A stretch of 64,000 nt of DNA, taken from contig OZ244561.1 of assembly GCA_965217585.1 (NCBI GenBank), forward strand, positions 2,080,001 to 2,144,000, given 5' to 3'. The notes below the pieces were generated by a model. That model had not been told where the DNA came from. It did not search any database and was given only the letters and a program-made list of their open reading frames with translations. Below, piece after piece: positions 1 to 64,000 of this stretch; position 1 is the first letter of the stretch; every line of letters starts with the position of its first letter. Both the position numbers and the translations under genes were made by a program. The stretch comes from Candidatus Latescibacterota bacterium. Lineage in GTDB: Bacteria > Latescibacterota > UBA2968 > UBA8231.

Positions 1-2
1 CG

Positions 3-236
3 ACCGACCCGCGCAAGGACGCGCAGAAGGCCGAGTTGATCGAGGTGTACCAGAGCCAGTTGGAAAAGCTCGCCGGGGAGACCAATTCGCCCGAGCGAGC
101 GGCCCAAATCGAGGAATTGCGCTGGATGCTGGAAGAATATCGCGTCTCGGTCTTCGCCCAGGAGTTGGGCACCGCCCACCCGATCTCCCCCAAGCGGCTC
201 GACAAGAAGATCGAGCAGATTCGTCAAATTCGGTGA
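3..236 (+). CDS. hrpA: ATP-dependent RNA helicase HrpA, C-terminal end (DUF3418), 5'-truncated by window edge
   Basis: Frame is open from position 3 and contains LRWMLEEYRVSVFAQELGTAHPISPKRL, the typical HrpA C-terminal signature. Confidence 0.85.
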   Translation, partial: TDPRKDAQKAELIEVYQSQLEKLAGETNSPERAAQIEELRWMLEEYRVSVFAQELGTAHPISPKRLDKKIEQIRQIR

Positions 237-850
237 TCCGCGCCCTGATCTTCGATCTTTGCGACACCGTAGTGCGCACTGCCGGTCTGCCTGGATTGCC
301 TCTTTTGCCCGGAGTCACTGACCCCAGCCATGTTCGTCGCTTGGAGCAGTGGTTCGGCAACAGCGCTGAGTTCCCCGCCTTTGAACGCGGCGAAATCGGC
401 GTAGCGGCCTTCCTCTCCGCCTTGCGCAAGGGCACTGGCCTGCACGCCCCTGACGACGCATTGGGCCGCGCCTTCGAAGGGCTGATCCTGCACGAGATTG
501 AGGGCGTCGCTCCCCTGCTCCGGCAGCTAGCCGCCGAGTACCCCCTGTACGCGCTGTCCAACAACAACGAATTGCTCTGGCGTGGCATCCAGCGCGTTTG
601 CAGCACCCTCGATGTCTTTGAAAAAGTGTTCCTCTCGCAGGAAATCGGCCTGCTCAAACCCGGTCCTGCGGCCTTTCGCTATGCGCTGGAGCAGATTGGC
701 TGTCAGCCGCGAGAAGCCGTGCTAATCGACGACAACCCGCACTGCGTGGCCGCAGCCGCGGAGTTGGGCTTGGAGACGGTCCTCTTCCGCGATGCCGCAA
801 ATACCGCACGCGAGTTAGCCGAAATCTTGGACAGTAAAAACCGCGCGTAG
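233..850 (+). CDS. HAD-family phosphatase (YihX-like)
   Basis: N-terminal IFDLCDT, LSNNN, IGLLKPGP and LIDD motifs; GTGA overlap with hrpA stop. Confidence 0.85.
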   Translation: MIRALIFDLCDTVVRTAGLPGLPLLPGVTDPSHVRRLEQWFGNSAEFPAFERGEIGVAAFLSALRKGTGLHAPDDALGRAFEGLILHEIEGVAPLLRQLAAEYPLYALSNNNELLWRGIQRVCSTLDVFEKVFLSQEIGLLKPGPAAFRYALEQIGCQPREAVLIDDNPHCVAAAAELGLETVLFRDAANTARELAEILDSKNRA

Positions 851-858
851 AACGAGGA

Positions 859-1665
859 TCAGACGTTCTCCACCAGCCACTGGTAGCACTTTTCGTATCC
901 CACCTGCCCCTCAGTCTCCGGCCCCTCGTATTCAGCCGTCCAAGCCCCGTCGTAGCCGGCCGCTTTGAGGCACTCGACCGCGTGATCGAGATGGATCTCG
1001 CCCTCGCCCAATGCCGCCCCCTTGTAATCTTGCCGCGAGCCGGTTCCGTCTTTTATGTGGGTGTGGAAAACGTGCGGTGCCAGTATTTCATAGAAGCGGT
1101 CGATTTGGTCCAACTCGTGCCCGAACCAGCGGTAGTTCATGGTATCCAAGTTGACGCCGAGCCGGTCCGAGCCAACCCGCTCGATCAGGCTTAACTGCCA
1201 ATCGCCGTCGTTAGTGGAGATCCCGTGATTGTCGAGGGCGATCCTCACGTCGTACTCCTCCAGAAAGTCGGCGCAGCGCTTGAAGGCCTCTAACATCATG
1301 CCGTCCCACTGGTCTTCCGGCACGTCGCCGTTGCGGTTCCAGCCGCCGTCCGAGCGCACGATGTCGGTGCCGGTTATGGGGATGATCTGGCAGACGTAGC
1401 GGTAGCGCTCGATTTGCGCGTCCAAGTCGCGGCCGTCGGCTTGCAAGAAGTCGTTGCCAGCCGCTACCGCCGAAGCTTGCATCCCGTATTTGGCCAATAA
1501 CTCGCGGGTGGCTGCGGCCGTCTGCTCGCCGTTCTTGGACTCGCCATCCCAGATATCGCGGATCTGCAACTCGCAGTATCGGTAGCCGATTTCGCTGGCT
1601 CGGCGGGCAAAGCCTTCGAGATCGCAGCCGGGCCAGTTGTAGTGAATTGCGCCGATTTTGCTCAT
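859..1665 (-). CDS. Sugar phosphate isomerase/epimerase (xylose isomerase-like TIM barrel)
   Basis: IALDNHG, GVNLDTMN, HTHIKDG, LGEGEI and AEYEG motifs; start set at MSKIG after an AAGGA RBS. Confidence 0.85.
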   Translation of the reverse strand: MSKIGAIHYNWPGCDLEGFARRASEIGYRYCELQIRDIWDGESKNGEQTAAATRELLAKYGMQASAVAAGNDFLQADGRDLDAQIERYRYVCQIIPITGTDIVRSDGGWNRNGDVPEDQWDGMMLEAFKRCADFLEEYDVRIALDNHGISTNDGDWQLSLIERVGSDRLGVNLDTMNYRWFGHELDQIDRFYEILAPHVFHTHIKDGTGSRQDYKGAALGEGEIHLDHAVECLKAAGYDGAWTAEYEGPETEGQVGYEKCYQWLVENV

Positions 1666-1682
1666 GCTCGTGTTCCTTTCGT

Positions 1683-3809
1683 TTAGGTCCAGTAAAGCCG
1701 CCACACCTGCGTCTGTAGCGGCATGAGGCTGATCTCCGAGACCTCGTCGCTGGTGGATATAGCCTCAATCGCAAGAGCCTCGTACGCGTCGAAGCACTTT
1801 TGGCGCGATGTAGGCGGCTGCGGTAGGTAATCGAAGCGGTAGAAGGCCCGCCGCACGGTGCGCGGATCGAAGTTGTGCGCCACCAAAAGTGCGCCTCGCT
1901 CGGTATAGCGCACGTAGGACAGAATGCGGTCGTCCGGATCGCCGCCATCAAACTCGTTGCGGTGGAAGTAAACCTCCCCGGCGCAAAATTCCGGCCATTC
2001 CTTTTGCAGTGCAAAGAGACGCCCGTAGGCCCTCGCTAGGCTGGCGTGCGGCTCGCGCTCGGCTTGGTCGAAGTGCAGGAGGGTCTCGTTTTCAAAGTCG
2101 GTGCGCGTTTCCTCGCCCCATTCGCTGCCCAGTTCCAAACCCCGCGTCAGGTTGCACCCAGAGACCGAGCCAGCCGAGCAGTCAATTAGGGCAGCCTGTA
2201 AATTTTTGAGCAATGCCATTAGCAGTGCCCGGTCCCCCGAATCCGGCTGGATGGGACAGGTGATACCCTGCCAGTAGGCCCGCGCCTGCTCGTCGCAACG
2301 CAAAAGTTCCCGGAACTGCTCGTGCCACACTTGGGTGGCGCGCGGGCTGTCGTGGTTTTCAAAGTAGGCCATGGCCACGGTGCCGGGCGCGAAGGTGCGA
2401 TTCGTCTCCTCTAGGAAATCGATGAGAGGCTGCGCGTGCTCGACGTCGCGGTGAAAGTCAACCAAGAGCGCGTAGATCGCATCTGCTGGGACGTCCACTG
2501 CTTCGGTTAGCGGGCACAGGGTTTCGCCCAACAGGAAGGCCTCGGGCGCGGCCGCTTGAATGCGGTTCTTGAGCTTTTTGAGGAAGGGCCGGTCGATGGT
2601 CTGGCTGGCGTCGATCCGCACCCCGTCGAGCCCGCATTGCTCGATCCAATACGGGGCGATCTCCAGCAAGTACTCTTGCAACGGCTGATTGTAAACCAAG
2701 TCAAAGAGCGCCACGTCCGAATAGGCCAGCCAAGCGATCTGGTGGATTTGCGGTACCCCGCGTTCGTCGCGCAGGTACCACTCGGGATGCTCGGCGATCA
2801 GCGGACAGTCGCGACTGCTCTGCATCAGCACCAAGTCGAAGATGACCTTCTTGCCGAGGGCGTGCGCCCGCTTGGTCAGTGCTCGCAGCTCGGCGCGACC
2901 GACGAGTTGGACGAAGGCTTCGCGGCCGAGTGATCTTTCCGCCTGGACCGCTGATAGCCCGGCGAGATCTTCCATTTCCTCTGAGCGCACGAGACCCTCC
3001 GCCACCAGTTCCCCCCAATCTACTTCCTCGGCTGGCGAAACCAGCTCAGGGTCAATCTGGAAAAAGTCCTGTACCGCATAGACGCTGCCGAGGGTTCCCT
3101 TGCGCACATCCTCGCCGGTGTGCAGGTCCGCAAAACCAGGGCGGAAGAAGGGCAATAAGTAGATGACATCGGCAGATATGGCGTCTAGACGCCGCGTCAG
3201 GTCGGCGAGCCGGCCCGAGCGGAAGCGGCCTTCTGCGACACACGCACCGACCTTGCGCGCACACACTTCGGCGATCGTCGGCCCTTGGCGCACCCACTCC
3301 GGGCTGACGACGATGATCCCGTCGCGGTTTTCGGCCAAATCGTTGAGGCTGACCCACTCCTTGCGCCCGGCCTCGGCGTAGCTGTCAGCGGAAAACTCCA
3401 CCGCGTAGTTGAAGGCCCCGGTGTGCCCAAGCGCGAAAGCTGCTGACTCAAAGACAAGATTGTTGTCGGCGAGGACGGGAGTGCCTTCCTCATCGACAAG
3501 CAGCCGCATCTCCACATACGCGTTGCTCCCGCTGGCATCGGTCCACAGCCGCGCATCCACATCCCTTGGCTGGACTTGGTGCGGGTCCACAGCCGCGACA
3601 AAAAGCTCGCAGCGCACCCGGGCGCGGGCCGTTGTTTTGCCGGGTTCGATATAGGCCCTAGCGAGGGGCGGCTCGCAAACCCGACCGTCGATTTCAATGG
3701 TCAGGTTGCCGCCCCAGACCTGCCAGTTGTCGAACTCGCGGCGCTGGTAGCGGCAGTGCAATTGTTCGTAGAACGCGGCGCGTGAACCGAAGACGGCGGT
3801 AACGGTCAA
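1683..3809 (-). CDS. Alpha-amylase family (GH13) glycoside hydrolase/transferase
   Basis: SVYAVQDFFQIDPEL, HALGKKVIFDLV, DGVRIDA (nucleophile), LGETL (acid/base) and FENHDSPR; TTG start 8 nt after GGAG. Confidence 0.8.
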   Translation of the reverse strand: MTVTAVFGSRAAFYEQLHCRYQRREFDNWQVWGGNLTIEIDGRVCEPPLARAYIEPGKTTARARVRCELFVAAVDPHQVQPRDVDARLWTDASGSNAYVEMRLLVDEEGTPVLADNNLVFESAAFALGHTGAFNYAVEFSADSYAEAGRKEWVSLNDLAENRDGIIVVSPEWVRQGPTIAEVCARKVGACVAEGRFRSGRLADLTRRLDAISADVIYLLPFFRPGFADLHTGEDVRKGTLGSVYAVQDFFQIDPELVSPAEEVDWGELVAEGLVRSEEMEDLAGLSAVQAERSLGREAFVQLVGRAELRALTKRAHALGKKVIFDLVLMQSSRDCPLIAEHPEWYLRDERGVPQIHQIAWLAYSDVALFDLVYNQPLQEYLLEIAPYWIEQCGLDGVRIDASQTIDRPFLKKLKNRIQAAAPEAFLLGETLCPLTEAVDVPADAIYALLVDFHRDVEHAQPLIDFLEETNRTFAPGTVAMAYFENHDSPRATQVWHEQFRELLRCDEQARAYWQGITCPIQPDSGDRALLMALLKNLQAALIDCSAGSVSGCNLTRGLELGSEWGEETRTDFENETLLHFDQAEREPHASLARAYGRLFALQKEWPEFCAGEVYFHRNEFDGGDPDDRILSYVRYTERGALLVAHNFDPRTVRRAFYRFDYLPQPPTSRQKCFDAYEALAIEAISTSDEVSEISLMPLQTQVWRLYWT

Positions 3810-3826
3810 AGAATTTTCTCCAAAAG

Positions 3827-3870
3827 AATTAGGAATTGGTCCATTGCTCAATTCGCAATTCGTAATTCCT
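3827..3870. repeat. Short AATTnnn heptamer repeats forming an inverted arrangement
   Basis: aattagg aattggt ... aattcgc aattcgt aattcct; aggaatt (3831-3837) is complementary to aattcct (3864-3870). Confidence 0.55.
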
Positions 3871-3874
3871 ACAA

Positions 3875-4846
3875 CTATCTATGGTTCTGCCGATAGTGTC
3901 GCCTGAGGATATCCTCGCCGAAATCGTTGTGCAGGTCGCGCCAAACCGCGTGGATGTGGTTGGCGTCGTTTTGGGTGTTGTCGTACTCGGCTAGGAAACC
4001 CGGCCCCTGCACCCGGTAGTAGTGCGGTCCCCCTCGTTCCTCCGCGCCGGCCCAAGCAAAGTGCGCCGCCCGTAAATATGCTGCTCCGAGTCGCGCCCAC
4101 TCAGCTTCGGCCACCGCTTCGGGCTGGCGTCGTACGTACACTTCAATCAAGGCGTCCAAGATCTGGCGCTGTGCTGCGCTCATATCCGCGCTGCCCAACC
4201 CCTCCGGCTCGACTTCACCGCGCACGTGGGGCACGTTGGTCGTGAGGATATCCCTTGGTGCTTCTGCACTGACGGTAGCCACCGCTTTCTGCTCGCCGTC
4301 TAGTTCGTGCAAAAGCTGACGTCCTAGATCTTCCTCCTCCCGCAAAGCCCGCAACCCAGCTTGCTCGCCGTGGCGCACCTCGGCGGGGTTTGAGCCAAAA
4401 AACAGCGGCGTCGATCCCAGCATTCGGCCTTCTACTACCGTGTGGTTGAGCGAGACGTGGTGGCCCTCAAAGCGCCAGCCCCAGGGTGCGTCTCCGCCCG
4501 GCTCGCCGAAAATGCTTACGTGATACAACTCGGGATCGCGCGGGAAGCGCCGCCCTGCTCCTTCTAGCTCGGCTAGTATCGGCTCCAGCGAAATGATCGT
4601 CGAGACTTTTGCGTACCCCGACGCGCTGACTCCGGTTGCTACTAGCGCGTGCGCCAGCTCCCGCTGTCGCTCGTCCATTTCCTTTAGCGGCAATCCGGCG
4701 CGCGCTCTCGGCACGTAGTGCCAGTTTTTGCGCTCCGTGCTGTCGGCAAAGTCGATCACCGCTTTCTGCCGCCCGCCCGCATCTAAGGACGCGAGGAAAT
4801 TGCCGGCGGCCTCGGCCATGCGCTGCACTGTATTGGCTTGGTCCAT
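3875..4846 (-). CDS. DUF3500 domain protein
   Basis: WHYVPRARAGL, WGWRFEGHHVSLN, TPLFFGSNP, HYYRVQGP and EYDNTQNDANHIHAVWRDLHNDFG match DUF3500. Confidence 0.9.
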   Translation of the reverse strand: MDQANTVQRMAEAAGNFLASLDAGGRQKAVIDFADSTERKNWHYVPRARAGLPLKEMDERQRELAHALVATGVSASGYAKVSTIISLEPILAELEGAGRRFPRDPELYHVSIFGEPGGDAPWGWRFEGHHVSLNHTVVEGRMLGSTPLFFGSNPAEVRHGEQAGLRALREEEDLGRQLLHELDGEQKAVATVSAEAPRDILTTNVPHVRGEVEPEGLGSADMSAAQRQILDALIEVYVRRQPEAVAEAEWARLGAAYLRAAHFAWAGAEERGGPHYYRVQGPGFLAEYDNTQNDANHIHAVWRDLHNDFGEDILRRHYRQNHR

Positions 4847-4858
4847 GATATTCCTTTC

Positions 4859-5674
4859 TCAAGTCGGCCTGCGCGCCGACAAATCGTCGTGCAAGTCGAT
4901 GGTAGTGTATTTTTTGTCTACTTGTTTCACGGCGATGCGCACAAACTCCAGCTTTTCCGGCCCGGGATTGTAGATGCCGTGCCCCTGTCTAATCCCCTGC
5001 CAAGTAACCGATCCCGGCTTCACCGCAAAGGTCTCGTCGTCAATCGTCATCAGCCCCTTTCCCCTCAGAACCACAAAGCTCTCTTCGAGAAAGTCGTGAT
5101 AGTGATACCCCACCGATCCTCCCGCGCCGAGGATCGCATGGTCGAGAAAGGTCCAGGCACTGTAGAAATCCTCGGGCGAGAGCACGTGCCGGGTGGCGAT
5201 CTGCCCACAGCCGCCGTGGATTGCGTTGCGCCACTTTAGCGCTTGCGCGTCAAAGATCCCCGCGAGGAAGGGCACACTTTGCGTCGCGTCCGTTTCGACG
5301 CCCCCAGACTGTTCCCAAAACCGGTTGACTAGGCGTTGCTGCGCCTCTGAACCCATGTCCATCGCGACGCGCACGCGCAGCACGTGCACAAACATGTTGG
5401 TCAAGTTTTTCAGCGCGTGATCGCCCCCGATAGGTTCGACGATAAACCCAAGCCCTTCACCGCTTTCTACTCGCTGCTGCCGCACGGTCAACTCCACCGG
5501 CCCGCCCGTAAACACATAGCCCTGTTCACAAGCTATTCCCATACCTTCCACCAAGCGCTCTTCCCTTGGTGCCAATGCCCAATAGTCGAATGCCAACCAC
5601 GGCGTCTGTCGCTGCAACCCCGAAAAGACCGGCCCTCCCTCTTGGTCTAACTCATTGAGACGGATGTGCTTCAT
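4859..5674 (-). CDS. Cupin domain protein
   Basis: VGYHYHDFLEESFVVLRGKG and QGHGIYNPG cupin motifs; start at MKHIRL after GAGGAG. Confidence 0.75.
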   Translation of the reverse strand: MKHIRLNELDQEGGPVFSGLQRQTPWLAFDYWALAPREERLVEGMGIACEQGYVFTGGPVELTVRQQRVESGEGLGFIVEPIGGDHALKNLTNMFVHVLRVRVAMDMGSEAQQRLVNRFWEQSGGVETDATQSVPFLAGIFDAQALKWRNAIHGGCGQIATRHVLSPEDFYSAWTFLDHAILGAGGSVGYHYHDFLEESFVVLRGKGLMTIDDETFAVKPGSVTWQGIRQGHGIYNPGPEKLEFVRIAVKQVDKKYTTIDLHDDLSARRPT

Positions 5675-5803
5675 GCTTTTCTCCTCGCTATCATCCTGTG
5701 CCGCCACGGTAAACTACGCATCCCACCCCCCCTTCACAAACCCTTGACACCCTTCCTCTCAACCCCCAACATAAACGCCCATCTCTACACGGAGCCACCC
5801 AGA

Positions 5804-6916
5804 TTGCCTACAGAAAAAGACCCCATTTGCGTCGCCGTTCTCGGCCAAGGCCGCTCCGGTCTCGACATCCACTGCCGCTACTTCAAGACCGTCCCGCACA
5901 AATACCAAATAGTCGCCGTTGCCGACCTGCTTGCGGACCGCCGCCAGCGCGCCCACAGCGAAATGGGCTGCGACACCTACGCCGACTACCGCGACCTCCT
6001 CGCGCTCGCGCGCGGCAATGGCAATATCGACTTGGTCGTCAACGCCCTGCCCAGCCACCTCCACCCTCAAGCCACTATCGATTCCCTCAGCAGTGGCCAC
6101 CACACTATCTGCGAAAAACCCCTTGCCTGGAGCGTGGCCGAACTCGACAACATGATCGCCGCCGCCCACAAGGCCGATCGCCTGCTCCTCCCCTTCCAGC
6201 AATCGCGCAACGCGCCCCAATTCCAAAAGATGCTCCAAGTCATTGATTCGGGCGTCCTCGGCCGCATCGTCCAGGTCTCGATCTCCTTCAGCGGTTTTGC
6301 CCGCCGCTGGGACTGGCAGACCCTGCAGGAATACCGGGGCGGCAACCTACTCAACACCGGTCCGCACCCCATGGACCAAGCCATGCGCCTGCTCGACTTC
6401 AAAAAGCCGGATCAAGTCTTCTGCGCCATGGATCGCGCTAACACCTACGGTGACGCCGAGGACTACGTCAAAATTCTGCTGCGCACCAAAGACAAACCCG
6501 TCATCGACGTCGAAATCTCCTCCTGCACCACCTTCCCACAGCCCATGTACACCGTCCACGGCGAGCGCGGCGGCCTCTCCGGTGGCCCTGCGGGACTGAC
6601 TTGGCGCTACTACGATCCGCAAAAGGCACCCGAGCAAATGCTCATCCGCAGCCCACTGCCCGGCCCGAGCTATTGCCGTGAAGAGCTAAAAATGATCGAG
6701 CAGTCCTGGGCCCCGAACGAGGACGAGCAAAACGCATTTGCCTATATGTCTAATGCCTATTACGACGGCGTATTGGCCGTGTTGCGGGAAGCAACCCAAC
6801 CCGAGATCACGCCGCAACAGGTGCGCGTCCAGATCGCCGTCATCGAAGAGTGCCACCGCCAAAACCGCCTCTCCCAACTGCCGCCCCAAGGTTGGCCAAA
6901 GGAATCCGCGACATGA
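5804..6916 (+). CDS. Gfo/Idh/MocA family oxidoreductase
   Basis: LGQGRSG Rossmann loop, ICEKP, GGNLLNTGPHPMDQ; TTG start after GGAG. Confidence 0.9.
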   Translation: MPTEKDPICVAVLGQGRSGLDIHCRYFKTVPHKYQIVAVADLLADRRQRAHSEMGCDTYADYRDLLALARGNGNIDLVVNALPSHLHPQATIDSLSSGHHTICEKPLAWSVAELDNMIAAAHKADRLLLPFQQSRNAPQFQKMLQVIDSGVLGRIVQVSISFSGFARRWDWQTLQEYRGGNLLNTGPHPMDQAMRLLDFKKPDQVFCAMDRANTYGDAEDYVKILLRTKDKPVIDVEISSCTTFPQPMYTVHGERGGLSGGPAGLTWRYYDPQKAPEQMLIRSPLPGPSYCREELKMIEQSWAPNEDEQNAFAYMSNAYYDGVLAVLREATQPEITPQQVRVQIAVIEECHRQNRLSQLPPQGWPKESAT

Positions 6917-7938
6917 ACTCCGCCAAAGCAAACGCCCTCACCGCAGCCATCGCCAAGCTACCTCGCGTCCAGCTAGCTTCAATCCGCCCCACCCCGCTGG
7001 AGCCGCTGCCGCGCCTAACCGCTCACCTCGACAGCCCGGCACTCTACATTAAGCGCGACGACCTGACCGGCTTGGCCTTTGGCGGCAACAAGACGCGGAT
7101 GTTCGAGTTTGCCTTGGCCGACGCCTTGGCCAAAGGGGCCGACACCATCGTCTCGGGCGCGGCGGTGCAGTCCAACTACTGCCGCCAACTCGCCGCGGCC
7201 TGCGCCAAGCTCGACTTGGAACTGCACCTGCTCCTCCGCCCAGTGCGCCCAATCGACCGCACCCAATCCCAAGGCAACAACCTGCTACAGCACCTGCTCG
7301 GCGCACAGATCACCGTCCTAGCGGAAGGCGACCATCGCAGCCAACAAGACGCTCTCCAAGCCAAAGTTGAAGAGCTTTCTGCACAGGGGAAAAGAGTGTA
7401 CTGGCCGCGCCGCGAAGATACTATCGACCTCGACGCCATCGCCTATGCCGAAGTGGGTGTGGAGATTGCCCACCAATGCCAAGAGCAAGGCATCGACCCG
7501 TCCTACCTCTACCTCTCTGCCCTCGACACCACCCAAGCCGGCGTGGCACTAGGCCTAGCCTATATCGAGTCGCCGATCCAAGTGCGCGGATTCTGCCCTA
7601 TCCCCAAAGTCGAAAACCGCCACGAGGACATGGCCAACCTCGCCAATCAAGCCGCCCGCCGCCTCGGCCTCGACTGTGCCATGAGTGCGGCTGACTTCGA
7701 CAACGACGATTCCTTCGTCGGCCAGGGGTACGGCATCCCCACCCCCGCTGGTTTGGATGCCCTACACACCTTGGCGCGCAAAGAGGGCATTCTCCTCGAT
7801 CCCGTGTACACCAGCAAGGCCCTCGCTGGCCTTGTTGCCCACGCACGCGACGGCAGGCTCGACGGCGAGGCGATCTTCCTGCACACCGGTGGCAACCCCG
7901 CCCTGTTCGCCTATGCTCAAGAAGTGCTCGCCGACTAG
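6913..7938 (+). CDS. PLP-dependent D-cysteine desulfhydrase / ACC deaminase / cysteate sulfo-lyase family enzyme
   Basis: KRDDLTGLAFGGNKTR (PLP Lys), AVQSNY, GILLDPVYTSKA and FLHTGG; ATGA overlap with the previous gene. Confidence 0.9.
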   Translation: MNSAKANALTAAIAKLPRVQLASIRPTPLEPLPRLTAHLDSPALYIKRDDLTGLAFGGNKTRMFEFALADALAKGADTIVSGAAVQSNYCRQLAAACAKLDLELHLLLRPVRPIDRTQSQGNNLLQHLLGAQITVLAEGDHRSQQDALQAKVEELSAQGKRVYWPRREDTIDLDAIAYAEVGVEIAHQCQEQGIDPSYLYLSALDTTQAGVALGLAYIESPIQVRGFCPIPKVENRHEDMANLANQAARRLGLDCAMSAADFDNDDSFVGQGYGIPTPAGLDALHTLARKEGILLDPVYTSKALAGLVAHARDGRLDGEAIFLHTGGNPALFAYAQEVLAD

Positions 7939-7943
7939 ACTAG

Positions 7944-8693
7944 ATGGATCCTTTTTTCCTGATCGGCGTCTCCTTCCTGACTTCGACCTTTACCGCCATC
8001 ATCGGCGTGGGTGGCGGCATCGCGCTGATCTCGGTCATGCCGGGCTTGCTGCCCGCCGCGGCCATCATTCCCGTCCACGGTGCCGTGCAGCTAGCCTCCA
8101 ACGCCAGCCGCGTATTCTTTGGCCTGCGCCACATCGAATGGCGCATCTTTTGGCCCTTCTCGGGCGGCGCAGTCCTCGGCGCTGTCGTGGGAGCGCAGGT
8201 GGTCGGCGACTTTAGCTTCGACGATCTGCCCCTATACCTGGGCCTCTTCATTCTCCTCTTCATCTGGGTTCCTGTGCCCAAACGCGCTTTTCGCCTCCCC
8301 GGCCACTTCGCCATTTTCGGTGCCCTTCAGACCTTCCTCGCCCTCTTTGTCGGCGTCGCTGGTCCCCTGACCGGTGCCTTCTTGGCCAGCGCGGGTTTGC
8401 CCAAGGACCGCTTGGTCATTACTCACGGCACGGTCATGACCGTCACCCACCTGTGCAAAATCCTGGTCTTCGGCTTTGTCGGCTTCGCCTTTGCGCCCTA
8501 CTTGCCTCTCATCGCTGGGATGATTGGCGCGGCAGCGCTTGGTTCGTGGTGCGGGACGCGCTTGCGCGACCGGGTTTCCGAAAGCCTCTTCCGCAAGGTC
8601 TTCAGGATCGTGATCACGCTCCTCTCGCTGCGCATGATCGTCGATTCACTCTATTCAGCAGAAGAACTGACCCAACGCCTGAACGGTGCGTAA
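7944..8693 (+). CDS. TauE/SafE family sulfite/organosulfonate exporter
   Basis: About 8 hydrophobic helices, GVGGG near the N-terminus and AIIPVHGAVQLASNASR. Confidence 0.85.
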   Translation: MDPFFLIGVSFLTSTFTAIIGVGGGIALISVMPGLLPAAAIIPVHGAVQLASNASRVFFGLRHIEWRIFWPFSGGAVLGAVVGAQVVGDFSFDDLPLYLGLFILLFIWVPVPKRAFRLPGHFAIFGALQTFLALFVGVAGPLTGAFLASAGLPKDRLVITHGTVMTVTHLCKILVFGFVGFAFAPYLPLIAGMIGAAALGSWCGTRLRDRVSESLFRKVFRIVITLLSLRMIVDSLYSAEELTQRLNGA

Positions 8694-8770
8694 AATCACT
8701 TAAGAAGCGGTCGTTTGCAGAAGCGAACTTTGCGGGCTTATTTTAGTAGCCCGTTGCAAAGGAGATTTCC

Positions 8771-9511
8771 ATGAACGAATGCGAACAAGCCATCCAAGAA
8801 ATCGAACTCTACGGCTTCACCCTGCTCGAAAACGTCCTCGACTCCGACACTGCCGCTGCCATGCGCCAAGCCCTGATCCGCTGCGAACAAGAGCACGGCA
8901 CCGAACATATCCACCGCGGCACGGCCCGCCACGTGTCCAACCTCCCGGTCATGGACCGCATCTTCCACCAGTGCATCGACCACCCCCGCATCTTGCCCAT
9001 CCTCGAACACTTCCTCGAGCCCTCGCTGATTTTGGGCAGCCTCAACTCGCGCATCGTCCGCCCCGGCGACGGTTTCCAAAACCTGCACAGCGACATCCCC
9101 GCCTATATGCTCAACATGGACACGCCGGTGATGATGAATACGGTGTGGATGCTCGACGACTTCAGCCCCGCGATCGGCGGCACTCGCGTGGTACCCGGTT
9201 CGCACAAGAGCGGCCTCGCCGCGCCCCCAGAGGGATTCGCGGTCCAGCACGAGGTGCAGCCCACAGCCTCGGCCGGCTCGGTGATCGTCTTCAACGGCCA
9301 GTGCTGGCACGGCGGCGGTGCCAACACCGGAGACCGCAACCGCCACGCCCTCTTCGGTCACTACAGAAAGCACATGCTGGTCTTTCAGCTCGACCCGCAC
9401 GACGGCTTCCCGCCGGAATGGTACGATGGCTTGAGCCCGCGTCAGCGCCAGCTAATGCGGATGCAAAAAGGCCCCGGTGTCCCCCACGCAGCCGACGCCC
9501 ATTTCCGCTAG
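8771..9511 (+). CDS. Phytanoyl-CoA dioxygenase (PhyH) family Fe(II)/2OG enzyme
   Basis: LHSD, WMLDDF..GGTRVVPGSH and WHGGGAN..R. Confidence 0.9.
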   Translation: MNECEQAIQEIELYGFTLLENVLDSDTAAAMRQALIRCEQEHGTEHIHRGTARHVSNLPVMDRIFHQCIDHPRILPILEHFLEPSLILGSLNSRIVRPGDGFQNLHSDIPAYMLNMDTPVMMNTVWMLDDFSPAIGGTRVVPGSHKSGLAAPPEGFAVQHEVQPTASAGSVIVFNGQCWHGGGANTGDRNRHALFGHYRKHMLVFQLDPHDGFPPEWYDGLSPRQRQLMRMQKGPGVPHAADAHFR

Positions 9512-9520
9512 GAGGTACGA

Positions 9521-9577
9521 ATGCTGAACATCCGCAGCTTCAACTCCAATCTGCTGTGCCCGATTAGCTTGTGTTAG
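9521..9577 (+). pseudogene. 18-codon mini-ORF with strong RBS, probably a truncated gene start
   Basis: AGGAGGT RBS then ATG, reading MLNIRSFNSNLLCPISLC-stop, directly after phyH. Confidence 0.35.
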
Positions 9578-9742
9578 TCTGGGATTGATTAGAAGCTATC
9601 TCATGCAGCCCCACCGTCTCGCCGGCGACATCCTGCAAACGATCTGCGTCAAATGATGCGTACCCTTCTATGGGGACTGGTCCCCATTTTTCTCTTCCTT
9701 GCTTGCACCATTCACAACCCAACACCTCAAAGGAGTTCCACT

Positions 9743-10816
9743 ATGAGCGACTATCTCGTCTATATCGGCACCTATTCCAGCGGCGACGAGGACGGCATTC
9801 ACGTCTACCGCCTCGACATGGCCACCGGTGCGCTCGCGCATCAAAGCAGCATCGGCGGCATTGACAACCCTTCCTTTCTCGACATTGCTCCCAACCGCCG
9901 CTTCCTCTACGCCATCGGCGAGACTAGCGCGGTCGGCGATCGGCCCGGCGGCGCGGTTGCGGCCTTTGCCATTGACCAGCAGAGTGGGGCCCTCACCCAC
10001 ATCAACACCGAATCGACCGTGGGCACCGGCCCTTGCCACATCAGCATTGACCGCGCCGGCCAGTACGCGCTGGCCGCCAACTACGGCGGCGGCAGCGTCG
10101 CAATTCTGCCGATCCGCGAAGACGGCTCGCTCGGCGCGGCCACGGATTTCGTCCAACACGAAGGTTCTTCGGTCAACCGAGGCCGCCAGGAGGGGCCACA
10201 CGCCCACTCGATTATGGTCGCCCCCAACAACAAACACGCCTTTGCCCCAGATTTGGGCATCGACAAGGTGCTCATCTATGCGATTGACCACGATAAGGGG
10301 ACACTCAGCGCGCAGACGCCCGCGGAAATCGCCCCCGGCAGCGGCCCGCGCCACCTCGCCTTCCACCCCGACAGCCAACGGGCTTACGTCATCAACGAAC
10401 TAAGCAACACCATCACGGCTTTTGACTACGACGCCGACGCCGGCACGCTCGCCACCACCCAGACCATCTCGACGCTACCCGATGGCTATGCGGAGGTCAG
10501 CCACACCGCCGACATCCACGTCCACCCCAACGGCCGCTTTCTCTACGGGTCCAATCGCGGCCACGACTCCATTGCCGTCTATGCCATCGACCAAGACACC
10601 GGCCAGCTCGCACTCGTCGAGATCGTGCCGACCGGCGGTGCCAACCCGCGCAACTTCGGCCTCGACCCCACGGGCACCTACCTAATCGCTGGCAACCACA
10701 GCACCAACGACATCTTCACCTTCCGCGTCGATCCAGACACCGGCAAGCTCACGCCTACCGGCCACAAGGCCGAAGTCGGCACGCCCGTGTGCCACAAGTT
10801 CATTCCGGTTTTTTAG
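9743..10816 (+). CDS. pgl: 6-phosphogluconolactonase-like lactonase (7-bladed beta-propeller)
   Basis: VYIGTYS, NPSFL, ANYGGGSV, RQEGPHAH, GSGPRHLAFHP, SNRGHDSI and PRNF; AAGGAG RBS before MSDYL. Confidence 0.9.
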   Translation: MSDYLVYIGTYSSGDEDGIHVYRLDMATGALAHQSSIGGIDNPSFLDIAPNRRFLYAIGETSAVGDRPGGAVAAFAIDQQSGALTHINTESTVGTGPCHISIDRAGQYALAANYGGGSVAILPIREDGSLGAATDFVQHEGSSVNRGRQEGPHAHSIMVAPNNKHAFAPDLGIDKVLIYAIDHDKGTLSAQTPAEIAPGSGPRHLAFHPDSQRAYVINELSNTITAFDYDADAGTLATTQTISTLPDGYAEVSHTADIHVHPNGRFLYGSNRGHDSIAVYAIDQDTGQLALVEIVPTGGANPRNFGLDPTGTYLIAGNHSTNDIFTFRVDPDTGKLTPTGHKAEVGTPVCHKFIPVF

Positions 10817-10824
10817 GAATAGAC

Positions 10825-10870
10825 GGCAGGGCGTGCAACGTTGCTATTGGACTGCGTTGTACGTCCTGCC
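10825..10870. repeat. REP-like imperfect palindrome
   Basis: ggcagggcgtgcaacg (10825-10840) pairs with cgttgtacgtcctgcc (10855-10870) with two G-T pairs. Confidence 0.6.
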
Positions 10871-10945
10871 GGTTGGTGCCTAGCGCCGGTCGAGAAGTAG
10901 CAGGCGCATCGTACCACATTGAGAAAAGGGTTCGCACGACAAGCT

Positions 10946-11593
10946 ATGGCTCGGGCGATCATTTTTGACTTTGACCTTACACTAGCGGACCCAACAAAAG
11001 GCACCATTGAGTGTGTTAATTTTGCGCTGGAGAGGTTGAATCTGCCCCAAGCCGATGACAAGCGTATCAAGCGAACTATCGGTATGTCCCTAGAGGACAC
11101 TTTTCTAAATTTGACTGGGCAAACAAACAATCAGAATGTCAGTTTGTTCGCAAGCAACTTTGTCAAACGAGCCGATCAGGTTATGGCGGACTTAACATCC
11201 ATGTTTGATAGCGTCCCTGCGACAACTGAGCGATTGATCGAAATGGGTTTTGCATTGGGAATCGTGTCAACGAAATTTCGCTATAGAATTGAGGAGATCC
11301 TAGCAAGGGAAGGGCTGTCCAATCGCTTTCGCGTCATCATCGGCGGAGAAGATGTTGCCGAACCCAAACCACATCCCAGTGGTTTGACAGCCGCTATCGC
11401 TAAAATGCAAATAGATGCTAATGATGTGCTTTACGTTGGCGACAGTACGATTGATGCGTTAACGGCCGAACGGGCCAGGGTGCCCTTTATTGCGGTACTA
11501 TCAGGCACGACAAGCAAAAGTGAATTTGACGAAGTTCCCAAAATTGCGGTTATCGACGACATTTCAGCGTTACCTCGATTGCTTAGTGCTTAA
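10946..11593 (+). CDS. HAD-family hydrolase (phosphoglycolate phosphatase-like), lower GC
   Basis: FDFDLTLAD, GIVSTK, KPHP and YVGDSTID. Confidence 0.9.
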   Translation: MARAIIFDFDLTLADPTKGTIECVNFALERLNLPQADDKRIKRTIGMSLEDTFLNLTGQTNNQNVSLFASNFVKRADQVMADLTSMFDSVPATTERLIEMGFALGIVSTKFRYRIEEILAREGLSNRFRVIIGGEDVAEPKPHPSGLTAAIAKMQIDANDVLYVGDSTIDALTAERARVPFIAVLSGTTSKSEFDEVPKIAVIDDISALPRLLSA

Positions 11594-11701
11594 TTAGGAA
11601 GGTACTTTGCCCGAAGCGGCAAGATCATCCATCTGCCGTTGTACCCGCGAGCGATGCGGATATTTACCTGATGAATATATGCCCAAGAAAGCATTCCCAA
11701 G

Positions 11702-12124
11702 TCATTCAGGCTTGGGAGTTGTCCTGGGCTCATCTGTTACCAATTCGTATCTAATGTCGCTAAAGCGGTCCAGACGATGATCGTTGGTTAGAAATACATC
11801 GCAACTCGACTCCACAGCGGCAGCAAGATGAATTGCATCAGGTGTTCTAAAGCCGTGCTGCGCTCGAATCTCGGTCGCCCGATCCATGATTGGCCGCGAT
11901 AGAACGACCACTTCTGATATCGCCCCATTAAAAAACTCATCGAAGTCTTTGAGCAGTTCGGTGTTACCTTCTCTCAGAGGTTTGACGCGACATTCCATTC
12001 TCGTCAGGTCACTGGCGACCAGAGTCACTTCTGACGATCCAATCCGCTCGTCAACGGCTGTAGCAAAGCCCTCGACTTGTTCAACGGTATAGATAACAGG
12101 TGCTGCGTCTAGGTAAAGCCGCAT
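11702..12124 (-). CDS. vapC: PIN-domain toxin (VapC family)
   Basis: YLDAAPVIY, TRMECRVKP, FRTPDAIHLAAA and FLTNDHRL supply the PIN acidic residues. Confidence 0.9.
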   Translation of the reverse strand: MRLYLDAAPVIYTVEQVEGFATAVDERIGSSEVTLVASDLTRMECRVKPLREGNTELLKDFDEFFNGAISEVVVLSRPIMDRATEIRAQHGFRTPDAIHLAAAVESSCDVFLTNDHRLDRFSDIRYELVTDEPRTTPKPE

Positions 12125-12127
12125 AGA

Positions 12128-12610
12128 TTACTGCTCCCAGCTTTCCCGTTCACTGTGTAGGGCAGCATCAACCTCTTCCCGAGTTGGGGGTTTATGGCCA
12201 CGCACCTGCTGTCGAGCGCGTATATCTGCCATTAGCTCCCGATAGGAACGTGAAGCACCTAGCGCAGGGGAGGCTACGCCAGCTAAGTACCGCTCCAACG
12301 CCTCTTTGACCACTTGGTTGAGGTTTGCGCCCTTCTCCTTGGCACATAGGGCTGCCCGGCGATGTAGTTCGCTCCCCATCCGCACGTTAAAACTGCCTTT
12401 GAACGGCTGTTCGGGCTGTCGTCCTTCCTGCCGGCATAGGTCGAGATAGTCGTCCACCGCTTCTTCAAAAGCGGAGCGCAGTGAATCCACATCCGCACCC
12501 TCGTAACTGACGAGATCGCGGATAAATTCGAGCTTGCCGTAGAAAATCCGGTCGTCGTCGTCGTAGTGCGCCGAGCCGGTGTAGCCCTTATAAGTCATCA
12601 TGTCTTTCAT
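12128..12610 (-). CDS. hicB: HicB-family antitoxin with extra C-terminal VapB-like tail
   Basis: YKGYTGS..FYGKLEFIRDLVSYEG..FEEAVDDYL..PFKGSFNVR..LHRRA is HicB plus RHH, followed by about 50 extra residues. Confidence 0.85.
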   Translation of the reverse strand: MKDMMTYKGYTGSAHYDDDDRIFYGKLEFIRDLVSYEGADVDSLRSAFEEAVDDYLDLCRQEGRQPEQPFKGSFNVRMGSELHRRAALCAKEKGANLNQVVKEALERYLAGVASPALGASRSYRELMADIRARQQVRGHKPPTREEVDAALHSERESWEQ

Positions 12611-12752
12611 ATCAGTCCCCTTGTTCAAGGGCTTTAGGCATCTAAGTGCGTTCCCCAAAAAGAATATATGCCGCTCTTCATAGAGCAGCAACTACATTTA
12701 GTTGCTACATCAAATCTACGGACTATTTTGGAAGAACATTTCGAAATAGCCA

Positions 12753-13913
12753 CTACCAGTTCGTATGCGACCCATCCCGGCGGCGCAAATGCGGTGGTTC
12801 CCAAAACTTGAACTCCTGCTCCCTGGCCAACTCTTCGTTGAACTCCACGCCCAGCCCTGGCCCCTCGGGCACCTTCAACATCGACCCCACCAATTCGCAC
12901 TGTACCGGAAAGAATTCTTCGTCCATGAATTTCCTTGCTTCGGTCAGCGTCACGCGGTGCTCAAGCCACGCGAAGTTGGTCACTGCTGCTGCTAGATGTA
13001 CTGTGGCCGCCGTGCAAATCGGGCCGAGGGGATTGTGTGGCATTAAGTCGATGTAGTGCGACTCCGCCAAGCTCGCCACCTTCATCGACTCGGTCAGCCC
13101 GCCGACATTGCACACATCGATCCGCGCAAACTGTGTGATGCCCCGTTCGAGATAGGGCAAAAACTGCCACTTGCTGGCAAACTCCTCGCCGATGGCAAAG
13201 GGCACATCGGTCATCGTCCTGAGCGATTCGTAGGCTTCTGGGCACTCGTCGCGGATGGGTTCTTCGAGAAAGTCGAGCGTCCCTGGCGGCATCTTCTGGC
13301 AGAACGATGCGGTCTCGGCGACCGTCAGCCGATGGTGGTAGTCAATGCCCAAGACCGGCTCGGGACCGATTTCTTGGCGCAATTCCGTCAGCCACGCGGC
13401 GGTGAGGCCGATGGTATCGCGCGGCTCGAACAGCCGCTCGTCGTCGTACTGTTTGCGCTGCACGGCTCCCGTGCGAATCACGTCCCAGCCTTTGTCCAAT
13501 AGCAGCTTGCAGTTTTTGACCAAGGTCTCTAGGTCCGGTGCCCCGGTCGTCGCAAAGCAAGGAACCCATTCGCGCTGCTTGCCGCCCAAAAGTTGATAGA
13601 CCGGCACGCCGAGTGCCTTGCCTACCACGTCGTGCAAGGCGATGTCGATGGCCGAAATCGCCGCGGTGAACACCCGCCCGCCTTCAAAGTACTGGCCGCG
13701 GTACATCTCCTGCCAGAGCCGCCCGATTTCGCGCGGGTCGCGGCCGAGCAAAAACTCTCGGTAGTGCCGCACCGCGCCCACTACGGCCAGCTCGCGCCCG
13801 GACAGGCCCGACTCGCCCCAGCCGTGGATGCCTTCGTCGGTCTCGACCTTGACGATGAGCTGATTGCGGTGGCCGACCCACGTTGGGTAGGCTTTGATGT
13901 CGCTGATTTTCAT
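12753..13913 (-). CDS. Mandelate racemase/muconate lactonizing enzyme family (galactonate dehydratase-like)
   Basis: VETDEGIHGWGE, AISAIDIALHD, DYHHR, FLEEP, IGEE, PHNPLGP and GPGLGVE. Confidence 0.9.
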   Translation of the reverse strand: MKISDIKAYPTWVGHRNQLIVKVETDEGIHGWGESGLSGRELAVVGAVRHYREFLLGRDPREIGRLWQEMYRGQYFEGGRVFTAAISAIDIALHDVVGKALGVPVYQLLGGKQREWVPCFATTGAPDLETLVKNCKLLLDKGWDVIRTGAVQRKQYDDERLFEPRDTIGLTAAWLTELRQEIGPEPVLGIDYHHRLTVAETASFCQKMPPGTLDFLEEPIRDECPEAYESLRTMTDVPFAIGEEFASKWQFLPYLERGITQFARIDVCNVGGLTESMKVASLAESHYIDLMPHNPLGPICTAATVHLAAAVTNFAWLEHRVTLTEARKFMDEEFFPVQCELVGSMLKVPEGPGLGVEFNEELAREQEFKFWEPPHLRRRDGSHTNW

Positions 13914-13933
13914 GGGTTATATCTCCTTGTTAT

Positions 13934-14722
13934 TTAGCGCAATAACTCGACCAATTGTTCGTAGATTCCCGGCGTAGCCGCGACCAAGTCGCGGCCGTAC
14001 AATTCTTCCGGCAGTTCGCCCTCCACGGGCTGTAAGTGCCCAACGCGAGCGCCCGCTTCCCGCGCTATCAGGGCCGCCGCCGCCAAGTCCCAAGGCTTGA
14101 GCGCCTCGTAAAAGCCGTCGAGCCGACCCATCGCCACCCAGCAGAGATCAATAGCAGCCGAGCCTACGCGGCGGATGTCGCGGCAGTGTCCGAGGACGCG
14201 GCGCAAGCGCTCCACCAGCGCCACTCTGGCCTCGGCGGCGTAGGGGAAGCCCGTGCCAATCAGGGCGCGGGATAGCTGATTGCACTCGCTGGCCCGGATG
14301 GCGCGGCCGTTAAGCCAAGCACCCGCACCACGCCGGGCGGTAAAGGTCTCATCCACGAACGGGCAGCGCACCACTCCGACCTGTACTTGACCGCCTTCGG
14401 CAAAGGCGATCGACACGGCTACTTGGTGCTGGTTATAGGCGTAGTTGACGGTGCCGTCAATCGGATCGACGACCCACAAGGGACCGCGTAGCTGGGCCGG
14501 GTCTGTAAGGTGGGGCGAGGACTCTTCGGAGAGGATGTAGTGGTCGGGAAAGGTCTTTTCGATCTCGCTACGGATGAGTTGGTCGGACTGCAAATCAGCC
14601 GACGTCAACAGCTCAATCCCCTCCTTGTAGCTCAGATCCAGTGCCCGGTCCTCACGTGCTTTGGCGATCAGCACCCCGGCGCGCCGGGCGAGGTCTTCGG
14701 CAAATTCGAGAACCTCGCTCAA
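13934..14722 (-). CDS. suhB: Inositol monophosphatase family protein
   Basis: SEE, WVVDPIDGTVNY, RRVGSAAIDLCWVAMGRLDGFYE and WDLAAA; TTG start overlaps the upstream TGA. Confidence 0.85.
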   Translation of the reverse strand: MSEVLEFAEDLARRAGVLIAKAREDRALDLSYKEGIELLTSADLQSDQLIRSEIEKTFPDHYILSEESSPHLTDPAQLRGPLWVVDPIDGTVNYAYNQHQVAVSIAFAEGGQVQVGVVRCPFVDETFTARRGAGAWLNGRAIRASECNQLSRALIGTGFPYAAEARVALVERLRRVLGHCRDIRRVGSAAIDLCWVAMGRLDGFYEALKPWDLAAAALIAREAGARVGHLQPVEGELPEELYGRDLVAATPGIYEQLVELLR

Positions 14723-15855
14723 CAGTGCGCCCCCAACTCCATTGGATACGGCGACAGATTCTCCAAGCCGCCCTCGGTAATCAGGTACATATTTTCCAAT
14801 CGCACCCCCGCCCGCGCCTCGGGGATATAGGCTCCCGGCTCGACCGAGACCACATTGCCCACGCGCAAGGTGCCGCCGCGCTCCTTGTTGAGATCGGGCA
14901 TCTGGTGCGCCCGCAGGCCGATGTTGTGCCCGGCGTGGTGGATCAAGCCGACGTCGGCCAATTTGGGATGCTCGCGGATATAGGCGTCCATGGCCACTGC
15001 GCATTCGCGGCCGTCCTTGCCCGGCCGCAAGTATTCGCCGACGTGGTCGTGAAAGCCCTTGACGTGATCGAAGACGGACTGCTGCACCTCGGTCGGCTCG
15101 CCCACCGCAAAGCTGCGGCACAAATCCGCCCAATAGCCGCGGTACACCGACCAAGCGTCGATGACGTAGATTTCCCCGGCCTCGATCGGGCGATTGCGCG
15201 CAAAACCGCCCAGCTCGCCGCACTGGTAGTCGCCGTCGTGGAAAACCTTCTCACCGGCCGCAAGATGCGCTGCCCGCTGCGCTGCCGCTAGCACTGCCAG
15301 CTCGTTGACGCCTGGGGCCATCGCCGCTTCTGCCGCGGCGTAGGCCGCCAGATCGACCTGCACTACCTTGCGCAGCAGTTCGATCTCGTCGGGATCCTTG
15401 ACCTCCTGCATGTCGGCGAGCAGATCATCAACCGCGACCCATGCGGGCGTTTTGCCCAGCCCTTCCTCAACCGCCAGCCCCAAGCGACGCGGCAAAAACT
15501 CGCTCTGCCAGCCCAAGCGCCCAGCCACCGGCTTTTTGGCGCGCAGCGTATCGACGATTAGCCCACTTATCACCTCGCGCAAGTCGGGCGTGACCGTGCC
15601 GCCGACGCTGAGGGAAAAGGTGAAACACTCGTCGGCGCACGGCTCGCCTTCGTCGGTATGTGCGATCAGCAAGGAGCGCCCATCGGCCCCCAGCCAGAAG
15701 AGCGCCGGCGGACCGGGAAACTCTTCGGGGATGATGATTCCGGTGAAGTAGTAGATTTCCTTCGGGTGATTGATCACGGCCGCGTCGATATCGAGTTCGG
15801 CCAGCCGCGCACACAGGCGTTGCTGCCGAGTGCGGCATCCTTCTTTGCTCAGCAT
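14719..15855 (-). CDS. Xaa-Pro peptidase family (M24) metalloenzyme
   Basis: VKDPDEIELLR, IDA..GYWADLCR, GHNIGLRAH, SVEPG and VRLEN metal ligands. Confidence 0.85.
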   Translation of the reverse strand: MLSKEGCRTRQQRLCARLAELDIDAAVINHPKEIYYFTGIIIPEEFPGPPALFWLGADGRSLLIAHTDEGEPCADECFTFSLSVGGTVTPDLREVISGLIVDTLRAKKPVAGRLGWQSEFLPRRLGLAVEEGLGKTPAWVAVDDLLADMQEVKDPDEIELLRKVVQVDLAAYAAAEAAMAPGVNELAVLAAAQRAAHLAAGEKVFHDGDYQCGELGGFARNRPIEAGEIYVIDAWSVYRGYWADLCRSFAVGEPTEVQQSVFDHVKGFHDHVGEYLRPGKDGRECAVAMDAYIREHPKLADVGLIHHAGHNIGLRAHQMPDLNKERGGTLRVGNVVSVEPGAYIPEARAGVRLENMYLITEGGLENLSPYPMELGAHC

Positions 15856-16075
15856 AGTGTTTTCCTTTTCGGTACTGCCGCCAGCATCCCTCCGCTGCGA
15901 GTGCTGGCGGCGCGGCTTAGTTTCTATTGATCGCAACTGCGACGGGACGGACATATTAACGAACCGCATCGCTCCTGAAAAGTTAGGCTGAGCGCGGTGG
16001 CATCCTCCCCGCGCCTTGAGCCACCCGCTAGCCGCTCCGTATATTCTCAGCCCATTCCCAAACGAAAGTACATTC

Positions 16076-17248
16076 ATGATTCCGAACCGACTCATTCTCG
16101 CCGCCTGTCTATTTCTCGCTCCGCTCCCAGCATCGAGCGAAGGTTTCCACGGCTTTGACCCGGCGACCTACGACGGGCTGATGCTCCCGCCGACAGCGCT
16201 ACAGGCAATGGCTGCCGAGGCCGCGCAACACTCGCCCCCTAAAAACGGCGAAAACCTAGTCTTTGGCTTTGCCAACCTGCAGCGCGACATCAGCTTTGGC
16301 ATCAAGGTCGAAAAGAGCATTGAGCGCAACGCCGAGGCCACCGGTATCGAGTTGCTGATCGCCGACAACCGGCTCGACGGGCCGACCGCCCTAGCCAACG
16401 CCGAGAGCTTTGCCCGACGCCAAGTTGACTTCTGCATCGAGTTCCAAACCGACGTCAACTTCGGTCCGGCGATCATGCAGCACTTCGACCGCAAGCAGAT
16501 CGGCGTGGTCGCCATCGACATCCCCATGCCGGGTGCCACCTACTTCGGCGCAAACAACCCCCGCTCGGGTTTTATGGGCGGCTCCTATCTGGCGCAGGCG
16601 GCCAAAGTGCGCTTTGGCGACCGGGCGCTCACCGAGGGGTATTTCGTCGTTGGCGAACTGCCGCAGTCGGGCGCGATCCCCGCCATGCGCACGGAGGGAC
16701 AGATTGCCGGTTTCCTCGCCTCGCTGCCCGGCTTCCCCCCCGAACGCATCATCCGCATCGACACCAAGAACACGCTGCAATACTCCTTCCAGCAGATGAG
16801 CAACGCGCTCGGACGCATCCCCCAAGGCGCGCCGATCCTGATCACCGCCATCAACGACCAGTCGGTCTCCGGCATGTTGCGCGCCGTGCAGCAGCAGGGG
16901 CGCGGCGAAGACGCGCTGGTCGTTGGTAAGGGTGCCGACGAGTTGGAGACGATGGTCGCGGAGGAGCACTTCATCGCCTCGGTCGCCTATTTCCCCGAGC
17001 GCTATGGCAACTATCTCATCCCGCTGAGCCTAATGCGTCTGGCTGGCCGCGACGTGCCACCGGCGGTCTCGGTCAACCACGTAATGGTCCACCCGGCCAA
17101 CATCTGTCAATTCTACCCCGAACACGAATGCCAAGGCGAACCGGGCTTCGACTACGTCTTCCCACAGGAAGCCTTTGTCGCACATCTGGCCACCCTGAAG
17201 GGCAAGCCCGAACTCGCCGGCTACGAGCAGTTGATCCCCGACCACTAG
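16076..17248 (+). CDS. Sugar ABC transporter substrate-binding protein (RbsB-like)
   Basis: Signal peptide, VVAIDIPMPGATYFGANN and INDQSVSG; first gene of an ABC operon. Confidence 0.85.
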   Translation: MIPNRLILAACLFLAPLPASSEGFHGFDPATYDGLMLPPTALQAMAAEAAQHSPPKNGENLVFGFANLQRDISFGIKVEKSIERNAEATGIELLIADNRLDGPTALANAESFARRQVDFCIEFQTDVNFGPAIMQHFDRKQIGVVAIDIPMPGATYFGANNPRSGFMGGSYLAQAAKVRFGDRALTEGYFVVGELPQSGAIPAMRTEGQIAGFLASLPGFPPERIIRIDTKNTLQYSFQQMSNALGRIPQGAPILITAINDQSVSGMLRAVQQQGRGEDALVVGKGADELETMVAEEHFIASVAYFPERYGNYLIPLSLMRLAGRDVPPAVSVNHVMVHPANICQFYPEHECQGEPGFDYVFPQEAFVAHLATLKGKPELAGYEQLIPDH

Positions 17249-17249
17249 C

Positions 17250-18755
17250 ATGGGCCATACCGCACCCTTGTTGCAGATGGCAGGCATCTGCAAATCCTTC
17301 GGCAGCGCCCAAGTTTTGCGCGAGGTTGATCTTCGTTTAGACGCCGGGGAGGTCTTAGCGCTGCTGGGCGCCAACGGGGCGGGTAAATCCACGCTAGTGA
17401 AGATCCTCTGCGGCGTGTACAGTCGCGACGCTGGCACCGTCCGCCTCGACGGTCAGGCAGTGCGCTACGACCGGCCCGAGGAGGCCATCGCCCACGGCGT
17501 CCGCTTTTTGCCCCAGGAAGTATCGGTCTTGCCCGATCTCACGGTCGCCGAAAACATCCTCATCGCCGATCTGCCGCTCAAACGCTCGTGGCTTGGCAAG
17601 GAAGTGGACCGCACGGCGCTGCGCGCCAAAGCGCGGGCATTGCTCGACCGGCTCGGCTGCGACCTCGATCCCGACGCGCCGGTACACCAGCTTTCCGCAC
17701 CGCACAAGCGCCTAGTAGAGATCGCCCGCGCCCTCGCCGGCCAAGCGCGGATCATCGTCATGGACGAGCCAACCGCTGCCCTCGCCGACCGCGAGGTGCA
17801 AGCGCTCTTCGCCGTGGTCGAGCGGCTCAAGGCGCAGCAGATCGGCATCATCTACATATCCCACTACCTCGACGAGGTCTTCGAGATCGCCGACCGTATC
17901 ACCGTGCTCCGCGACGGGCTAAACGCCGGCGATTTCGCCACCGCTTCGCGGCGCGCAGTCCTCGACGCCATGCTCGGCACCACCGTTGGCGAACTCTACC
18001 CGCCGCGAGGCGCAAGCATTGGCGAGGTTGCGTTGGAGGTCGAAAACCTGAGCCTGCCCGGCGCGCTCGACAGCGTGTCCTTCTCGATCCACCGCGGCGA
18101 GATCCTCGGCGTCTTCGGTCTGCTCGGCTCGGGGATCGACCAGCTCGGTCGGGCCATCTACGGTGCGCTAGGTCCGCTGCCCGGCGCTCGCATTGCGCTC
18201 GGGGGAGCACCCTATATCCCGACCAACCCGCGCCGGGGCCGCGACGCGGGCATCGGTTTTGTCGCTGCCGAACGCCAACGCGAGGGCATCGTCCCCGACC
18301 TCGGCGTCAGTGCCAATATCACCCTGCCCTTTATCGACCGCTTCGTGCGCCTGTTCTCCGTGTCCAAGCCACGCGAAGCAAGCCACGCGCAAAGCTGGAT
18401 CGACCGACTGGGGATTCGCGCTGCTCACCCCGACCAACCGCTGCGCTTGCTCTCGGGCGGCAACCAGCAGAAGGCCTGCTTGGCCCGCTGGCTGGTCGAG
18501 GGCCTCAAGGTACTCATCCTCGAAGAACCGACCCGAGGCGTGGACTTGGGCGCCCGCCACGAACTCTACTTGGCGCTGCGGCAGTGGACCCAACAGGGGC
18601 TTGCCGTACTCTTGATTTCCTCCGACGCCGAAGAAGTCGCCGGCGTCTGCGACCGTTCCATCGTCCTCGACCGCGGTCGGGTGTCCAGCCGCTTTTCTGG
18701 CGGCGCGGCTCCGGCCGACTTGCTCCACACCCCGACTGCGAAAGACCTTCCATGA
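17250..18755 (+). CDS. Sugar ABC transporter ATP-binding protein (RbsA-like, two NBDs)
   Basis: GANGAGKST, MDEPTAAL, ISHYL, LSGGNQQK and EEPTRGVDLG. Confidence 0.95.
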   Translation: MGHTAPLLQMAGICKSFGSAQVLREVDLRLDAGEVLALLGANGAGKSTLVKILCGVYSRDAGTVRLDGQAVRYDRPEEAIAHGVRFLPQEVSVLPDLTVAENILIADLPLKRSWLGKEVDRTALRAKARALLDRLGCDLDPDAPVHQLSAPHKRLVEIARALAGQARIIVMDEPTAALADREVQALFAVVERLKAQQIGIIYISHYLDEVFEIADRITVLRDGLNAGDFATASRRAVLDAMLGTTVGELYPPRGASIGEVALEVENLSLPGALDSVSFSIHRGEILGVFGLLGSGIDQLGRAIYGALGPLPGARIALGGAPYIPTNPRRGRDAGIGFVAAERQREGIVPDLGVSANITLPFIDRFVRLFSVSKPREASHAQSWIDRLGIRAAHPDQPLRLLSGGNQQKACLARWLVEGLKVLILEEPTRGVDLGARHELYLALRQWTQQGLAVLLISSDAEEVAGVCDRSIVLDRGRVSSRFSGGAAPADLLHTPTAKDLP

Positions 18756-19705
18756 GCATCGCCACCTTATTGAACCGTCCCGGAGCCGGCGTCGCCTTGT
18801 TATTGATGTTCTACCTCTTGGTCGCCGTGCTCTTCAGCGTACTCTCGCCTTGGTTTTTGTCCTTCGACAACATGGTGAGCATCGGGGCCAATATGGCCTT
18901 TATCGGCTTGATGTGCGCGTTGCAAACGCCGCTGATCATCGCCGGGGGCCTCGATCTGTCGGTGGCGGCAGTGGCCGGGCTGGCCGGGGTCGTCGTCGCG
19001 CTACTTCACGCCTCGGGCGTCGGCATTGTCGCCGCCTGTCTCATCGCGCTGGCACTGGGTGGGGGCATCGGACTGCTCAACGGCCTGTTGGCCGTACGCC
19101 TCGGGCTCAACCCGCTGATCGCCACCATGGGCACGATGAGCGTCATCGGTGGGCTGGCCCTAGTCCTGACCGGCGGGCTAACCAAACCGCTGATGGAACC
19201 CGGTTTCAACTGGCTCGGCAGTGGTCAGCTTTTGCGGCTGCCGGTGCCGCTGGTGTTGATGCTGCTGGTCTATGGCGCACTCGGTTGGGTGCTCGCGCGG
19301 ACTCGCTTCGGTCGCTTCGTCTATGCCGCAGGCAGCAACGCCGAAGCCAGTCGGCTGGTCGGCGTTCCCGTCGCTCGGACCCTGATGATCCTCTACGTCC
19401 TCTCCGGCCTCAGCGGAGCAGTCAGCGGTCTAATCCTCGCGGCCATGCTCTACGCGGCGGCACCCGACGCGGCGGGGCAGCATCTGTTGACGGTGATCGC
19501 CGCTGTGATCTTGGGCGGCACGAGTCTCTTCGGGGGGCGCGGCACGGTGTGGGGGACCTTGTTGGCGGTGCTCTTGCTGGGCACCCTCAACAACGGGCTG
19601 ACGCTGATGGATGTGTCTAGCTTCTGGCAGGATGTAACGCGCGGCGCAGTGCTCCTGTTGGCCGTCGGCCTCGACCAAGTTCGCACCCGCGCCGTGGGCG
19701 CTTAG
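18752..19705 (+). CDS. Sugar ABC transporter permease (RbsC-like)
   Basis: GGLDLSV, TRFGRFVYAAGSNAEASRLVG and IAAVILGGTSLFGGRG; ATGA overlap. Confidence 0.95.
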   Translation: MSIATLLNRPGAGVALLLMFYLLVAVLFSVLSPWFLSFDNMVSIGANMAFIGLMCALQTPLIIAGGLDLSVAAVAGLAGVVVALLHASGVGIVAACLIALALGGGIGLLNGLLAVRLGLNPLIATMGTMSVIGGLALVLTGGLTKPLMEPGFNWLGSGQLLRLPVPLVLMLLVYGALGWVLARTRFGRFVYAAGSNAEASRLVGVPVARTLMILYVLSGLSGAVSGLILAAMLYAAAPDAAGQHLLTVIAAVILGGTSLFGGRGTVWGTLLAVLLLGTLNNGLTLMDVSSFWQDVTRGAVLLLAVGLDQVRTRAVGA

Positions 19706-19734
19706 CTCGACTTTATCCCTTCAAGTAGCATATT

Positions 19735-20694
19735 TCAAAATAGGTATGCCGCACTTTCAAGAAAACTACGACGTTTGTTTACGTCTGTAATGCAATCTGC
19801 AAAACGATGAGCGCCATAGAGAATCTTCAACCGATGTTCATCGCCACCGCCATCTTTTATGGTGATTTCCTCACGCCAGTAGTCCGATGTACGAGGATCG
19901 TGCTCCGATTTCACGGAGTATCTGTTTTCAGCTTGCGGGAATTTCGGAAGGCTCAACCACAACTCAATATGTTGCTGATGAGCTGTCATCCCTTTATGCG
20001 CCAATGAAGAATACCCCAATGCCTGCAGATCCAATAGAGCTACGGCATGATTTATGATATGGATCGGTCCACCAACGCCTCTTTTGGTGAAGTTGTCTGG
20101 TACGACATAGCGGGATACTGCATCGATCATGTCGACATAGCTCTCATAGGGATGATCGACCAGTTCTTGAGCTACTGAGAACTCACGGGGGTCTGCTAAT
20201 TTCTCATTACCTGGTACATGTGCCCATCCCGGCCCCCGTCCCTCAAAAGCTTTGAGCAAGTCATTGATACCTTCTATAATCGCAGGAAATGCATACTGTG
20301 GTGCAGCATGTAGTGCCTTTAGAGCTAAGGACGCGAAGATAGTATTGTGTCCTGAATCCCGACATTCGGTGATACTTGGCTCAAGTGCAGCGGCAACAGA
20401 TGGTATTAGATCCGCGTTTGGTCTCTGATCTAGTTCGGTCGAGAAAAAAATCTCATTGGTTGAAGATTCCCCATCCCTGCTGAACCAGATTGACTCTGAG
20501 TTGACCATGCGTTTCACGAGATCATAGACTTCGGCCTGAACCTCGGTTGAGAGGGCATTCTCAACACAAAAAAAATATGCAGCCAACATCGCAGCCGCTG
20601 GATGGGCGGACATACGATTCTTACTGATTGCCCGGCTCATACCAATGAGCCCTTTAAGCAAAAACTCATCTACGATACTAGTCTTGCTATTCAT
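19735..20694 (-). CDS. Hypothetical His-rich helical protein, lower GC, cassette-like
   Basis: 319-aa ORF with AAGGAG RBS and motifs SAHPAAA, SGHNTIFASLALKAL, HIINHA, AHQQH and EHRLK. I do not recognise a named family. Confidence 0.75.
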   Translation of the reverse strand: MNSKTSIVDEFLLKGLIGMSRAISKNRMSAHPAAAMLAAYFFCVENALSTEVQAEVYDLVKRMVNSESIWFSRDGESSTNEIFFSTELDQRPNADLIPSVAAALEPSITECRDSGHNTIFASLALKALHAAPQYAFPAIIEGINDLLKAFEGRGPGWAHVPGNEKLADPREFSVAQELVDHPYESYVDMIDAVSRYVVPDNFTKRGVGGPIHIINHAVALLDLQALGYSSLAHKGMTAHQQHIELWLSLPKFPQAENRYSVKSEHDPRTSDYWREEITIKDGGGDEHRLKILYGAHRFADCITDVNKRRSFLESAAYLF

Positions 20695-20791
20695 GGAAGA
20701 CTCCTTCCTAATAACCGAACGGCGAATATATGGTACCTCTACTTCATTGCGGTGATATGTTGCTTGTACGCTGATGCTTTTTCCCCGTTTC

Positions 20792-20873
20792 TTCTAACGT
20801 TTCAGTGCCCCCGAACCGCGAAGCGGTTGGGCGAAGGGGCTTTTGCCCCGAAGCCGGGGGCACGGTGTTAGAG
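20792..20873 (-). mobile_element. Integron attC-like recombination site
   Basis: Minus strand reads CTCTAAC ... GTTAGAA, with inner arms gtgccccc/gggggcac and hairpins in the centre; lies 12 nt after the stop of the upstream gene. Confidence 0.7.
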
Positions 20874-20885
20874 GCTGTGCGCCAC

Positions 20886-21470
20886 TCAGATTTCCCAGTT
20901 CGACACATATGATCGGCTCTTAAGTCGCTCCGCAAGCTCAGTCAGTACAGATAGCGACCTGTTTAACCTGGCCGTAGTTGCGTCGTCGAGTTCGCCTCCC
21001 TCAACCCAATTACCGCCGTGGGCATACACATTATACGGGCTGATAATGCACTTGAAATCCAGCATGAGGGACGTTGCCAGCGAAGCAAACGCCATATAGC
21101 TGTGCGGCAACCCACCCGCATTGACAAACATCACTACCTTGTCGTAGAAAGCTCCTCTGATCGACCCGCCTGGTGGCGTGGAGCCTATATACTCGACAAA
21201 TTTCTTGAGTTCAGAGCAGCACGCCCAGTTGTATACTGGACTAGCCAATATTACGGCATCAGAGACTGAAATGACCCTGTGGCACGATTGGTACACCTCG
21301 GATGAATAGATCTCGTCGTCGTCGAAATTTGGCGGATCAAGTTGTCGAAGATCGATGAAGTCCACAGAAATGCCCTTGTCCTCCAGGGCGGTCCGACACA
21401 TGGCAGCAAGCACTCTACTGTGACTGTCAGCATTGAGACTGCTGCTGACGACTGAAATCCTCATCTGCAC
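20886..21470 (-). CDS. NADPH-dependent FMN reductase family flavoprotein, lower GC
   Basis: Flavodoxin fold: VVSSSLN..SR, FIDLR, SDAVILASPVYNW..LKKFVE and DKVVMFVNAGG. Confidence 0.85.
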   Translation of the reverse strand: MQMRISVVSSSLNADSHSRVLAAMCRTALEDKGISVDFIDLRQLDPPNFDDDEIYSSEVYQSCHRVISVSDAVILASPVYNWACCSELKKFVEYIGSTPPGGSIRGAFYDKVVMFVNAGGLPHSYMAFASLATSLMLDFKCIISPYNVYAHGGNWVEGGELDDATTARLNRSLSVLTELAERLKSRSYVSNWEI

Positions 21471-21623
21471 CTTTCTTCTCTTCTAGATCGGGCCACCTCG
21501 CATGGCCTATCGGTCGGATTTCCACCTGTTTGACCCGCCCCCCTTGCCGATGTCCGCTTATTTTGCGCGTTCATGCTATTGCTCCTTGCAAATGAGTTTG
21601 TTCTGCCCGCTACTCAAATTAGC

Positions 21624-21657
21624 AAAAAAAAAGGCCCTCCGAATCGCTCGAAGGACC
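21624..21657 (-). terminator. Rho-independent terminator after the response regulator
   Basis: Minus strand ggtccttcga-gcgat-tcggagggcc followed by T9. Confidence 0.8.
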
Positions 21658-21719
21658 AGTCTGGAGGTCCGCAATAAGGCCAGAACATGACCTGTCCCAA
21701 AGGACAGTCTAGCGCTAAT

Positions 21720-22361
21720 TCACACTGTAATAAGCCCTTGTTGTGCAGCCAAAGCCACGGCTTCGGTGCGGTTGCCGGCCCCCAGCTTGCGCATCAGGGA
21801 GCTGACGTGAAACTTGGCGGTGCGCTCACCAATGTGGAGGACTGCGGCGATTTCCTTGTTCTGCAAGCCCTTGGCCAAGAGTTCGAGCACTTCCCGTTCC
21901 CGCGGCGTCAACCCACCCGGTGCGCCCCCCTTGCCACTGACCTGGCCGAGCAAGCGCGCGGCGACCACCGGCTGCAAGAGCGACCCCCCGGCATAGACTA
22001 TGCGAATGGCCTGAAAAACCTCTTCCCGCGGCGCGCTCTTGAGCAGATAGCCTTGCGCCCCGGCCTGCACGGCGCGCAAAATCCGGTCATCGGTTGCAAA
22101 AATGGTAAAGACGATGACTTTGTTGGGCAGCCCCTTCTGCGCCAATTCCTCCAAGGCCGCCAAGCCGTCGGTACCGGGCATTTCCAGATCCATCAGCACC
22201 ACGTCGGGATTCAGCGTCTCGATCTGGCGCACGGCTTCAGCCCCATCGCCAGCTTCCCCGACGACCGCAAAATCCACTTGAGTCTCCAGCATTGCCGCCA
22301 GACCAGCCCGCACTACCGGATGATCGTCGACCAGCAAAATGCGTATCTCAGTTTCCGCCAT
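21720..22361 (-). CDS. NarL/LuxR-family response regulator
   Basis: LVDDHPVVRAGL, LMDLEMP, GYLLK and LTPREREVL..NKEIA HTH. Confidence 0.95.
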   Translation of the reverse strand: MAETEIRILLVDDHPVVRAGLAAMLETQVDFAVVGEAGDGAEAVRQIETLNPDVVLMDLEMPGTDGLAALEELAQKGLPNKVIVFTIFATDDRILRAVQAGAQGYLLKSAPREEVFQAIRIVYAGGSLLQPVVAARLLGQVSGKGGAPGGLTPREREVLELLAKGLQNKEIAAVLHIGERTAKFHVSSLMRKLGAGNRTEAVALAAQQGLITV

Positions 22362-23505
22362 CCGCCTCCAGGGGAATGACCGCGGCAATGCGCGTCCCCT
22401 GCCCCGGTTTACTCTCCACATTTAAGCGCCCGCCCAAGAGTCGCGCCCGCTCGCCCAAGCCGACCAAGCCGAAGCGATCGCCCGACAACTGATCCGGCGC
22501 AAAACCCCGTCCATCGTCTGCGATCCGCAAGGTGGCTGCCGCTGGTGTAATCTCCAGTTCGAGGCGCACCCGCTGGGCGTTGGCGTGCTGCCGGACGTTG
22601 GCCAGGGCTTCCTGGGCGATGCGGTAGAGTCCAACCTCGACCCGCGACGGCAGGGGCCTAGCACCGACGATTTCGACCTCGACTTCGGGACCGGTGCCAG
22701 AAGACCCCAGTCCCTCTAACGCCTCCTCCAGCGAGCGCCCCTCTAAAGACGCAGCCCGCATGTCCGACACCGAGCGCCGCACTTCTTCGAGATTAGCCCG
22801 CACCATCGCCATGAGCTTATTCAAGATGCGCCGCAATTTTTCGCGCTTGGCACCGGCCTCAAAGAGTGCGTCCATCGCCTCTAGCTGCATCAGCACCCCC
22901 GCCTGGCCCTGGCCGAGGATGTCGTGGATTTCGCGGGCCAGCCGATTGCGCTCCTCTACCGCCCCTAGCTCTGCGCTCTGGTCGAAAAGACGCGCGCGCT
23001 CAATGGCGATACCGAGCATATCTCCGACCGTCTCCAACAGGCGCAAATCCTCTGTCGCAATCTCTTGCCAATCGCTGCTGACCACATTGAGCATCCCCAG
23101 CTTCTTTTCTTGGGCGTAGAGCGGCACGCTGGCATGGTGCTGCAATCCCGCCGTCCCCGCGGTCCGGCCGTCGAGCCGACTGCAAACGACGGCGTTGACG
23201 TTGGCCGCTCCCTGCAAGTCGCCCTTGCGGAAGGTGCTAAGGCAATAGCAGTCGCCTTCCATGCTGCGGGGATCGTCCGCCAAGGCTGGGGGCAAATTGC
23301 GCGCGGCGGCCAAATAACTTTTTCCGCTCTCCTCGTCGAGCAACCAAATCCATCCGGTCTGCAAGTCAAAATGCGCAGTGATCTGTTCCAAAGCCACGGC
23401 CAAGGCTGCGGATAGCTCCGCCGAGCCGTTGAGTTGATGGGCAATGGTGTTGAGAATGGTCAACTCGCGATTGCGCTGTGCGAGTGCAGCGATGGGTTGT
23501 TCCAT
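22348..23505 (-). CDS. GAF-domain sensor histidine kinase (HisKA_3), cytoplasmic
   Basis: N-terminal GAF, EERNRLAREIHD, QEALANVRQHA, DDGRGF and GLVGLGERA; no TM helices. Confidence 0.92.
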   Translation of the reverse strand: MEQPIAALAQRNRELTILNTIAHQLNGSAELSAALAVALEQITAHFDLQTGWIWLLDEESGKSYLAAARNLPPALADDPRSMEGDCYCLSTFRKGDLQGAANVNAVVCSRLDGRTAGTAGLQHHASVPLYAQEKKLGMLNVVSSDWQEIATEDLRLLETVGDMLGIAIERARLFDQSAELGAVEERNRLAREIHDILGQGQAGVLMQLEAMDALFEAGAKREKLRRILNKLMAMVRANLEEVRRSVSDMRAASLEGRSLEEALEGLGSSGTGPEVEVEIVGARPLPSRVEVGLYRIAQEALANVRQHANAQRVRLELEITPAAATLRIADDGRGFAPDQLSGDRFGLVGLGERARLLGGRLNVESKPGQGTRIAAVIPLEADGGN

Positions 23506-23590
23506 GTAATCTCACATCTGCGTTCATCTGCGGATACGTTACCGTCGGGCGACAGCCGATAGGGGTTTTGAGACAGCTTCTTAGGCGGGC

Positions 23591-24472
23591 TTATCTCGGA
23601 TCTTCGACCGTATCGCCCTGCCGGTACGAGCCCAAGATGCGGACGAATGCGGTGGTCTCCTGGAGCTGCTCCACGGCTTGGGCGCAAGCCGCCTGCCCCA
23701 AGTGGCCCTCTAAATCGAGATAGAAGACGTATTCCCAAGGCCGCTCGGCCATGGGCCGCGACTCGATTTTGAGCAGGTTGATGCCGCGCTCGGCAAAGGC
23801 CGCGAGGCTCCGGCACAGCGCGCCCGGCACGTCCTTTAGCCCAAAGACGAGCGTAGCTTTCCACGCCTGAAGGCGCGGTGAAGCGGCTGGCGCGGTCGGT
23901 GCTGGCGCGGCGCGGCGGCTCACCACCAAGAAGCGGGTAAAATTGTGTGTGGCGTCCTCAATGCCGGGGACGAGGATCTCCATCCCGTACGCGGTCGCCG
24001 CTTGCGCCCCGGCTATGGCCGCTCGGTCGCGCGCGCCGCTGGCGGCCAGTTCTTTGACCGCTCCGGCCGTATCCTCCGCCGCTATCGTCTGAGCACTTGC
24101 CAACGAGTCGATGAAGTGAGTGCATTGGGCCAAGGCGGGCGGCTGCGACGCGATGTAGCGGATGTCCGCTAGCTGCACACCTCGGTTGACGATGAGGTTG
24201 TGAACGATGCGCAGCTTGAGTTCGCCGACGATGTGCACATCGCTCTGCAGCAGCAGGTCGTAGTTCTCGTGGATGCTGCCCATCAGCGAGTTCTCGATCG
24301 GCACGACTCCGCAAGCGCAAGACCCGTCTTCCACTGAGGCGAAAAGCGCCTTGAAATCGGGCTGTGACACCAGTTGTGTCTCTGGGGAAAAATAGGCCCG
24401 CGCGGCCGCCTCACTGAACGACCCGGCGTGTCCTTGGATAGCCACAGGACCGCATATCTCTGCTTGTTTCAT
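23591..24472 (-). CDS. pheA: Prephenate dehydratase with ACT domain
   Basis: GSFSEAA, VVPIENS, ALAQC, NFTRF and INLLKIESRP..WEYVFYLD. Confidence 0.95.
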   Translation of the reverse strand: MKQAEICGPVAIQGHAGSFSEAAARAYFSPETQLVSQPDFKALFASVEDGSCACGVVPIENSLMGSIHENYDLLLQSDVHIVGELKLRIVHNLIVNRGVQLADIRYIASQPPALAQCTHFIDSLASAQTIAAEDTAGAVKELAASGARDRAAIAGAQAATAYGMEILVPGIEDATHNFTRFLVVSRRAAPAPTAPAASPRLQAWKATLVFGLKDVPGALCRSLAAFAERGINLLKIESRPMAERPWEYVFYLDLEGHLGQAACAQAVEQLQETTAFVRILGSYRQGDTVEDPR

Positions 24473-24476
24473 ACGC

Positions 24477-25106
24477 TCACGCGCTCAATTCTGCTTCACG
24501 GGCTGATTTGGACATTTGCTGGTCGTATTCCTTTTTCCATTTCACATAGCCGAAGACGATGATAACCAGATACGCGACAAACAACAAAGCGGTAAGGTAA
24601 AGCCCTCGGCTGTAGTAGAGATAAACCGAGACGCTGTCGATGACGAACCAGTACCCCCAATTCTCCAAAATCTTCTTGGTCACCATATAGGTCGTCACCA
24701 CCGCATACCAAGTGGTGAAGGCATCGACGTAAGGCAATGCCGCCGTTGTGTTTTCGCTCAAAAGATACCCGGACGTCACCACAATAGCACCCGTCGTAGC
24801 AATGACCACACTGTGCTTTTTGAGCGACCAAGTAGAAATGGGCAGTGTTGAGGATTGATCGGTGGGCCGCCATTGGTACCAGCCATAGACCGCCATGCCC
24901 AAGTAGTAAATCTGTAGGGCCGACTCTAGGAACAGATTGACGTCGAAGAAGACGTAGACGTAGATCGCGGTGCTGACGAAAGCCGCTGCCCAACACCAGA
25001 TGTTTTCCCGCGCCGCCAGCACCAAGTAGAGAATGGCCAAGACGACAGCCGGCACCTCCCACCAAGAGGTCAATTCCAGCGCTTGGAGTATTGCAGGGGG
25101 TTCCAT
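24477..25106 (-). CDS. pnuC: Nicotinamide riboside transporter PnuC family
   Basis: ARENIWCW, YGWYQW, PYVDAFTT and KKILENWGYWFVIDSVS. Confidence 0.92.
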   Translation of the reverse strand: MEPPAILQALELTSWWEVPAVVLAILYLVLAARENIWCWAAAFVSTAIYVYVFFDVNLFLESALQIYYLGMAVYGWYQWRPTDQSSTLPISTWSLKKHSVVIATTGAIVVTSGYLLSENTTAALPYVDAFTTWYAVVTTYMVTKKILENWGYWFVIDSVSVYLYYSRGLYLTALLFVAYLVIIVFGYVKWKKEYDQQMSKSAREAELSA

Positions 25107-25246
25107 TTTAGATGCACCAGCGTTCGCTTGGGCCGTTGTGCTGTCCTGCGAGCATGTTATTTCCTTTGGCGCGGTTGCGTGTCTCGTGGGTTCTGCCCAG
25201 TATATCGCATCAGCTTACATTAAATTGCAATTGACGGGAGCGATTC

Positions 25247-26029
25247 ATGCACCAGATCACCGACGCCCAAAAGCAGCAATTCAAAGAAGAGGGCTATTTC
25301 ATCCTCGAAAACGCCATCCCCGCCCACCACCTCGATCTCCTGCGCGGCGAATGCCAAGACTTCATCGACAAAGCCAACGCCCGGATGGACGCCGAGGGCA
25401 CGGATACCTTGGGTCTCAATCACCGCAACAGCCGCTACTTTGTCTCCAACTGCTTCCGCGAGCAGCCGCGCCTGCGCGAGTTTCTCTTCAGCCCCCTAAT
25501 GGCCGCAATCTGCCAAGCCACCCTAGGCGACGACGCCTACTTGTTCTGGGAGCAATACGTAGTCAAGGGTGCCGAAGCTGGCATGAAGTTCTCTTGGCAC
25601 CAAGACTCGGGCTACGTCGGCTACCCGGATCACAAGCCGTATCTAACCTGTTGGTGCGCCCTCGACGACATGTCCGAGGCCAACGGCACCGTCCACTTGC
25701 TGCCTTTTTCGCGCTCGGGCATTCGCTCTTGGGTCAAGCACATCCGCGAGGAGGAGAGCAACGATTTGATTGGCTACTTCGGCAGCGACCCCGGCGTCTC
25801 GGTCGTCGCTCCGGCTGGCAGCATTGCCGTCTTCACCAGCTACAACTTCCACTCCAGCGGCACCAACACCACCAATCAGATGCGCCGCGTGTACTTGGCC
25901 CAGTACTCCTGCGAGCCGATGACCTCGGCAGACGGCAGCAAACTCTGGGGGAATGCCGAGCCTTTTCTCAAGGCAGGTGAGTTGGTCGTCGGTCAGCCGC
26001 CGCCCGAGATCACCAAGTCCGCTCCTTGA
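25247..26029 (+). CDS. PhyH family dioxygenase
   Basis: FSWHQDSGY, CWCALDD..NG and FHSSGTN..RR. Confidence 0.9.
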   Translation: MHQITDAQKQQFKEEGYFILENAIPAHHLDLLRGECQDFIDKANARMDAEGTDTLGLNHRNSRYFVSNCFREQPRLREFLFSPLMAAICQATLGDDAYLFWEQYVVKGAEAGMKFSWHQDSGYVGYPDHKPYLTCWCALDDMSEANGTVHLLPFSRSGIRSWVKHIREEESNDLIGYFGSDPGVSVVAPAGSIAVFTSYNFHSSGTNTTNQMRRVYLAQYSCEPMTSADGSKLWGNAEPFLKAGELVVGQPPPEITKSAP

Positions 26030-26891
26030 GCAGCTCTTGGATGGCGGCACGCGATACGGGCAGCTCGTCGATGTGACTCTCTAGCCAGCGCGAGAAGTCC
26101 ACCTCAATGGGGTCGGACCAGCGGGTATCGATCTGGCCGGGCGTGTATTTGCCCTCGGTCAGGCGCTGTTTGCCAAAGCGGTCGCGGAGCGCGATCAGCT
26201 CGGAGGTCTTGACCACCTGTTCGGCTATATGAGGCGGTATGAAGACGACGCCATCGTCGCGGCCGAGGACTACGTCGCCGGGCATGACCGTGGCGCCGCC
26301 AATGCGCACCGGGCAGTTGACCCCGGCCAGCATGATGGTGGGAGAGGCAAAGGTGGGGTGAAAGCCGCGCACGAAACTGGTGAAATTGGGTAGCTCTTGG
26401 ATGCCGTCGATATCGCGGACGGCCGCGTCGTGGACCACTCCGTTGCCCGAATTGGCGTAGATAGCGGTGGCGAGGTTGTCGCCAATGACGGCACCTTGGT
26501 CGATCTTGCCGAATACGTCGGCCACGTACACGTCCCCAGGCACCAACATATCAATAGGCCACGAGATCTGGTCGCCAATGCAACCGGCCCGCTCCCCTTT
26601 CTCTTCCATGACCCGACGCATGACGGGCCGCCGCGGCATATACGCGGCCGTCAGGGCGCGGCCCACCAGCACTTGGCCGGGATGCGTGCAAATCCAGCCG
26701 TCTTCGTACTGCCAGTTATAGCCGGGGCTGCGCAAGACGCCCCAAGCTTGGGTAATGCTGACGTTGTGCATGCGCGCGAGGATGTCGTCGGGCACCTTGG
26801 GGCGGCCGTCGGCAAAGCGCTCGCCCTCCCACTCCGGGGTGTACTCGATCAGCTCTTCTGGGGACATGTTCAAAGGGGCAAATTTTTCCAT
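26010..26891 (-). CDS. RraA/HMG-aldolase-like protein
   Basis: GERFADGRPKVPD, IGDNL, AVRDIDGI and PVRIGGATVMPGDVVLG.DDGVVFIP. Confidence 0.85.
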   Translation of the reverse strand: MEKFAPLNMSPEELIEYTPEWEGERFADGRPKVPDDILARMHNVSITQAWGVLRSPGYNWQYEDGWICTHPGQVLVGRALTAAYMPRRPVMRRVMEEKGERAGCIGDQISWPIDMLVPGDVYVADVFGKIDQGAVIGDNLATAIYANSGNGVVHDAAVRDIDGIQELPNFTSFVRGFHPTFASPTIMLAGVNCPVRIGGATVMPGDVVLGRDDGVVFIPPHIAEQVVKTSELIALRDRFGKQRLTEGKYTPGQIDTRWSDPIEVDFSRWLESHIDELPVSRAAIQELLKERTW

Positions 26892-26932
26892 AGCAGTGTT
26901 TTCTCGTCGTTGAAGTTTGCGCAGTGTCTTCC

Positions 26933-27727
26933 CTACTTTCCCTTCCACACCGGCTTCCGCTTCTCGGTGAATGCCTTCGGTCCTTCGACAAAGTCGTCCG
27001 ATTCATACATGCGCTCGGCCAGCGGAAAGCGCGTATTGACAGCCTCCCACAAAGGCAACTCCAACCCCCGCACAGCCGCCTCTTTCCCCGCCTGCAGGGC
27101 CAAGGGCGCAGACGCCAAAATCGCCTCCACCCACTGCTCTGCGGCCGCTTGCAGGCCCTCTGCTGGCACCACTTGGTTGACTAACCCAATCCGCCGCGCT
27201 TCCTCCGCCGATATGAGTTCGCCGGTCAGTATGAGCTGCATGGCAGCGCTCCACGGCAGCCGCCGGACCAGCTTGTGGATGCCCCCGGCGTCGGCCAGCA
27301 ATCCTCGCCGCGCCTCGGGCAACCCCAATTGCGCGTGCTCGGCCGCCACCACCAAATCGCACCCTAAGACCAGCTCCAACCCGCCGCCCACCGCATAGCC
27401 ATTGACCACGGCCAACAGCGGCTTATAGCAGTCGCGGCCCCGCTGGAAACCCCGCGCCGCCCCGCTGGCCTCGGCGCGGTTGTGGCTGCGCGCGGCCTCG
27501 CCTGCTTCAGCCCGCCACTTCAGGTCTGCGCCAGCGCAGAACGCCCGTGCGCCGTTGCCGGTCAAAACCCCGACCCAGACGCTGTCATCGTCGCGGATTC
27601 GTTCCCAAGCGTCGGCTAGTTCCTCGGCCATGGGTGGGTGTATGGCGTTGAGAACCTCGGGGCGGTTGAGGGTGACCGTGGCGACGTGGTCGCGCTGTTC
27701 GTAGCGGATGAACTCGTAGTGGGCCAT
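26933..27727 (-). CDS. Enoyl-CoA hydratase/isomerase (crotonase, CaiD-like)
   Basis: LNRPEVLNA, AFCAGADLK, VNGYAVGGGLE, GLPE and EGPKAFTEKRKPVWKG. Confidence 0.93.
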   Translation of the reverse strand: MAHYEFIRYEQRDHVATVTLNRPEVLNAIHPPMAEELADAWERIRDDDSVWVGVLTGNGARAFCAGADLKWRAEAGEAARSHNRAEASGAARGFQRGRDCYKPLLAVVNGYAVGGGLELVLGCDLVVAAEHAQLGLPEARRGLLADAGGIHKLVRRLPWSAAMQLILTGELISAEEARRIGLVNQVVPAEGLQAAAEQWVEAILASAPLALQAGKEAAVRGLELPLWEAVNTRFPLAERMYESDDFVEGPKAFTEKRKPVWKGK

Positions 27728-27730
27728 TGC

Positions 27731-28714
27731 TCAAGAGGGTACTTCGACTAGGCTTCCCGATTCGGCGGCCTGCTTTAGCGCCTGTAGCGCAGCCACGTTC
27801 TTGAGGCCGTCTGCGGGGGGAAATTCGGGAGCCTTGCCTTGGAGAATGCAGCTAGAAAAGCGCTCTAACTGCACTTGAAAGCGATCTGGCCCGGAGAAGG
27901 TCTCCACGCGCTCGTCATTGCCGATGGCGATGTGCACCGCTGCCTGCTCGTCGAACATGTTGGGCACGCGGATTGCGCCGTGGCTGCCGACGACCTCCAA
28001 CACGCAGCGGAACGGCTCTTCCATGCCGGTCGCGATATAGGCGACGTGGTCGCCGGGGAAGCGCAATAGACCGGCCAAGGTCGAATCCACGCCGTTGCGC
28101 ACGTGCTGAAAAGCCTGCGCGGCCACGGGTTCGGCATTGAGCACAAAGCGCACCGCGCTGACGCAGTAGCACCCGGCGTCTAAGAGCGCGCCTCCGCCCA
28201 ATTCGGCCTTGGCTCGGACGTCGGTGGCCCAATCGCGGATGCCGAAGGTCAGCTCGGCCCGCGCCAACTTCACCTCGCCGATCTCCCCCTGCTGCACCAG
28301 CCGACGCGCGCACTGCAATTGCGGGTTGAGGCGGTGGGTGAAAGCCTCGACTAAGAGCACCCCGTTGGCTTGGGCGGCGTCGATCATCTGCCGCGCTTGC
28401 GCCACAGTAACGGCGAGCGGTTTTTCGCAGAGGATGTGCTTGCCGGCCTGCGCCGCCTTGATTGTCCACTCGCAGTGCATGCTATTGGGCAAGGGATTGA
28501 TGATCGCGTCGATTTCGGGATCGTCCAGCACAGCTTGGTACGAGCCGTAGACCTTGGCAATGCCGTATTGGGCCGCGCTTGCTTCGGCCTTGGCTTGGTC
28601 CCTGCTCGATATGGCCGCGATCTCGGCATTGCCTATAGCCTGCGCGGCCGGCAGGTGGCGGTTGAGGGCGATCTGGGCGGTGCCCAATACTCCATAGCGC
28701 ACAATATCAGTCAT
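27731..28714 (-). CDS. Gfo/Idh/MocA family oxidoreductase
   Basis: GVLGTAQIA, PLPNSMH, GKHILCEKP and GGGALLDAGCY. Confidence 0.93.
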   Translation of the reverse strand: MTDIVRYGVLGTAQIALNRHLPAAQAIGNAEIAAISSRDQAKAEASAAQYGIAKVYGSYQAVLDDPEIDAIINPLPNSMHCEWTIKAAQAGKHILCEKPLAVTVAQARQMIDAAQANGVLLVEAFTHRLNPQLQCARRLVQQGEIGEVKLARAELTFGIRDWATDVRAKAELGGGALLDAGCYCVSAVRFVLNAEPVAAQAFQHVRNGVDSTLAGLLRFPGDHVAYIATGMEEPFRCVLEVVGSHGAIRVPNMFDEQAAVHIAIGNDERVETFSGPDRFQVQLERFSSCILQGKAPEFPPADGLKNVAALQALKQAAESGSLVEVPS

Positions 28715-28730
28715 GGGGTCTCCTGTACAA

Positions 28731-29945
28731 TCAGAGAATGACGCCCTGTGTGCGCAGCGCGGAGATTTCGGCCTCCGCGTACCCGGCCTCGCGCAGCACA
28801 GCCTCGGTATGTTCCCCGGCTAGGGGGGCGGGTGTCGGCGCTGGGGCTGGCGTCCCCGCTAGCCGCAGGGGCGTGCCGACGTGGTGCATAGCACCCACCT
28901 GCGGATGCTGGACTTCGACTAGCATCTCGTTGACGGCGAGCTGAGGGTCTGCTAGGGCCTCGGCTGTCGAGCGCACCGGTGCCACGAGGATGTCCTTGGC
29001 CTCCAGCAGCGGAATCCACTCGGCGCTCGTTTTCTCTGCGAAGATCGGCACCAGCCGTTCCCGCAGGGCCTCGCGGTGATCCACAGCTGCGGCGAGCGTG
29101 GCAAAGCGCGGGTCCCCGACGAGCCCTTCAATAGCTAGGGCTTCCTGCAAATCGCGCAATAGTTGGTCAAAGGGGCGGAAAAGCGCGGTGACCATCAAGA
29201 AGCCATCGGCCGTTTTGAACACCGCTCCGTCGAGCGGGTTGCCGCGCGGATGAGTCGCCCCTCCCGAGCCATCGTCTTCCCCGTCGTCGCCCAAGTTGAG
29301 GATTTTGGTCGTCGCCCAAGCCTGCATACTGATCATGCCGTCGAGGAGCGAGGTTTCCACATATTGCCCGGTGCCGGTGCGCTCGCGGGCCAAAAGCGCG
29401 AGGAGAATGCCCTGCGCCAGCAACATGCCGCCATTGAAGTCGGCCACCGTATAGGGCAGGCGCTGGGGCGTGCCGTGGGGGCCGACGAAGCGAGCCGCCA
29501 CGCCGCTCAGCGCTTGGGCCATGGACTCGTGGCCGCCCTTGTTGCGCTCGCTGTACGGGCCTTGCGAGCCATAGCCCGAGCCAACGGCGTAGATGAGCCG
29601 GGGGTATTCTTCCCGCAGTGCAGCGTAATCCAGCCCCAGCTTGGCCATGACGGCACCGGAGCGGAAGTTGTGCACCAGTGCATCCGTGTTTTCTAGCAGG
29701 CGATGGACGATCTGACGCCCAGCGGACTTCTTGAGATCGACGATTAGGCTTTTCTTGGAGCGGTTAAAGCTCGCAAAAGGCAGGCTTTGCTCCTTTATCC
29801 ACGGCCCAAAGGCGCGAGCTAGGTCGCCGCCGGGTCGCTCTATCTTGATGACTTCGGCACCGTGGTCGGCCAAAACTTGGGTGGCGGCTGGGCCGAAAAT
29901 CACTTGGGTAAAGTCGAGGACGCGGATGCCGTCGAGTGCGGGCAT
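28731..29945 (-). CDS. Family III CoA-transferase (CaiB/BaiF)
   Basis: LDGIRVLDF..GP, GAEVIKIERP, NRSKKS, GYGSQGPY, catalytic AD and PLAGEHT. Confidence 0.93.
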   Translation of the reverse strand: MPALDGIRVLDFTQVIFGPAATQVLADHGAEVIKIERPGGDLARAFGPWIKEQSLPFASFNRSKKSLIVDLKKSAGRQIVHRLLENTDALVHNFRSGAVMAKLGLDYAALREEYPRLIYAVGSGYGSQGPYSERNKGGHESMAQALSGVAARFVGPHGTPQRLPYTVADFNGGMLLAQGILLALLARERTGTGQYVETSLLDGMISMQAWATTKILNLGDDGEDDGSGGATHPRGNPLDGAVFKTADGFLMVTALFRPFDQLLRDLQEALAIEGLVGDPRFATLAAAVDHREALRERLVPIFAEKTSAEWIPLLEAKDILVAPVRSTAEALADPQLAVNEMLVEVQHPQVGAMHHVGTPLRLAGTPAPAPTPAPLAGEHTEAVLREAGYAEAEISALRTQGVIL

Positions 29946-30001
29946 GGGAGTACTCCAAGAATCGTTTGATCTGCGTTTTTCTTTGTTCAATTCCACGCAC
30001 C

Positions 30002-30421
30002 TCATGCCGATGGATGCGAAAAGTACACATGCAGGAATTCTTTTGGACTGAGCACTTGGCAGTTGCCTCGCTTTTCTAAAGGATAATGGTTTGCATTGCC
30101 CGTCACCAAGGGCCCCTCTGCCGATAGGGCTACTTCCAAAAACGGCGCGTCATCTAAATCCGGCAGGCAGCGTACGACGAAGCGACTGGCAATGTGTAGG
30201 GCGTTATTATCGAGATAGTCCAGTATGACTTCTCGGTCCTGTTCGGAGAAGTACGCACGGAAAGCGTCGCGACGCAAAACGTCGTGGTATTCGGCCAAGA
30301 TGCGGTCGTCCACCACGACTTGCAACGCATCTCCCTGCAACAAGTCAACGATCCGCCCGGGATAGCCGTGGGGGTTGATTAGCCCGGATACCAGAACGTT
30401 GGTATCAACGACGGCCTTCAC
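30002..30421 (-). CDS. PIN-domain toxin (PIN_3 type)
   Basis: VVDTNVLVSG, ILAEY, PDLDDAPFLEVA and LVTGN; overlaps the upstream antitoxin. Confidence 0.9.
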   Translation of the reverse strand: MKAVVDTNVLVSGLINPHGYPGRIVDLLQGDALQVVVDDRILAEYHDVLRRDAFRAYFSEQDREVILDYLDNNALHIASRFVVRCLPDLDDAPFLEVALSAEGPLVTGNANHYPLEKRGNCQVLSPKEFLHVYFSHPSA

Positions 30422-30698
30422 GAAGGCCGCGTTCTTTCCTGCTCTGGTCAATTTCTGCTGCAATCGCCGCATCGTCGAGCATCCCCGCCGTCTCGGCCCG
30501 CTTTCGCACCCGGCTCACGGCGGCTGCAAAGAGCGTCCGACGAATCTCGCGCAGCGACTCTTCTAAGGTCTCTGGGGAGACGCTGATCATCAAGGCCGAG
30601 GGCTTGCCATCCTTGGTAATGACCAATTCTCGCTCGCTGGCCAGCTTTTCCCAGAGTTCCCTAGTCTTTTTGAGGTCTTTTACGGCAAGATAGTCCAT
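30405..30698 (-). CDS. Phd/YefM-type antitoxin
   Basis: AVKDLKK..LWEKL..ELVITKDGKPSALMI; lies directly upstream of the PIN toxin. Confidence 0.85.
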   Translation of the reverse strand: MDYLAVKDLKKTRELWEKLASERELVITKDGKPSALMISVSPETLEESLREIRRTLFAAAVSRVRKRAETAGMLDDAAIAAEIDQSRKERGLREGRR

Positions 30699-30724
30699 AT
30701 ATATCTCCTTTTCATCTCTTTTTT

Positions 30725-30753
30725 ATAATATATCTATATAACGTACGGCACAA
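30725..30753 (-). promoter_or_regulatory. Sigma70-type promoter of the Phd-PIN operon
   Basis: Minus strand TTGTGC-N17-TATTAT, followed by an AAGGAG RBS. Confidence 0.6.
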
Positions 30754-30843
30754 GAGGCCCATCCATCCCGGCCTACACTATTCGATTTTGGTCGGGCTAT
30801 CTGAACTATTGTCAAACGAGATATGCTCTTTAACTTTGTAACC

Positions 30844-31677
30844 ATGACCCAGCCCCGCGCCCAAGCCGTCCTCACCCCCGAAGACCAAGCCTTCTTTGAA
30901 CAGCAGGGCTATCTCCTCGTCGAAGACGCCCTATCGCCCGACGCGCTCGCCGAACTCAACGCGGCCACCGACGCGCTCTACACACGCGACGCCGACGCCG
31001 GCTGGCTCGAAAAGGGCGGCAAGCTCAATATGCGCAACTGCATCGTCGAGCATCCCGCCTTCCTCCAACTCCTCGACTGGCCCGCCACGGTTCCGCTGGC
31101 TTGGCAGCTCCTCGGCTGGAATATCCAGATGCTCACTTCGCACTTGATCGTCCTGCCTTCGGGCGACGAGCCGGCTGAAGACGAAAAAAACAAGCTCGGC
31201 TGGCATCGCGATGGCGGCACCTCGCCCCGTGAGATGAGCGAGCCGCACCCGCGGATTTTACTCAAGATCGCCTATGCCCTCAGCGACCAGACCGCCCCGG
31301 CCTCGGGGGCTACCTGGATAGTTCCTGGCTCCAACCGCCTGCTCGGACGCCCGGCCACGGACCCTAAGACCGGTCTGCCATACGGCGCACAGGCGATGAA
31401 TATCCGCGCTGGCTCGGCCTTCTTGTTTGAGCAGCGCACCTATCATTCTATCGGCCACAACTGGGCAGGCTTTCCGCGCAAGACCGTGTTCTTTGGCTAC
31501 GGTTATCGCTGGGTCAAACCCATGGACTATATCGCCATGCCCGACGAACTCGTCGCCCGCTGCAATCCGATCCAAAAACAGCTCATCGGCGTCGTCGGAG
31601 ATCCCCTGAGCTACTACTTGCCCCGGGACGAAGACGTGCCGCTCAAGGCGCTCGTCGAAACGGAAGCGAACCAATAG
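30844..31677 (+). CDS. PhyH family dioxygenase
   Basis: FFEQQGYL, GWHRDGG, GATWIVPGSN and TYHS..R. Confidence 0.9.
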   Translation: MTQPRAQAVLTPEDQAFFEQQGYLLVEDALSPDALAELNAATDALYTRDADAGWLEKGGKLNMRNCIVEHPAFLQLLDWPATVPLAWQLLGWNIQMLTSHLIVLPSGDEPAEDEKNKLGWHRDGGTSPREMSEPHPRILLKIAYALSDQTAPASGATWIVPGSNRLLGRPATDPKTGLPYGAQAMNIRAGSAFLFEQRTYHSIGHNWAGFPRKTVFFGYGYRWVKPMDYIAMPDELVARCNPIQKQLIGVVGDPLSYYLPRDEDVPLKALVETEANQ

Positions 31678-31686
31678 AGGAGTACT

Positions 31687-32451
31687 ATGGATATCGCACG
31701 CGCATTGGATGCCTTGGGTGCCCACCAAGGCGTGTTGACCGAGCAGAACAGAAACGACCTCGACGAGAAGGGCTACACCGTACTGCCGGGCATTATCGAC
31801 GACGAGTGGCTCGCGGCACTGCGCACCCGCTTCGAGGAGCTGTGCGAGAAAGAAGGGGTCCACGCCGGTATTGAAGTCCATCAGGAGCAGGGCACTCGCC
31901 GCCTCTCCGACCTCTGCAACAAGGGGCCGGTCTTCGACCGCGTCTATACCTATCCCAAGGTGCTGGCCGCTATCCACCACGTCATCGGCCGCCCCTTCAA
32001 GCTCTCCTCGCTCAACGCCCGCGACGCCCTGCCCGGCGAGGGGTTACAGGGGTTACACGCCGACTGGGGGGCAGACTACGACGGCCAGTTTCACGTCTGC
32101 AATTCGGTCTGGCTACTGGACGACTTCAGCGAGGAAAACGGCTGCACTCGGCTGGTGCCCGGCTCGCATAAAGGCCAGCACCCGAGCAAAGTCCTGAAAG
32201 ACGCGCAAGCACCCCATCCCGATGAAGAGCTGCTCATCGCCCCGGCCGGCACGGTTGCCGTCTTCAACAGCCACACTTGGCACGGCGGCACCCGCAACCA
32301 GAGCAAGGATCTGCCGCGCCGCGCCATGCACTGCTACTTCACTGCCCGCGAGCACGGCCAGCAGCTCAACCAGCGCGAGTATCTGCGCTACGAGACTTGG
32401 AAGCGCATCTCGCCAGGGGCGCGCTATATCCTCGATGTGGATGTGGATTAG
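31687..32451 (+). CDS. PhyH family dioxygenase
   Basis: LHADW, WLLDDFSEENGCTRLVPGSH and WHGGTRN..RR; GAGGAG RBS. Confidence 0.9.
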   Translation: MDIARALDALGAHQGVLTEQNRNDLDEKGYTVLPGIIDDEWLAALRTRFEELCEKEGVHAGIEVHQEQGTRRLSDLCNKGPVFDRVYTYPKVLAAIHHVIGRPFKLSSLNARDALPGEGLQGLHADWGADYDGQFHVCNSVWLLDDFSEENGCTRLVPGSHKGQHPSKVLKDAQAPHPDEELLIAPAGTVAVFNSHTWHGGTRNQSKDLPRRAMHCYFTAREHGQQLNQREYLRYETWKRISPGARYILDVDVD

Positions 32452-32588
32452 TTTGCGGCCACCTGCCTAAATCGCTCGACTAAACCCGCTTACTTCGACA
32501 GACGGCTGGGACGCATCGATTGCTCCCGTGGTGTTCACATCCATCTCGATTCTGCGTAGATTGACTCCCATTCCCTAGGAGGTGGTAA

Positions 32589-33005
32589 ATGAAGCTCTCA
32601 CATCCGGTCGTTGACCTGTGCATAGTGTGCAGCAACTTTGAAGAATCGTTGAAGTTCTATCGGGATACATTGGGATTCGAGGTGGTGCTCGACATCGACA
32701 TCCCCGAAGACCTAGCGACGGGGATCGGGCTGGCACCGCAAGGCTTCAGACAGGTGCGCCTGCAGGCGGGAGAGACGCTGATCAAGCTGATGGAGATCGC
32801 CGCGCCGCCGCCACAGCGAACTTCCCAATTTGCCGCTGGGGTACGCTGGCTCACCTTCTTCGTTGCCGACGTGAAGGCGGAGTGCGCCGCATTGCAGGCC
32901 AAAGGCGTGGAATTCCTGTCCGAGCCTATGGCCGCCCCAGATACGCCGGGCGTCGTCTGTACCCTGGACCCCGACGGGATCCTCATCGAACTCGTTCAGC
33001 GATGA
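32589..33005 (+). CDS. VOC (glyoxalase-like) family protein
   Basis: SLKFYRDTLGF, LQAKGVEF and DPDGILIELVQ; AGGAGG RBS. Confidence 0.9.
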   Translation: MKLSHPVVDLCIVCSNFEESLKFYRDTLGFEVVLDIDIPEDLATGIGLAPQGFRQVRLQAGETLIKLMEIAAPPPQRTSQFAAGVRWLTFFVADVKAECAALQAKGVEFLSEPMAAPDTPGVVCTLDPDGILIELVQR

Positions 33006-34138
33006 AGATAGCAGACATTCGCACAATACCCCTGGTGGGAGCCACGCCCGACGGTGGATGGGAGCAGGGGTACGACCCCGGCGATAACCTGCACACGCTC
33101 TTGGAGATCGTCACCGACGAAGGGGTTACCGGTCTGGGTTCCGTCTTTACCTCCGCCCGCCTAGTGTCGGGGTCGCTCGCGCTGCTGCGCCCCATGCTGA
33201 TTGGCGAGTCCATCGAGCCGGCGCGGGTCGCCGAGAAGCTGCATCAGGCCACCTTCTGGCAGGGCCGGGGCGGTGCCGTCACCCACGCCATTTCCGGCAT
33301 CGACATTGCCTTGTGGGACCTCTTTGGCAAGATCACATCCCAGCCCATTTCGCGCCTGTTGGGCGGGCGCTATCGGGAGCGCATCAAGCCGTATGGATCG
33401 CTCATCATGGCCGAGCCCGACGAATTGATGCCGAGGCTTCAAGCCGCGGTGGACAGGGGATTTCGCGCGATCAAGATGGGCTGGGGACCGTTCGGTCGCG
33501 TGTCGAGAACGCTCGACGAAAACATCGTCAGTACCGCCCGTGAGACCGTCGGCCCGGATGTCGAGCTGATGGTCGATGCGGGGGGCTCCGATCAGTACTG
33601 GCCGCACGGCTACAAATGGGCGATCGAAACCGCCCGCATGCTCGCCAGCTATGATGTCGCTTGGTTCGAGGAAGCCCTGCGTCCCGACGATATCGAAGGG
33701 TACATCAAACTCACTGAGCACGCTCCCCTGCCGATTACGGGCTGCGAGGTGTTGACGCGCCGGCAGTCCTTCCTCCCCTGGATCGAGCGCCGAGCGGTTG
33801 ACTACATCCAACCCGACGTCACCAAGGTCGGCGGCCTCACCGAGGAGTTTCGCATTGCGATGTACGCCTACGACCACTCGGTGCTCTTCGTTCCGCACGG
33901 CTGGAATACCGCCGTCGGACTGGCGGCCGACCTTCAGCTAGTGGCGGCCGTGCCGACCGCCCGTTGGGTAGAATACATCACCCCGTCCCCCTATATTGAG
34001 GACCTCGTCAGCGCGCCCTTTTCTCTCGACGAGGAAGGCTTCCTGACCATCTCCGACCAGCCTGGTTTGGGTGTTACTTGGAATGACGAAGGGATTGAAA
34101 AGCACTCGGGGATGAGGCTCACGCCTTCAGCTTTGTAG
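33002..34138 (+). CDS. Mandelate racemase/muconate lactonizing enzyme family protein
   Basis: TDEGVTGLG, AISGIDIALWD, KMGW, MVDAG, WFEE, GCE, QPDVTKVGG and PHGWN; ATGA overlap. Confidence 0.92.
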   Translation: MKIADIRTIPLVGATPDGGWEQGYDPGDNLHTLLEIVTDEGVTGLGSVFTSARLVSGSLALLRPMLIGESIEPARVAEKLHQATFWQGRGGAVTHAISGIDIALWDLFGKITSQPISRLLGGRYRERIKPYGSLIMAEPDELMPRLQAAVDRGFRAIKMGWGPFGRVSRTLDENIVSTARETVGPDVELMVDAGGSDQYWPHGYKWAIETARMLASYDVAWFEEALRPDDIEGYIKLTEHAPLPITGCEVLTRRQSFLPWIERRAVDYIQPDVTKVGGLTEEFRIAMYAYDHSVLFVPHGWNTAVGLAADLQLVAAVPTARWVEYITPSPYIEDLVSAPFSLDEEGFLTISDQPGLGVTWNDEGIEKHSGMRLTPSAL

Positions 34139-34156
34139 CGGTGCGATAAAGAGCAA

Positions 34157-34924
34157 ATGGGCATCCTCGACCGCTTTTCCCTCCTCGACCGCAAGGCACT
34201 AGTCACCGGCGGTGGCTCTGGCATTGGGCAGGCCCTCGCCGTCGCCCTCGCCGAGGCGGGTGCGGACGTGGCCATTGCCGACATCAACGCCGCTGGCACT
34301 GCTGACACCTGTGCTCGGATCGAAAACCTCGGTCGCCAGACGCTAGCTATCGCCGCAGATGTCACCGCCAAGGACCAAGTCGAAAACATGGTCGATACCG
34401 TCCTCGCCGCTTGGGGTCGGCTGGACATCGGCGTCAATAGCGCCGGCATTGCCTTGCGCGGCCCCATCGAGGACATCAGCGAGGCCGATTGGGACCGGGT
34501 CCTCGACCTCGACCTCAAGGCCGTTTTCCTCTGCTGTCAGGCCGAGGGCCGCGCCATGCTGCAACGAGGCTCCGGCTCGATCATCAACGTCGTCTCGATC
34601 TCGTCCCACACCGTCAATCGCCCCCAACAGCACGGCCATTACAACGCCGCCAAGGCAGGTGCCTACCAGCTAACTAGAGTATGCGCCGCAGAATGGGCCG
34701 CGCGCGGCGTCCGCGTCAATTCCATCAGCCCCGGCCACACGCTCACCCCCATGACCGCTCACGCCGCAGACGACATGAAAAACGCTTGGCTCGCCAATAC
34801 CCCGATGGGCCGTCTAGGCGTCCCTGCCGACTACCAAGGGGCCGTCGTCTTCCTCGCTTCGGACGCCTCTGCTTACGCGACCGGCCACGACTTGGTCGTC
34901 GATGGCGGGTACACGCTCTGGTAA
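34157..34924 (+). CDS. Short-chain dehydrogenase (sugar/polyol reductase-like)
   Basis: TGGGSGIG, NSAG, YNAAK, RVNSISPG and VDGGY. Confidence 0.93.
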   Translation: MGILDRFSLLDRKALVTGGGSGIGQALAVALAEAGADVAIADINAAGTADTCARIENLGRQTLAIAADVTAKDQVENMVDTVLAAWGRLDIGVNSAGIALRGPIEDISEADWDRVLDLDLKAVFLCCQAEGRAMLQRGSGSIINVVSISSHTVNRPQQHGHYNAAKAGAYQLTRVCAAEWAARGVRVNSISPGHTLTPMTAHAADDMKNAWLANTPMGRLGVPADYQGAVVFLASDASAYATGHDLVVDGGYTLW

Positions 34925-34926
34925 GG

Positions 34927-36240
34927 CTAGTCGTAGTATTCGTGCCCCAAGTGGGTAATCAGGTCTTCGTCCTGCAAGAAGCGTAGCGTGTTCTTGAGCT
35001 TCATTAGCTGAATAAAAAGATCGTGCTCGGGGTAGAGGTCGGGCGCAGTCATCGGGCTTTTGAAGTAAAAAGAGAGCCACTCTTGAATCCCCGCCATCTG
35101 CGCTCGCTGCGCCAAGTCGGTAAACAGCACCAAGTCCAAGACCAGCGGCGCGGCGAGGATCGAATCGCGGCAGAGGAAATCGACCTTGATCTGCATGGGC
35201 ATGCCCAGCCAGCCGAAGATGTCGATGTTGTCCCAACCCTCTTTCTCGTCGCCGCGCGGAGGATAGTAGTTGATCCGCACTTTGTGGTAAATATCGCCGT
35301 AGAGCTGGGGGTAGAGGCTGGGCTGCAGGATGAACTCCAGCACGTCGAGCTTGCTGACTTCCTTGGTCTTGAACGAATCGGGATCGTCGAGCACCTCGCC
35401 GTCGCGATTGCCCAAGATGTTGGTCGAAAACCAGCCCCGCACGCCGAGCATCCGCGCCTTGAGGCCAGGGGCTAGCAGGGTCTTCATCAGGGTCTGGCCG
35501 GTCTTGAAGTCCTTGCCGCCGATGGGGACGCCCTTTTGCCGCGCCAATTCGACCATGGCCGGGATATCCACAGTCAAGTTCGGTGCGCCGTTTAGGAAGG
35601 GCACACCTTCCTGTAGCGCGGCGTAGGCGTAGATCATGCTCGGGGGAATGGCCGGGTGGTTTTCCCGGATGGCTTTTTCGAGGCTCTCGATCTCGTTGTG
35701 TACTTCGTGGTGCTCCATGAAAATCTCCGTGCTGCCGCACCAGATCATCACCAGCCGCTCGACGCGGTTGTCGGCCTTGAAGCGCTGGATATCTTCGCGC
35801 ACTTCCAGCACGGCATCCCACTTGCTCTTGGCGCTTTTGACGTTAGAGCCTTCGAGGCGGCGCACGTAGTTGCGGTCGAAAACTGCGGGCATCGGCTTGA
35901 CGGCTTTGAGCGGATCCACTAGCTGGTCGAGCAGCGTCTTGTCCAAGACACCGGCGTGGATGGCCGAATCATAGGCATCCTCTGGAAAGACATCCCAGCC
36001 GCCGAAGACCAGGCTGTCGATGCCGGCCAGAGGCACGAAGTCCTTGATGAGCGGCGAGCGTCCTTCGGTGCGCTTGCCTAGGCGGATGGTGCCCATCTGG
36101 GTCAGCGAGCCAATGGGCTGGCCGATGCCGGCTTTGATGGCTTCGACGCCGGCGATAACCGTGGTGGCCACCGCGCCCATGCCGGGGATTAGGACGCCGA
36201 GTTTGCCTGTGGCCGGGGCGATGGATGTGGGTTGGTTCAC
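34927..36240 (-). CDS. ino1: myo-inositol-1-phosphate synthase
   Basis: GMGAVAT, WCGSTE, FLNGAPN, GKDFKTGQT, NILGNRDG and CRDSILAAPLVLDL. Confidence 0.95.
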   Translation of the reverse strand: MNQPTSIAPATGKLGVLIPGMGAVATTVIAGVEAIKAGIGQPIGSLTQMGTIRLGKRTEGRSPLIKDFVPLAGIDSLVFGGWDVFPEDAYDSAIHAGVLDKTLLDQLVDPLKAVKPMPAVFDRNYVRRLEGSNVKSAKSKWDAVLEVREDIQRFKADNRVERLVMIWCGSTEIFMEHHEVHNEIESLEKAIRENHPAIPPSMIYAYAALQEGVPFLNGAPNLTVDIPAMVELARQKGVPIGGKDFKTGQTLMKTLLAPGLKARMLGVRGWFSTNILGNRDGEVLDDPDSFKTKEVSKLDVLEFILQPSLYPQLYGDIYHKVRINYYPPRGDEKEGWDNIDIFGWLGMPMQIKVDFLCRDSILAAPLVLDLVLFTDLAQRAQMAGIQEWLSFYFKSPMTAPDLYPEHDLFIQLMKLKNTLRFLQDEDLITHLGHEYYD

Positions 36241-36409
36241 GAGTGCCTCCTTTTGTATTGAAGAATGGTGTCGTTCGCCGCCAGCTAAAATTAGAGGGTT
36301 CTATCCATTGGGCAAATTGATTATTGCTATATAATTAATAGAAAAAATTAATATATCTTGTATGGTAACGGGAGCGGACCAGTCCAGCGAAAGCGCAGAA
36401 GGGCGAGAA

Positions 36410-37405
36410 TTAGGCGGCGAGGCGTTCTGGATCGGTGTCGCGCAGTTCCGCAAGGCGCGCCAACAAGGGGGTTAGCTCCTTGTAGCTGGCCAGTTCGGCT
36501 CTGAGCTGCGCCGCGCCGCGCAGACCGCGAAAGTACCCGGCGTAGTGACGTCGCATGCCGACCAGCGCCTCCTGCGGGCCGCCGTGCTCAACGGCCAGCC
36601 GCAGGTGCTTGAGGCACAGCTCGGCGCGCTCCTGCCAGCTTGGTTCGGGCAAGAGCGCACCTGTCTTTAGGTAGTGCTGGGATTCGCGGAAAATCCACGG
36701 ATGGCGGATGGCGCCGCGGCCGATCATCACCCCGTCGCACCCCGTGCTGTCGAAGGCGTGTTTGACCGTCTGCGGCGAGGTCAGGTCGCCGTTGAGAATG
36801 ATCGGCATCGAGATCGCCGCCTTGACCTTGGGTATCCACTCGTAGTCCACCGCGCCCTTGTGGCCTTGGGCTCGGGTGCGGCAGTGAATGGCCAGCGCCT
36901 GCACGCCCAGATCCTCGAGCATCTGGGCTACCTCGACGATGCGGATGCTCTGCTGGTCCCAGCCGAGGCGCGTCTTCACGGTCACCGGCAGATGCGTTGC
37001 GCCAATGACGCGCGAGACGACCTCCTTCATCTGCGGCAAGTCGCGCAAAAGCCCGGCCCCGGCCCCGCGCAACGCCACATTGCTCACCCAGCAGCCGCAG
37101 TTGATGTCGATGAAGTCTGGATTCTGCGCACTGGCGATCTCGGTGGCTTGCTCCATAGACAGCGAGGCCGCGCCGTAGAGCTGGATCGCCAAGGGCCGTT
37201 CAGCTTCTGAGAAGCGCAGCTTGCGAAAAGCGCGGCGCGGCCCGTTGGGATCTTCGCGCAACAGCCCCTCGGCATTGACGAATTCAGTGTACGCGATATC
37301 GGCACCCAGTTCCCTGCAAATCAGGCGGAAGGGTAGCTGTGAGACATCCTCCATGGGCGCTAGCAGGATGCCGGGATCAGCGGTTATTGGGCCGATGCGG
37401 AACAT
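36410..37405 (-). CDS. dusB: tRNA-dihydrouridine synthase DusB family
   Basis: LAPMEDV, IDINCGC, TVKTRLGW, HCRTR, NGD and GVMIGRGA..PWIF; TAATG coupling. Confidence 0.92.
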   Translation of the reverse strand: MFRIGPITADPGILLAPMEDVSQLPFRLICRELGADIAYTEFVNAEGLLREDPNGPRRAFRKLRFSEAERPLAIQLYGAASLSMEQATEIASAQNPDFIDINCGCWVSNVALRGAGAGLLRDLPQMKEVVSRVIGATHLPVTVKTRLGWDQQSIRIVEVAQMLEDLGVQALAIHCRTRAQGHKGAVDYEWIPKVKAAISMPIILNGDLTSPQTVKHAFDSTGCDGVMIGRGAIRHPWIFRESQHYLKTGALLPEPSWQERAELCLKHLRLAVEHGGPQEALVGMRRHYAGYFRGLRGAAQLRAELASYKELTPLLARLAELRDTDPERLAA

Positions 37406-37719
37406 TATTTTAGGGTCGAATAGGGCAATGCTTTCATCACTCGCACCTCCCGCCGGCGGATTAGCGGGCGGATCTGATCGACGATCTTGGCCCATTCCGG
37501 GCTGGCGTAATACGCGTCGATAGCCTTGTCGCGGGCCTTGGCGTTGGGGAAGGCGCGAATCCAGATGAACTCATCGTCGCGGTCGGGATTTTCCCACGCG
37601 GCGACAAACGTCACGCCGTACTTGGACATAAAGCGGCGCGCCTTGGTAAAGCCGGCGAGGAATTTCTTCTTGTTGTCGGCTCCCTTATGGAAGCGGTAGA
37701 TGCGCAATTCGTAGATCAT
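37405..37719 (-). CDS. NIPSNAP family protein
   Basis: MIYELRIY, FIWIRAF..RDK..YYASPEW and LPYS; AAGGAGG RBS, ATGA overlap. Confidence 0.85.
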   Translation of the reverse strand: MIYELRIYRFHKGADNKKKFLAGFTKARRFMSKYGVTFVAAWENPDRDDEFIWIRAFPNAKARDKAIDAYYASPEWAKIVDQIRPLIRRREVRVMKALPYSTLK

Positions 37720-38312
37720 GCGGTCCCTCCTTGGTAAATGGCGGTTGCGGCGACGACCATGTCCATGAGCACATCGTGCGGCTCGCCGGGAATGCAGTCT
37801 AGGACTAGCTCGTCGTAGCACAGCCCTATTTTGATGGTTTGCACTTGCGCTAAAAAGCGGTCGTAGTAGCCGCCGCCCCAGCCGATGCGATGCCCGCGCC
37901 GGTCGAAGGCAAGGCCCGGTACTACGACCAAGTCGATGCGAGCTTCTGAGGGCAGCCAAATGGCCGCGGCGGGATCGGGTTGTGCCAGTCCCCAAGGGCC
38001 GACGGCGAACTGGTCTAGGCTGTCGACCAGCGCGTGGGCCATCGTCCTCGTGCCCGGCATCACCACCGGCACAGCCACCCGCTTGCCCTGCGCTAGGCAA
38101 GTGCCGATCAACGCGCGAGTATCGACCTCGTTTTCCTTGCTGGAGACATAGGTATGGACGAGCTTGGCCCGGCGGTACGCCTCTAGGCCCAAGACCTTCT
38201 CTAGTATGGCCTGCCCGCCGCCCTCTACTTGGCCGCGATCCAAACCCATGCGCGCAGCTAAGACGCGCTTCCTGAGCCGTTCTTTGCGGGCGCGCGTCGC
38301 CTCATTCTTCAT
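37716..38312 (-). CDS. ygfA: 5-formyltetrahydrofolate cyclo-ligase
   Basis: KERLRK, NEVDT and DLVVVPGLAFDRRGHRIGWGGGYYDRFL..EPHD. Confidence 0.95.
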   Translation of the reverse strand: MKNEATRARKERLRKRVLAARMGLDRGQVEGGGQAILEKVLGLEAYRRAKLVHTYVSSKENEVDTRALIGTCLAQGKRVAVPVVMPGTRTMAHALVDSLDQFAVGPWGLAQPDPAAAIWLPSEARIDLVVVPGLAFDRRGHRIGWGGGYYDRFLAQVQTIKIGLCYDELVLDCIPGEPHDVLMDMVVAATAIYQGGTA

Positions 38313-38319
38313 AAATTAC

Positions 38320-38348
38320 ATAATACTGGCCCCTAGAAAGGGCGTCAA
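38320..38348 (-). promoter_or_regulatory. Sigma70 promoter for the ygfA operon, probably leaderless
   Basis: Minus strand TTGACG-N17-TATTAT-N7-ATG with no SD. Confidence 0.7.
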
Positions 38349-38371
38349 GCGCATCTGGCACCTAGGCTTGC

Positions 38372-38400
38372 TTGACGAATATGAGCCTTTCCCCTAGATT
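38372..38400 (+). promoter_or_regulatory. Sigma70 promoter for the uppS operon
   Basis: TTGACG-N17-TAGATT. Confidence 0.65.
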
Positions 38401-38507
38401 GACCAAGATGGGCGCGGCCTTGTTTTCTTAAGGCGGGACGCGCCCGAATTTATGACAGTGGCCGTGGATGGCGCCACAGAAACCCACCGAAGCATCCTTA
38501 TTACGCT

Positions 38508-39314
38508 ATGAGTGCTCAGGCTCTGCCGCTGGAAATTTCTCCGCGAGAATACCACCCAGTAAAACCCCTCAATCCCGAAGAGGACTTCCGCATCCAGCAG
38601 TGCCTCAAGGACGAGGGGAACCTGCCTCAACACATCGCCATTATAATGGATGGCGATAGGCGCTGGGCGGTCGAGCGCAATCTGCCCAAGACCGAAGGGC
38701 ATCGCTTTGGCCGCGAGTCTGTGCGCGACATTGTCCGCGCCTGCGGCCAACTCCAAATCGAGGCTTTGACCCTGTACACCTTCTCGACGGAGAACTGGTC
38801 CCGGCCCGAAGCGGAAGTAGAAGAGCTGATGCAGTGGCTGCACGAAGCACTGCGCGACGAAGTGTCGGAACTCCACGAAAATAACGTATCTCTCAACGCC
38901 ATAGGCCGCACCGACGAGTTGTCTCCAATCATACAATTGGCCCTAGAGCACGCGCTCGCTCAGACCAAAGACAACACCGGTCTCAAGCTCAACTTGGCAC
39001 TCAACTACGGGGGCCGCAGCGAGCTAGTCGACGCCTTCCGCAAGCTGGCCGCCGCAGTGGCGGCTGGCCGGCTCAACCCAGAAGACATCGACGAGGAACA
39101 AATCAGCGGAGCCCTCTATACAGCCGACTTGCCCGACCCGGATTTGTTAATCCGCACCAGTGGCGAAATGCGACTGAGCAACTTCCTCCCTTGGCAGATG
39201 GTCTATACTGAAATTTGCTTTGTCGGCGATGTGCATTGGCCGGATTTTCGCCGCCAGCACCTCTACGAAGCCATTGCCGCCTATCAACAACGGCAGAGGC
39301 GCTTTGGCGGCTGA
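38508..39314 (+). CDS. uppS: Undecaprenyl diphosphate synthase (cis-prenyltransferase)
   Basis: PQHIAIIMDGDRRWA, GH, FSTENWSRP, NYGGR, DLLIRTSGEMRLSNF and RRFGG. Confidence 0.95.
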   Translation: MSAQALPLEISPREYHPVKPLNPEEDFRIQQCLKDEGNLPQHIAIIMDGDRRWAVERNLPKTEGHRFGRESVRDIVRACGQLQIEALTLYTFSTENWSRPEAEVEELMQWLHEALRDEVSELHENNVSLNAIGRTDELSPIIQLALEHALAQTKDNTGLKLNLALNYGGRSELVDAFRKLAAAVAAGRLNPEDIDEEQISGALYTADLPDPDLLIRTSGEMRLSNFLPWQMVYTEICFVGDVHWPDFRRQHLYEAIAAYQQRQRRFGG

Positions 39315-40140
39315 CACCGCGGCAGAGGCCTCCGGCCTGCGACAGCGCGTCCTCGCGGCTGCCGTCTTCGTGCCGGTGATTCTACTGCTGGTCGAAGGGG
39401 CTAGCTGGGCGCTCTTCCTCTTGGTGCTGGCCGTGGCCGCGCGCTGCTCGTGGGAATATCATCACATCCTAGAGGAGGCAGGCTACCAACCCATTCGCCT
39501 GCCGGGCACCTTGCTGGTCTTGGGTCTGTGCAGTTACTTCTGGCGACAGGGCACGGGCGATGACCTCGCTGCGTTGCTGATGGCGGCCATCTTACTGGTT
39601 GTGGTGTGGGCCTTGTTCCAAGGCACGGAGCGCTATGCGGCCAACGCCTTTCTGACGTTGGGCGGCGTGTTGTTCTTCGGCGTCTTAGGCAGTGCGCCGC
39701 TTTTGCTTTTTCAGGCGGCTGGTAAGGGAGAGGAGGCGCACCACTTGGTGGCCGTGCTCTTTCTCTGCATCTGGCTCACGGATTCCGGGGCGTACTTTAG
39801 CGGTCGGTTTTGGGGCCGGGCCAAGCTGGCACCGGCGATCAGCCCTAACAAGACGAGGGTCGGATGCATCGGCGGCGTAGTCGGCAGCACCCTTCCCATG
39901 CCCTTGGGCTTGCTGCTGCCCTCCTTTTCTACGGCGTCGCTGCTGGGGCTTTTGCTCGTCGCGGGCATCGGTGCGCAGGTAGGCGATTTGGTGGAGTCGG
40001 CCTTTAAGCGCGACATGGGCATCAAGGACGCGCCGATGCTAATCCCAGGCCACGGCGGCCTGCTCGACCGCTTTGACTCCTATTTTTTGGCCTTTCCGCT
40101 GGCGTATCTCTATGTGGATATGCTGGCCGTTTTTTCTTGA
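39304..40140 (+). CDS. cdsA: Phosphatidate cytidylyltransferase
   Basis: DSGAYFSG, ISPNKT and GDLVESAFKRDMGIKD..IPGHGGLLDRFDS. Confidence 0.95.
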   Translation: MAADTAAEASGLRQRVLAAAVFVPVILLLVEGASWALFLLVLAVAARCSWEYHHILEEAGYQPIRLPGTLLVLGLCSYFWRQGTGDDLAALLMAAILLVVVWALFQGTERYAANAFLTLGGVLFFGVLGSAPLLLFQAAGKGEEAHHLVAVLFLCIWLTDSGAYFSGRFWGRAKLAPAISPNKTRVGCIGGVVGSTLPMPLGLLLPSFSTASLLGLLLVAGIGAQVGDLVESAFKRDMGIKDAPMLIPGHGGLLDRFDSYFLAFPLAYLYVDMLAVFS

Positions 40141-40153
40141 GACGGATTAGAGT

Positions 40154-41464
40154 ATGCTCGATACCCTCACTACGATTGGCTCGTTTCTCCTCGCCCTAGG
40201 CGTCTTGGTCTTCGTCCACGAACTGGGTCACTTTTTGGTCGCCAAATGGGCGGGCATCCGCGTCGAGCGCTTTTCGTTGGGCTATCCGCCCAAAATGATC
40301 GGCTTTACCCGCGGCGAAACCGAGTACTGTATTTCTTGGATCCCTTTTGGCGGTTACGTCAAGGTAGCTGGTATGGCCGATGTGGGCAGCGAGGAAACCA
40401 CCGGCGCGCACTGGGAATTTCCCTCTAGGTCGGTGGGAATCCGCATGGCGGTCATTGCCGCCGGCCCGGCGATGAACTTCCTCTTCGCCTTCGTGGCCCT
40501 GATCTTCCTCTTTAGCGTTTACGGGATCGACTCCTTCGATAGTACCCGCGTCAGTCCCCAAGAGAATTCCCTCGCCGCCGAGGTCGGTCTGGTGCGCGGC
40601 GATCGCGTGCGCACCGTAGGAGGCACGCCCGTCGGCAATGCCTACGAGCTGGCCAGCGCCTTGGACGAGATCGAAAGCCGCGGTGCTACGCTCGAAATCG
40701 AACGCGACGGCATCCTCTTGAACTTCGACCTGCCGCCCGCCGGAAACGAGGGCTACGGCGTACAGCTAATGCGCCCCACGACGGTGGGACAGGTCGTGCC
40801 AGGGATGCCGGCCGATAGCCTCGGCCTGCAAGCGGGCGACATCATCCTCGCCGTCGGCCAAGCTCCGGTTGTGAGTTGGGCCGAGATGAGCGAGGAAATC
40901 CGCCGCTATCCGGGCGAGACGATTCCGTTGGTTTGGGAACGCGACGGCCAGCGCATGGAGCAGCTCATTACCCCAGCGGCCCGCGCCGAGGGCGACGCGT
41001 TCGTGGGTCGCATTGGCATCGGCCCGCAGGCCTCGCGCCACACCGTCGGGTTGGGCCGAGCGGTGGTGCTGGGGGGGCTGGGAGTGTACAATGCCTCTTG
41101 GCTGATCCTCGACTTTTTGGGCGAGCTTTTCCAAGGCGACCGCTCGACCGACGAATTGGGCGGCCCGTTGCGCATTGCCCAGCTAGCCGGACAGACCGCC
41201 GAGCAGGGCTTGCACTCCTTCGTCCGCTTTCTCGCCATACTCAGCGTCAACTTGGCGATTATCAACCTCCTGCCCATCCCCGTGCTCGACGGCGGCCATC
41301 TGACCTTCCTCACGCTAGAGGGCATCATGCGCCGACCGCTTTCGTTGCGCCAGCGCGAGGTCTTTCAGCAGATCGGCTTGGCCATGATGCTGTTAATCAT
41401 GGTGCTGGTCACGTTCAACGACCTCAATCAGATGGTCTTCCGCCGCATCGCGGAGATGTTCTAA
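40154..41464 (+). CDS. rseP: RIP metalloprotease RseP with PDZ domains
   Basis: HELGH, IPFGGYVK, AGPAMN, two PDZ-like units and NLLPIPVLDGG. Confidence 0.95.
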   Translation: MLDTLTTIGSFLLALGVLVFVHELGHFLVAKWAGIRVERFSLGYPPKMIGFTRGETEYCISWIPFGGYVKVAGMADVGSEETTGAHWEFPSRSVGIRMAVIAAGPAMNFLFAFVALIFLFSVYGIDSFDSTRVSPQENSLAAEVGLVRGDRVRTVGGTPVGNAYELASALDEIESRGATLEIERDGILLNFDLPPAGNEGYGVQLMRPTTVGQVVPGMPADSLGLQAGDIILAVGQAPVVSWAEMSEEIRRYPGETIPLVWERDGQRMEQLITPAARAEGDAFVGRIGIGPQASRHTVGLGRAVVLGGLGVYNASWLILDFLGELFQGDRSTDELGGPLRIAQLAGQTAEQGLHSFVRFLAILSVNLAIINLLPIPVLDGGHLTFLTLEGIMRRPLSLRQREVFQQIGLAMMLLIMVLVTFNDLNQMVFRRIAEMF

Positions 41465-41485
41465 CAGCCGCTTGCGCGGCCCGGC

Positions 41486-42598
41486 ATGTCGCTGACCGAA
41501 CAAATTCGCCACAAGGCCCGTGCCTTAGGCTTTACTTCGGTCGGTTTCGCCCCGGCCGACCCATTAAAAGGGGCCGAGTTTTACGCCCGCTGGGTGGCCT
41601 TGGGCTACGCCGGTCAGATGGACTACCTCAAACGCCACCTCGACAAGCGCGAGGACCCGTGCCAGATGGTCCCCGGTGCTCAGACCGCCATCTGCCTCGG
41701 CATGGATTACTACCAACCCACGCCTGCGGCACCTGATCCCCTGCACGGCCGGATCGCTTGTTACGCCCGCGGCGACGACTATCACGACATTGTCAAAAAG
41801 CGCTTGGCGGCACTGTGGGAATTCGTGCTAGCCGAGGCTGGAGGGGAGACAAAAGGCCGCTATTTTGTGGATACGGCCCCAGTCTTAGAGCGCGAACTCG
41901 CCCAGCGGGCGGGCTTGGGCTGGTGGGGTAAGAACACCTGCCTGATCGACAAGCGCCGCGGCTCTTACTTCTTCTTAGCCGAAATCATCACCGACCTCGA
42001 ACTCGACTACGACGAACCCGCCCCAGACCACTGCGGCACCTGCACGCGCTGCTTGGACGCCTGCCCCACCGACGCCTTCCCCGAGCCGTACGTGCTCGAC
42101 GCTCGGCGCTGTATCTCCTACCTCAACATCGAGCTCAAGGGACCGATTCCCCGCGACCTGCGCCAAGGCATGGGCCAATGGATCTTTGGCTGCGACATCT
42201 GTCAAGATGTGTGCCCGTGGAACCGCAAGACCGAGTCGGCTCCAGAGTCGGCGTACAAGAGCCGAGTCGGCCTCGACAGCCCATCGCTCCTCGACCTGAT
42301 CCAACTCGACCGCGAAGCCTTCAACGCACTATTCCGCCGCAATCCGGTCAAGCGCCCTAAGCGCCGTGGCTTTTTGCGCAACGTCGCCGTGGCTTTGGGC
42401 AATTCGGGTATGCAGGCCGCGGTGCCGGCCTTGATCAGCGCACTCGACGACGAAGAGCCGCTAGTGCGCGGCCACGTAGCTTGGGCTTTGGGTCAACTCG
42501 GGGGCGATGCGGCAAAAGGGGCGCTCGAACGGCGCTTGAGAATAGAAGAAGATGCGGAAGTACGGGGGGAACTAAAAGACGCGCTGGCCGCGCAGTAA
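41486..42598 (+). CDS. queG: tRNA epoxyqueuosine(34) reductase with C-terminal HEAT repeats
   Basis: YARGDDYH, VDTAPVLER, GKN, CGTCTRCLDACPT and GCDICQDVCPWN. Confidence 0.95.
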   Translation: MSLTEQIRHKARALGFTSVGFAPADPLKGAEFYARWVALGYAGQMDYLKRHLDKREDPCQMVPGAQTAICLGMDYYQPTPAAPDPLHGRIACYARGDDYHDIVKKRLAALWEFVLAEAGGETKGRYFVDTAPVLERELAQRAGLGWWGKNTCLIDKRRGSYFFLAEIITDLELDYDEPAPDHCGTCTRCLDACPTDAFPEPYVLDARRCISYLNIELKGPIPRDLRQGMGQWIFGCDICQDVCPWNRKTESAPESAYKSRVGLDSPSLLDLIQLDREAFNALFRRNPVKRPKRRGFLRNVAVALGNSGMQAAVPALISALDDEEPLVRGHVAWALGQLGGDAAKGALERRLRIEEDAEVRGELKDALAAQ

Positions 42599-42602
42599 CC
42601 CC

Positions 42603-43526
42603 TCACTCGGCGAACAACGCGCGGGCGAATGCCGCCCCGTCAAACGGCTGCAAATCATCCACCCCCTCGCCCACCCCAATCAGCTTCACGGGCAGATCCA
42701 TCTGACGCCGTAGCGCGACGACGATCCCGCCCTTAGCCGTCCCGTCCAGCTTGGTCAGCACGAGCCCGGTCAACTCGGTGGCTTGGTTGAACGCGGTCGC
42801 CTGCGACAGGGCATTCTGGCCGCTGGTCCCGTCGAGTACCAGCAGGGTTTCGTGCGGGGCTGTTGGGTCTTGCTTGGCCAGCGAGCGGCGGATCTTTTTG
42901 AGTTCCTCCATCAAGTTGACCTTGTTGTGCAAGCGGCCAGCCGTGTCCACTAGCAGCACGTCGGCCCCGCGCGACTTGGCCGCGGCGAGCGCATCGAAGG
43001 CCACGGCCGCTGGGTCAGCTCCTTGCTGCGTGCGTATCAGGTCGGCTCCGGCGCGCTCTGCCCAGATGGCAAGCTGGGGGATCGCTGCGGCCCGGAACGT
43101 GTCGCCGGCAGCGATTACCACCTTCTTGCCGGCATCGGCGTATTGCTTGGCCAGCTTGCCGACCGTGGTCGTCTTGCCGGTGCCGTTGACGCCGACGATC
43201 AGCACGACAAACGGCTTGCCCGGTAGCTCGCCGGCTAGGGGCAAGGCCGCGCCGTTGTCGAGGGTCATTATCGCGGCTACTTGCTCTTCTAGCACCTGCA
43301 TCACCCCGTCCGGCCCGTCCGCCATTTGCCCGCGCCCGAGTCGCTCGCGCAGCTCATCGACGAGTTCGGTGGCGGTCTCCAGCCCCATATCAGCGCCGAT
43401 TAGCGCGGCCTCGATATCGTCGATGGCGTCGTCGTCCAAGCGGGGATTGCCAGCGATAACATCGGTCATCGCCTGCCGCGTCTGCGCCAATCCCTGCTTT
43501 ACTTTGTCGAAAAATTTGCCCAGCAT
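42603..43526 (-). CDS. ftsY: SRP receptor FtsY (short form, no acidic domain)
   Basis: [32 protein letters not shown] and GVGE..DLQPF. Confidence 0.97.
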
Positions 43527-43745
43527 AAACGGTTGTCTTTCGGTTTATCGCGCCGCAAGACGCAGAATTGACTCAAAAACTCACTATTTTTGGCATAAGG
43601 TTTAAAAGCTGTCTGAAAACCCCCGACGGACCGTGTTGAGCAGTGGTCAAATCCCGACGGAGCGTTTTCGTTTTTTGGAGTTCCTGAGCTTTTATATTTT
43701 TATACACACGTTTTATCTTCTTTGACTCTTCCGAGAATAAAAATA

Positions 43746-43808
43746 TAACTCATTTCGACTACGGGATTGTATCGACTACGGGATTGTAACTCATTTCGAC
43801 TACGGGAT
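43746..43808. repeat. Three direct repeats of TCGACTACGGGAT
   Basis: Cores at 43755, 43772 and 43796; copies 1 and 3 share the 5' extension TAACTCATT, copies 1 and 2 share the 3' extension TGTA. Confidence 0.9.
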
Positions 43809-43836
43809 CGCCACGGTCCGAAATAATTACACAATA

Positions 43837-43878
43837 TATAGTATGTAGCTAGTATATTATAGTATGTAGCTAGTATAT
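43837..43878. repeat. Perfect tandem duplication of a 21-mer
   Basis: TATAGTATGTAGCTAGTATAT at 43837-43857 and 43858-43878. Confidence 0.92.
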
Positions 43879-43888
43879 AGCTCAATAT

Positions 43889-43933
43889 TGAGAATAATTA
43901 TGTATTGACCGAAGCTAAATCATTATATAACAT
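43889..43933 (+). promoter_or_regulatory. Fur-box-like site next to a sigma70 promoter for the TonB receptor
   Basis: TGAGAAT-A-ATTATGT (43889-43903) matches 11/14 of TGATAAT-N-ATTATCA; TTGACC-N17-TAACAT at 43905-43933. Confidence 0.5.
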
Positions 43934-43998
43934 AAGTGTCGTCTCAAGTAAGTTAAAATAATATACCATCTACCCTTCTCCTGAAGGAGGAAAATTCG

Positions 43999-46620
43999 AT
44001 GAAAGAGTGCTTATCTGCTTTCGCATTAGTCTTTGGCCTTTCGGCTCTGCTCTCTGTGAGCTTGGTCTCTGACGCCGTGGCCCAAGACTCAATGGAAGAG
44101 GAAGAGACCGCCGCAGAAGAAATGGCCGCCGCAGAAGAGGAAATGCTCGAAGGTGTGGTGGAGATTGAAGAGCTGGTGGTGACCGGTTCGCGGGCGCAGT
44201 CGCGCACCGTAACCGACTCACCCGTGCCCATTGACGTCATCGGCAGAGAAGAATTTGCCAAGCAAGGAGGGGTGGATCTAGCAGATCTTCTGCGGAATAT
44301 CGTGCCCTCGTACAACGTCAATACCCAGCCTATCAGCGATGCAGGCACGGTCGTCCGACCGCCCAACATGCGGGGGCTGGCCCCCGACCACGCGCTGGTC
44401 TTGATCAACGGCAAGCGCCGCCATCGCGCTGCGGTGATTCACTGGTTGGGCAATGGGGTCGCCGATGGCGCGCAGGGTCCCGATTTGGCACCCATCCCGG
44501 CGATCGCGCTCAAGCGAGTGGAAGTTCTCCGCGACGGCGCGTCGGCCCAGTACGGCTCGGACGCCATTGCCGGCGTGTTGAACTTCCGCCTCAAGGATCG
44601 TTCCGAAGGGCTTTCGGTCGAGACCAAAGTCGGCAGCTTCCAAGACGGCGAAGGCATCCTCGGCGATGGCGAGTTGTTTTCTATCGCTGGCAATCTCGGC
44701 TTGGGCAACGAGAGTGCGTGGGCCAACCTCAGCTTGGAATACGGCAACGCGGGCGAAACCATCCGCTCGGTGCAGCGCAATGATGCCGCGGCCCTGCTCG
44801 CCGCGGGCAATACGAATGTGAACAATCCCGCCCAAATCTGGGGGCAGCCCTACATCAGAGACGATCTGAAGTTCTTCGCCAACTACGGTGCCAATCTTGG
44901 CGAGAACCTCGACTTCTACGGTCACGCCAACTACGCCAGCAAGGAGACGGAAGGCGGGTTCTATTTCCGCAATCCCCATACCCGCAGCGGCGTGTTTAAG
45001 GGGCCGTTGCTCGATCTAGATGACGATGGCGAGCCCGAGACTGGATCCCTGCTAGTGGGCGATTTGGACGGCGTGGGTCAGGGCAGTGAATGCGCCCCGG
45101 TACCCATAATCGACAACAAGCCGGACCAGGAGGCTTGGCTACAGGTCCGCGACGACCCCAATTGCTTCTCATTCCTGAAAATGTTTCCCGGTGGTTTCAC
45201 GCCCCGCTTCGGCGGCTTCACCACGGATGAATCCATTCTCTTGGGCCTGAAGGGATTTGCGGCCGAGACGTTGGGTTGGAGCGTGAGCGCGTCTTATGGC
45301 CGACACCACGCGGACTACTTTATCTTCAATACCGTGAATGCCTCAATGGGGCCTGATACGCCGACATTGTTCAACCCTGGAGACTACATCCAGACGGATG
45401 TCAACTTAAACCTCGACCTTACGTACCCGGTCAGCGACCAGTTGTTCTTGGCTGCGGGGCTCGAACGTCGAAACGAAGGATTCGAGATCGAGGAGGGACA
45501 GATCGAGTCCTACCTGATTGGTCAGCCGTTGGCCAGCCAAGGGTTTCAGCCTGCCACCAATGGTTTCTCGGGCTTTAGCAAGGTGGCCGCCGGCCGCTGG
45601 GATCGCACCAACACGGCCCTGTACGTGGAGGCGGATCTCGAGCCGATTGATCCGTTGCTGATTTCCGTGGCACTGCGCTCGGAGAATTTCGACGACTTTG
45701 GCAGCACAACCAACTACAAGGTAGCCTCCAATTTCGCCGTTACGGACGACCTGAAGCTGCGCGGTAGTTATAGCACCGGCTTTAGGGCACCGACGCCTGG
45801 CCAGCAAAATGCCTTCAACATAACGACCGAGTTCAACTTCGAGAAGAACGACTTGGTCAACAACGGCACCGTGCCTTCTACCAGCCGCGCAGTTGGGCTG
45901 GCCCTCGGTTTAGAGGGCGGTGGGCCGGCGCTCGATTCTGAAAAGTCGGTCAACCTCTCTGGGGGCGTCGTCGTCAAGATGGGTGCCGTTAGTGCGACGG
46001 TCGACTATTTCAACATCACGGTCGAGGACCGCCTGACGGTCTCGCAAGACTTCGCGTTGAACGATGAGCAGAAACAGCAGCTAATCAACGAGGGCCTAAC
46101 CAGCGCGGCCGGCTTGCAGGAGTTCCGCTTCTTCACCAATGACTTCGACTCCGCCACCAGCGGGATTGACCTCGTGGTGTCGGCACCGGTGGGTTCGGGG
46201 AGGCTGAGCCTCGCCTACAACTACACGAGCTCCGAAGTCACCGACTACAACCCAGACATTCTGGACGATCTCCGGCTCAGAGAATTGGAGGAGAATCTTC
46301 CCAAGCAGCGCGGGAATTTGACGCTGACCCAAGCTCTGAGCGAGCGTTGGAGTGGCCTAGGCCGCGCCAGCTACTTCGGCGAATGGTACGACTCTGAAGA
46401 CGATCAAGTCTATAGTGGCAAGGTGCTGTTTGACCTTGAAACCGGCATCTCGTTTGGTGATGATGCGTCTTCGATCGCCATTGGCGCACAGAATATTCTC
46501 AACACCTATCCTGACGAACATGAACTAGCCGCTGAGCGGACCGGCAACAGGTACAGCCAGTTCAGCCCATTTGGCTTTGGTGGCGCATTCTGGTACGTGA
46601 AATACAGCTACAGTCTCTAG
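43999..46620 (+). CDS. TonB-dependent outer-membrane receptor
   Basis: Signal peptide, EELVVTGSR TonB box, plug LVLINGKRRH..RVEVLRDGASAQYGSDAIAGVLN, LRGSYSTGFRAP and terminal YVKYSYSL strand. Confidence 0.95.
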   Translation: MKECLSAFALVFGLSALLSVSLVSDAVAQDSMEEEETAAEEMAAAEEEMLEGVVEIEELVVTGSRAQSRTVTDSPVPIDVIGREEFAKQGGVDLADLLRNIVPSYNVNTQPISDAGTVVRPPNMRGLAPDHALVLINGKRRHRAAVIHWLGNGVADGAQGPDLAPIPAIALKRVEVLRDGASAQYGSDAIAGVLNFRLKDRSEGLSVETKVGSFQDGEGILGDGELFSIAGNLGLGNESAWANLSLEYGNAGETIRSVQRNDAAALLAAGNTNVNNPAQIWGQPYIRDDLKFFANYGANLGENLDFYGHANYASKETEGGFYFRNPHTRSGVFKGPLLDLDDDGEPETGSLLVGDLDGVGQGSECAPVPIIDNKPDQEAWLQVRDDPNCFSFLKMFPGGFTPRFGGFTTDESILLGLKGFAAETLGWSVSASYGRHHADYFIFNTVNASMGPDTPTLFNPGDYIQTDVNLNLDLTYPVSDQLFLAAGLERRNEGFEIEEGQIESYLIGQPLASQGFQPATNGFSGFSKVAAGRWDRTNTALYVEADLEPIDPLLISVALRSENFDDFGSTTNYKVASNFAVTDDLKLRGSYSTGFRAPTPGQQNAFNITTEFNFEKNDLVNNGTVPSTSRAVGLALGLEGGGPALDSEKSVNLSGGVVVKMGAVSATVDYFNITVEDRLTVSQDFALNDEQKQQLINEGLTSAAGLQEFRFFTNDFDSATSGIDLVVSAPVGSGRLSLAYNYTSSEVTDYNPDILDDLRLRELEENLPKQRGNLTLTQALSERWSGLGRASYFGEWYDSEDDQVYSGKVLFDLETGISFGDDASSIAIGAQNILNTYPDEHELAAERTGNRYSQFSPFGFGGAFWYVKYSYSL

Positions 46621-46645
46621 GAACGCCGGACGGCAATCCTACGTT

Positions 46646-46689
46646 ATACAAAAGGCCGGGTACCTGTTTTGGTACTCGGCCTTTTGTAT
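46646..46689 (+). terminator. Intrinsic terminator, potentially bidirectional
   Basis: atacaaaaggccgggtacc / ggtactcggccttttgtat, a 19-bp stem with A and T tracts. Confidence 0.85.
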
Positions 46690-46720
46690 CTCATCCCTTT
46701 GCCTGCATTGGACGCAAGAT

Positions 46721-48358
46721 ATGGCTACATCCTACCGCGACGCCCTAGAACACATCCGCCGCGCCTTTCCCCAACCAGTATCCGACCCCATTCACGATTC
46801 GTATTTCGTGCATTCCATCATGCGTGCCTTGGATCAGGTCGATGCGCTGAAGATGCAGTTGCCGACGCTTGGTCCGGTGGTTTCTGGCGACTTTGCTGAA
46901 GCGCAAAACGCCGAGCTGCCCGCTGAGATGTCTTCGGTCGAGGCGGTTACCTCCGATCTCGTCAGCTACCTGCGCGGCATAACCATCTCCAGCCATCCCC
47001 ACACCCAACAAAACGTCATCGCGCCCCCGACCATCCCCAGCCTCATCGGCGTCTTACTCGCCTCGTTGCACAACCCCAACATCGCCTGGGATGAGTACAG
47101 CCGTCTCGTCGCCTTGGCCGAAGTCGAAGCGGTCGGCATTACCGCGCGGATGGTTGGCTACGACCCACAACAGGCCAGCGGCACGTTTACCTTTGGCGGG
47201 ACCGGCACCACGCTCTATGGGGTAAAGATCGGTCTGGAAAAAGCCTGCCCCCGGGCCATGGACCAGGGCGTACCTAAAGATGTAGTGGTCCTCGTTTCCG
47301 ACGCCGGGCACTATTGCGCCCACAACATCGTCGGATGGCTCGGCATTGGCACCGACCAGTTGATCGTCATTCCGACAATAGCCGACAACGAAATCGACCT
47401 CGCGCAGCTAGCGGATGCAGCGCGGGGGGCCTTGGACAGCGGAAAAAAGATCGCCGCCATTATTGCGACTATGGGGACTACGGATGCGTTCGGCTTGGAC
47501 GACTTGCAGGCGATTGCGACCTTGCGCGACTCGCTCGTCGATGAATTCCAACTCTCCTACCGCCCGCACATCCACGCCGACTCGGTCATTGGCTGGGCGT
47601 GGTCGGTGTTCAACGACTACGATTTTCAGGACAACCCCTTGGAGTTTCGACCGCGGACCCTGCGCGCCCTCGCTGGCGCGTGCCGGCGCATCCGCCATCT
47701 GGCGCTGGCCGATTCCATGGGCATTGACTTCCACAAGACCGGCTTTGCCCCGTATATCTCCAGCCTGGTCCTCGTCAAAGATCGCACGGATTTGCACCTA
47801 CTGATACGCAGCCCGGAGCAGATGCCGTACCTCTATCACTTTGGCGACCACCGCCCCGGCATGTACACTCTCGAAACATCCAGAGCCGGGACCGGCCCAC
47901 TGACTGCGCTGGCCAATTTTCGCTTTTTCGGCGAGCAGGGATTGCGCGTCGCACTCGGGCACATCGTCGAGATGACCCAGCTTTTGCGCGAGCACCTCGA
48001 AGGACACGAAGCCATCACCGTGCTCAACCGCGACAACTTTGGCACGGTAACGCTCTTCCGGGTGTATCCACCCGACGTGGATACTTTTGCGATCAAGCGC
48101 CAAGAATTTGACGATCCGGCCTATCGGGAGACGCTGCTAGCCCACAACGACTACAACCGAAAAATTTTCGATTACGTGCATGCGGAGGCCATGGCCGGAC
48201 GCGGGGTCGTCCTTTCCTCGACCGACTGCTACCGGCACACCCAATATCAGGAACCGATTGTCGCGCTGAAGTCCTTTATCGTGTCGCCGTTTGTGGATGA
48301 AGGGGATATCGAAGTCGTAGTGGCAAAGGTCTTGGAAGCAAGAGAAAAGCTCGCCTGA
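46721..48358 (+). CDS. Group II PLP-dependent decarboxylase
   Basis: FTFGGTG, HY, ATMGTTDAFGLDD, HIHAD, DSMGIDFHK (PLP Lys) and TLETSR. Confidence 0.9.
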   Translation: MATSYRDALEHIRRAFPQPVSDPIHDSYFVHSIMRALDQVDALKMQLPTLGPVVSGDFAEAQNAELPAEMSSVEAVTSDLVSYLRGITISSHPHTQQNVIAPPTIPSLIGVLLASLHNPNIAWDEYSRLVALAEVEAVGITARMVGYDPQQASGTFTFGGTGTTLYGVKIGLEKACPRAMDQGVPKDVVVLVSDAGHYCAHNIVGWLGIGTDQLIVIPTIADNEIDLAQLADAARGALDSGKKIAAIIATMGTTDAFGLDDLQAIATLRDSLVDEFQLSYRPHIHADSVIGWAWSVFNDYDFQDNPLEFRPRTLRALAGACRRIRHLALADSMGIDFHKTGFAPYISSLVLVKDRTDLHLLIRSPEQMPYLYHFGDHRPGMYTLETSRAGTGPLTALANFRFFGEQGLRVALGHIVEMTQLLREHLEGHEAITVLNRDNFGTVTLFRVYPPDVDTFAIKRQEFDDPAYRETLLAHNDYNRKIFDYVHAEAMAGRGVVLSSTDCYRHTQYQEPIVALKSFIVSPFVDEGDIEVVVAKVLEAREKLA

Positions 48359-48366
48359 AGCCGCCG

Positions 48367-49731
48367 CTATTTCTCCTGCGCTACCACGGCGTCCCGGATT
48401 TCGCGGATGGTGCCTTCCAGCCGGTCTAGACGCTCGTTGGTGTCTTTTATGTCTTCCTGAATTTTCGTTACGATCCCGACCTGCTCTTCAAGCTCCTCGA
48501 CCTTCAAGGAGTCCTCATCGCTTACGAGGATGCTCGTCAGCGTCGCCGTAAAAACACCCACTAGAACCATACCCGTAATCACCAGAAAAACGGTGAGGAT
48601 TTTGCCCGAAGCCGTCTCGGGATTGTGGATGTCGGCGTACCCACCGGTGACCAGCGTCGTAAAACTCCACCAAAGACTCGCCCAGAATCCCGAACCAGAA
48701 TCCATGCGCTCCAAGCCCATGAAAATGCAGGCCCCAAACACGAGCGATAACAAGCCGTATAGTAGGGACCGCTTGAGGAGCCGCACGTCCAAGGTGGAGC
48801 TCAAGTGATCCATGCCTCGCCAGAAAAACAGCGCGATGCGGAACACTCTCAGCGCCCGCAAAATCCGCATGGCCCGGAGCAGACGCCCGAGGCGGACAAA
48901 CTCCAGTTGGCCGGACGCGGCAATGACTTGCACTGGAGGCAGCGGAATGGACGTTATGAAGTCGATCCAGTTGCGCTTCCAGTACCACTTTTTGGACGCG
49001 GCGAGGGTGTGTTCAAAAAAGAAGTTGACCATAAAAACCGTGCAGCAGATCACGTCGAGGATCCAAAATAGCCACAGCTTGCCGACTGCAAAGTGGGGCG
49101 CGATCTCCACTGTGGGATTGACGTAGTGTTCGCCGGCCTCAATGACTTCCACTTGGGTTAGCTTGCCCTCGACGACCTGCCCGGTAACCAAGGCACCAGA
49201 CCCCACTTTGTCCTCTATTTCAATATTCACCCGTTCGTAGCTAGTGCCCTCACTCAGAACGACGACTCGGCGTATCTGGCCGTTCTCAACTTCGGCTCGG
49301 GCAACGGCCCCGCCGCCAGTGGCCCCAATGCCGAGCAAGTCAACCACCAGAATGCCAATAATAAAAAGGATGAGGAAAAAGATGAGCATGTCTTTGACCA
49401 TCACCCTTTTGGTACTGCCAAGCACCCGCGCCTGTTGGTTCATCAGGTGCTTCTTTTGCCGTGCTTCCTCAATGATCGCGGCCTTGTCTAGCAGCTTATC
49501 TTTTTCGGCGTTTAACCTTGCGATCTGCGATTCAGCTTTATCCAGATTCAGTTCGTATTGGCCGTGCCTTTTGCTCAAACTGACCGTTTCTACCTTCTCG
49601 ATCATTTCGTCGAGTTCTTTTTCTTTTTCGGCTAGCTGACGGTCAATACTATCTATCTCCTGCATTACCACATCCTTCATCTTGGTAATGCGTTCGAGAG
49701 AGCACGATTCCAGTCGCTTTGAGAATGACAT
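48367..49731 (-). CDS. 6-TM voltage-sensor cation channel-like protein
   Basis: N- and C-terminal coiled coils, NWIDFITSIP (S3), RLGRLLRAMRILRALRVFR (S4), WWSFTTLVTGGYAD pore and a hydrophobic S6. Confidence 0.88.
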   Translation of the reverse strand: MSFSKRLESCSLERITKMKDVVMQEIDSIDRQLAEKEKELDEMIEKVETVSLSKRHGQYELNLDKAESQIARLNAEKDKLLDKAAIIEEARQKKHLMNQQARVLGSTKRVMVKDMLIFFLILFIIGILVVDLLGIGATGGGAVARAEVENGQIRRVVVLSEGTSYERVNIEIEDKVGSGALVTGQVVEGKLTQVEVIEAGEHYVNPTVEIAPHFAVGKLWLFWILDVICCTVFMVNFFFEHTLAASKKWYWKRNWIDFITSIPLPPVQVIAASGQLEFVRLGRLLRAMRILRALRVFRIALFFWRGMDHLSSTLDVRLLKRSLLYGLLSLVFGACIFMGLERMDSGSGFWASLWWSFTTLVTGGYADIHNPETASGKILTVFLVITGMVLVGVFTATLTSILVSDEDSLKVEELEEQVGIVTKIQEDIKDTNERLDRLEGTIREIRDAVVAQEK

Positions 49732-49771
49732 GGTCTGTCGTCCTGTGTAGTTTGCGGGTCCTCGATCCCTC

Positions 49772-51445
49772 TCAGAACAACCCCTTGATCTGTCCTGCGT
49801 CGTCGAGGTCAATCGACTCGGCCGAGGGCTTCTTTGGCAGGCCAGGCATCGTCATAATATCGCCCGTCAGCACCACCACAAAGCCAGCCCCCGCCGAGAC
49901 CTTGACGTCGCGGATCGGCACGTCAAAGCCGCGCGGCCGCCCTTTGAGCCCAGGATCGGTCGATAGCGAGTACTGGGTCTTGGCGATGCAGACGGGCAGG
50001 TTGCCGTAGCCTTCGTCCTCCAGCCGCCTGAACTTGCTCCGCAGCATCTTGTCGCCCATGATGTCGTCGGCCCCGTAGATCGCTTGGGCAACGGTGCGGA
50101 CCTTGTCCCAAAGCCGCATGTCATCGGGATAGAGCAACTTGAAATCACTCTGCGTGTTTTCGGCCACCTGTACCACGGTGCGGGCGAGGTCTTCGGCACC
50201 CGCGCCACCGCGAGCGTGGTGATCCGCGGGGACGATCTCAACGCCGAGGTGAGCGCACTTGTCGTGGATGGACTGAATCTCGTCGTCGGTGTCCGTGGCG
50301 AAGGCATTGACGGCTACGACGACGGGCAAGCCGAAGAGGCGGATGTTTTCGATGTGCTTCTTGAGGTTTTCGACGCCCCGTTCAACCGCCCCGACATTGG
50401 GTTTGGCGATGCTTTTGAGCGCGGCACCGCCGTGAAATTTGAGTGCGCGCACCGTGGCTACCAATACTACGAGGTCGGGTGCTAGGCCACTCTGGCGGCA
50501 CTTGATGTTGGCGAATTTTTCCGCGCCCAAGTCCGCGCCAAAGCCGGCCTCGGTGACGGTGTATTCGGATAGGCGCGTGCTCAGGCGGGTGGCGGCGATG
50601 GAGTTGCAGCCGTGGGCAATATTGGCAAAAGGACCGCCGTGGACTAAAGCCGGGTTGCCCTCTAGGGTCTGCACCAAGTTGGGTTGGCAGGCGTCCTTGA
50701 GCAGCACTGCCATAGCGCCGTGGACCGCTAGGTCCGCAGCGCGAACGGTCTCGCGGGCGCGGGTCTGGGCGACGACGATCCGGCCCAGCCGCTCTTTGAG
50801 CTCGGCCCGCGATTCGGACAGGCAGAGGATGGCCATGACCTCCGAGGCGACGGCAATGTCGAACCCCGATTGGCGCGGAAAGGAGTTGGCAGTCCCCCCT
50901 AGCCCAACGACGATCTCGCGCAGTGCCCGGTCATTTATATCGAGGACGCGGTTCCAGACGATGCGGCGGTGATCAATGCGGCGCACATTGCCGTGGTGGA
51001 TGTAGTTGTCGAGGGCCGCGGCGAGTAGGTTGTGCGCGGTGGAGACGGCGTGGATATCGCCAGTGAAGTGCAAGTTGATGTCCTCCATCGGTGCCACCTG
51101 AGCGTAGCCGCCGCCAGCACCGCCGCCCTTCATGCCGAAGCAAGGCCCCAGCGAAGGCTCCCGCAGGCAGACAGTGGCGCGCTTGCCAATGCGGTTGAGC
51201 GCGTCGCCGAGGCCGATGGTGGTTGTGGTCTTGCCCTCGCCAGCCGGAGTCGGGTTGATGGCCGAGACGAGGACCAACTTGCCGGTAGTCGGTGCGTTTT
51301 CGAGCTGCTGGCAGAAATCCTGCGAGATCTTGGCCTTGACGCGGCCATAGTGTTCGAGGTGTTCGGAGCCGATCCCGAGTTGGGCGGCCACGTCGTCGAT
51401 GGGGCGGAGTGAGGTCTGGCGAGCGATTTCGATATCCGGTAGCAA
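49772..51445 (-). CDS. fhs: Formate--tetrahydrofolate ligase
   Basis: [58 protein letters not shown] and MTMPGLP; TTG after AGGAG. Confidence 0.97.
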
Positions 51446-51473
51446 AGTGAACTCCTGATTTGAATAAGTTGGC

Positions 51474-52292
51474 CTATACGCCGCAAAACGCGGAAAAGCC
51501 GCCATCGATGGGCACGATGGCACCGGTGACAAACGCGGATGCATCCGAAAAGAGCCACAGGGCCGTGCCGACGACCTCGTGCGGGTCGCCGAAGCGGGCC
51601 ATGGGGACGTTTTTGAGAATGGTCTGGCCGCGGTCGGTCAATTCGCCGCTTGTTTGATCGAGGAGCAGGAAGCGGTTTTGCGTGGTGATCATAAAGCCAG
51701 GGGCCACGGCATTGACGCGAATTTTGGACGCGTAGGTCGTGGCCATATGCACAGCTAGCCAGCGGGTGAAACTATCGGCGGCAGCCTTGCCGTTGGAATA
51801 CGCCAAGGCCCGCGACAGCGGCAGCCCGCCGCCGATTGAGGTGATATTGACGACGGTGCCCTCGCCGTTAGCGGCGAAGACGCGGCCCACGGCCTGCGAG
51901 GGCAGGACGGCGCTTAGATAGTTGAGATCCATCACCATCTTGACCGCCTCTGGATCAATATCAAAGAATTCGAGTTCCGGGGAAGTGGTGGTATCCTTGT
52001 GGCTGCCGCCAGCCCCGTTGAGCAGGAAGTCGATGGTGCCAAAGTGCCCGATAGTCTCCGCGAGCGCGGTCTCGACGCTGTCTTTGCTGACGACGTTGCA
52101 CTCGACGGGGAGGACTTTGTTGGGGAAGTCTTGGTTGATCTCGTCGGCTTTGGCGCGGGCCGCCTCTGGCGCAATGTCCCAGATCGCCACCTCAGCGCCA
52201 GCTCGGGCGAGGCCGCGGGCGATCTCGCCGCCAATGGCACCGCCGGCGCCGGTCGCCACGGCCTTTTTGCCGTGGAAGTCAAAAGTAGTCAA
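51474..52292 (-). CDS. SDR oxidoreductase (D-mannonate oxidoreductase-like)
   Basis: [28 protein letters not shown] and [15 protein letters not shown]. Confidence 0.9.
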
Positions 52293-52439
52293 GGTGATGC
52301 CTCTCCTTCTGTTAAAATTCAGTCGCTGAGCCGTAGCGCCGACCGATGCGAGGTCCGGGCCGAGGAGTCGTCAATTCGGGAGATGTCAATGAAAAGGTGG
52401 GAAATACTCATCGTCGCCGCGCTGGAGGCCAAGACATCG

Positions 52440-53252
52440 CTAGCGGCCCCTGCTCAGCGCCGGTGCCAACGCCGCGTAGCCGACCGCGCAGGATTCGTCG
52501 AAATCCATGGTGACAAACGTCTCTATCGCCATGGCCTCGGCAAAGCCGATGTCCCGGAGCGCCTGCACGATGCGCGGATAGTCGAGGCTTCCTTGGCCGG
52601 GGATTTTGTGGTCCCAGTCGGGATAGGTGCCGATGTGGTCCTTGAGGTGGGCGTGTACGATGCGCCCCTGCCACTGATGGGCAACTGCGACCGGATCCAA
52701 GCCGAGGAGCGTCAGATAGCAAGGGTCGAAATTGACGCCAAAGGACGCGCTGCCGACCTCGTCGTGCAGATCCAAGAAGCGTTCGGGGGTGTCGGTGAGC
52801 CAGCCGGCCCACACGCCATCAACCGCCAACTGCACGTTGCGCGGCACTGCGTAGGCAAGCGCGTCTTGGAGATAGGCGACGACTCGCTGCCAAGCCTCGG
52901 CTCGCTGGGCGGAATCGTCCTTGGGACCGCCCATGTGGAAGACGACGAGCGGTGCGCCGACATCCACAGCCAGATCAACCGATCCCTTGAGGTCGAGCGG
53001 TTCGTCGGTAAAGAGCGAGTTAGCGAGATTGGCGTGGGTGATGACGGCTTCGATGGTGAGACCTAGCCGCTCGGCCGTGCTCCGCGTCTGCGTGCGCAAT
53101 TCGGGCGTCACTGAGCGCGGGTCCGCCGACGGCCCGTGAGTCCCCGAGATGTCAATGCCGTCGTAGCCAGTAGCGGTGATTTTTTCCAAGGCCGGCTCGA
53201 GCGGCATTGCGAGCCGGTCGGTGTAGCTATAGGTGTAAAAGGCGAGGCGCAT
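52440..53252 (-). CDS. Sugar phosphate isomerase/epimerase (TIM barrel)
   Basis: GYDGIDI, GVNFDP, HAHLKD, PGQGSLDY and IET. Confidence 0.85.
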   Translation of the reverse strand: MRLAFYTYSYTDRLAMPLEPALEKITATGYDGIDISGTHGPSADPRSVTPELRTQTRSTAERLGLTIEAVITHANLANSLFTDEPLDLKGSVDLAVDVGAPLVVFHMGGPKDDSAQRAEAWQRVVAYLQDALAYAVPRNVQLAVDGVWAGWLTDTPERFLDLHDEVGSASFGVNFDPCYLTLLGLDPVAVAHQWQGRIVHAHLKDHIGTYPDWDHKIPGQGSLDYPRIVQALRDIGFAEAMAIETFVTMDFDESCAVGYAALAPALSRGR

Positions 53253-53380
53253 AGCTCAAATTAATTTGCTGGATGCCGACGTACATAGAAGGCTTCTTCC
53301 TTGGTATAAGGAAGCAAAGCACACATCTTATTCTATTTAATCGAACCCCTTTTTGCAATTTTACCCAGAGGAGATACGAC

Positions 53381-54463
53381 ATGGCACAACCGTTGGGCGC
53401 GGCCTACAAACAGATCGCGGCGACGCAGCCGCGCGGAACGTATCGCGGCGCAGTGGTCGGGTGCGGGCGGATGGGCAGCACCATCGACGACGAGCACATC
53501 GGAATGGCGCACTATCCGTGGCCGTGGGCACACGCCCCGGCGATGATCGAAGCGCGGGGTATTGAGCTGATCGGTGCGGCCGACGTGGATCGGGCCAAGT
53601 TAGACGACTTTGCCCAGCGCTGGGGTGTGGACGCCCTGTATGAAGACTACCGCGAGTTGGTCGCCCAAGAGCGGCCCGATGTGGTGGCGGTGACGACGCG
53701 GCCCGACGAGCGAGCCGAGGTGGTCATTGGCCTAGCCGAGGCCGGGGTGCGGGCGATTTTTGCCACCAAGCCGATGTGCCGCACCTTGGCCGAAGCCGAT
53801 GCGATGATCGCGGCGTGCAAAGCAAGCGGGACCATTCTTTCCATCGCCTGTCATCTCAATTGGTATAGCTGGTACACGAATGCGCGGCAGACCATGGCTG
53901 AGGGGGCGATTGGCCGGTTGCGCTCTATGGTTTGCCACAGCCCGCACAGCCTGTCGAATCTGCAAAGCCATACGCTGGCCCTGTTTCGGCTCTTTGCCGG
54001 AGCGCCGGCCGAGTGGGTGATGGGCGAGATGGACGATGACGAGCAGGCCGCGGCCGACCGGGATTTATCTGGCTCGGGCTACATTGCCTACGCCAATGGA
54101 GTGCGCGGCTTTTTGAACTCCCGCGCCGACCGCTCGGGGCATGGGTGGACCTTGGAGTTTATCGGCGAGCGCGGGATGATCGTCTCGCGCAACGCCCACG
54201 CGCAATTCGAGCTGTGGGGGGCGCATCCAGAGACCGGCGAGCCGATCCAGCGGCCATTTCCCAATCCGTGGCACCCGCGCTCGTCCATGGTCGATGCGAT
54301 TGAGGGCGTCTGTCGGGCGATTGAGGAGGGGGAAGAGCGGATTTGCCCTGGGGAATTTGGGCGCGAGGCGCTGGAGATTGCCATTGGCTTGCGCGAGTCG
54401 CACCGGCAGGGCAATGGGCGGGTGGATTTGCCGCTGGCGGATCGGGCGTTGCGGATGGGTTAG
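53381..54463 (+). CDS. Gfo/Idh/MocA family oxidoreductase
   Basis: VVGCGRMG, YEDYRELV..PDVV, ATKPM (variant of EKP) and GREALEIAIG; GAGGAG RBS. Confidence 0.88.
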   Translation: MAQPLGAAYKQIAATQPRGTYRGAVVGCGRMGSTIDDEHIGMAHYPWPWAHAPAMIEARGIELIGAADVDRAKLDDFAQRWGVDALYEDYRELVAQERPDVVAVTTRPDERAEVVIGLAEAGVRAIFATKPMCRTLAEADAMIAACKASGTILSIACHLNWYSWYTNARQTMAEGAIGRLRSMVCHSPHSLSNLQSHTLALFRLFAGAPAEWVMGEMDDDEQAAADRDLSGSGYIAYANGVRGFLNSRADRSGHGWTLEFIGERGMIVSRNAHAQFELWGAHPETGEPIQRPFPNPWHPRSSMVDAIEGVCRAIEEGEERICPGEFGREALEIAIGLRESHRQGNGRVDLPLADRALRMG

Positions 54464-54472
54464 GCGCAATGG

Positions 54473-54546
54473 TAGTGCGTCGCTTTGAAAATTTCAGTCC
54501 CTGATAAAGGGACAAAATATCCAAGAAATTTCAAAGTGACGCACTA
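54473..54546. mobile_element. MITE-like element with TA-flanked terminal inverted repeats
   Basis: TA-gtgcgtcgctttgaaa ... tttcaaagtgacgcac-TA (16-bp TIR, one mismatch), with an internal gtccct/agggac hairpin. Confidence 0.65.
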
Positions 54547-54673
54547 TCAAGAATAACTTGTATGCCTTCTTTCACCGGCCTATCTTGGGCTACCCGGCTC
54601 CCTCGGGAGCCACTAAGGTGGTGTCAACGCCACTGTCTTGATACATCCAATCCCTTTTCAAGAGGTTATTTTC

Positions 54674-55273
54674 ATGCTGAGAGTATCCGTATCCGTCGTC
54701 GTAGTTGTATTGATTCACGTGATCCTATCCGCTCCGTCATATGCAGCTGAAAGCAAAATGGAACGGTGGTACACCTTGTGGAACATAGGCTATGGTCAAA
54801 ACGGCTATCCTTTGGGGTTGGAAGAATTTTTGGATGATATGGATGTCGAGCATCCTACGGGGACGACCGCCGACGTGCTTGGCTTCTATGTCCCACTCGG
54901 CGAGCAGACCCTGATAGGGACCATCATCAACGGCAGCGGCGACGTGTATAAATGGAAAAACAGCAAAACCGAGATCGATATTTACCTCTATATATGGGGT
55001 GCCAGTTTGATCCATTTTCCTAACGCCAAGATAGGAGATGGAGGCTTTCTGCGAGCCGACGTAGGCGCAGCTTTCGGCTCGGTTGAGGTAGTCCAAGACG
55101 GCGAAGAATTAGAGTCGAGAAGCGATATAGGGATAGGCATCCTCGCCGGGGGCGGCTATGCTTGGCCTGTCATGGAAGGCACGCGTCTTATGGGAGGGTT
55201 GCAATTTGCACTACGGCGGATCGAGAAGGACCACTACATAAGCGTCGGTTTGACCCTTGGTGCTCTGTTCTAA
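54674..55273 (+). CDS. Small outer-membrane beta-barrel-like hypothetical protein
   Basis: Signal peptide ending SYA, amphipathic Gly/aromatic strands and C-terminal Phe (SVGLTLGALF). Confidence 0.7.
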   Translation: MLRVSVSVVVVVLIHVILSAPSYAAESKMERWYTLWNIGYGQNGYPLGLEEFLDDMDVEHPTGTTADVLGFYVPLGEQTLIGTIINGSGDVYKWKNSKTEIDIYLYIWGASLIHFPNAKIGDGGFLRADVGAAFGSVEVVQDGEELESRSDIGIGILAGGGYAWPVMEGTRLMGGLQFALRRIEKDHYISVGLTLGALF

Positions 55274-55283
55274 ACTTGACGAC

Positions 55284-55775
55284 CTATTCGTCCGTCCTTT
55301 GTGGTAGCGCAGGCGATTCAGAGCGCTCTTTGAATTCGACTTCAAGAGCGCGAATAGGGTCGGAGTCATGCGCCAATCCAGACACCGTCCCCAACAACGT
55401 CAGGGCATTATTGTGAAGTTGAAAGGCGTCCGCCGAAAGATATCCCCCTGACCCAACCGAACGAACAATCACGACAGTTTCTGGTGATCCGTCGCTGTCC
55501 AAATCGGAGAATTTTATACTTTCAACGACCCCGTCGCGCGGCCTTACAGTACCTGCAATAAAGCGGTCATAAGGGAAGCGGGGATCGGTTCCAGCGTATG
55601 TTCGGATACTATAGCTGCCAATACTTCTCGGCTCAAAGTCCCCTTCAGCCACAACTACAATTGTCGAGGCTTCTGGCACCACGGCCTTCCTGATTCGGCG
55701 GGTGGTTTCATCGGCCTCTAAAGCGGTAGAAGTCACAAGCGCGAACCCTAGACACAACAGCCGCATTACATTCAT
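55284..55775 (-). CDS. pliI: PliI-family inhibitor of invertebrate-type lysozyme
   Basis: Signal peptide, VVAEGDFEPRSIGSYSIR.Y, RPRDG, DLDSDG and RSVGSGGYLSADAF (SGxY loop). Confidence 0.85.
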   Translation of the reverse strand: MNVMRLLCLGFALVTSTALEADETTRRIRKAVVPEASTIVVVAEGDFEPRSIGSYSIRTYAGTDPRFPYDRFIAGTVRPRDGVVESIKFSDLDSDGSPETVVIVRSVGSGGYLSADAFQLHNNALTLLGTVSGLAHDSDPIRALEVEFKERSESPALPQRTDE

Positions 55776-56305
55776 AGCTAAACCCTCGCCTTTCGATTCG
55801 GCACAAGTCGAACAGACCAATAGCATAAGCATTATTTTTGGAATCGCCGCGTCTGCGTTTTATACGGCGACCTTAGTACGCCACACCGGGCTACCAAAAC
55901 GTGCACGTGGGGGTTGAGATCGTCCATCAGCGTGAAGAAGCCGTGTCTGGCGCATGGGTCGTGAACTTTCTAGTTTCCGTGCGTCGTTCCCTGAAATGTC
56001 GTTTCTCGTATGCCCATCTCCTACGACAGTCCAACTCATGGGCGCTATTCTCCTGAGTCCGGCCACGAGAAAACTAAATCAAAACGTTTCACAACAGAAA
56101 ACCCGGCTCCGCGAACCGGTCGTCACGTAGGGTCAGATGGTCCGCGTCACGGAACTCCGTAGCGTACGTCGCATTGCGGGCGGCGTTGGGATCTTGCTGT
56201 AAGGCTCATTATAGCGGTCTACTCCTACCCATACTGCTCCCCAGGCGCGAGACACAGCCGAGAAGCCGAAGCATAGATCCGGCATTCGCCTAGAGCAACC
56301 GCGCA

Positions 56306-56342
56306 AAAGCAAGGGCCGTCCAACATCTGCTTGGACGGCCCT
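56306..56342 (-). terminator. Intrinsic terminator after the FlgD-Ig domain gene
   Basis: agggccgtccaa / ttggacggccct 12-bp stem followed by tgctttt on the minus strand. Confidence 0.75.
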
Positions 56343-56385
56343 GTGTCGTATCGCACTTACGTCGTAGGGTATTACCTACCCCTTT

Positions 56386-57069
56386 TTATTTTATCAGCGC
56401 CAGCCGCCGCACCCGTACCCCCTGTGCGCTGGCGAGCCGGGACAGATACACCCCACTGGCCAACGCCTCCCCGCTGTCGCTGCGGCCATTCCAGACAATC
56501 TGGTAGCGCCCTGCCGCCTGTGCGCCTTGGACTAAGGTGCGCACCCGCTGTCCCCGGACATTGTAGATGGCCAGTTCCACTGCACCAGCCGCCGGCAACG
56601 CGTAGGTCATCTGCGTTTCGGCGTTAAATGGGTTGGGATAGTTCGCGTATAGGCGAAAGGCCACCGGCTCGGCCGCCGGGCCGGTCACCGTCGCCGTGCT
56701 CTGGTCGTCGGATGGCACTAGGGACGGAACGGCGTCCCACGGCAGCCCACCGCTCTTGGTTGTTATGAGACGGCACTCCGGTGCCGGTCCCTTGTAGAGC
56801 CTCTGCTTGCCGGCGAGGTCGTAATACCAATAGGCGGCCCCGCAGGGAAGCGCATTAATGATCTCTCTAAGCTTGATTATCAGCGGTCTTATCTGCTGTA
56901 CCTCCTGAGCGGAGATCGTGCCGTCCGCCGACAACTCCTTACTCATTTCCACGAACTCGCGGGAAGCGTCTAGGAGGCGCTTCTGATGCTCTTTGACCAA
57001 GGTCTGCGCGCGGACCGGGGAGGCGGCCAGCGGGAGAGCCAGCGCGGCCAGTAGCGCCGCCATCGACAT
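56386..57069 (-). CDS. Secreted protein with C-terminal FlgD-Ig / T9SS type-A-like sorting domain
   Basis: Signal MSMAALLAALALPLAASPVRA-Q and C-terminal NYPNPFN..LAIYNVRGQRVRTLV..WNGRSDSG..ASGVY; alternative start at 57123. Confidence 0.8.
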   Translation of the reverse strand: MSMAALLAALALPLAASPVRAQTLVKEHQKRLLDASREFVEMSKELSADGTISAQEVQQIRPLIIKLREIINALPCGAAYWYYDLAGKQRLYKGPAPECRLITTKSGGLPWDAVPSLVPSDDQSTATVTGPAAEPVAFRLYANYPNPFNAETQMTYALPAAGAVELAIYNVRGQRVRTLVQGAQAAGRYQIVWNGRSDSGEALASGVYLSRLASAQGVRVRRLALIK

Positions 57070-57130
57070 GACGCGCGGGATGCGCGAAAGGCGGATGTTC
57101 CCGCAACGGTTTACAGCGCCCATGGTCCCT

Positions 57131-58696
57131 TCAGCGCATGAGATCGGCGATGCGCTCGCCGATGGCCATAGAAGTAATGTTGGTGTTGGCGCGCACGCAG
57201 TCGGGCATGATGGCTGCGTCGGCAACGCGCAGGTTTTCGAGGCCGTGAACTCGGCCATGCTGATCGACGACGGCCATCGAGTCGCTCGTTGGTCCCATCT
57301 TGCAAGTCGAGGAGACGTGGTGGCTGGTGCCCACTTCGCGCCGCATCCACTCGTCGAGCGCGTCGTCGGTGTCGAGTTCGGTGTCGGTAGGGCCGATGCG
57401 CTCGGCAACGAGGCCGTTGAGCGCATCGTGTTTGAGCAGGTCGATGATGATGCGGATGGATTCGCGCAGGCGGCGGCAGTCTGAGGGCTCGGCCAAGTAG
57501 TTGTAGTCGAGCACGGGCTGCACGTGCGGGTCGGTAGAGGCCAGCTTGAGTTCGCCCTGTCCCTCGGCCAAGTAGATGCAGCCGACCAAGTAAAAGCCCA
57601 AGGGTTTGGAATGCGACGAGGCGTAGTAGCCCTCGGTCGTGGCAAAGGAGGCCGGGATGATGAACATGTCGTTGCGCAAATCCGATCCGGCGGCAGTGTA
57701 GCGCAGGCCGATTTGCAGCCGAGGCTCCGTGCCGTCGCCGAGGTACTCGTCCTTGGCCCGCAGGGTCGCGCTCACCTGCGGATGGTCGCGCAGATTCTGG
57801 CCGACGCCGGGCAGGTCGCACACCATGTCAACGCCCATTGCCTCCAAGTGCGCGGCTGGCCCGACGCCCGACAGCAAGAGCAGGTGCGGTGAGCCAATAG
57901 CCCCGCCGCAAAGCACGATTTCTCCGCCGTGGACCGTGGAGAGGGCACCGTCGCGCTCGACGAGCAGGCCGGTGGCGCACTGGCCAGTAAAAAGCACGCG
58001 GTGGACGTGGGTATTGGCTTGAATGGTGAGGTTGGGGCGACCGCGAGCTGGGTTGAGGTAGCCGATGTTGGTGCTCCAGCGGATGCTCTCGGCGTTGTTG
58101 AGGGCCAAGGGGCCGACGCCGGTGGAAGCAGGGTCGTTGTGATTGGGACAGTCGGGGTAGCCGGCGGCGAGCGCAGCCTCGTAGAAGGCGCGGTGCTCGG
58201 GATTGAGCTCGTGATCTTTGAAGCGCCGAGCGCGGATGGGGCCGTCGGCACCGTGGTAGGGAGCATCGCCGTAGTCGGGATCGGATTCGAGGCGGCACAA
58301 AAAGGGCAACAGAGCGTCGTGGCTCCACAAGTCGTTGCCCGCCGCCGCCCAAGAGTCGTAGTCTTCGGGCACTCCGCGCAGAAAAATCTGCGCGTTGACC
58401 GCACTCGACCCACCGATAATTTTGCCGCGCGGCACAAACATATCGGGACGCAGGTCCGTAGCCCGAGCGCGATACTCCCAGCCAAATCGGGTGCCTAAGC
58501 CAAAGGCGCGATCCCAGATATTGCGATCGCGCCCGTAGGCATAGCGAATCTCCTCGGGCAAGTCTTCAACCGTAGAAAAATCCGGCCCGGCCTCCAGCAG
58601 CAAGACCGACCAACTCCGATCCTCGCTGAGCCGCGCCGCGAGAACCGCACCGGCCGCTCCAGCCCCGGCAATGACGACATCGTAAGACGCAGACAT
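57131..58696 (-). CDS. GMC-family FAD oxidoreductase (choline dehydrogenase-like)
   Basis: GAGAAG..LEAG, RGKIIGGSSAVN, LLLSGVGP, GQNLRDH, HHVSSTCKMG and VADAAIMP..ANTN. Confidence 0.93.
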   Translation of the reverse strand: MSASYDVVIAGAGAAGAVLAARLSEDRSWSVLLLEAGPDFSTVEDLPEEIRYAYGRDRNIWDRAFGLGTRFGWEYRARATDLRPDMFVPRGKIIGGSSAVNAQIFLRGVPEDYDSWAAAGNDLWSHDALLPFLCRLESDPDYGDAPYHGADGPIRARRFKDHELNPEHRAFYEAALAAGYPDCPNHNDPASTGVGPLALNNAESIRWSTNIGYLNPARGRPNLTIQANTHVHRVLFTGQCATGLLVERDGALSTVHGGEIVLCGGAIGSPHLLLLSGVGPAAHLEAMGVDMVCDLPGVGQNLRDHPQVSATLRAKDEYLGDGTEPRLQIGLRYTAAGSDLRNDMFIIPASFATTEGYYASSHSKPLGFYLVGCIYLAEGQGELKLASTDPHVQPVLDYNYLAEPSDCRRLRESIRIIIDLLKHDALNGLVAERIGPTDTELDTDDALDEWMRREVGTSHHVSSTCKMGPTSDSMAVVDQHGRVHGLENLRVADAAIMPDCVRANTNITSMAIGERIADLMR

Positions 58697-58723
58697 AACA
58701 TCCCCTAGGTTCGGGTCTCCGAA

Positions 58724-58789
58724 TACGGGGCGTCCCTCGTGGATGCCCTAATCCTTCTAATATAGAGCACCCACAAGGGGTGCATCTAC
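58724..58789. repeat. Inverted pair of GTAG-type REP-like elements
   Basis: tacggggcgtccctcgtggatgccct on + and GTAGATGCACCCCTTGTGGGTGCTCT on -, each an imperfect palindrome. Confidence 0.65.
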
Positions 58790-60168
58790 CACACCTGCTC
58801 CGCTAATTCTTCCGCCGGATAGGTGAGAATCTCCGCCAAGGTCGGATGATAATGGGGAATCTTAGCCAAATCCTGCACCGTGCCGCGAAAGTACATCACC
58901 GTGATCAACTCGTGGATCAACTCGCCAGCCTCCGGGCCAACAATGTGGCTCCCGAGTATTTCGCCCGAGCGCGGGTCGCAGAGGATTTTTGCGTGGCCGC
59001 AGGTTTCGCCCATCGTCAGCGACTTGCCGTGGTCGTCAAAAGGATAGCTGGCGACCAAATAGGACCGATCCGCAGCGCGGCAGTCCCGCTCGCTGAGGCC
59101 GACGCTGGCCACCTGCGGATCGGTGAACACGACCACTGCGTTGAGACGGTCGTCGAAGCGGTGCTCGGGGCGGTCGGGGTGCGTGGCATTGTACGCGGCG
59201 ATCTCCCCCTGCTCAATGGCGATGTGGACGACCTCGTGCTCGCCGTTGACATCGCCGACCGCGTAGATGTGCGGCTGGCTGGTGCGCATGGCCGCATCGA
59301 CGACAATGCGCCCGCGGGCGACCTCGACTCCGGCTTGCTCTAGGCCCAGCTCGTCGATGTGCGGGCGGCGGCCGAGGGCTTGGAGGACGAGATCAGCCGA
59401 GGCCGTTTTTTCCGCGCCGCCGTGGGAAAAATGCGCGATCTTGCGCCCGTTTTCCTCGGTGAATTGGCGCAGTTGCGTGCCGGTGTACACCTCCATGCCT
59501 TCCTCGCGGAAGCGCGCTTCAACCGGCCGCGCCAAGTCCTCGTCGCCAGCGGAGAGAATGTGACCGCTGCGCTGGATGAGCGTTACCTGCGTGCCAATGC
59601 GCTGAAAGAACTGGGCCAGCTCGACGGCGATGGGACCGCCGCCGAGGACGAGGAGGCTCTCTGGCTGCTGGCACATGTCGAGGGCCTCGTCGCTGGTGAG
59701 GTAGCCGACGTGGTCCAGCCCCGGGATCGAGACGCGGTGGGGCGTAGAGCCGGTGGCAATGATAAAATGCCCTGCCTCAATGACGTCGTCGCCGGCTTGG
59801 AGCGTCTGCGGCGAGAGGAAGCGGGCACGCGCTTCGCAGAGCGCGAAGCGGCCGTCGCTCAGTTGCTCGCGGCGATAGGCGGCAAAGCCGGCGACCAGCC
59901 GCGCCTTGCGCTCGACGATGGCGGCTAAGTCGGCGCGGACTTCCACCGGTGCTAGGCCGAACTCGGCGGCGCGGCCCAGATGCGCGGCTATTTCGGCGGA
60001 GCGCAGGATCGCCTTGCTAGGCATACAGCCGCGCAGAATGCACAGCCCCCCCCAGGGGCCTTGGTCGATAACCGCGACATTTGCGCCGGCCGCGTGGGCC
60101 GTGCGAGCCGCCGCGTACCCGGCCGAACCACCGCCGATGATCGCGATGTCGCATTGCACAGTTGCCAT
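58786..60168 (-). CDS. Class I pyridine nucleotide-disulfide oxidoreductase (dihydrolipoyl dehydrogenase/MerA-like)
   Basis: GGGSAG, GGLCILRGCMPSK, ATGS, GGGPIAVE, AVGD and HYHPTLAE. Confidence 0.92.
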   Translation of the reverse strand: MATVQCDIAIIGGGSAGYAAARTAHAAGANVAVIDQGPWGGLCILRGCMPSKAILRSAEIAAHLGRAAEFGLAPVEVRADLAAIVERKARLVAGFAAYRREQLSDGRFALCEARARFLSPQTLQAGDDVIEAGHFIIATGSTPHRVSIPGLDHVGYLTSDEALDMCQQPESLLVLGGGPIAVELAQFFQRIGTQVTLIQRSGHILSAGDEDLARPVEARFREEGMEVYTGTQLRQFTEENGRKIAHFSHGGAEKTASADLVLQALGRRPHIDELGLEQAGVEVARGRIVVDAAMRTSQPHIYAVGDVNGEHEVVHIAIEQGEIAAYNATHPDRPEHRFDDRLNAVVVFTDPQVASVGLSERDCRAADRSYLVASYPFDDHGKSLTMGETCGHAKILCDPRSGEILGSHIVGPEAGELIHELITVMYFRGTVQDLAKIPHYHPTLAEILTYPAEELAEQVW

Positions 60169-60236
60169 AGTTGATTTTTATCCTACTCTTGAGCGGCTTG
60201 GTTTTTGTTTTACTGTTGAACGGTGAGGTCTGTTCC

Positions 60237-61436
60237 TTGAATGCACTATACCCCATAGGCGCGGTTTTGCTCTGCTGCGCGTTGGCCCTGCCCGCTTGGA
60301 GCGAGGATGCCTATACGATGCGCGGCTTTGATGCGCGCATCCAGCGGGGCATAGATCTGACCTACAATCTGCGTTTTGAGGAGGCCGAGCGCCACTTTCA
60401 GACCATCGTCGCGGCCGAGCCGGACAACCCGCTCGGCTACTTCTTTCGCGCGATGGTCTCTTGGTGGCGAATCCTCATAGACTTGGCCGACGAAACCTAC
60501 GACGCGGAGTTCCACGCACGGCTTCAGCAGTGCATTGAGGTCTGCGACCGGCGTCTGGCAAAAGACCCGATGGACTTCGACGCGATTCTCTTCAAGGGTG
60601 GTGCCGTCGGTTTCCGCGGTCGCCTGTACGGCGATAGAGAGCAGTACGTAAGGGCGGCGCGCGACGGGTTGCGCGGTCTGCCCCTCCTGAAGAAGAGCCG
60701 TCAGCTCGAACCGACCAACAAGGACATCCTCTTTGGCCAGGGCCTGTATCACTACTTCGCCGAGGTCATGCCCCAACGCCATCGAATCCTTCGTCCACTC
60801 ATGGCCTTTTTGCCCGACGGAGACCGCTTACTGGGCCTCCAGCAGCTAGAGGAAGTCGCCGGCGAGGGAGCCTATGCCCGCACTGAGGCCGCCTATTTCC
60901 TAGGCCAGATCTACCGAATTTTTGAAAAGGACAACCGCCAAGCCCTGCCCTATTTTGAGGAACTCTACGCGCGGTACCCCGACAACGCCGTCTTCCACCG
61001 CTACACCGCGCGGACTATGGTCGAACTCGGCCGCTGGCGATCGGGTGTAGCTTTGTACGAAGAATACGTACGGCGCGGCGTGGCCGGCCAGACCGGCTAT
61101 CACCGCCACGGCCGCTTGGAGGCGCATTACTACGTGGGCAAATACGCGTACTTCGAGCGGCGCTATCCCGAGGCCGTCGACCACTTAGCGGCGACCGACA
61201 GCCTCGCCGCAGATTCCGAGCGTAAGCGGGACCTAGCGTTTGCCGTACTGGCCAATCTGCTGCTCGGCCAAGTACACGATCTAGCGGGCCGCCGCGAGGA
61301 AGCAGTTCTTCGCTACCAGCGGGTGCGGCGCTTGCCCGACCACGCAGACAGTCACCAACGGGCGCAGCACTATCTGCGCGCGCCCTATCGAGAGGGAGCA
61401 AGTGAGGCGATCAATCTTGTCCCTCCAACCGAATGA
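60237..61436 (+). CDS. Exported tetratricopeptide-repeat protein
   Basis: Signal ending LPAWS, TPR-like helices (AEPDNPLGYF, LEPTNKDILFGQGLYHY, YPDN). Confidence 0.75.
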   Translation: MNALYPIGAVLLCCALALPAWSEDAYTMRGFDARIQRGIDLTYNLRFEEAERHFQTIVAAEPDNPLGYFFRAMVSWWRILIDLADETYDAEFHARLQQCIEVCDRRLAKDPMDFDAILFKGGAVGFRGRLYGDREQYVRAARDGLRGLPLLKKSRQLEPTNKDILFGQGLYHYFAEVMPQRHRILRPLMAFLPDGDRLLGLQQLEEVAGEGAYARTEAAYFLGQIYRIFEKDNRQALPYFEELYARYPDNAVFHRYTARTMVELGRWRSGVALYEEYVRRGVAGQTGYHRHGRLEAHYYVGKYAYFERRYPEAVDHLAATDSLAADSERKRDLAFAVLANLLLGQVHDLAGRREEAVLRYQRVRRLPDHADSHQRAQHYLRAPYREGASEAINLVPPTE

Positions 61437-63243
61437 CTTCTTCGTGGTACACTCGCATCAAATCTGAGTACATCAGATAGCCCCAAAATTCGTCCTCTCC
61501 TTCGCCTGTGGTGTGCATCACGGGCAGCTTATCGTAACCCGAATCCAGCAGTTTTTGCAGGGCCTCGTGCAGGTTGTCCTCCACGTCTATGGGTCGGACG
61601 TCATCGACGACCATGTCCTCTATGAGGACTAGGTTGCGCAGCATCTCGTCTTCGGGCAGGTCGAGGTCCTCAAGGCTGATCATGCCGCGCAAGCCGCCGT
61701 CGTCATCGGTGACGACAAAGTGCACGTGGCCCAGCTTCTTGCTCAGGGAACTCAGGGAAAAATAGGAAAGCCGATTGCTGACGATGGCTTCGGAGGTGTT
61801 TTTGAGGCGGGGAAACACTTCGCGGACTTGGAGATTGTGCAGCACATCGACGGTGAGGTCTTTGATATGGGCCGGAGAGTAGAACTTGTTTTGGACTTGG
61901 TTTTGGTAGATGGAAAAGTTGCGCGCGAAGATCAGCGCGAGGGCGCTGACGACCATCAGTGGCGGCAGCAGGTGGTAGGAGCCGCTCATTTCGATGACGA
62001 GAATCAGGGCCGCTAGCGGCGTATTGGCCACCGCGCCGAAGAATGAGGCCATGCCCACCACGATATAAGCGGCTGGTTGGTGGACGATGTGGGGAAAGTA
62101 CTGTTGGCCCAGCAGGCCCACGGCACCGCCGAGCATCCCACCGATAAAGAGCGAGGGGCCGAAGACGCCGCCCGAGCTACCGCTGGAGATCGTGCAGCTA
62201 GAGGCGAGGATTTTGAGCAGGGCGAGAGCTAGGAAGGCGCGGATTCCGAGCTCGCCGTCGAGCCCCTGTTGAAGGACGCCGAATCCATCGCCCAGCACTT
62301 GCGGATCGATAAGGGCCACCAGCCCCACCAGCAATCCCCCGCAGCAGACGATCCAGTAGCGGGGCAGCGGCAGGCGGTCGAAGAGGGTGCGCGCAAGGCG
62401 CAGGGCCTTGACGTAAAAAATGCCAACTAAGGCGCATAAAAACCCCAGCGCTAGATAGAAGATCAACTCGCGCACATCCGTGAATAGCTGGTCGGGCAGG
62501 GCGAAAATATGCGAGAAGCCAAAGACGGCTATGTAGATGGCATAGGCGACAAAAGAACTGATGACGCAGGGAATGAGCGCGTCGCTTTCAAAGTCTTCGC
62601 GGTAGAGCACTTCCACGCTGGCGATCGCAGCGCCCAAGGGCGCGCGGAAAATTGCGCCCAAGCCTCCGGCCGTGCCCGCCAGCAACAAAATCCGCCGCTG
62701 GGCAACCGAGAGCTTGAGTTTGTCGCCGATCCAAGAGCCTAAGCCCGCGCCAATATGCACCAAAGGACCTTGCTGACCAGCGGCACCACCGGAGGCCAGC
62801 GTGATGATGGTCGCCAGGGCCTTGACCGGGGCGACTATGGGGCGGATGTGGCCGCGCTGGTTGTGGAAGGCGTCGATCATGGCGTCGGTGCCCGCGCCTT
62901 GGGCCTCGGGCGCGAAGCGGTGAGTCAGGTAGCCGCTGAGCAGGCCCCCCAGCGCCGGCAGCAGCAGCAACAGCCACAAAAATTCTCCGTAGGTGGGCGC
63001 GTCGAGGAAGGAGAAGTCGAATAGCGCCCTGTTGTGGGGATGGGTCTGGCGGTAACCAGCCAGTTTCTCGACTAGCAGGAACTTGGCCAGCGCGAGGCCA
63101 TAGGTGAATAACACGGCACCCAAGCCGGAAAGCAGGCCTATGAGCGCACTGTAGAGATAGATGCGGGAGACAAACTCAAAGCCGAGCCAGTCGCGGAGCA
63201 AGCGGGCGGCAGGACCCCGAGTCTTCGGGGCGGCTTCAGGCAT
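61411..63243 (-). CDS. CLC chloride channel/transporter family protein with CBS pair
   Basis: GAGTD, GQQGP, AIFRAPL, GGVFGP, NTPLAA..EMSG and SIY, then C-terminal CBS domains. Confidence 0.93.
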   Translation of the reverse strand: MPEAAPKTRGPAARLLRDWLGFEFVSRIYLYSALIGLLSGLGAVLFTYGLALAKFLLVEKLAGYRQTHPHNRALFDFSFLDAPTYGEFLWLLLLLPALGGLLSGYLTHRFAPEAQGAGTDAMIDAFHNQRGHIRPIVAPVKALATIITLASGGAAGQQGPLVHIGAGLGSWIGDKLKLSVAQRRILLLAGTAGGLGAIFRAPLGAAIASVEVLYREDFESDALIPCVISSFVAYAIYIAVFGFSHIFALPDQLFTDVRELIFYLALGFLCALVGIFYVKALRLARTLFDRLPLPRYWIVCCGGLLVGLVALIDPQVLGDGFGVLQQGLDGELGIRAFLALALLKILASSCTISSGSSGGVFGPSLFIGGMLGGAVGLLGQQYFPHIVHQPAAYIVVGMASFFGAVANTPLAALILVIEMSGSYHLLPPLMVVSALALIFARNFSIYQNQVQNKFYSPAHIKDLTVDVLHNLQVREVFPRLKNTSEAIVSNRLSYFSLSSLSKKLGHVHFVVTDDDGGLRGMISLEDLDLPEDEMLRNLVLIEDMVVDDVRPIDVEDNLHEALQKLLDSGYDKLPVMHTTGEGEDEFWGYLMYSDLMRVYHEEVIRLEGQD

Positions 63244-63826
63244 GGGCGGTGGGCTGGCAGGTGGGGCTGACGGTCTGCCATTGGCGCAGGACCTCAAAGA
63301 CGAGGACGGCGCTGGCCGCGGCGACATTGAGGCTGTTTTTGTAGCCGTACATGGGAATCTCGACTAGCTCGTCGCAGCGTTCGAGCGCGGCGCAATCCAC
63401 GCCGAGGGCTTCATTGCCCACGATTAGGGCTAAGGGGCGCGGATAGTTTAGCTCGGTGTAGCAGCGGCTTTGCGATGTCGTCTCCAGCGCCCACACCGGC
63501 ACTTGGCGAGCGCGCAAGTGCTCAATGGCTTGTAGGGTGGTGGCGAAATGGCGAGTCTCTATGTACGAGAGGGTGCCCAACGCCGTCTTGTCGAGCTTGG
63601 GATGGGGCGGATGGGCCGTGTAGCCGCAGGTGTAGATGCCGCTGAGACGGCCCGCGTCGGCCGTGCGGAAGATCGAGCCAACGTTGAAGGCGCTGCGCAA
63701 ATTGTCGAGCACCAGATAGAGCGGGTGTTTGGGCAGGCGGGCGTATTCGTCGAGGGGCATCTCAGCGTCGAACGTGCGGACCTCAAAGCTGGTTTCCTTG
63801 CCGTAGTTGCCCGGCCGGAGTTTCAC
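63236..63826 (-). CDS. TrmH/SpoU family RNA methyltransferase
   Basis: LDNLRSAFNVGSIFRTAD, VGNEALG and EIPMYGYKNSLNVA. Confidence 0.93.
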   Translation of the reverse strand: MKLRPGNYGKETSFEVRTFDAEMPLDEYARLPKHPLYLVLDNLRSAFNVGSIFRTADAGRLSGIYTCGYTAHPPHPKLDKTALGTLSYIETRHFATTLQAIEHLRARQVPVWALETTSQSRCYTELNYPRPLALIVGNEALGVDCAALERCDELVEIPMYGYKNSLNVAAASAVLVFEVLRQWQTVSPTCQPTAHA

Positions 63827-63999
63827 CCGACTTCCTCCGGGGACACAGGCCGCTGCTGGGCGGCAGAGAGCCGGGCGGCCTCAATAGCGACCATGGTCTG
63901 CCGCACGCTCTGGGCGGTGACCGCCAGCGCGGCTCGACCGGCTAGCGCGTCGGCGATGTTTTCGTAGTAGGAACGCCAGCGGCCGGGCGCAGTCTCAAT
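63823..63999 (-). CDS. Gfo/Idh/MocA oxidoreductase C-terminus (partial, runs off window)
   Basis: Manual translation IETAPGRWRSYYENIADALAGRAALAVTAQSVRQTMVAIEAARLSA; GTGA overlap with the TrmH gene. Confidence 0.7.
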   Translation of the reverse strand: METAPGRWRSYYENIADALAGRAALAVTAQSVRQTMVAIEAARLSAAQQRPVSPEEVG

Positions 64000-64000
64000 G

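Follow-up and report, generated by a model that had tools for sequence, protein, structure and literature searches.

The gene on the minus strand at positions 48367..49731 of the window (the whole stretch of 64,000 nucleotides that was analysed) encodes a protein which, judged from its sequence, belongs to the tetrameric cation-channel superfamily as a six-helix protein of the voltage-sensor type. An 83-residue all-beta insert lies in the loop between its first two transmembrane helices (S1 and S2), and profile and model comparisons indicate that the two repeats of this insert and those of phage structural proteins are units of one kind. The channel superfamily itself is already known; what is new here is a channel variant with a phage-type S1–S2 module. 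We propose, with a probability of roughly 0.55, that the protein is a cation channel gated by voltage whose selectivity for K+ is weakened, and in which a periplasmic module would have a tuning or sensing function at the voltage sensor.

Gene Call and Overall Architecture

The coding sequence (454 aa plus stop, labelled P0001) begins at the ATG at 49731, the start common to all 454-aa homologues, in agreement with the coordinates given by the sequence-only reading. If a TTG is taken as start, the open frame extends to 48367..49812; this start is disfavoured since it would overlap the upstream fhs gene, whose stop is at 49772. The gene is single-copy in the genome and its dN/dS indicates purifying selection. 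The frame was intact, with 0 internal stops, in 49 of the 168 genomes of the phylum, all regions were under purifying selection, and both structure models (whole protein and insert) were confident, so that a decaying or chimeric ORF without function is extremely improbable.

The membrane part was recognised by Pfam Ion_trans (PF00520; residues 220–401, E 3.9e-15, 56.2 bits for a gathering cut-off of 25) and by Ion_trans_2 (E 5.4e-10, 39.5 bits for a cut-off of 22.5). No NCBIfam model came near its cut-off. The closest solved relatives by sequence (HMMER) were KvAP (6.9e-12), Kv2.1, Kv1.2 and Kv1.3. The best fold matches of the full model were Kv4.2, KCNQ2, Kv1.2-2.1 and Kv2.1; 48 matches reached E <= 0.001, and the identity to the solved channels of this set was just 20–26%.

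In the AlphaFold2 model, the putatively cytoplasmic N-terminal region (residues 1–105, 49417..49731) forms a helical hairpin, with helices at residues 12–45 and 62–104 and a beta-hairpin at 52–61. A coiled-coil N-terminus of about 100 residues had been read from the sequence; the helices stand, but they are modelled as a helical hairpin, and Pfam matches to coiled-coil families were sub-threshold only. Most family members also have N-terminal helices, their matches falling into two stretches. At the other end of the protein, a predicted cytoplasmic helix (residues 404–454, 48370..48522) is continuous with S6 in a single modelled helix spanning residues 374–453. We are highly confident that the architecture as a whole (helical hairpin, S1–S4, K-channel-like pore, long C-terminal helix and insert) is correct.

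Voltage Sensor

S1 (residues 107–133, 49333..49413) is a helix in the model and aligns with the S1 of insert-less relatives. S2 (residues 217–243, 49003..49083) and S3 (residues 247–272, 48916..48993) were placed by alignment, conservation and model. The voltage-sensor helix S4 (residues 278–305, 48817..48900) was placed by sequence and conservation and is poorly modelled, with a pLDDT below 50 for residues 275–286 (AlphaFold2). It bears an Arg at every third residue, seven in register (R280, R283, R286, R289, R292, R295 and R298), and the six from R283 to R298 were at least 90% conserved among 56 family members. In S2, the invariant D226 aligns with the outer acid of Kv2.1 and F233 with the charge-transfer Phe of Kv channels, both residues being conserved in the same 56 members. 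D257 in S3 aligns with the Kv S3 Asp and was at least 90% conserved. The Kv acid site three residues after the S2 Phe is occupied by N236, and an acid, E240, is found one turn lower; the sensor is thus not fully canonical.

The channel shares with KvAP, Kv1.2 and Kv2.1 (Ion_trans) the six-helix layout and the spacing of the S4 arginines, and the S2 Phe, the S3 Asp, the pore-helix WW and the post-filter Asp are all aligned. It differs from Kv channels by the 83-residue S1–S2 beta module, which they lack, and by the helical hairpin that replaces the Kv T1 domain. A voltage-sensor channel with an Arg-rich S4, as first read from the sequence, is therefore well founded on the Ion_trans match, the seven-Arg S4 and the Kv-type sequence and fold matches.

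Pore and Selectivity Filter

S5 (residues 317–341, 48709..48783) was placed by the model inside the Ion_trans match. The pore helix and selectivity filter follow (residues 349–371, 48619..48687), and then the inner helix S6 (residues 374–403, 48523..48612), placed by the model within the most conserved region of the protein (residues 306–403, 94% mean identity among 48 orthologues). The pore segment, residues 354–371, reads WWSFTTLVTGGYADIHNP, with the filter T362-G-G-Y-A-D367 followed by I-H-N-P. It aligned column by column with KvAP (HMMER), TGGYA facing TVGYG and a single additional residue preceding the Pro. The replacement of TTVGYGD by TGGYAD noted from the sequence alone thus falls exactly on the K+ signature. 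T362, G364, Y365 and D367 are kept, whereas the aliphatic Val or Ile after the signature Thr is replaced by G363 and the second Gly of G-Y-G by A366.

This filter is a family trait. Among the 150 best representative clusters, a regex search found 77 filters of the TGG/TQG/SGG type and 27 of the T[VI]GY[GA]D type, and gave no match in the other 46. In each of the 77 family-type filters the Thr was followed by Gly (or Gln or Ala), and the second-Gly position was Gly in 41, Ala in 33, Thr in 2 and Ser in 1. TGGFGD, the commonest filter of the family, nevertheless agrees with T-x-G-[YF]-G-D.

The pore would pass cations, and its selectivity for K+ over Na+ may be weakened, as suggested by the Gly in place of an aliphatic residue at x, the Ala for the second Gly and the residue added after the filter. 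According to the relevant passages of a review, Kv2.1 V378A and TREK-1 I267T, which are mutated at the x of TxG[YF]G, admit Na+ (PMC12658365). By analogy with these mutants at the same filter position, we give reduced K+ selectivity an even chance. Good K+ selectivity is also conceivable, since TGGFGD fits the signature and the pore helix, with its WW and post-filter Asp, is K-channel-like. Searches of the open-access PMC and bioRxiv literature for the filter and pore motif strings, and for G79A together with KcsA, returned nothing relevant.

A bacterial branch of the K-channel superfamily with a changed filter on a conserved scaffold has been described as NirBac, which is functionally non-selective in the account given in parts of PMC4607889. 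According to the same parts, NirBac channels are two-helix, Kir-type proteins with pore loops unrelated to any known filter (PMC4607889); the loop found here, in contrast, departs little from the K+ signature and sits on the scaffold of a voltage-sensor channel.

The S1–S2 Insert

The insert covers residues 134–216 (49084..49332), between S1 and S2: the Ion_trans match begins only at residue 220, at profile position 34, and S1 leads to S2 without the two-repeat insert in 45 of 50 aligned family members, the remaining five possessing it. In the model it is compact and all-beta, with six strands and no helix, and is confidently predicted (pLDDT 89.8 overall, 94–98 in the core). Repeat 1 (residues 139–174, 49210..49317) consists of three strands at residues 143–149, 152–160 and 167–173, and repeat 2 (residues 177–211, 49099..49203) of three strands at 181–187, 190–198 and 207–213 (sequence and AlphaFold2). 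The repeats, which together occupy nucleotides 49099–49317 (residues 139–211), are each about 36 aa long, with 11 of 36 positions identical between them when compared by eye. The two-repeat beta domain announced by the sequence-only reading was thus recovered, with a confident fold, three strands per repeat and a position fixed by the family alignment.

The insert had no Pfam family match. Against solved structures, the best Foldseek E-value was 0.33, and the best of 48,161 chains compared by VIA-align reached Z 3.7, none being at Z >= 5; these searches yielded only a generic Ig/FN3-like resemblance. Neither Pfam nor the solved-structure searches gave a match to a carbohydrate-binding family or fold. 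Only six insert columns were invariant across phyla, all of them Gly or Tyr and structural-looking, and no surface patch was conserved across phyla. As the insert is also the least conserved part of the protein, a single conserved ligand site is disfavoured.

The relatives of the insert were found among phage proteins. It matched the PHROG family phrog_2885, 'baseplate wedge subunit', at E 5e-11 and phrog_701 at E 1.4e-6, and ten PHROG families at E <= 0.1 in total, with baseplate wedge and virion structural families among them. In BFVD, where predicted models are compared with predicted models, there were 16 matches at E <= 0.001 with a probability of 1.00 and TMq values of 0.58–0.83, 15 of them at 0.69–0.83. 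A profile made from 25 channel inserts in turn matched the phage-type protein P0181 (3161 aa) in 33 stretches, with successive matches beginning approximately 36–41 residues apart. In the ESM Atlas the top three matches, at 0.79 and thus below the level that is meaningful for this tool, were viral hypothetical proteins. Phage virion proteins were the sole non-channel relatives of the module in sequence and fold searches. The likeness to phage structural units suspected from the sequence is hence supported both by the PHROG match and by the fold search of the insert, which gave models of phage proteins at TM 0.70–0.83.

The phage repeat is approximately 37–40 residues long (phrog_2885, 701, 438, 708, 4406 and 19630; cyanophage 'structural protein' and 'baseplate wedge'), has no Pfam model, and no solved structure of it appeared in the structure searches. 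The two-repeat fold of the channel superposes on several of its models with 0.7–2 A rmsd over about 80 residues, and a Gly/Tyr turn signature is common to both. The identity between channel insert and phage copies is only 18–32%. The phage repeat forms long tandem arrays in virion proteins, whereas the channel has two copies in a cellular membrane protein. The searches revealed no recent phage donor: the insert had no tblastn match among 50,697 phage records, and a pattern scan of viral contigs with a single insert sequence gave 60 pattern matches, 0 of which were confirmed. No longer proteins carrying the insert were found by a word-indexed search, which counts as weak evidence, and a search of open-access PMC and bioRxiv with the phage repeat motif strings gave nothing relevant. 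The module was found nowhere else in the 7.3-Mb genome. Its only match was the channel gene in 49 of the 168 genomes of the phylum; a fiftieth genome, with no channel, had one weak match in a 1764-aa open frame.

Clade, Distribution and Selection

By its sequence the channel falls within an uncharacterised clade whose hallmark is a TGG[FY][GA]D filter, with the pore motif WWSFTTxVTGG[FY][GA]D[IL][HY]NP. In a tree built on S2–S6 columns only, leaving the insert out, the family split from six TVGYGD outgroups with an SH-aLRT of 99. The insert-less TGGFGD/TGGFAD channels (titled Planctomycetota, Myxococcota, Kiritimatiellia, Leptolyngbya and Marinimicrobia) form the majority of the clade and share the pore motif, the N-terminal helices, S4 and the C-terminal helix. 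They are 26–42% identical over the full length and 37–48% in aligned core segments, and differ by an S1–S2 loop that is mostly short (12–20 aa at 10 of 17 insert-less loci whose loop was measured). The filter and the insert had originally been taken as one joint novelty; they are separate features, as the filter marks a wider, mostly insert-less clade.

The survey of the family with respect to the insert found it in five of the 50 full-length representatives, from Latescibacterota, Verrucomicrobiota and one MAG titled Pseudomonadota. Four of them form a clade in the core-only tree (support 95), and the fifth joins these in a six-member clade (95) that includes one insert-less member, P0155. 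This clustering suggests that the insert was likely acquired once. The module is dispensable for channel function, as judged from its absence in 45 of the 50 representatives and in P0155, a close relative of an insert-bearing member. All 58 insert-bearing loci, spanning at least two phyla, have a segment of 89–93 aa, that is, two repeats. The insert is the fastest-evolving region (64% mean identity); among the 48 orthologues its dN/dS was approximately 0.17, a rough value with dS near saturation, and that of the pore 0.06. An unrelated insert of 52–64 aa was found at the same S1–S2 site in seven Planctomycetota loci, mostly Pirellulaceae. P0224 also carries an unrelated insert at this site.

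Genomic Neighbourhood

The neighbours are housekeeping genes: FTHFS (fhs), a PLP decarboxylase, a TonB receptor and an SDR. Gene order is stable within the genus. These four neighbours recur only where the relative's channel shows an identity of 76% or more; in relatives beyond these, the channel is flanked by unrelated genes. An operon-level link was rejected for want of a conserved gene partner beyond the relatives at this identity. At loci keeping the gene order, the channel was 81–83% identical while the flanking genes were mostly at 93–96%. PADLOC found no defence system among the channel and its four neighbours, and promoter and terminator scans gave nothing above shuffle expectation. 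Metatranscriptome contigs from two studies, with 92–99% likeness, covered 24–29 of the 30 bins of window positions 48000–50200; these contigs may be DNA carry-over and are no proof of transcription, and uncovered bins are uninformative. The RNA rows labelled sponge or coral metagenome covered only 0.07–0.11 of words, which is not a habitat indication.

Proposed Function and Alternatives

The protein would be an inner-membrane homotetramer with the insert modules facing the periplasm, as superfamily membership, a Lys/Arg-rich stretch before S1 and the acidic character of the insert suggest. Just 2–9 residues or so without regular secondary structure join the insert to S1 and S2 in the model. 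Each voltage sensor would be rigidly capped by its module, and two three-strand repeats may be the minimum number that returns the chain to the membrane. Such a cap would either set the voltage range of the sensor or confer a response to the periplasm or envelope, in which case the agent sensed would most likely be a glycan or an envelope component. A gating or sensing role of the module, proposed from sequence, is put forward tentatively.

It is also possible, if somewhat unlikely, that the protein is an ordinary K+-selective voltage-gated channel in which the insert is a captured loop decoration, neutral or stabilising. The fit of the family consensus TGGFGD to the K+ signature and the alignment of the pore helix and post-filter Asp with KvAP speak for such a pore, against which stand the Gly at x combined with the Ala for the second Gly and the Na+ leak that smaller x residues cause in Kv2.1 and TREK-1, as described in those passages of PMC12658365. 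A mere decoration would agree with an insert that is the most variable region and is missing in nine-tenths of the representatives and in one relative of an insert-bearing member, but not with the constant two-repeat length in 58 of 58 loci from at least two phyla or with a dN/dS of about 0.17. Phage baseplates, fibres and necks are parts that contact cell surfaces. The occurrence of the same repeat in long arrays of baseplate, fibre and neck proteins, and the predicted projection of the module into the periplasm, could mean that it is an anchor binding peptidoglycan or another envelope polymer and fixing or clustering the channel. We consider this improbable, given that no carbohydrate-binding family or fold was matched, that no surface patch is conserved across phyla and that 80 residues extend only a short distance into the periplasm.

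The phage relationship raises two further alternatives. In one, which we regard as very unlikely, the module is a receptor: contact with a phage part, or with envelope material that infection or stress has disturbed, would move the sensor and open the weakly selective pore, depolarising the cell. In the other, a still fainter prospect, phage particles are what the module recognises, or it imitates a phage part, making the channel a phage-sensing or abortive-infection depolariser, a decoy or a receptor. Phage virion proteins are indeed the only non-channel relatives of the module, which evolves fastest within the protein, and the channel has diverged more than its flanking genes. The absence of a PADLOC match, the housekeeping neighbours, the single-copy gene in a stable order within the genus, the failure to find a close phage relative of the insert and a dN/dS well below 1 all argue against this second alternative. 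Were the receptor reading true, the protein would be a sensor-coupled voltage-sensor channel of a kind undescribed in bacteria, and the S1–S2 site would be a place where periplasmic sensors can generally be plugged in, the Planctomycetota and P0224 inserts being further cases.

Returning to the voltage-gated channel with a tuning or sensing module, a comparable layout exists in polycystin-2. As described in parts of PMC7229662, its TOP domain lies between S1 and S2, comprises 227 residues that form three helices and a sheet of five strands, makes inter-subunit contacts and is proposed to couple the voltage-sensor-like domain and the pore. The polycystin-2 and TRPML TOP domain, as far as described there, is likewise a folded extracytoplasmic S1–S2 domain of a six-helix tetrameric cation channel, the outer face being a prediction in our case. 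The channel module differs from it in having about 80 residues, all beta and of the phage-repeat type, without the TOP fold, and is probably too small to reach neighbouring subunits. No evidence of homology to TOP was obtained, and no polycystin entry was present among the insert fold matches listed. Voltage-sensor domains are usually modulated externally, by toxins, lipids or accessory subunits, and we know of no built-in folded S1–S2 loop domain beyond the polycystin/TRPML group. The claim that the architecture is undescribed held: searches of NCBIfam, the PDB and open-access PMC and bioRxiv brought up neither a characterised family nor a solved structure or paper showing the same layout, and no bacterial channel with a periplasmic S1–S2 insert was found in the same literature.

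The protein exemplifies how a structural module of phages can be reused by a membrane protein of a cell, and the module, as a small and confidently modelled two-repeat form of a very common phage virion repeat, is a handy structure target. The clade also offers natural pairs for comparison, matched except that one partner has an extracellular module on its sensor and the other has none, and a natural series of near-K+ filters on one scaffold (TGGFGD, TGGFAD and TGGYAD) with which the roles of x and of the second Gly in selectivity can be probed.

Gene Assignment and Anatomy of the Channel

The open frame of the channel protein P0001 covered 48367..49812 (-) when counted from a TTG, a start at which the frame would run into the upstream formate-tetrahydrofolate ligase gene (stop at 49772). 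The ATG at 49731 was the start in all 454-aa homologues and gave a product of 454 aa (48367..49731). Pfam Ion_trans matched residues 220–401 (E 3.9e-15, 56.2 bits, cut-off 25) and Ion_trans_2 residues 329–403 (39.5 bits, cut-off 22.5), and no NCBIfam match came close to any cut-off. The closest solved relatives by sequence (HMMER) were KvAP (6uwm, E 6.9e-12), then Kv2.1, Kv1.2-2.1 and Kv1.3. The full AlphaFold2 model, made from a 56-sequence family alignment (mean pLDDT 78.2), had Kv4.2, KCNQ2, Kv1.2-2.1 and Kv2.1 as top PDB fold matches, with 48 matches at E <= 0.001 and low TM scores, as expected for a monomer model compared with channel subunits. P0001 belongs to the voltage-gated ion channel superfamily. 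Because it departs from the K+ signature at two positions, it should not be classed with the canonical K+ channels.

In the model, two N-terminal helices (residues 12–45 and 62–104), separated by a beta-hairpin (52–61), were followed by S1 (107–133), six insert strands (143–213; pLDDT 84–94 as averages of 10-residue blocks), S2 (216–243) and S3 (247–272). S4 (282–311) was poorly modelled, with a pLDDT below 50 at 275–286. S5 (317–341) and the pore helix (349–362) came next, and S6 and the C-terminal tail formed one continuous long helix (374–453). The Arg-rich S4 noticed in the sequence-only reading was borne out by seven arginines, at 280, 283, 286, 289, 292, 295 and 298, and R283 to R298 showed a conservation of 90% or more in the family (56-sequence alignment). 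D226 aligned with the outer S2 acid of Kv2.1, F233 with its charge-transfer Phe and D257 with its S3 Asp (HMMER). The acid found in Kv channels three residues past the S2 Phe was replaced by Asn (N236), with an acid, E240, one turn lower, so that the voltage sensor, as judged from these alignments, is near canonical rather than fully so.

The Filter and Its Clade

Residues 354–371 aligned without a gap to the KvAP pore as far as the Asp, and the T-V-G-Y-G-D of KvAP corresponded to T362-G-G-Y-A-D367 (HMMER). One additional residue, relative to KvAP, was present between the filter and the conserved Pro. Among the 1.84 billion cluster representatives searched, 4065 were relatives at E <= 0.001 and 75 of these at E <= 1e-30; the filters of the best 150 of the 4065 were sorted by regex. 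Family-type filters accounted for 77 of these 150 clusters: TGGFGD in 37, TGGFAD in 23, TGGYAD in 8, TGGYGD and TGGFTD in 2 each, and TGGFSD, TQGYAD, TQGFAD, SGGFGD and SAGFGD in one each. T[VI]GY[GA]D was found in 27 clusters, and the 46 without a regex match included many fragments. The TGGYAD filter reported earlier is present and belongs to a wider clade, the TGG-type motif being common to many relatives and not private to P0001. A tree of S2–S6 only, built by a quick method without bootstrap, split the 50 family members from six TVGYGD outgroups (SH-aLRT 99). Across 48 orthologues from Latescibacterota, the pore was the best-conserved region, with a mean identity of 94% and a dN/dS of about 0.06. 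None of the open-access literature searched for the filter and pore motif strings contained them.

We infer a reduced K+ selectivity for P0001 by analogy with two sets of pores. A review (PMC12658365) describes how a smaller residue at x of TxG[YF]G lets Na+ pass in Kv2.1 V378A and TREK-1 I267T, and the bacterial NirBac channels show that a K-channel scaffold whose filter has changed in nature can form a non-selective pore (PMC4607889). Mutations of the first Gly are described as abolishing selectivity, again in the review (PMC12658365). The family consensus TGGFGD is still within the K+ signature pattern.

The S1–S2 Insert: Two Units of a Phage Virion-Type Repeat

The insert occupied residues 134–216 (nt 49084–49332), and the repeats first noticed at 49099–49317 corresponded exactly to residues 139–211. 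When 50 full-length representatives of the family were aligned with MAFFT, it was present in five (P0001, P0080, P0152, P0153 and P0154) and absent from 45. The insert profile matched nine channel-type clusters among the best 150 representatives, fragments included. All 58 insert-bearing genome loci carried a segment of 89–93 aa, i.e., two repeats; among 17 insert-less loci measured, 10 had loops of 12–20 aa and 7 a different insert of 52–64 aa. An insert-only model from 25 sequences reached a mean pLDDT of 89.8 (core 94–98) with the strands in two sets of three, in agreement with the folded domain proposed earlier. The strands started about 9 residues past S1 and finished 2–3 residues short of S2 in the model, and few residues therefore separate the module from both helices.

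No Pfam family matched the insert, and ten phage families matched it in PHROGs, among the best being phrog_2885 ("baseplate wedge subunit", E 5e-11), phrog_701 ("virion structural protein", E 1.4e-6), and phrog_438 and phrog_708 (both "baseplate wedge subunit"). Foldseek against predicted viral structures gave 16 matches at E <= 0.001 with query-normalised TM scores of 0.58–0.83, several superposing at an rmsd of 0.7–2 A across some 80 residues. The named matches were cyanophage proteins ("Structural protein", "Baseplate wedge subunit", "Baseplate wedge initiator") and one Stenotrophomonas phage protein. Among solved structures nothing was significant with Foldseek (best E 0.33) or with VIA-align over 48,161 chains (best Z 3.7). 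P0181, one of the hits among the cluster representatives, is a protein of 3161 aa without a Pfam family that falls in phage virion families (phrog_701 at E 1.4e-126). The insert profile matched it in 33 stretches whose successive starts were about 36–41 residues apart, which confirmed that the channel module corresponds to two units of this tandem repeat. The earlier observation was confirmed and its interpretation supported in part: the suspected phage link and the folded domain were upheld. The repeat to which the module belongs is widespread in phage virions and seems common in baseplate, fibre, neck and structural proteins; it lacks a Pfam model, and the searches made here turned up no solved structure for it. 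About three quarters of P0181 consisted of the ~37–40-aa repeat. No close phage donor was found by tblastn against 50,697 phage records or by a pattern scan of viral contigs.

Other segments were seen at the same site. Planctomycetota clade members, mostly Pirellulaceae, carried the 52–64-aa insert, in which Trp, Tyr and acidic residues were abundant (L063, L065, L066, L068, L069, L071 and L075, and also protein P0170); Pfam gave no match in four loci tested. P0224 (517 aa, filter SGGFGD) had a roughly 95-residue Lys/Glu-rich segment between S1 and S2, probably helical, which would add a third type to these inserts. Insertions seem to have occurred repeatedly in the S1–S2 loop.

Distribution and Evolution

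The closest versions of the channel (68–98% identity) were in records titled Candidatus Latescibacterota MAGs, a few being titled Gemmatimonadota. Two copies at 57–58% came from one MAG titled Pseudomonadota; these insert-bearing loci, L046 and L048, were on separate contigs with similar upstream genes and may have arisen by duplication, or else stem from two strains binned together or from mis-binning. Insert-bearing versions at 40–48% were titled Verrucomicrobiota (Roseibacillus, Opitutales, Puniceicoccaceae, Verrucomicrobiales), and insert-less relatives Planctomycetota, Myxococcota, Kiritimatiellia, Leptolyngbya and Marinimicrobia. Within Latescibacterota the gene was present in 49 of 168 species genomes and 5 of 49 genera, always as one full-length copy per genome without internal stops.

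The module was confined to the channel gene in the 7.3-Mb host genome and to channel genes across the 168 genomes of the phylum, save one weak match (G094:C272:243-473, E 5.6e-8). The open frame with this match, of 1764 aa, lies at a contig end and may encode a prophage or surface protein bearing the repeat. The only other channel relative in the host genome, L082 (G000:C1:1735957-1736346 (+), outside the window), was a 281-aa open frame, presumably a shorter channel, with 34% identity to P0001 residues 256–391 (S3 to S6).

In the core-only (S2–S6) tree, four insert-bearing rows formed a clade (support 95). The fifth paired with a row lacking the insert (97), and a larger clade (95) united the six. 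This pattern is most simply explained by one gain plus one loss, or alternatively by two gains. At order-keeping loci the channel was 81–83% identical, compared with mostly 93–96% for the flanking enzymes. The differences fell chiefly in the insert, at 64% mean identity, in S1, at 68%, and in the terminal helices, at 74–75%. The dN/dS was 0.06–0.21 in all channel regions of the 48 Latescibacterota orthologues, although dS was nearly saturated for the insert.

Proposed Working of the Channel

From its superfamily membership, P0001 would be a tetramer in the inner membrane. Since a Lys/Arg-rich stretch precedes S1 and the insert is acidic, the N-terminus is predicted to be cytoplasmic and the module periplasmic, with one module above each voltage sensor. 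The N-terminal hairpin and the long helix that runs on from S6 would probably form a cytoplasmic bundle. Voltage would be the primary stimulus, given the charged S4, and the pore is probably cation-selective with a weaker K+ versus Na+ discrimination than in Kv channels.

We tentatively propose, with a probability of roughly 0.3, that the module acts as a rigid cap biasing the movement of S3–S4 or coupling it to a ligand of the periplasm or envelope. Polycystin-2's TOP domain, which shares the S1–S2 location and is treated in a published account as a proposed link between sensor and pore (PMC7229662), offers a precedent. Six strands could bring the chain back to the membrane, and with three strands per repeat this may be why exactly two repeats are kept. 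The module may instead be a neutral decoration, an anchor to the envelope, or a sensor related to phages.

Genomic Context and Transcription

The neighbours of the channel gene were a TonB-dependent receptor, a convergent PLP-dependent decarboxylase, the formate-THF ligase, on the same strand 41 nt upstream, and a short-chain dehydrogenase; PADLOC gave no match for the channel or these four. The order was common only to relatives with a channel at least 76% identical, more distant loci had unrelated neighbours, and no functional partner was seen among the loci compared. Metatranscriptome libraries from two studies yielded contigs that covered most of the gene at 92–99% likeness, a result compatible with transcription in related strains. 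At window 49734, contigs of runs X1–X3 from the RNA libraries, having followed the gene to its start codon, continued into unrelated sequence, so the related strain there has a different upstream neighbour, as is also suggested by locus L002. The GC content of the 2-kb bin with the channel gene (window 48001–50000) was 0.55, against 0.59–0.62 in the adjoining bins, which may reflect only the Lys/Glu/Ile-rich terminal helices.
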